A stretch of 28,183 bases of DNA from Patescibacteria group bacterium (GTDB taxonomy: Bacteria > Patescibacteriota > Gracilibacteria > UBA1369 > JBBTWW01): the NCBI GenBank assembly GCA_038062595.1, contig JBBTWW010000134.1, positions 1 through 28,183 of the forward strand, given 5' to 3'. The notes under the pieces were generated by a model. The model made no database searches. It had not been told where the DNA came from and was given only the letters and a program-made list of their open reading frames with translations. The translations under genes and the position numbers were made by a program. This document shows positions 1 through 28,183 of this stretch, in pieces (the first letter of the stretch is position 1; each line of letters begins with the position of its first letter).

Positions 1-303
1 CGCAAGCGCAAATGCTTCGGGCAACAACGCATCGAGCGTCTCGCCTTTTGAAAGAGAGGAAAACTGCGCGCCGACCACGCTGATAGCACGTCCACCGAGT
101 CTGAGCATGGCAGTTTCAAAAGAAAACCTCGTACGCGTGGACGGTTCGTAAAAAAGTGCGCCCATTACCTTGCCCGCCAAGATGTCTGACCTTTTTTCTT
201 TTTTCGCTATAGCCTCAAATTTCTTTGCATTTTTCAAAACCAGTTCGACATCACCGCGGGCAAACTGTTTGGCGGAGAGGATATCGGCTCCAGTAAATTC
301 CAT
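1..303 (-). CDS. pyrB: Aspartate carbamoyltransferase catalytic subunit, N-terminal part; runs off the window start, last ~11 codons look SecA-like
   Basis: Not in the ORF track. Manual translation from ATG at 303: MEFTGADILSAKQFARGDVELVLKNAKKFE...GKVMGALFYEPSTRTRFSFETAMLRLGG...SSLSKGETL. F-x-E-P-S-T-R-T is the ATCase/OTCase carbamoyl-phosphate motif, and SFETAMLRLGG/SS..KGETL are PyrB-typical. Divergent from carA. Confidence 0.9.
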   Translation of the reverse strand, partial: MEFTGADILSAKQFARGDVELVLKNAKKFEAIAKKEKRSDILAGKVMGALFYEPSTRTRFSFETAMLRLGGRAISVVGAQFSSLSKGETLDALLPEAFALA

Positions 304-356
304 ATGCCTTACTTTAACCCAAAACCTGCCATTAAGGAAAGTGATTTTTTATTAGC

Positions 357-386
357 TTGCCAGCTCGCCCGCCCACGCTCTACAAT
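357..386 (+). promoter_or_regulatory. Putative sigma70 promoter for carA (leaderless)
   Basis: TTGCCA (357-362), 18 bp, TACAAT (381-386), 7 nt, ATG at 394. Confidence 0.55.
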
Positions 387-393
387 CATGCAG

Positions 394-1470
394 ATGGCAC
401 GCCTGATTCTGGCAGATGGGACTACATATGAAGGTAAACCGTTCGGCGCAAGCTCGAGCGGGGCGGGCGAGGTCGTTTTTAATACCGGGATGGTGGGCTA
501 CCCCGAGTCTTTTACCGACCCAAGTTATGAAGGCCAGATACTGGTACTCACCTATCCGTTGGTCGGCAACTATGGAGTTCCGGCGGTCACCCGCGACAAA
601 AACGGCATTTTCAAACATTTTGAAAGCGACCGTATTCATATCCGCGGCGTTATCGTGAGCGAGTACTCGGAGAATTATAGCCACTGGCAGGCAAAAAAAT
701 CTCTGAGTGCGTGGCTGGCTGAGAACAACATTCCCGGCATCACCGGCATAGACACACGCGCGCTCACGCAAAAACTGCGCGAACATGGAGTACTACTGGG
801 ACAGATAACGCAGGATAGGAAAAAACCGTCAAAAAAAATTGCAGACCCAAATGTAGAAAATCTCGTCGACATCGTCAGTATCAAAAAGCCAAAAATCTAT
901 TCGGCGATCAGCGGTGGCAAGAAACGCATTGTTATATTTGACTGCGGCATGAAGAACAATATCTTAAGAAGTTTCGTAAATCGCAATGTAAACGTTATCC
1001 GCGTGCCGTGGAATTATAATATATGGGACGGCAAATATGAATTTGACGGCGTATTTATATCAAACGGCCCTGGCGACCCGGCGATACTAAAAGAACATCA
1101 CGCCTTACTCAAGCGGTGTTTTGATAAAAAAATCCCGACATTCGGTATCTGCCTCGGCAATCAAACCATGGCGATCGCCGCCGGAGCAAAAACTTTTAAA
1201 CTCAAATACGGCCACCGATCTCAAAACCAGCCATGCACGGATGTCACCACAGGTCGATGTTATCTAACTTCTCAAAACCACGGCTACGCCATAGCACCGA
1301 ATACACTGCCAAAAGACTGGAGCGTCTGGTTTGAAAATCAGAACGATCAAACGGTCGAGGGCATCCGCCACAAGCGCCTCCCGTTCTTCTCTGTCCAGTT
1401 CCACCCTGAGGCTATGCCCGGCCCTACTGACACCGGCTTCCTTTTTGACCAGTTTCTCTCTCTAATATAG
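394..1470 (+). CDS. carA: Carbamoyl-phosphate synthase small (glutaminase) subunit
   Basis: GEVVFNTGMVGYPESFTDPSY, GIDTRALT, SNGPGDP, nucleophile GICLGNQ, TSQNHGY, QFHPE. Homology begins at MARLILADG, so the start is 394 (or 388) rather than 304. Confidence 0.96.
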   Translation: MARLILADGTTYEGKPFGASSSGAGEVVFNTGMVGYPESFTDPSYEGQILVLTYPLVGNYGVPAVTRDKNGIFKHFESDRIHIRGVIVSEYSENYSHWQAKKSLSAWLAENNIPGITGIDTRALTQKLREHGVLLGQITQDRKKPSKKIADPNVENLVDIVSIKKPKIYSAISGGKKRIVIFDCGMKNNILRSFVNRNVNVIRVPWNYNIWDGKYEFDGVFISNGPGDPAILKEHHALLKRCFDKKIPTFGICLGNQTMAIAAGAKTFKLKYGHRSQNQPCTDVTTGRCYLTSQNHGYAIAPNTLPKDWSVWFENQNDQTVEGIRHKRLPFFSVQFHPEAMPGPTDTGFLFDQFLSLI

Positions 1471-1498
1471 TTGTGCCGATACCACAAGGTGATATAAT
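1471..1498 (+). promoter_or_regulatory. Putative sigma70 promoter with extended -10
   Basis: TTGTGC (1471-1476), 16 bp, TGA-TATAAT (-10 at 1493-1498), upstream of ATG 1541. Confidence 0.5.
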
Positions 1499-1540
1499 AG
1501 CCGGCGATGTGCACATTTGCTATTTTAACCCACTTCACAC

Positions 1541-3922
1541 ATGAACGCTTTTAGAAAAGTGCTCTCTGTTTTTGCGTTAACCTCGCTAATTGCCGCAACG
1601 ACAGCTGTACAGGCTTCCAGCGACAAAAGTGCGGCAAATTTTCTAGCCGCAAAAGATGCAGTAGCCGCTATTACATTTATGCTCCCGTCCTCGCTAAAGC
1701 AGAGACTGAGCCAGTTGCTCGACACGATTCTGGTCGAAAGCGAGACACAGGCTCCGTCACAAAATCTTTTTATAAAAAAAATACGTGAGGGCGCGCCAAT
1801 CCACCTCGGCGTAGGCAAGGACGCGCAGAGTCTTGTACTCCTGGTACCGGCAACCGATGCCGAGTGGCAGGTCGTGATAGAGGGCGGTGCGGTACAGGAG
1901 ACACACAATGGTACCGACATTTATCTAGACTCATATAACACACCTGTCGCATGGAGCGACGGATTCATGCTCGTCAGTGAGAGCGCAGAATCAATAACCG
2001 CCGCACTGGACGCATCATCCGGTAGCGTCGCATCGCTGGCCGGTGATGCAAACTGGCAGGAGGTATCCGCCGACATGCTTGATAATCCATTTTTCTCCAC
2101 ATACTTCAGCCTTGCATCATTGGGAGACCTCATTAAGCAGTCTCTAGGTTCGAATGTCACGCCGGCAAATACCGATGATCTTTTGAAGATACTGGAAAAA
2201 GGCGGCGTATCGGCACGCGAAACCAGCGACGGATATGAGTTCAAAATGTCCATGTATGGCGACAAAGATTATATGACGGCAAATAATCTGTCATACAACA
2301 TGTCAGGCACTTACTCGCCGAGATTACATACTAAGATGCCAAATAATCAGGTTATTTTTTACACCTCTGCGTATAATACCAAGGCGGAATCCGAGATGTC
2401 CGATAAGCTCGTAAAAGACATAACCGGCCAGGAAACCGCTTTTCCTCCGATTGATTTCTCAGACTCTCTCGGTATAGACGTAACACTGGATATGAATGAG
2501 GATATCTACGGCATGCTGACGAAGGAAGTTGTATTTGCAATGCAAAGAAATCCAAACAACGTCGTACCATTTGTAACATTCATGGCTGATGTATCCGACA
2601 CGCGTCAAAAGGCGTTAAGTTTTGTTTCAAAAATGGAACAGGTACTGGATGCTGTAATGGAGCAAAACACGCCGGGCGTGTTTAAAAAGAGCACAAAAAC
2701 AATTGGCGGTAGCGAGATGCTCCTCTATACGATAGATCCTACAAAAGAGGAAAACTTTGACGGGCCACCCATGAAGCCATTCCCTCTTCTCATCGGTGTC
2801 ACTTCGGATAATATCCTTTTGATAACCTCTGATCCTGGAAAGGGGGCTGGATTCTTTTCAAGTGAGGGTTTACCGGCATTTACCGGAGACAACATCGCCG
2901 GCTTTGCCTATCTCAACATGAGAAATATATGGGACGCACTCGACGGATTCATAGCATGGGCTGAGGAAGTCGGCGGCGGCATACACGGCCCACCATTGGA
3001 TTTTTATCAGGGATACTTCACAATGCTTGAGACTGCCTATGGATTCTCAGACGCACTATTCCTCAGCGAGGCAGAGACTGCAGAGGCGCACGTCACTGTC
3101 TCAATCCATACGGATAACCAGAAGCATCAGACATTTGAGGAGTTTTCCTCGGTAATGAAGTCGCGCGATACCGACGGCGACGGTGTCTCGGATTATGACC
3201 AGCGTTTCCGTTATGGTCTGTCGGTAATGTCATACGACAGCGACGATGATGGTGTATTTGACTCTGCGGAGATACGCGCCGGTACGAATCCAAATGGCGA
3301 GGGACAGCTATTCAGCGATGTCGCTCAGGATGAGTGGTATACGGAAGACGTAGGTGATCTGTACGTGCGCGGAACTGTAAAAGGATATGAAGACCAGACG
3401 TTCCGGCCGGGTGCTCAGGTGAGCAGACGTGAGTTCACCACGATGGTTGTCAGGGCGTTTAATACAGATCTGGAAAAAACTTTTGGACTAAAAGTCAGCC
3501 TGTCCGGTACTCCGGAGATCTCCCCTTTCTCAGACCTCTCACCAAATGACTGGGCGTATGAATCCATCATTACGGCACAACGCCTGGGATTTGTGAACGG
3601 CTATAGCGATGGCACATTTAAACCAAACGATCCGATCTCACGCGCAGAGGCCGTGGCCATACTAAATCGCGCATCCAGCGTACTTCAGAAAAATCAGCTC
3701 GGTGCGATAGTGATAGAAGATCAAACCGATCCATCTCAATGCGAATTTAGCGATTCTTCAGATGCCTGGTATACAGACTCGGTGAATAACGCGTGTGCGC
3801 TCGGCGTCACAAAGGGCAAAAAGCCCGGCGAGTTCCGCCCATTGGACAAGGTGACGCGCGCAGAGTCCGCCGCGTTGATCAAGCGCGCCTTGGACGTAGA
3901 GTTCGCATATGGCGATTACTAG
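1541..3922 (+). CDS. Secreted S-layer-homology protein: signal peptide, DUF3352-like region, DxDxDG Ca-binding repeats, three C-terminal SLH domains
   Basis: Signal peptide ending AVQA. Repeats DTDGDGVSD and DSDDDGVFDSAEIRAGTNP. Three SLH repeats (FSDV..W..GYEDQTFRP..VSRREF; FSDL..W..GYSDGTFKPNDPISRAEA; FSD..W..G..FRPLDKVTRAE). The DUF3352 assignment is by resemblance only. Confidence 0.85.
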   Translation: MNAFRKVLSVFALTSLIAATTAVQASSDKSAANFLAAKDAVAAITFMLPSSLKQRLSQLLDTILVESETQAPSQNLFIKKIREGAPIHLGVGKDAQSLVLLVPATDAEWQVVIEGGAVQETHNGTDIYLDSYNTPVAWSDGFMLVSESAESITAALDASSGSVASLAGDANWQEVSADMLDNPFFSTYFSLASLGDLIKQSLGSNVTPANTDDLLKILEKGGVSARETSDGYEFKMSMYGDKDYMTANNLSYNMSGTYSPRLHTKMPNNQVIFYTSAYNTKAESEMSDKLVKDITGQETAFPPIDFSDSLGIDVTLDMNEDIYGMLTKEVVFAMQRNPNNVVPFVTFMADVSDTRQKALSFVSKMEQVLDAVMEQNTPGVFKKSTKTIGGSEMLLYTIDPTKEENFDGPPMKPFPLLIGVTSDNILLITSDPGKGAGFFSSEGLPAFTGDNIAGFAYLNMRNIWDALDGFIAWAEEVGGGIHGPPLDFYQGYFTMLETAYGFSDALFLSEAETAEAHVTVSIHTDNQKHQTFEEFSSVMKSRDTDGDGVSDYDQRFRYGLSVMSYDSDDDGVFDSAEIRAGTNPNGEGQLFSDVAQDEWYTEDVGDLYVRGTVKGYEDQTFRPGAQVSRREFTTMVVRAFNTDLEKTFGLKVSLSGTPEISPFSDLSPNDWAYESIITAQRLGFVNGYSDGTFKPNDPISRAEAVAILNRASSVLQKNQLGAIVIEDQTDPSQCEFSDSSDAWYTDSVNNACALGVTKGKKPGEFRPLDKVTRAESAALIKRALDVEFAYGDY

Positions 3923-3956
3923 TATCACATAGATCTTAAGGTAAATGTGACCGGCG

Positions 3957-4958
3957 ATGAACCGGTCACATTTTCTTAAACCCATCATGATAAAAGCTTC
4001 CATGCTATACGACATCGTAATCTTTGGATTTCTAACCCTCGATATCGCCGCTATTATCGCCTTCGTCATCCAATTTGCGCGATATGGGATGAAGCTTTTT
4101 ACGCCAATCCCCACTCTCGTTTTTCTTTTCCTGCTAATCTCCGGCGCCGTTATTTTTTATGGCAGTTTTATCGCGCCACACAGACTGACTGTAACCGAGC
4201 AGGAGATTTTTTTAAAAAACTCCGACAAAAATGAACTCGAAAAACCTATGCGCCTGGCGCTCATATCCGATATTCATGTCGGGCCGTACAAGAATGCGAA
4301 GTTCGTGGAAAAAGTCGTGAACAAAATCAACACGCTTAAGCCGGACATAATAGTGATCGCCGGTGATAGCGTTTTTGGCGACGACTTTGATATCACTCAG
4401 TTAAGCCCACTGAAAAACCTCTCCGCGCCCATGGGAGTATTTGGCGTACTTGGAAATCACGATTACGAAGACGGCTTCAATGGATCGGTACGCGATGGAA
4501 TACTCGACGACTCCAGTGGTAGGGCTGGGAAAGTGGCGGCGGGACTGGGAAGCCTCGGCGTACGTGTATTAATAAATGAATCGGCTGTGATCGGCGGCAA
4601 CATTGTAATAGGCGGCGTGGATGAAGTCTGGACCAATCGCGCGGATGTGACCAAGACATTTGCCAATTCACCAACGGAAACTGGTATCATGCGAATTCTG
4701 ATTGCACACAATCCAGACATAATCCTCGCATCAGACTTCATGTCAGCAAAAATAGATCTCGTGCTCGCCGGACACACACACGGCGGGCAGATCCGTCTCC
4801 CGCTCTGGGGTTCCATCCCACGTCTTCCGACGAGACTCGGCAGGAAATACGATCAGGGATTATTTGATAAACTTTTTATCACGCGCGGCGTAGGCGAAAC
4901 AGGCCCGCGTGCCAGACTATTCGCGACACCTGAGATAGCTCTACTGATATTGCGCTAA
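3957..4958 (+). CDS. Membrane-anchored calcineurin-like metallophosphoesterase (YkuE-type)
   Basis: Two N-terminal hydrophobic segments; motifs SDIH, GD, GNHD, HNPD, GHTHGGQ. Start could be 3957, 3987 or 4002. Confidence 0.9.
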   Translation: MNRSHFLKPIMIKASMLYDIVIFGFLTLDIAAIIAFVIQFARYGMKLFTPIPTLVFLFLLISGAVIFYGSFIAPHRLTVTEQEIFLKNSDKNELEKPMRLALISDIHVGPYKNAKFVEKVVNKINTLKPDIIVIAGDSVFGDDFDITQLSPLKNLSAPMGVFGVLGNHDYEDGFNGSVRDGILDDSSGRAGKVAAGLGSLGVRVLINESAVIGGNIVIGGVDEVWTNRADVTKTFANSPTETGIMRILIAHNPDIILASDFMSAKIDLVLAGHTHGGQIRLPLWGSIPRLPTRLGRKYDQGLFDKLFITRGVGETGPRARLFATPEIALLILR

Positions 4959-5317
4959 GAACCAGTCGCTTCATCTACTCTACTGGCAACTCTGCGAGCG
5001 ACATCGTCACCGGCACGATCTGTTGCTAAGCTTCGTTTTAACGTAAAGACGATGTGAGGCTCCGGTCTTGTTCTGGCTTTTGAAAAATCAACGCCAACTT
5101 CACCCCATACATGATCATCTCCAACCTTCAATTCCCTCATAGCATCAATTACCTGCCCTACGCTGACAATATCAAGCCCCTCTCCGTTTTCAAGAAAAAA
5201 TGGCAAAACAACCGTATTCGCACTATCGCTGGCCTCGTCAACAGCGGCCGAGATGGCATGTAGCATCCTATTGGCTGACGCACTTATTTCACCGGATTCA
5301 CTTGGTCGAAAAGGCAT
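4955..5317 (-). CDS. Hypothetical protein (120 aa orphan)
   Basis: Fills the gap between two genes, its stop overlaps the convergent phosphoesterase stop, and it has its own consensus promoter and TTTAAT leader motif. Confidence 0.7.
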   Translation of the reverse strand: MPFRPSESGEISASANRMLHAISAAVDEASDSANTVVLPFFLENGEGLDIVSVGQVIDAMRELKVGDDHVWGEVGVDFSKARTRPEPHIVFTLKRSLATDRAGDDVARRVASRVDEATGS

Positions 5318-5349
5318 AACAACATTTGATTAAATATTAACTATATCTT

Positions 5350-5378
5350 ATGATAACATCTTAATGGCTATCTGTCAA
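5350..5378 (-). promoter_or_regulatory. Near-consensus sigma70 promoter for the 4955-5317 orphan
   Basis: Minus strand: TTGACA (5378-5373, overlapping the TGA stop of the upstream gene), 17 bp, TGT-TATCAT (-10 at 5355-5350). Confidence 0.65.
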
Positions 5379-7177
5379 GGTATAAGCGGGAGCACCTGCT
5401 TCAGGACGGTTTTGAAGTCGTAGCGGAATGATATCGTATTTTTACTGTCCTTTAGGCACTCGAAGATGTTGTCGATTTTTTGTGAAAAAATAGTCCAGTC
5501 GACAGACGACGACCTCGAGGTGGTCTCCTTGATCACGCTATCCACGAAGCGCTGTACGTCCTGGTGGGTGAGGCGCGCGTCGTATACCTGTGGTGTGCGC
5601 GATAGCGCACGACAGTAGTCCACAACCGCGCGCGCATGCTCGTATGCTACACCGTCAGGATCCGTCGTAGTATTTGCACTGTATGGGAAACACGCAGTGA
5701 TTACGTCCGTCGCCTCTACGCACTCGTCACGTTCCGTCGTCAGCATCGTGCCAATCCTGCCCTCCCACTGGCCACGATTGTATCCGCGTGCGAGTATTTT
5801 TACTCTCGCTTCAAGATCGCGCGCAGAGCTCCAGAAATCCTTCCAGCGATACATTCCTTCCCACAATTCTCGATCTGTATAATTCAAGAAAAGCCCGGCA
5901 ATAAAAGTAGCTGGGCCAAAAGGCTGGACCAGTCCGTAGTCATCATCGGAGTCGAAATATTTTGCATTCCTGGACTTGATATCCTGGAACGCGGCACTGC
6001 CGATTTGATAACAGCCATTGGTATAATCACAGTTCGCACGTGACTCTTTGATCGCAATAGCCATGAGGTAATTCGGATTCACATCGAGCTTTTCAGCGGT
6101 ATACGCCAGCGCCATAGGCCAGTCGGGAGATGTGTATTTGAAATCAAAAGCCTGGCCCCACACCGAGGGGAGACGAACTTGCCCCAGCCACAATTGGGTC
6201 TCATGGGCGTGTTTTGAATTCTGATATGCACAGTACGGTGCGGCGGTAAAAGCATTCGGGTCGGCCACTGGGGGCGTAATACCAAGCACACGGCACGCGA
6301 GTGCACTAGCAGAACCGCTACCGGCCGTCCCTCCGGCCGTCCCGCTAGCCGAACTATCAATGGAGCCGCTTGCTGATCCATTTGTCGAACTTTCGTCATT
6401 TTCAACTGAAGGATCGTCAATGTCGCCCTCAATCTTCGGACCGGACCCGTCAGGGTTGAAATCAACCTCCGACGATGGTCCGCGCACGAATCCTGTCGGC
6501 CCGTCCTGTGTAAACTGCCACACGCGATAAATAATCTCCGCAAACTCCGCGCGCGTCACAAGCTTGTTCGCCACTGTCGTGGCGTCGATGAACTCAAACT
6601 CGCGCGCGGTTACAAAATACGTGTAGTACCACTCTTCACTTTTTCCCATAAAATCCTGTGGTCTATTCTTATATCCCAGCGGCACGTCCCACTTTGCACG
6701 GAGATAGCTGATCGGCGCTATGTGCTGTATACCAAATGCATCAATAGCCATGCGCAAAGCCTCTGTGACGATAATTTGCGAACCGGGACGAAACTCCAAC
6801 GTACCCGGATATCCCTTGAGCCAGCGGTTGCGGTCATTTTTTCCAAAGCACACATGCCGCGCAAACCACTGCTCGGCCACATCCGAAAAGCAATTTCGAT
6901 TTTGCACCGCATCCGGCTCCACACCTCCCGGCGCCAGCGCACGCACGATCATCGCCGCCGCCTCTGCGCGGTTGATAACTCTCGACGGCCGAAAAGTCCC
7001 ATCCGAATATCCCTCCACAAAATCCATCTCCGCCAGAGCCTCGATAGCCGCAAAATTCTCATGTCCATTCGACACATCGGGAAAGGCCGCTTCGGATCTA
7101 GTAACAGCAAACACAACGCCTTCCACCGGCATCAACAGACAGACGAGAACACCGATCAATAAGCGCTTCATTGCCAT
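5375..7177 (-). CDS. SLH-anchored protein with Ser/Gly linker and C-terminal lysozyme-like (lytic transglycosylase/GH23-like) domain
   Basis: Signal peptide from MAMKR. SLH repeats (FPDV..GYSDGTFRPSRVINRAEA; FSDV..W..GYPG..FRP; degenerate third ending VTRAEFA). Linker STNGSASGSIDSSASGTAGGTAGSGS. C-domain LDVNPNYLMAIAIKES..GCYQI..GYNRG. Start moved from 7228 to 7177 on signal peptide and -10 position. Confidence 0.8.
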   Translation of the reverse strand: MAMKRLLIGVLVCLLMPVEGVVFAVTRSEAAFPDVSNGHENFAAIEALAEMDFVEGYSDGTFRPSRVINRAEAAAMIVRALAPGGVEPDAVQNRNCFSDVAEQWFARHVCFGKNDRNRWLKGYPGTLEFRPGSQIIVTEALRMAIDAFGIQHIAPISYLRAKWDVPLGYKNRPQDFMGKSEEWYYTYFVTAREFEFIDATTVANKLVTRAEFAEIIYRVWQFTQDGPTGFVRGPSSEVDFNPDGSGPKIEGDIDDPSVENDESSTNGSASGSIDSSASGTAGGTAGSGSASALACRVLGITPPVADPNAFTAAPYCAYQNSKHAHETQLWLGQVRLPSVWGQAFDFKYTSPDWPMALAYTAEKLDVNPNYLMAIAIKESRANCDYTNGCYQIGSAAFQDIKSRNAKYFDSDDDYGLVQPFGPATFIAGLFLNYTDRELWEGMYRWKDFWSSARDLEARVKILARGYNRGQWEGRIGTMLTTERDECVEATDVITACFPYSANTTTDPDGVAYEHARAVVDYCRALSRTPQVYDARLTHQDVQRFVDSVIKETTSRSSSVDWTIFSQKIDNIFECLKDSKNTISFRYDFKTVLKQVLPLIP

Positions 7178-7203
7178 ACCGGAAATATACCACAAACATC
7201 GGA

Positions 7204-7785
7204 TTAGATCGACCGCGCGGTTGAACAACCCGTATCAATATTATAATCCGTTCGCTGGATCACGACGATGGCTTGGTTTCCAGATGCAATGGGGCTGTAG
7301 TTGAAGAAAAGTCCACGAATCCTGAAGCCGGGATTGGAGGACTTGGCAACAGGAGGGACATATGTTCCTCCATTCGTTCCAGTTGCCCCAGGATAGATGA
7401 CCCCATATTGCTTTCCGCCTACGTCGAATGACATTACTCCATTCCTATCAACGTCAACAAATTTTACTGTCTGACCCAAATAAGAAAGGCTGTCGTATGG
7501 TCCGAATCGCGCAACTTGGTAAGGGGGGTCGTTAGGGCAACGATCAGCGGCACCAACAACGCCATCAAAATCAGAATCCAAAAGAGCGCTGTCCACAAGT
7601 ACGAAGCCTCGATTACCACGACCGCTGTCACGAGCGCCGCCAAAACCAAAAGTATCGCCCTTGTAGAGACCGTACTTTCCAAGGAAAGCAGCGAGAACGA
7701 TTACCACCACCGCAATACCGATGCCAATTTTCGTACGTGTTTGCATAGAAGTAGATGTTACCGAACTGTATAAAATATGTTCCAT
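7204..7785 (-). CDS. Single-pass membrane protein with a thrombospondin type-3-like Ca-binding motif
   Basis: TM segment IGIGIAVVVIVLAAFL; DSDFDGVVGAADRCPNDP motif; start supported by a leaderless promoter. Confidence 0.7.
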   Translation of the reverse strand: MEHILYSSVTSTSMQTRTKIGIGIAVVVIVLAAFLGKYGLYKGDTFGFGGARDSGRGNRGFVLVDSALLDSDFDGVVGAADRCPNDPPYQVARFGPYDSLSYLGQTVKFVDVDRNGVMSFDVGGKQYGVIYPGATGTNGGTYVPPVAKSSNPGFRIRGLFFNYSPIASGNQAIVVIQRTDYNIDTGCSTARSI

Positions 7786-7791
7786 ACCGTT

Positions 7792-7820
7792 AATCTACCC
7801 CCCCAACACAAAAAAGCAAA
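7792..7820 (-). promoter_or_regulatory. Putative leaderless sigma70 promoter
   Basis: TTGCTT (7820-7815), 17 bp, TAGATT (7797-7792), 6 nt, ATG at 7785. Confidence 0.55.
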
Positions 7821-7868
7821 TGAAAAATAGTTGTGCGTGATAATCACAAAAACTGATCAGAACTAACC

Positions 7869-7931
7869 TTTCATCTTTTTTCATAAATTTTTCACAATTT
7901 TTTCATAAATTTTTTAGAAAAATTTCATATT
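7869..7931. repeat. Degenerate tandem array with 11-bp period, consensus TTTTTCATAAA
   Basis: Units at 7877 TTTTTCATAAA, 7888 TTTTTCACAAT, 7899 TTTTTCATAAA, 7910 TTTTTTAGAAA, 7921 AATTTCATATT, plus a partial TTTCAT at 7869. Confidence 0.85.
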
Positions 7932-7973
7932 CGCCTGCTACACTTAAAAACTACAACTTATAAAACACACCTG

Positions 7974-9191
7974 ATGATCTCTATGCCGACCAGTCGACCA
8001 GTAGCTCGATCAACGACCGCCATGTCGACCCTTACTTCCACTGCGCCAATCGTTCCGTCGCTTCTCACGCCGCCGACCGCGCTGACAATAGCATCTCGAC
8101 AGCCCCCTATACCGCCAACGATCACTGTCAGCACTTTTACCAACATCACCGACTCCGAACTTTACAAAAAATGCCAGGAGTATGGCGCCAATGCTCGCGT
8201 GTGGATACGGCGATTTGAAGCGCTTATTCCAGAGGTTTTTCGGCGACGGCTTTATCGCAAACGTGGCTATGCCTCCATCCATGAATTTGCGGCAAAACTC
8301 GCCGGCATGAGCTACGACAAGGTAGATCGCATTTTACGAGTTTCGAAAAAACTGGAAAACCGTCCGATTTTAAAAGCCGCATTCGAAAATGGTGATTTGA
8401 GCCTTGGAAAAATTGACGACATTTTATATATAACGACAACTGAATCGGAGCAGTTGTGGGCCGCTAAAGCACGGACGATGACGCACGATCAGCTTAGAGA
8501 AGAAATCAAAATCGAACGCTCTAAATATCAGTTATTGCCGCCGCCGCTTGACTCCTTAGGGAATATTGCAAAAGTTACCGACGTCGGTAACTTTCAACCT
8601 GTAAAATTGACCGAGATTGATGGGTCTAAAAATGGACTATTGCCAGGAGTGGCTGAAGCTGGCATCGGCGTAATCGCACTTGCCGACGATATAACAAACG
8701 AATTCAGAAATCTTTCAATAAAAATCTCGCCGCAGACAGAGCGCAAACTACTGACGATTAAACAGCGGTTGGAAAGATCGCGCAAGGAAACGGTGAGCAT
8801 GGGCGAGGTTATAGAGGCGCTTGCGGACGGCGCACGCGAGGAGATTGCGAGGAGTCAAAACAAACGGACGATAAACCGCTGTCCGGATTGTATTAAAAGA
8901 CGGGCAGCGGCCGATAAGTTGACCGTTGAAGCGACCAGCAAAAGACTTTATAACAAATCTGATGACGATGTGACGCGCTATGTGCCGCGTGAGATTCGCG
9001 AGTTGGTCTTGGCGCGACAGAAATATCGGTGCCCGGGCTGCCTCCGCCCGCCCACAGATATACACCACCTCGACGGCTGGGCGCGCACGCGAAACCACAA
9101 CCCCGACCGGTTGATCTATCTATGCAAAACCCACCACTCATACATTCATCACAACGATAAAAAAGTGCAGGCGTATAAAATTACCAAATGA
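7974..9191 (+). CDS. HNH endonuclease with helical N-terminal region (DUF222-like architecture)
   Basis: C-terminal RYVP..IR..VLARQKYRCPGC..DIHH..H..LIYLCKTHH..IH. Extra CPDC knuckle. N-terminal RRLYRKRGYASIHEFAAKLAGMS block. Start uncertain (7974-8022). Confidence 0.85.
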   Translation: MISMPTSRPVARSTTAMSTLTSTAPIVPSLLTPPTALTIASRQPPIPPTITVSTFTNITDSELYKKCQEYGANARVWIRRFEALIPEVFRRRLYRKRGYASIHEFAAKLAGMSYDKVDRILRVSKKLENRPILKAAFENGDLSLGKIDDILYITTTESEQLWAAKARTMTHDQLREEIKIERSKYQLLPPPLDSLGNIAKVTDVGNFQPVKLTEIDGSKNGLLPGVAEAGIGVIALADDITNEFRNLSIKISPQTERKLLTIKQRLERSRKETVSMGEVIEALADGAREEIARSQNKRTINRCPDCIKRRAAADKLTVEATSKRLYNKSDDDVTRYVPREIRELVLARQKYRCPGCLRPPTDIHHLDGWARTRNHNPDRLIYLCKTHHSYIHHNDKKVQAYKITK

Positions 9192-9199
9192 CCAAAAAT

Positions 9200-9907
9200 C
9201 TAATGTACTATACCACCACCAGGCCCGATAATCGGCGGCTCCGCGGACGTGTCAGGTGAAGGCATGGCCGCATCCAGTACGGTTTCCAGCCCTTGGTTAG
9301 GCACCGACGGTGGCGACAATGGCGGTGTAGCCTGCGCGGCGGCCGACCTGCGCCTCTCGTCAAATGCGTATATCGTCTTTCCGACACTTTCTCTAGCAAA
9401 TGTAGTCACAAAACCCCTCATCGCGCTGGCGGACACGCGACCGGTCTTCGGTTTTTCCGAATCCGTACTGCTCATAGTGCAGTCAAGCGTATCGGATGAG
9501 CCATCGCTAATCTTGCTATATAGTCGCGTGACATAATCATCTAGAGCTGTCCCGGACATTATCTCCGAGACATTACGATCAGCATCAAGGTAAGCGGCTA
9601 CAAAAGCCTGCGTGCCACCACTGAGAAAATCAATCCTATTATATGTAACATCACCATCCTTAGAGGCTGTAATTATGCACCGACTATTTTCACCTGCAAC
9701 TTCACATTGCACAGTTCTATTACTGTCTTTTTCATCAAAATCTCCAGGCTCGCAAGCCCGTATGGCAACCATACAATTGGTTTTTGCCGAATCTGCTATA
9801 AACGAAATATTATCTATGACCTCTTGCGTAATATCTTTTGGCGCGCACGCAGGTGCGGCGGCGAGGGCCACAGCGGATACGGCGGCGGAAACTCTGTTTA
9901 ATGACAT
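9200..9907 (-). CDS. Hypothetical exported protein, possible lipoprotein, Cys-containing with Pro-rich tail
   Basis: MSLNRVSAAVSAVALAAAPAC resembles a signal peptide with an imperfect lipobox; own promoter and TTTAAT leader motif. Confidence 0.7.
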   Translation of the reverse strand: MSLNRVSAAVSAVALAAAPACAPKDITQEVIDNISFIADSAKTNCMVAIRACEPGDFDEKDSNRTVQCEVAGENSRCIITASKDGDVTYNRIDFLSGGTQAFVAAYLDADRNVSEIMSGTALDDYVTRLYSKISDGSSDTLDCTMSSTDSEKPKTGRVSASAMRGFVTTFARESVGKTIYAFDERRRSAAAQATPPLSPPSVPNQGLETVLDAAMPSPDTSAEPPIIGPGGGIVH

Positions 9908-9947
9908 TTTTAAAAATGATTAAAAATCTAATCCAATCTAAGGCGCA

Positions 9948-9998
9948 ACTCTACACCGCGCCATGCGGCATTGTCAAAATTGACAATTCAGGTACCCT
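9948..9998. promoter_or_regulatory. Back-to-back divergent promoters around the palindrome TTGTCAA-AA-TTGACAA (9971-9986)
   Basis: Minus strand: TTGACA (9977-9972), 18 bp, TAGAGT (9953-9948). Plus strand: TTGTCA (9971-9976), 16 bp, TACCCT (9993-9998), 6 nt, ATG 10005. Confidence 0.45.
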
Positions 9999-10004
9999 AT
10001 AGTC

Positions 10005-12206
10005 ATGTACATCTGCCTCGATCTGGAAACCACCGGTATAGATCCGTCACATGACAGAATCATCGAGGTCGCCGCGGTGAAATTTGATGACAGCGGGAAA
10101 ATCCTGGATCGATTCGTCACATTGGTGAATCCGGGTTTTGCTCTTCCTCAAGCCATCACTGTTATCACGGGTATCACTGACTCCGACCTCAAGGATGCAC
10201 CGCAATGGCAAGATGTAAAAGAAAAAGTTGTCGCTTTTATAAAGGGCGAACTGCCGATCGTCGGGCATAATGTGAGCTTTGATCGGGATTTTCTAAACAA
10301 TCACGGTGTGGCGACACCGCAGGCAACGTACGACACCGTGGAGCTGGCGAGAATGTTTTTCTTGGATGAACCTTCGTACGCGTTGGAAATCCTTGCAAAA
10401 AATCTCCCACTCCCCCACCGTCCATCACACCGCGCGATGGACGACGTGATGACGACTGTAGATTTATTTTTACTGATTTTAAAAAAAATCAGCGCGCTGG
10501 AACCGGCTGTTATGAAACAACTGTCGGGCATACTGGCAAGAACTGAGTGGCCGACTAAGCGTCTTTTCCTGAGTACGGCAAAGGACTTCAGCCATATTGC
10601 TGATACGGCAGGTTTTGCAAAAGTTTCGGCAAAAAAGAAAATGGCAGGACAGCTCGACATATCACAACTATTGCAAAACACTATTGTCGAGACACAGGAA
10701 AGTTTTGAGCTCAGTAAGCTTCCGCATGACAAAAAAACACTCGTCGCCGTCGGCACGCGCAGAAGTATGCTGGAGCGGCTTGATAATGCGACGGCAATTT
10801 TTGAACCGGAGTTTTACTTAAGCCGGTCGCGCTTTGATCAGTTGATAAATCAACCATCACTCTCATCGGCAGAGGCTTCATTTGCAGTAAAAATCACCCT
10901 GTGGCTGGCAAAAACAAAGATTGGAGTACGACAGGAACTGGCCCTGGGGCAGGACGAATATAGGCTATGGGACCACGTCTGTGCTCTCGACATCACTGAT
11001 GAATCTTTTTTCCGGGATGCTCTGGTAATGACTAAAAATGCATCGGTAATATTGTGCCATCACGCATTTTTGATTTCAGAAATTTTTTCACAAATCTCTC
11101 CGGAGCACATCATCGTCGAAGATGCGCTGGCGCTCGAGGACAATATTACGCAGACGCTAACGATACGAGTCGGCGAGGAAGACTTCACGCATGACAAATT
11201 GACGGAAGAGCAAAAAAATAGAATTGGAATTCTTTTCGGCCTTATTGGGATGTATTACAGTAAAAACACAGATCCGATGTACAAAAGTGATGTGGTAATC
11301 GATAACACGATGAAGTTCACAGAGGATGGCGGAAAAATCTTAAGCATGCTGGAAAATCTGGATATCGACTGCGACGCGTTACGCAATTTAAAAAAAATAT
11401 TTGAGTTGGCGTCAGACATCGACCGCTGGGTTGTATACGTATCCGGTTATACCGGTAGCATGCGGCTTTTTGCCGTCCCTCTCGGCGTTGACGAGCCTCT
11501 CTGTGAGACTGTACTCAGCGCATCCGGTAAGCATACGATATCTTTCATCGACAGCGCATTATCCATCAGCGGAGATCTTTCTTTTTTCAAAAATGTAATC
11601 GGCCTTGACGACCGCTTCACCTCGCACCGCACGCCATTTTCATTATCAAATCTCACGCTGGATATTCCAAGCGATATACCCGGGCCAAATACTAACGGAT
11701 ATTTCAGCAAGTACATCGAAATCTTGAAAAAAAGCATGGACGAGTTCGGAGGCGCTACGCTCGTATTGCTACAGACGAAAAAGGCTCTGGAAGCCACGTA
11801 TCTACGGCTCATGCCGGAAGCCAACGCCCGCAGTATGCACCTGCTGGCCCAGGGGCTCTCTGGCGGGCGCGGCAAGGTCATCGAGCTCTTTGCGACCGAC
11901 CCCGGTACCACGATGCTGATTGGACTCCAGAGTCTGCTGGAGCTCATCGAGCCGATCGAGGACGACTTGAAGTGCGTGCTCTTCCAAAAAATCCCATTTG
12001 ATTTTTCCACCAACCCGCTATTTAAGATGCGGCCGCAACGGTATAGAAACGGCTTCGAGGAGTATACGGTCCCGCGCGCGTTATTGCGCTTCAAAAAAAT
12101 TCTGGCCGAACTCAATCGCGGCGGTGCTCGCAAGATAATTATCCTGGACAGACGGCTACTGGAGCGCGACTACGCGCGCGGGTTCTTGAACGAAATCATG
12201 GCTTGA
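10005..12206 (+). CDS. DEDDh (DnaQ-like) 3'-5' exonuclease fused to a degenerate DinG-like helicase region
   Basis: ExoI LDLETTG, ExoII GHNVSFD, ExoIII HRAMDD. C-terminal GATLVLL..QG..GG..LIG..QKIPF..Y.VPRA..RFK pattern matches the DinG C-terminal domain. No GxGK[ST] Walker A is visible. Confidence 0.85.
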   Translation: MYICLDLETTGIDPSHDRIIEVAAVKFDDSGKILDRFVTLVNPGFALPQAITVITGITDSDLKDAPQWQDVKEKVVAFIKGELPIVGHNVSFDRDFLNNHGVATPQATYDTVELARMFFLDEPSYALEILAKNLPLPHRPSHRAMDDVMTTVDLFLLILKKISALEPAVMKQLSGILARTEWPTKRLFLSTAKDFSHIADTAGFAKVSAKKKMAGQLDISQLLQNTIVETQESFELSKLPHDKKTLVAVGTRRSMLERLDNATAIFEPEFYLSRSRFDQLINQPSLSSAEASFAVKITLWLAKTKIGVRQELALGQDEYRLWDHVCALDITDESFFRDALVMTKNASVILCHHAFLISEIFSQISPEHIIVEDALALEDNITQTLTIRVGEEDFTHDKLTEEQKNRIGILFGLIGMYYSKNTDPMYKSDVVIDNTMKFTEDGGKILSMLENLDIDCDALRNLKKIFELASDIDRWVVYVSGYTGSMRLFAVPLGVDEPLCETVLSASGKHTISFIDSALSISGDLSFFKNVIGLDDRFTSHRTPFSLSNLTLDIPSDIPGPNTNGYFSKYIEILKKSMDEFGGATLVLLQTKKALEATYLRLMPEANARSMHLLAQGLSGGRGKVIELFATDPGTTMLIGLQSLLELIEPIEDDLKCVLFQKIPFDFSTNPLFKMRPQRYRNGFEEYTVPRALLRFKKILAELNRGGARKIIILDRRLLERDYARGFLNEIMA

Positions 12207-12979
12207 GCTACAATATCCTGGTGAAATTCAAAACCCTACAAATAGTAAAGATAGGCAGTCAAGCACTCTTTCGCGATAAAGATCGGATTGATATTAACAA
12301 GATTAATGATATCGGTCATGACGTGAAATATCTGCGAGATCACCATGGTGTAATGACCGTGCTTGTAACCTCCGGCGCGATATCTCTCGGCAAAATGTCA
12401 CGCAGTGTAGCCGAGGCCTCCAATGATCTCGTAAAATCACGCGTCGCGGCATCCATAGGCCAGGTACAACTGATGGATCTGTATAAATTGAGTATTGGTG
12501 AGGAGGTGGCGCAGATACTCGCCACACACGTCGGAATAGCAAATGAAGAGAGCAGAAAAAACTTTGAAGAAATGATGCGTATACTGATTAACGACGGTAT
12601 TTTTCCGATCGTGAACTACAACGATACTATGGACGACTACGAGATGAAACACGTACAAAACTTTGGTGACAATGACAAACTCACCGAGACTCTGGCGATA
12701 ATGCTAAATGTAGACCGCGTTGTCATCGTCTCCAATGTAGATGGATTTCTTGACCAGAGCGGCAAACTTATAGAACGCATAACCGCAAAAGACGACTTCC
12801 GCCAATACTATACATACTGCAGTACGAAATCAAACCGCGGTACAGGCGGCATGTGTTCAAAAGTTTCAGTTGCAGAGAATCTGCTCAAGCACGGCATCAC
12901 CACGATAATAGGAAATTCCGCATACAATCTACCGGACATAATAGACGGCAAAGTACCGCGAACGATCTTCGTGCCGTAA
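12203..12979 (+). CDS. proB: Glutamate 5-kinase, short form without PUA domain
   Basis: VKIGS, VTSGAI..G, ASIGQ..LM..Y, PIVNYND, FGDND.L, GTGGM.SKV. TTG start overlaps the upstream TGA. Confidence 0.85.
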   Translation: MSYNILVKFKTLQIVKIGSQALFRDKDRIDINKINDIGHDVKYLRDHHGVMTVLVTSGAISLGKMSRSVAEASNDLVKSRVAASIGQVQLMDLYKLSIGEEVAQILATHVGIANEESRKNFEEMMRILINDGIFPIVNYNDTMDDYEMKHVQNFGDNDKLTETLAIMLNVDRVVIVSNVDGFLDQSGKLIERITAKDDFRQYYTYCSTKSNRGTGGMCSKVSVAENLLKHGITTIIGNSAYNLPDIIDGKVPRTIFVP

Positions 12980-12986
12980 TGTGTTA

Positions 12987-13985
12987 TTATCTGCCAACTG
13001 CGAATTCAGTTGATGCCATAAAATAACCTCTCTGCACCAGCTCACGATACGCGGAGGAGAGGTTAACATCTTCCAATACACGTGCTTCTGCAATAAAGTC
13101 TCGAAGCGCACGTTTCCGTATCATAGGATCTTTTTGACTCCGTAGTTCATTCATACATATCTTCATTTTAGATAGGTTTTTGACGATACCGCGAATCATA
13201 CCAAAGCCTAAATGTTCATACATCAATATACTGTGTTCTGATACGTAATCATTAATCGCGTCAACTCTCACGGCAAGAGCTCCACACACAGCAATTCTAT
13301 CGTCGCCTGTTTTAGCCTGCATAAGCTGTCTTAGTAAGGTGTGTATAGCCTCTTTTCCGTTTTCGATAAATACGGTACAGACCTGCAAACGAACAGAGTC
13401 CATATTGCGTTCTGGTAGACGGGAATCATACTCCACACGTGCTCTCATTGCTTCTACGGCTTCTTTTAATATCTTGATGTATCTACCGATAGATGAGTCT
13501 TGATTGATATTTCTGGGCAGTATTGCAACGATATTTTTGACCAGCTCTTCAAAAGCAAAAACCTCTCCGAACACTTCGTAATTGATAACGCTGTTAAAAT
13601 CCGACTGTGCTATGTAACGAGCTCTGTCCTGGAGCTTAAGAAGACTGACACATACTTCTCGACGCTCTACGTCTATATCTTCTCTGCTTGGCTGGAGCAT
13701 CCCATTCGCCGTTCTAAATATACTTCCACCATCTGGTCTTTTACGTCCTTCTTTGGATACTCGAATAGCCGCTCTAATTCTAGCGGCACTGGCCAGTGCT
13801 TCATCGGGTAAAGACATTACTTCATTAAGCACGGCGGTCATATCGAGATTATCATTCACAGCGCCAAGAGCTACTATAACGCCTCCGTTTAAGCTATCAA
13901 GTGCAACATTTGAGACTACACTCAACCCGGATTTATGATCCGCGATCTCTAGTCTTGGCCTTTCTTGTAAATCTTGAACTCCCAT
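12987..13985 (-). CDS. Hypothetical protein (332 aa orphan, predicted mostly helical)
   Basis: Long ORF filling the proB-uvrB gap, with its own promoter. No recognisable motif. Confidence 0.75.
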   Translation of the reverse strand: MGVQDLQERPRLEIADHKSGLSVVSNVALDSLNGGVIVALGAVNDNLDMTAVLNEVMSLPDEALASAARIRAAIRVSKEGRKRPDGGSIFRTANGMLQPSREDIDVERREVCVSLLKLQDRARYIAQSDFNSVINYEVFGEVFAFEELVKNIVAILPRNINQDSSIGRYIKILKEAVEAMRARVEYDSRLPERNMDSVRLQVCTVFIENGKEAIHTLLRQLMQAKTGDDRIAVCGALAVRVDAINDYVSEHSILMYEHLGFGMIRGIVKNLSKMKICMNELRSQKDPMIRKRALRDFIAEARVLEDVNLSSAYRELVQRGYFMASTEFAVGR

Positions 13986-14008
13986 TATAATTAAATTAAA
14001 GGAGTAGA

Positions 14009-14036
14009 ATTATACATGTTATTTAGGACAAGTCAA
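14009..14036 (-). promoter_or_regulatory. Near-consensus sigma70 promoter
   Basis: TTGACT (14036-14031), 16 bp, TATAAT (14014-14009). Confidence 0.65.
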
Positions 14037-14057
14037 TATGTATCCCAACCTGTAAGT

Positions 14058-16022
14058 CTAGATCTTCGCCTTCAACGCCTCTATCTGATCGCGTAGCTCC
14101 GCGGCGAGTTCAAAGTCCAGATTTTGGGCGGCCATCTCCATCTGTACCTCGAGACCCTTTATCAGACGACCCATCTCTTCTTTTGGTACCTTTTTGATAT
14201 CTATCTTTGGCGCCCTGTCCTTTTTCTTGCCCGGCGCATCTATGGCCTTGATCGCCTTTATGATCGTCTGCGGCGTGATCCCATGCTTCTCATTATACTC
14301 GGTCTGGAGTTTGCGACGGCGCTCGGTTTCAGAAAGCGCACCTTTCATGCCATCAGTAATTCTATCAGCATACATTACTACAAATCCATTCACATTGCGT
14401 GCGCAACGACCGATAGTCTGGACGAGAGCAGATGTGGAGCGAAGAAATCCCTGTTTGTCAGCGTCGAGAATTGCGATGAACGAGACCTCAGGCAAGTCCA
14501 ATCCTTCACGTAGCAAATTAATACCAACAAGTACGTCGAACGCGCCAAGGCGCAAATCACGAAGAATCTCAACGCGCTCAAATGTCTCAATGTCCGAGTG
14601 TAGATATTTCACTTTTAATCCCGCATCAACGAGGAAGTCTGTGAGATCCTCGCTTGAACGCTTTGTCAATGTAGTAATCAGCGTGCGCTCTTTTGAGACA
14701 ATGCGTTTTTTTACCTCTCCGATAATGTCCGGAATTTGATTTTTTGTCGGACGCACCTCGACCCTTGGATCTATCAATCCTGTCGGGCGCACTATCATCT
14801 CCACCATTGTGTCTTTTGATTTTTCCAGCTCGTATTTCGCGGGCGTGGCGGAGATGTAGACCACCCTGTCCATGAATTCTTCGAACTCGTCAAATTTTAA
14901 AGGACGGTTATCGTGGGCTGAGGGAAGCCGAAATCCGAAGTCGACGAGAGTCTGTTTGCGTGAAAAATTACCGTTGTACATGCCGCCGATCTGCGGAATA
15001 GAGATGTGCGACTCATCCACTACGAGCAGGAAGTCTTTTGGGAAATAATCCATCAGCGTAGATGGGGGCTCACCGGGGGCTTTACCGGAAAAATAACGGG
15101 TATAGTTCTCTATGCCGCTGACGTATCCGGTCTCGAGTAAGAGCTCGATGTCGTACTCTGTGCGCGTCTTGATACGTTCTGCCTCCAGCCCCTTGCCCAT
15201 TTTTTTCAACTCGTTATAACGCACATCCAGGTCCACGCGAATCTGATCTATGGCACGCTCTATCTTCTCGCGCGTAGTCACGCTATGTTTGGCCGGAAAT
15301 ATAGTAATCTCATCAAGCTCGCGAACGATCTCGCCGGTAAACTCTTCTTCTTCGGAAATTTTTTCCAACTCATCACCAAAAAACTCAAGGCGGTAGATAG
15401 TATCCTGACCAGGCGGAAATATCTCTACTACATCGCCCAAAACGTGAAACATGCCCTGCTTGAACTCCATTTGCGAGCGCGTGTATTGGATCTCCGTAAG
15501 CTGACGCAAGAGTTTATCACGCTGGTACGACTCCCCTTTTTTGATTTTAATAGCCAGCGCCGAGTAATCATCGACATCACCAAGACCGTAGATGCATGAA
15601 ACCGTAGCGACGATAATAACGTCGCGCCGTGTGAGCACATTCATCGTGGCCGCGTGGCGGAACTTGTCGATCTCCTCATTGATAGATGCATCCTTTTCTA
15701 TATACGTATCCGTAGCCGGCATATACGCCTCCGGTTGGTAGTAATCATAATAGGAGACGAAGTAGCTGACGGCATTATTTGGGAAAAATTCTTTAAACTC
15801 CGAATACAGCTGAGCGGCAAGGGTTTTGTTATGTGAAAGAACCAGCGTCGGTTTTTGTACCGCATTAATTACATTGGCTACGGCAAATGTCTTGCCTGAG
15901 CCTGTCACACCAAGCAGTGTCTGGTGTTTGACGTTATTATCCAGATTCTTCAGCATCTGCTCTATCGCCTTCGGCTGATCGCCGGTCGGCTTGTATGGTG
16001 CATTGAGTTGAAATTTTGGCAT
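14058..16022 (-). CDS. uvrB: Excinuclease ABC subunit B
   Basis: PTGDQP.AI, LLGVTGSGKT, HNKTLAAQLY.EFK, SYYDYYQPEAY, VDESH, GINLLREGLDLPEV, QTIGR.ARN, C-terminal UVR domain. Confidence 0.99.
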   Translation of the reverse strand: MPKFQLNAPYKPTGDQPKAIEQMLKNLDNNVKHQTLLGVTGSGKTFAVANVINAVQKPTLVLSHNKTLAAQLYSEFKEFFPNNAVSYFVSYYDYYQPEAYMPATDTYIEKDASINEEIDKFRHAATMNVLTRRDVIIVATVSCIYGLGDVDDYSALAIKIKKGESYQRDKLLRQLTEIQYTRSQMEFKQGMFHVLGDVVEIFPPGQDTIYRLEFFGDELEKISEEEEFTGEIVRELDEITIFPAKHSVTTREKIERAIDQIRVDLDVRYNELKKMGKGLEAERIKTRTEYDIELLLETGYVSGIENYTRYFSGKAPGEPPSTLMDYFPKDFLLVVDESHISIPQIGGMYNGNFSRKQTLVDFGFRLPSAHDNRPLKFDEFEEFMDRVVYISATPAKYELEKSKDTMVEMIVRPTGLIDPRVEVRPTKNQIPDIIGEVKKRIVSKERTLITTLTKRSSEDLTDFLVDAGLKVKYLHSDIETFERVEILRDLRLGAFDVLVGINLLREGLDLPEVSFIAILDADKQGFLRSTSALVQTIGRCARNVNGFVVMYADRITDGMKGALSETERRRKLQTEYNEKHGITPQTIIKAIKAIDAPGKKKDRAPKIDIKKVPKEEMGRLIKGLEVQMEMAAQNLDFELAAELRDQIEALKAKI

Positions 16023-16058
16023 ACAAAAGCGCTAAAATAGCTTTATTACAACCGGAGT

Positions 16059-16087
16059 ATTGTACCACTTAGCCAATACTCTAACAA
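16059..16087 (-). promoter_or_regulatory. Putative uvrB promoter with extended -10
   Basis: TTGTTA (16087-16082), 17 bp, TGG-TACAAT (-10 at 16064-16059). Confidence 0.55.
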
Positions 16088-16118
16088 GGCCGCCACTATC
16101 TGTCTAAAAGTATGGGTA

Positions 16119-16146
16119 TTGACAAAAGTGGCTTTTTCTATAAAAT
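16119..16146 (+). promoter_or_regulatory. Consensus sigma70 promoter, leaderless
   Basis: TTGACA (16119-16124), 16 bp, TAAAAT (16141-16146), 7 nt, in-frame ATG at 16154. Confidence 0.7.
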
Positions 16147-16153
16147 TCTGCCG

Positions 16154-16675
16154 ATGCGTGACTGCACAATTCACATTCGAGACAACGGGGAGCAAAGCGC
16201 CATCCCGATAACGATCAAGGTACATTTTCAAGGAGAAAATAGGTCTTCTGAAGTTGCCATAGATATGGCAACGATTGAGATTGCCAGACGCGTACGTGAG
16301 ATTTTTGAAACTGTACTTGAAGAAGTCGGTTACTATTCGCGCGTGCGCACAGATACTTCAACGATGTACGACTGGGATTCATCAAGAAGAGAACCGGCCT
16401 CATACGTATTAAAACGCGAACGACTGGAAAAACCGGGTGGGGCCTGTCGCGTATACTGCGAGGTCACACCACATGGGGATGATGCCGGTAAACACATGCT
16501 GTTTGAGCACAAAGGTGAAAACTCGGAGATCGACATGGTTATGTTCTTTGTATACGAAGAAATTCGCAGGATTTTTGAATCACACGGATATTTTAGACGC
16601 TCCATGCATCACGGGGAGGCGGGCAACAGCGAGTGCATCTTTGAGCTTGGAATAACCGAAACTACCGCTGAATAA
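16154..16675 (+). CDS. Hypothetical protein made of two tandem internal repeats
   Basis: Start reassigned from 16112 to 16154 because the promoter lies inside the longer ORF. Repeat motif GEN..SE..IDM...R.IFE...GY..R occurs twice. Confidence 0.7.
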   Translation: MRDCTIHIRDNGEQSAIPITIKVHFQGENRSSEVAIDMATIEIARRVREIFETVLEEVGYYSRVRTDTSTMYDWDSSRREPASYVLKRERLEKPGGACRVYCEVTPHGDDAGKHMLFEHKGENSEIDMVMFFVYEEIRRIFESHGYFRRSMHHGEAGNSECIFELGITETTAE

Positions 16676-23891: not shown

Positions 23892-24163
23892 TTGCGGTAG
23901 ACCTCTTTATGGTGAGCAACCCGAAGTACAACTAAAACAACAACGGTGTTATTTTTTGGGTCCAGTCTAAATATCACCCTGTAGTCACCCACCCTGTACC
24001 TATATGTATCCAAGGAAAATCCTTTTAGCTTTTTTGCATTTTTCATGGGATTTTCCTGCGCAACGTACTCTTTCATCTTCTTTAAAATTCGTACCGCCTG
24101 CACGCTATCCAATTTACCGATATCCTTCTCCGCCTGGTGAGTATAGAAAATTCTATAATCCAT
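23888..24163 (-). CDS. RelE/ParE-family toxin
   Basis: Y.I.YT..A.KD..KL, KKLKG....YRYRVGDYRVIF, V.HHKEVY. Overlaps the antitoxin by 11 bp. Confidence 0.9.
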   Translation of the reverse strand: MDYRIFYTHQAEKDIGKLDSVQAVRILKKMKEYVAQENPMKNAKKLKGFSLDTYRYRVGDYRVIFRLDPKNNTVVVLVVLRVAHHKEVYRN

Positions 24164-24380
24164 ATTTCTTCATTAGCTCCTTGCTGGTGACGTACATCCC
24201 ATTTTTATACTCTTTCCAGGATGCTTCTACCGTATCGGCAAAATTATCCTGCATCAGTGGTTTTATTACCATGGTGTCGCCGCTGATTTCAGAGATAAAA
24301 TACCTTGTTTGATATTTATCGCGCCAGACTTTTGGGATTGTAACCTGCCCCTGTGAGGTTGCCTGCAGTATCTTGGTCAT
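24153..24380 (-). CDS. AbrB/MazE/SpoVT-family antitoxin
   Basis: TSQGQVTIPK.WR AbrB motif, then ..IKP; C-terminal S..EY..G.Y.T..EL.KK. ATG at 24380 (alternative TTG at 24386). Confidence 0.85.
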   Translation of the reverse strand: MTKILQATSQGQVTIPKVWRDKYQTRYFISEISGDTMVIKPLMQDNFADTVEASWKEYKNGMYVTSKELMKKYGL

Positions 24381-24452
24381 ATTCAAATATAATGAAATAA
24401 TAAACTACATAATTATTATATCATATAAACAGCCGTGTGATCAACCCCGTGA

Positions 24453-24905
24453 TCATCCAATCTTCCTCACCACCGAGCGATCCTGACAGTCATCGAGAAA
24501 TGAATCTACCGGCAAGAGCTCGGAGAGCGGCACCAAGACGAACTTACGCTTCGTCATCTCGCGGTGCGGTATTGATAGCTCCTCGGTGTCAACTGTTTGG
24601 CTGCCGTAAAGCAAAATATCAATGTCGATCGCTCTCGGCCCCCATTTTTCGCCGTCAACACGTCCTATCTCTTTTTCAACTCTTTTGATAAGCGCCAGTA
24701 GCTCCTCCGGCTCGAGCGTAGTCTCCACCTCGACACACTGATTGAGGAACCATGGCTGATCGCGATCCCCCCACGGCTCGCACTCATACATCGCCGACTC
24801 GCGGCGGACCGACACTCCGGCCTTACCAAGTAATACCTGTGCCTCGCGCAAGCTATGCTCACGCTCACCGAGATTTGAACCTATGGAAAGAAAAATTCCT
24901 CTCAT
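24453..24905 (-). CDS. folK: 2-amino-4-hydroxy-6-hydroxymethyldihydropteridine diphosphokinase (HPPK)
   Basis: FLSIGSNLG.R, Y..EPWG..DQP.FLN, IE...GR...KWGPR.IDIDIL.YG, IPH..M..R.FVL.PL. Confidence 0.97.
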   Translation of the reverse strand: MRGIFLSIGSNLGEREHSLREAQVLLGKAGVSVRRESAMYECEPWGDRDQPWFLNQCVEVETTLEPEELLALIKRVEKEIGRVDGEKWGPRAIDIDILLYGSQTVDTEELSIPHREMTKRKFVLVPLSELLPVDSFLDDCQDRSVVRKIG

Positions 24906-25471
24906 GTTTTTTTATTAAAAATTAAATCGTTCAACTTCAACTTATACTTGCGTCGCGCCAGCTCGTCTATCGTTTCAGAACTTTTTTCGTAACCATCCAA
25001 TCCCAGCAGGCCAATCCCCTCTTTTACGGTCTTTGGATCCGCCGCCTCTATCTCCACCAGCGGTGGAATACGCGGATATTCATCAATCTCAAACTTCCAT
25101 TTCTTATATGAGTACAGTGTCCTGCGTTTTTCATAATACACCGTTTGCTTCAGTCCCATTTTTTTAAAAACTGCACTCATTGACTCAAAAACACCGGCGC
25201 CATCAAAAGTCATTTCTGTTTCATCAAAAACTTTACATCCGCCTTTTATACCGCGCTTTTTTTTGTATACAAACTCTGTGTGGATACCATCGCCTTTTAC
25301 AATCTCACGCAGGCGCAGTAGGTCGCCTTTCTTTCTAATCCTGCCATCAGGAAAATCAAAATACCTGACTTTCATGCTCCCGGTGTAAATAAGCTTCGCA
25401 CGAATATCGCGCAGTTTTTTTAAAACAGCGGTCTTGCTGATCTCCAGTATTTTCATTTCAACCTCGCGCAT
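24902..25471 (-). CDS. CYTH (triphosphate tunnel metalloenzyme / class IV adenylate cyclase-like) protein
   Basis: N-terminal EVEMK (ExExK), YFD, LLRLR, EKRR..Y, EIDEYP....VEIE. ATGA overlap with folK. Confidence 0.9.
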   Translation of the reverse strand: MREVEMKILEISKTAVLKKLRDIRAKLIYTGSMKVRYFDFPDGRIRKKGDLLRLREIVKGDGIHTEFVYKKKRGIKGGCKVFDETEMTFDGAGVFESMSAVFKKMGLKQTVYYEKRRTLYSYKKWKFEIDEYPRIPPLVEIEAADPKTVKEGIGLLGLDGYEKSSETIDELARRKYKLKLNDLIFNKKT

Positions 25472-25487
25472 TGCACCTTCAACTATA

Positions 25488-26342
25488 TCACGGCTTTAAC
25501 CCTACCAAAACCCTGGTGTTAAAACTCCACGTTTTCCCGCCGCTTGATGGATTAATTCTTGAAGTAACTGCAATCGTGATGCGTCTTAATACACTAATGG
25601 GGACCTCTGTAAGACGCCGATTACCATCAAATGTGGCTGGAGTACTCTTTAGTGGTCCGTATCCAACCACTCTGTACACGGGAGTGCTACTATTTATGGA
25701 GATACAGTTGATACGTATGCACCATATTTCCCCGGTATTTACAACTATCGCACACTCGGGGTGGATTTTAGAAACTATCTCATTCAATCTGAACTGATTA
25801 AATGCATCAGCATGCCATTCCCGATATGCAGACTCTTCTGCGCCGGCCTCAATTCTAATCGATCCTTCAGGTCTAGCTCCAAAAACCGGCGGGGCACCAG
25901 GTACTCTTTGTCTATCGCTGGACGGAGCTATGGCAGCGCTTCTACTTTCAAACGCATTCGGACTTGAGACGTCGTGGACAACTCTCGCTACACCTCTTGT
26001 GATATCTTCATCAACATGGCGACTGGCCGCACTGCTATCACGTAACCTAAGTGCATTCAAAACTGCAACGCCATGCATTACGCCATCCATAACCATATCT
26101 CCGGACTGCACGGCAAAACGGTCTTTTCCTACACGTATTACGACTATACCTTCTGTCCTGTCGAGGACGAGTTTACCTTGGAGATCTTTGCCATCGCGGG
26201 CAAACTCAATCGATGATAGCTCAACTTCTCTGTCCTCGCCGTCACCAAGATCCTGCTCGCGATTATCTCTGCCAAATGTTGTGAGAAAACTAACGTCGTC
26301 CTGCGTTAGAGGAACCCTTGTTTTTCCGGTTTCGAGACTCAT
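25488..26342 (-). CDS. Hypothetical protein (orphan, two segments joined by a low-complexity linker)
   Basis: Long ORF between queD and CYTH. ATG 26342 (MSLETG) preferred over 26378. Own promoter. Confidence 0.7.
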   Translation of the reverse strand: MSLETGKTRVPLTQDDVSFLTTFGRDNREQDLGDGEDREVELSSIEFARDGKDLQGKLVLDRTEGIVVIRVGKDRFAVQSGDMVMDGVMHGVAVLNALRLRDSSAASRHVDEDITRGVARVVHDVSSPNAFESRSAAIAPSSDRQRVPGAPPVFGARPEGSIRIEAGAEESAYREWHADAFNQFRLNEIVSKIHPECAIVVNTGEIWCIRINCISINSSTPVYRVVGYGPLKSTPATFDGNRRLTEVPISVLRRITIAVTSRINPSSGGKTWSFNTRVLVGLKP

Positions 26343-26394
26343 GGATATAGATTTTATCAGCTTATGACAAAAAGGCAAACCTGAAGTTTAGCAT

Positions 26395-26423
26395 AAAATA
26401 ACATGGGCGCAACTTTTAGTCAA
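26395..26423 (-). promoter_or_regulatory. Internal sigma70 promoter at the queD stop
   Basis: TTGACT (26423-26418), 17 bp, TGT-TATTTT (-10 at 26400-26395). Confidence 0.5.
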
Positions 26424-26868
26424 TAACTACGCAGGCTCCCTCCCCTTCAAAAAGACGCACCTCAAAGAGCTTTATTTTTGAAAAATCCGTTTGATTTGGG
26501 CGAATCTTCTCGGCTGATTTCTGGCGAGCGTAATAGAACTGGATATCGTCGAGATATTTCCTGTCGAGCGACATTGCTTTTAACAAACGCGGCAGTGGTT
26601 TTAATTTCTTCCAAATCCATGTGGCTATATTCTCAGCAGTTGGATTTTTGAAAACATCATTAAGATTTTGATGATCGAGCTCGTCCAGAATATATTTTTT
26701 TACAACGTTTTTTAAAAGCGCGAAGTCGAGCACCATGCCATTCTTGCGAACCGGCCCGCTAACTGTAACCTCCAGACGGTAGGTGTGCCCGTGCATACGC
26801 TCGCACTTGCCGTGATAGTCGGTGAGCTGGTGAGCGGCGTCAAAATGGAAATTTTTCGTGATGCGCAT
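26416..26868 (-). CDS. queD: 6-pyruvoyl-tetrahydropterin synthase family protein (QueD/PTPS, CExxHGH subtype)
   Basis: F.FDAAH.L, GKCERMHGHTY, GMVLDF, LDH..LND...NPTAEN.A.WI. Confidence 0.9.
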   Translation of the reverse strand: MRITKNFHFDAAHQLTDYHGKCERMHGHTYRLEVTVSGPVRKNGMVLDFALLKNVVKKYILDELDHQNLNDVFKNPTAENIATWIWKKLKPLPRLLKAMSLDRKYLDDIQFYYARQKSAEKIRPNQTDFSKIKLFEVRLFEGEGACVVID

Positions 26869-26877
26869 GTGGGATTT

Positions 26878-28050
26878 TTAACGGGTGAAGATATTTTTTA
26901 TAAGTTCTACTATCGGCTTCACATTGTGCACCCTAGCTATACTGGCTCCATTTTGCAGTGCGAGTAGCGAGGTGGCAATAGAAGCTTCTTCACGTGAACC
27001 GATATCGCCTCCCAGGAATGATTTTCGCGATGTGCCGACGAGAATAGGAAAACCGAGCGACCTGAGCTCGCCAAGTCGGCTAAGAATCTCAAAGCTGTAC
27101 ATGGGATCGCTGGAGACAAATGCACCCATGCCAGGATCGATGATAATCTGGTTTTCTTTAATACCCTGCGAGATCGCGAACTCGATGCGTGAGGACAAAA
27201 AATCCTTCACCGCATGTATGACATCCTTGTATTTTTTGGGCACGCGTGTGGTTCGCGGAGTGTTGTCTTTTGCGTACATGAGTACAGCCTGCACCCCGCT
27301 CTCGGCAACCAACTTTGCCATATTTTTATCGCCGCGAAGAGCGGTAACATCGTTTACGATCGATGCACCGTTGACTATGGCAAAGCGTGCAACTTCTGAC
27401 TTGTATGTATCTATCGATAACTCAGTGTGTTTGCCATGGCCACCATGGTTGTCAAAGAGTCCGGATTTTTTTAATTCTTTTAATACTGGTGCGATACGGG
27501 CGAGCTCGTCTGGTTCGCTAACAGGCTTTGACCCCGGACCGGTGGACTCACCGCCTATATCGATGATATGCGCGCCGTCGCGGGCAAGTGCCTTTGCGTG
27601 TGTGACGGCGCGGCTAACGTCAACGAACTTGCCGCCGTCTGAGAATGAATCTGATGTGATATTTAACACACCCATCACGCGCGGCAGACCAAAATCACGC
27701 GTCATTCCGGTAAACACTCTCTGTAGCGCCTCCGCGACGGCGCGCAGTCCAAAAGGCTGACCTTTTAACTTTCCAATCAACTGCTCCAGCTGGCGCTGAT
27801 TTACCATTAGAACTCCGTCCGCTTTTTTTGCACGTAGAAATGAAGCTTCTTTTGATAGCGCGAGCTCACCGCCAAATGACAGTGCATCCTGTTTGAGAAT
27901 ATTCGCCGCACGAATATCAAGACTGCGCAGATGAAAAACATGCGTCTGCATTTTTTTTGACATTATCATAACGCCTGGTGGATCACAGCCAAGCTCTGAC
28001 AGAAGATTCTGTGCGTCTTTTGCGGTACTGATTTTTTTTACCGAGATCAT
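26878..28050 (-). CDS. folP: Dihydropteroate synthase with ~115 aa N-terminal domain (Helicobacter/Campylobacter-type long FolP)
   Basis: DHPS motifs VMGVLNIT.DSFSDGG, DIGGESTGPG, SIDTY, NDV..L, IIIDPG.G, SRKSF, RVHNV. N-domain with ILKQ.A.S.GG, DGVL, QLE.LI.K..QPFGL. Confidence 0.95.
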   Translation of the reverse strand: MISVKKISTAKDAQNLLSELGCDPPGVMIMSKKMQTHVFHLRSLDIRAANILKQDALSFGGELALSKEASFLRAKKADGVLMVNQRQLEQLIGKLKGQPFGLRAVAEALQRVFTGMTRDFGLPRVMGVLNITSDSFSDGGKFVDVSRAVTHAKALARDGAHIIDIGGESTGPGSKPVSEPDELARIAPVLKELKKSGLFDNHGGHGKHTELSIDTYKSEVARFAIVNGASIVNDVTALRGDKNMAKLVAESGVQAVLMYAKDNTPRTTRVPKKYKDVIHAVKDFLSSRIEFAISQGIKENQIIIDPGMGAFVSSDPMYSFEILSRLGELRSLGFPILVGTSRKSFLGGDIGSREEASIATSLLALQNGASIARVHNVKPIVELIKNIFTR

Positions 28051-28181
28051 AGTGACGACTTTACATACGCAGACAGCAGGCCTGCGAGGAGCTCAGTATA
28101 CGTCCCGGGAACCGCTTTGCCAAGCCTTTTCCCATTCACTCGCACTACCGGCATGACACCGCGTGTGACACTGGTGATAAA
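28047..28181 (-). CDS. C-terminus of a class IV PLP aminotransferase (IlvE/PabC-like), truncated by the window end
   Basis: Manual translation FITSVTRGVMPVVRVNGKRLGKAVPGTYTELLAGLLSAYVKSSL*. F.TS.TRG.MPV..V.G..G...PG..T is the fold-IV C-terminal pattern. The TGA overlaps the folP ATG (ATGA). Confidence 0.75.
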   Translation of the reverse strand, partial: FITSVTRGVMPVVRVNGKRLGKAVPGTYTELLAGLLSAYVKSSL

Positions 28182-28183
28182 GC

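Follow-up and report, generated by a model that had tools for sequence, protein, structure and literature searches.

A CYTH/TTM gene linked to PTPS-I/III in a patescibacterial folate and queuosine-precursor gene cluster, a candidate tripolyphosphatase

The CYTH/TTM gene located between a PTPS gene and folK in a patescibacterial folate cluster is predicted, from the motifs and modeled fold of its product, to encode a tripolyphosphatase that would clear the triphosphate (PPPi) released by a bifunctional PTPS-I/III encoded in the same cluster. We put the probability of this reading at roughly 45%. It fits three facts: PTPS is the only triphosphate-releasing enzyme of the cluster, it is also the most persistent neighbor of CYTH, and the reading frames of the two genes overlap in many relatives. 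The PTPS family accounts for some of the few reactions that free triphosphate, and CYTH/TTM tripolyphosphatases are found in every domain of life. Where cellular PPPi originates and why specific tripolyphosphatases exist are questions left open in the literature (PMC3440374, PMC8233210), and a TTM gene wedged between PTPS and folK presents a concrete and easily testable pairing of a substrate with its source.

Gene Organization in the Window

The window, i.e., the whole stretch of 28,183 nt that was analyzed, contains a stand-alone CYTH/TTM gene of 189 aa (positions 24902–25471, minus strand), which was recognized from the list of open reading frames, Pfam family PF01928, an AF2 model and a Foldseek search. 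The Pfam match covered residues 1–144 at 31.6 bits (cut-off 23.2; E = 1.8e-7), and a profile scan of the whole 1.12 Mb genome returned this as the single CYTH locus. The translated N-terminus reads M-R-E-V-E-M-K. On reading the sequence, the ATG was found to be preceded in frame by a stop eight codons upstream, separated from it by the codons for S-R-D-I-V-E-G-A, and there was no in-frame start further upstream.

The TGA stop of CYTH (24904–24902) shares bases with the ATG of folK (24905–24903), forming an ATGA overlap (24902–24905, minus strand). The first-pass annotation had described an ExExK CYTH gene that overlaps folK in this way, and both features could be read directly in the sequence. 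Comparable CYTH/folK junctions, with either overlaps of 1–4 nt or gaps of 1–19 nt, were seen in the loci fetched from relatives. Sequence reading also identified a TTTAAT word (24914–24919, minus strand) within the last CYTH codons, 8 nt before the folK ATG. Coupling to CYTH may not be the sole route by which folK is initiated, and independent initiation is conceivable.

The downstream folK gene (HPPK, 150 aa; 24453–24905, minus strand) matched Pfam HPPK with E = 2.7e-39 and TIGR01498 with 144.7 bits. Upstream of CYTH on the same strand is the gene for a PTPS-I/III hybrid (QueD plus FolB bypass, 150 aa; 26416–26868), which matched Pfam PTPS with E = 1.9e-35 and the QueD family TIGR03367 with 112 bits, and in which the active-site motif reads C-E-R-M-H-G-H, of the CExxHGH type. 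This is preceded by folP (DHPS, 390 aa; 26878–28050, minus strand), with a Pterin_bind match over residues 126–375 (E = 4.2e-69), a TIGR01496 score of 257.9 bits and an N-terminal extension of about 115 aa.

PTPS is not the direct neighbor of CYTH in the window, since an orphan reading frame, ORF X (25488–26378, minus strand), lies between them. The earlier description of PTPS as a neighbor is corrected in this respect. ORF X encodes 284 aa from the ATG at 26342, or 296 aa from a TTG. It belongs to no family in Pfam or NCBIfam, has no homologue among 5.8 billion proteins, and is absent from 40 related loci. We also looked for a degenerate Vut_1 remnant, and ORF X is not one. Its frame is the best of the six by codon usage, yet atypical, and the AF2 model (pLDDT 36) has no confident fold. 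The gap between PTPS and CYTH gave no match in Rfam.

Pterin, Queuosine and Pyrophosphatase Genes in the Genome

The genome is rated 100% complete and, judging by the organism name that NCBI gives for an orthologue of the CYTH protein (P0015), comes from a CPR lineage of the Peregrinibacteria type. A profile scan identified one copy of PTPS, and FolB was not found in the scan. FolE is present (by profile or tblastn), QueC was found by profile, and QueE and QueF were found by tblastn, as were matches to pabB and pabC. Another contig, C87, carries M16 peptidase-NDK-pabB-x-pabC, with pabC running off the contig edge; this edge would fit the right-hand end of the window.

The CExxHGH motif marks PTPS-I/III hybrids that serve folate as well as queuosine synthesis (PMC5041015). 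The CERMHGH motif, the lack of FolB and the que genes found in this genome all agree with membership of that group. The first-pass annotation had noted that reactions of the PTPS family release triphosphate, and this is supported for the enzyme encoded here: it is a CExxHGH hybrid, and QueD catalysis starts by elimination of triphosphate (PMC9894224). Neither family I nor family II pyrophosphatases were found in the genome, and a membrane H+-pyrophosphatase (H+-PPase) was the only pyrophosphatase detected.

Enzyme Class of the CYTH Protein

We aligned 25 homologues that are 29–60% identical to the CYTH protein of the window. Sixteen positions are invariant (E3, E5, K7, D39, L52, R53, R55, K70, E84, E86, G106, K115, R117, D130, E140 and E142), and these include every TTM catalytic position, i.e., all acidic and basic residues of the tunnel. 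The ExExK motif in strand β1, which supplies metal and phosphate ligands, is E3-V-E5-M-K7 (25451–25465, minus strand). The phosphate-binding xRxR motif corresponds to L51-L-R53-L-R55 (25307–25321, minus strand), in which L52, R53 and R55 are invariant, while L51 is a nearly invariant leucine in the family and aligns with A54 of SaTTM. The C-terminal metal-binding ExE motif, E140-I-E142 (25046–25054, minus strand), aligns with E135/E137 of SaTTM.

The AF2 model of the protein has a pLDDT of 95.9 and the strand order expected for a β-barrel tunnel. In Foldseek, the top ranks were taken by SaTTM structures (7nsd, 7ns9 and 7nsf; TM 0.73–0.79) in complex with triphosphate, ATP or pyrophosphate; below them came AtTTM3, Pyrococcus CYTH proteins, YpCyaB and ThTPases. 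At least 100 PDB entries matched the fold with E ≤ 0.001, headed by TTM, CYTH and ThTPase structures. SaTTM was the best PDB match by sequence as well.

Three published motifs distinguish the functional classes of this superfamily (Vogt et al. 2021, PMC8233210). Class IV adenylate cyclases (AC-IV) carry HFxxxxExExK, a small residue (C, V or L) where xRxR has its central Arg, and ExA. Thiamine triphosphatases (ThTPases) have W/YxRxR, in which the aromatic residue stacks on the thiazolium ring, and TTM phosphohydrolases retain ExE and display none of the AC-IV or ThTPase marks. As the CYTH protein has no HF before ExExK, reads L-L-R-L-R and ends its motif set with E-I-E, it is assigned to the TTM-type phosphohydrolases by these motifs, in line with its predicted fold. 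Motifs, AF2 and Foldseek agree with one another here, and with the first-pass suggestion of a phosphohydrolase rather than a cyclase or thiamine triphosphatase. A thiamine triphosphatase was rejected, the first xRxR position being the aliphatic L51 and not W or Y.

We considered the possibility that the protein is a class IV adenylate cyclase (CyaB) with cAMP as a signal. An orthologue (P0015) is labeled “class IV adenylate cyclase” by NCBI, the YpCyaB structures are within the Foldseek matches, and the CYTH protein weakly matches TIGR00318. However, that match (32.1 bits) falls well under the cut-off of 57.95 bits, and all three AC-IV signatures fail: with only two residues (M-R) before ExExK and the stop eight codons upstream there is no HF motif, R53 is retained, and ExE is present rather than ExA. 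A cyclase is therefore highly improbable, and the public name of these CYTH proteins is very probably wrong by the same motifs.

Linkage of CYTH to PTPS within the Order

To place the locus in a wider context, 201 genomes of the order were scanned for CYTH, PTPS, HPPK and FolB, which were found in 68, 149, 149 and 2 genomes, respectively. About 48 genomes have a CYTH of the same clade as that in the window, and in 35 of these a PTPS gene lies no more than 3 kb upstream in the same orientation, in many cases overlapping CYTH. PTPS is directly upstream of CYTH in 26 genomes, mostly overlapping or at most 120 nt away (“directly upstream” reaching about 260 nt between the Pfam matches where PTPS is of a long form), and in a further nine it lies up to 3 kb away in the same orientation. 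The full triad PTPS-CYTH-folK is found in 22 genomes. In another 11 (families f12, f13 and f18 and one genome of f19), PTPS and CYTH are kept together while folK lies 3 kb or more away or on a different contig. Thus, when the cluster breaks up, CYTH stays by PTPS rather than by folK. The PTPS-CYTH linkage covers six families and was found in none of the 80 CYTH genomes checked outside the order. When pterin genes in general are counted, the linkage of CYTH is conserved over about nine GTDB families that make up one clade. The co-clustering of CYTH with folK and PTPS that the first-pass annotation had proposed to measure is real but, in the genomes sampled, confined to this clade.

We fetched 40 loci, in which CYTH occurs in five contexts: a supercluster in f10 and f19; a bare PTPS-CYTH pair amid unrelated genes in f18 (L047 and L048); PTPS-Vut_1-CYTH in f13; Vut_1-CYTH, with no PTPS, in f4; and pabB-pabC-folP-lipoprotein-CYTH in f8. 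Vut_1/YhhQ is a queuosine-precursor transporter family (E = 6e-48). CYTH is an accessory gene of the supercluster, which has the order M16 peptidase-NDK-pabB-pabC-folP-PTPS-[CYTH]-folK and to which queF, queE and queC are attached in relatives. Reading-frame overlaps of 4–17 nt between PTPS and CYTH are common among the fetched loci. Peregrinibacteria contigs with homologues of 43–61% identity have pabB-pabC-folP-PTPS-CYTH-folK-transketolase_N-queF...queE...queC with a 14-nt PTPS/CYTH overlap.

Clusters without CYTH and Distribution in Other CPR Genomes

CYTH is missing from about two thirds of the order's PTPS-folK clusters. Approximately 100 of the 149 genomes with PTPS have no CYTH at all and the same folP-PTPS(CExxHGH)-folK string. 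Twenty CYTH-less genomes have the same longer string, NDK-pabB-pabC-folP-PTPS-folK, with CExxHGH in 19 of the 20. CYTH is consequently dispensable for the pathway. A special type of PTPS that goes with CYTH was rejected, since the CYTH-less clusters share the CExxHGH motif. Substitution of CYTH for a soluble pyrophosphatase was also rejected: the family I enzyme occurs in 25 of the 201 genomes and is mostly missing from CYTH-less families too, with f7, f15 and f17 mostly devoid of both CYTH and soluble pyrophosphatase.

A maximum-likelihood tree of 46 CYTH proteins contains a group A, comprising the window with f19, f10 and f18 together with f8, f12 and f9, and a group B with f4 and f13. A third, unlinked group (f2, f5 and f15) joins CYTH proteins from other CPR and DPANN-like contigs. 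The tree tracks the GTDB families, which argues for one or two ancient insertions followed by vertical inheritance and against repeated recruitment to the locus.

CYTH was found in 142 of 401 sampled CPR genomes, a count that takes in one unpublished genome (G351) on which no other claim depends. A PTPS-CYTH linkage of independent origin was looked for in the rest of the phylum: of the 80 CYTH genomes checked outside the order, 78 have no PTPS, and in the two that do, the genes are not adjacent. The presence of CYTH in CPR genomes that lack PTPS implies some PTPS-independent role of the stand-alone protein in the phylum. Three distant homologues checked by context were unlinked to PTPS. No fusion of CYTH with PTPS or folK was present among the longer proteins (weak evidence), and tblastn gave no match of CYTH in 50,697 phage records, which were searched with phage 7-deazaguanine clusters in mind.

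Among the 201 genomes of the order, FolB is limited to two (G008 and G025), both of which have a group A CYTH and no detected PTPS. A third genome, G007, has no PTPS, FolB or FolE; its congener G038 has PTPS beside FolE on another contig, and the absence in G007 is for that reason probably an assembly gap.

These distributions bear on the possibility that CYTH is a housekeeping TTM, a general phosphohydrolase of short-chain polyphosphates or triphosphates, that was inserted between PTPS and folK a single time in an ancestral genome and has been kept there by synteny inherited in very compact genomes, without being specifically tied to pterin chemistry. Such an origin would agree with the vertical CYTH tree, with the occurrence of CYTH in 35% of the sampled CPR genomes, nearly all without PTPS, and with the unrelated contexts of distant homologues. 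The two thirds of otherwise identical clusters that do without CYTH, and the orthologues retained where PTPS was not found (G008, G025 and G007), point the same way, and the slot itself takes unrelated inserts (ORF X in the window, a 179-aa orphan in L004 and a 632-aa protein in L049). However, mere synteny does not readily explain why the PTPS-CYTH pair persists in at least five rearranged contexts, including the bare pairs left after dispersal of the cluster, nor why frame overlaps with both PTPS and folK are kept across families at 40–60% identity. Furthermore, CYTH genes with no PTPS beside them mostly adjoin a different gene of pterin or queuosine metabolism (folP or Vut_1), and no enzyme of the cluster other than PTPS releases triphosphate. 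On balance, we regard the housekeeping explanation as unlikely, though it deserves serious consideration.

Proposed Role in Clearing Triphosphate

If CYTH does clear the triphosphate produced by PTPS, the protein would act as a divalent-metal-dependent phosphohydrolase that holds triphosphate within its eight-stranded β-barrel and cleaves a terminal phosphoanhydride bond. As in two-metal TTM enzymes, the metals would be bound by E3/E5 and E140/E142, and the phosphates by K7, R53, R55, K70, K115 and R117. The single CExxHGH PTPS would supply both folate and preQ0 synthesis, eliminating the triphosphate of 7,8-dihydroneopterin triphosphate (H2NTP), and CYTH would split the eliminated PPPi into PPi and Pi. 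PPPi chelates Mg and Zn strongly and mimics nucleotides and PPi as ligands, and its removal could protect the zinc enzymes FolE, PTPS and QueC as well as FolK and FolP, which handle ATP or PPi. The resulting PPi could be used by the membrane H+-PPase. In E. coli extracts, the bulk of the tripolyphosphatase activity is due to the soluble pyrophosphatase (Kohn et al. 2012).

The first-pass annotation had proposed that CYTH removes the PPPi made by the neighboring PTPS. The predicted enzyme class and the linkage within the clade favor this proposal, while the many clusters that lack CYTH weigh against it, as do orthologues that have no adjacent PTPS, namely those beside Vut_1 in f4, those after pabB-pabC-folP in f8, and those of G008 and G025. 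The CPR genomes with CYTH but no PTPS, the vertical CYTH tree and the separation of the two genes by ORF X in the window also count against it, and so, weakly, does the lack of fusions. The proposal can also be framed to include organic by-products. The EC 4.1.2.60 (PTPS-III) entry gives glycolaldehyde triphosphate as a co-product. A dedicated clean-up of whichever triphosphorylated by-product PTPS-I/III forms, be it PPPi or an organic compound such as this one, with PPi passed on to the H+-PPase, is suggested tentatively, at somewhat less than even odds.

CYTH might instead hydrolyze a pterin triphosphate or another organic triphosphate and not free PPPi, acting on H2NTP, either in a FolQ-like step or as a flux valve, or on an organic by-product of PTPS-III. 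TTM enzymes do accept organic triphosphates (ThTP, NTPs and RNA 5' ends), and the two FolB genomes, which need H2NTP to be dephosphorylated, lend slight support in that both have an orthologous CYTH and no PTPS. They are two genomes from related families, however, and do not make a statistical sample, whereas at least 45 of the approximately 48 genomes of the CYTH clade, this one included, have PTPS and no FolB. In such genomes, hydrolysis of H2NTP by the product of a gene presumably co-transcribed with PTPS would destroy the leaving group needed by both PTPS activities. The W/Y position also lacks an aromatic residue that could stack on a ring-bearing substrate. This alternative thus appears improbable, and the first-pass idea of a dihydroneopterin triphosphate hydrolase is unlikely to apply here, where there is no FolB and PTPS would starve; in the lineages of G008 and G025 it may still apply.

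Judged by its sequence, the CYTH protein is biochemically an ordinary member of the SaTTM/NeuTTM-like class of tripolyphosphatases, and it is the setting that is new. A literature search found no paper linking CYTH with queuosine, DHPS, PTPS-III or glycolaldehyde triphosphate, and no description of an accessory TTM gene in a PTPS-III folate/preQ0 operon was found in the literature searched. The earlier remark that CYTH has no established role in the folate pathway is in line with this search. Should clearance of the PTPS by-product prove correct, this would be the first time that a bacterial CYTH/TTM triphosphatase is connected with a specific metabolic reaction supplying its substrate, and CYTH would be the first accessory enzyme of folate synthesis by FolB bypass. 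In CPR bacteria, it would be a candidate accessory step in making folate without FolB and in making queuosine precursors. The association, drawn from gene order only, concerns a single clade within one order, and sister families dispense with CYTH.

Comparison with Known Systems

NudB is a Nudix hydrolase with a fold unrelated to CYTH. FolQ/NudB would have its triphosphate substrate in the same segment of the pathway, but PTPS-III bypasses the FolQ step in the genome studied here, which has no FolB. The CyaB enzymes of Aeromonas and Yersinia (TIGR00318) share superfamily, fold and size with the window's CYTH, which differs from them in having no HF motif, in keeping the gate-keeper Arg, in its ExE rather than ExA, and in scoring under the family cut-off.

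The FolB-less folate pathway that uses PTPS-III or PTPS-I/III (Dittrich 2008; Pribat 2009; Zallot 2016) has the folP-PTPS(CExxHGH)-folK arrangement in common with the window, and in both, one PTPS serves the folate and queuosine branches. No triphosphatase partner is named for this pathway or its gene neighborhoods in PMC5041015 or PMC5445326. The window departs from the pathway as described in having a TTM gene between PTPS and folK, a feature of a subset of families.

SaTTM (Saci_0718) of Sulfolobus acidocaldarius (PDB 7ns8–7nsf) is likewise a stand-alone CYTH protein of about 180–200 aa, and its ExExK, small/aliphatic-xRxR and ExE motifs are shared with the protein of the window. SaTTM too was mis-annotated as an adenylate cyclase, and it prefers PPPi over NTPs (Vogt et al. 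2021). SaTTM is archaeal and only about 21% identical to the CYTH protein of the window. Its authors suggested a role in polyphosphate metabolism and reported no pterin-gene context, whereas the CYTH gene described here is part of a folate/preQ0 operon. NeuTTM from Nitrosomonas europaea and E. coli YgiF, members of the same family, are specific CYTH tripolyphosphatases that were proposed to be “metabolite proofreading” enzymes removing toxic PPPi (Kohn et al. 2012). YgiF contains a CHAD domain, and its gene is transcribed together with glnE. NeuTTM and YgiF both lack a link to a PPPi-producing enzyme, whereas the CYTH gene of the window is co-operonic with one.

The PTPS–CYTH Slot and FolP in the Window

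The space between the PTPS and CYTH genes of the window is occupied by an orphan reading frame of 284–296 aa, ORF X (25488–26378, reverse strand). A family search gave no match, no homologue was found among 5.8 billion proteins, and the predicted fold was not confident. The codon usage of ORF X is atypical (0.18, vs. a genome mean of 0.33 ± 0.08), although its frame had the top score among the six frames. In relatives, the same slot contains either a Vut_1 gene or a gene for a 632-aa protein, or is empty.

The FolP encoded by the window (26878–28050) is a long form of 380–400 aa with an N-terminal extension of ≈115 aa, a form that families f15 and f16 also have (L065:5848–7041, L066:1998–3197 and L068:1351–2496). 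FolP in f10, f17 and f19 is short (250–315 aa).

A TTTAAT word (24914–24919, reverse strand) is located 8 nt ahead of the folK ATG and falls within the final codons of CYTH (D-L-I-F-N-K-K-T). Immediately downstream of folK, on the same strand, is a MazE-like antitoxin and ParE-family toxin pair with overlapping reading frames (23888–24386); the antitoxin call is a weak Pfam match, under the cut-off. The bare PTPS–CYTH pairs of loci L047 and L048 are likewise flanked by toxin–antitoxin modules, and in L002–L004 such modules interrupt the que genes.

Accessory Genes of the Pterin Supercluster

Besides CYTH, the pterin supercluster has another variable accessory gene, Vut_1. Genes of this family (Vut_1/YhhQ) were located at L042:3562–4311, L046:3458–4207, L051:3139–3876, L014:3649–4383, L016:2363–3082, L032:3634–4368 and L068:206–967, and their position differs between families: in f13 the gene sits between PTPS and CYTH, in f4 it is immediately upstream of CYTH, with PTPS located elsewhere, and in f16, a family with no CYTH, the gene comes straight after PTPS. 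A search of the window's own genome did not find Vut_1. Vut_1/YhhQ is the queuosine-precursor transporter family.

Most folate clusters of the order, whether or not they include CYTH, have a gene of ≈250–300 aa after folK that corresponds to the N-terminal portion of transketolase (Pfam Transketolase_N; L003:7171–8016, L033:2140–3000, L057–L064 and others). In L001 and L003 it is ≈280 aa long, and in L003 a C-terminal half was not observed next to it. The window's genome differs in having a complete, 639-aa transketolase, which belongs to a pentose-phosphate cluster (contig C18). It is conceivable that the Transketolase_N gene is tied to the two-carbon aldehydes that the pterin branch yields as by-products.

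FolB and Pyrophosphatases

FolB was present in only two of the 201 sampled genomes of the order, G008 (C7:56828–57151; L074) and G025 (C106:536–868; L073). Both lack PTPS and retain the orthologous CYTH, and in both it looks as if the classical aldolase route has replaced the PTPS-III bypass. The whole genome containing the window encodes a membrane H+-pyrophosphatase (contig C33:4742–6724) and no soluble pyrophosphatase of either family I or family II; family I enzymes occur in only 25/201 genomes of the order.

Relationship to Other CYTH Proteins

On a contig that looks archaeal and is unrelated, a gene for a CobA/CobO/BtuR-type corrinoid adenosyltransferase is followed two genes later by one for a distant CYTH homologue (L006:1409–3449). 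Corrinoid adenosyltransferases are another enzyme class with a triphosphate-releasing reaction; the proximity, seen in this single case, may be due to chance. The CYTH orthologue P0015 (L003:6001–6570; GCA_016186205.1) is publicly annotated as a "class IV adenylate cyclase". Because its CYTH family lacks all three signature motifs of the class IV adenylate cyclases, this name is very probably wrong.
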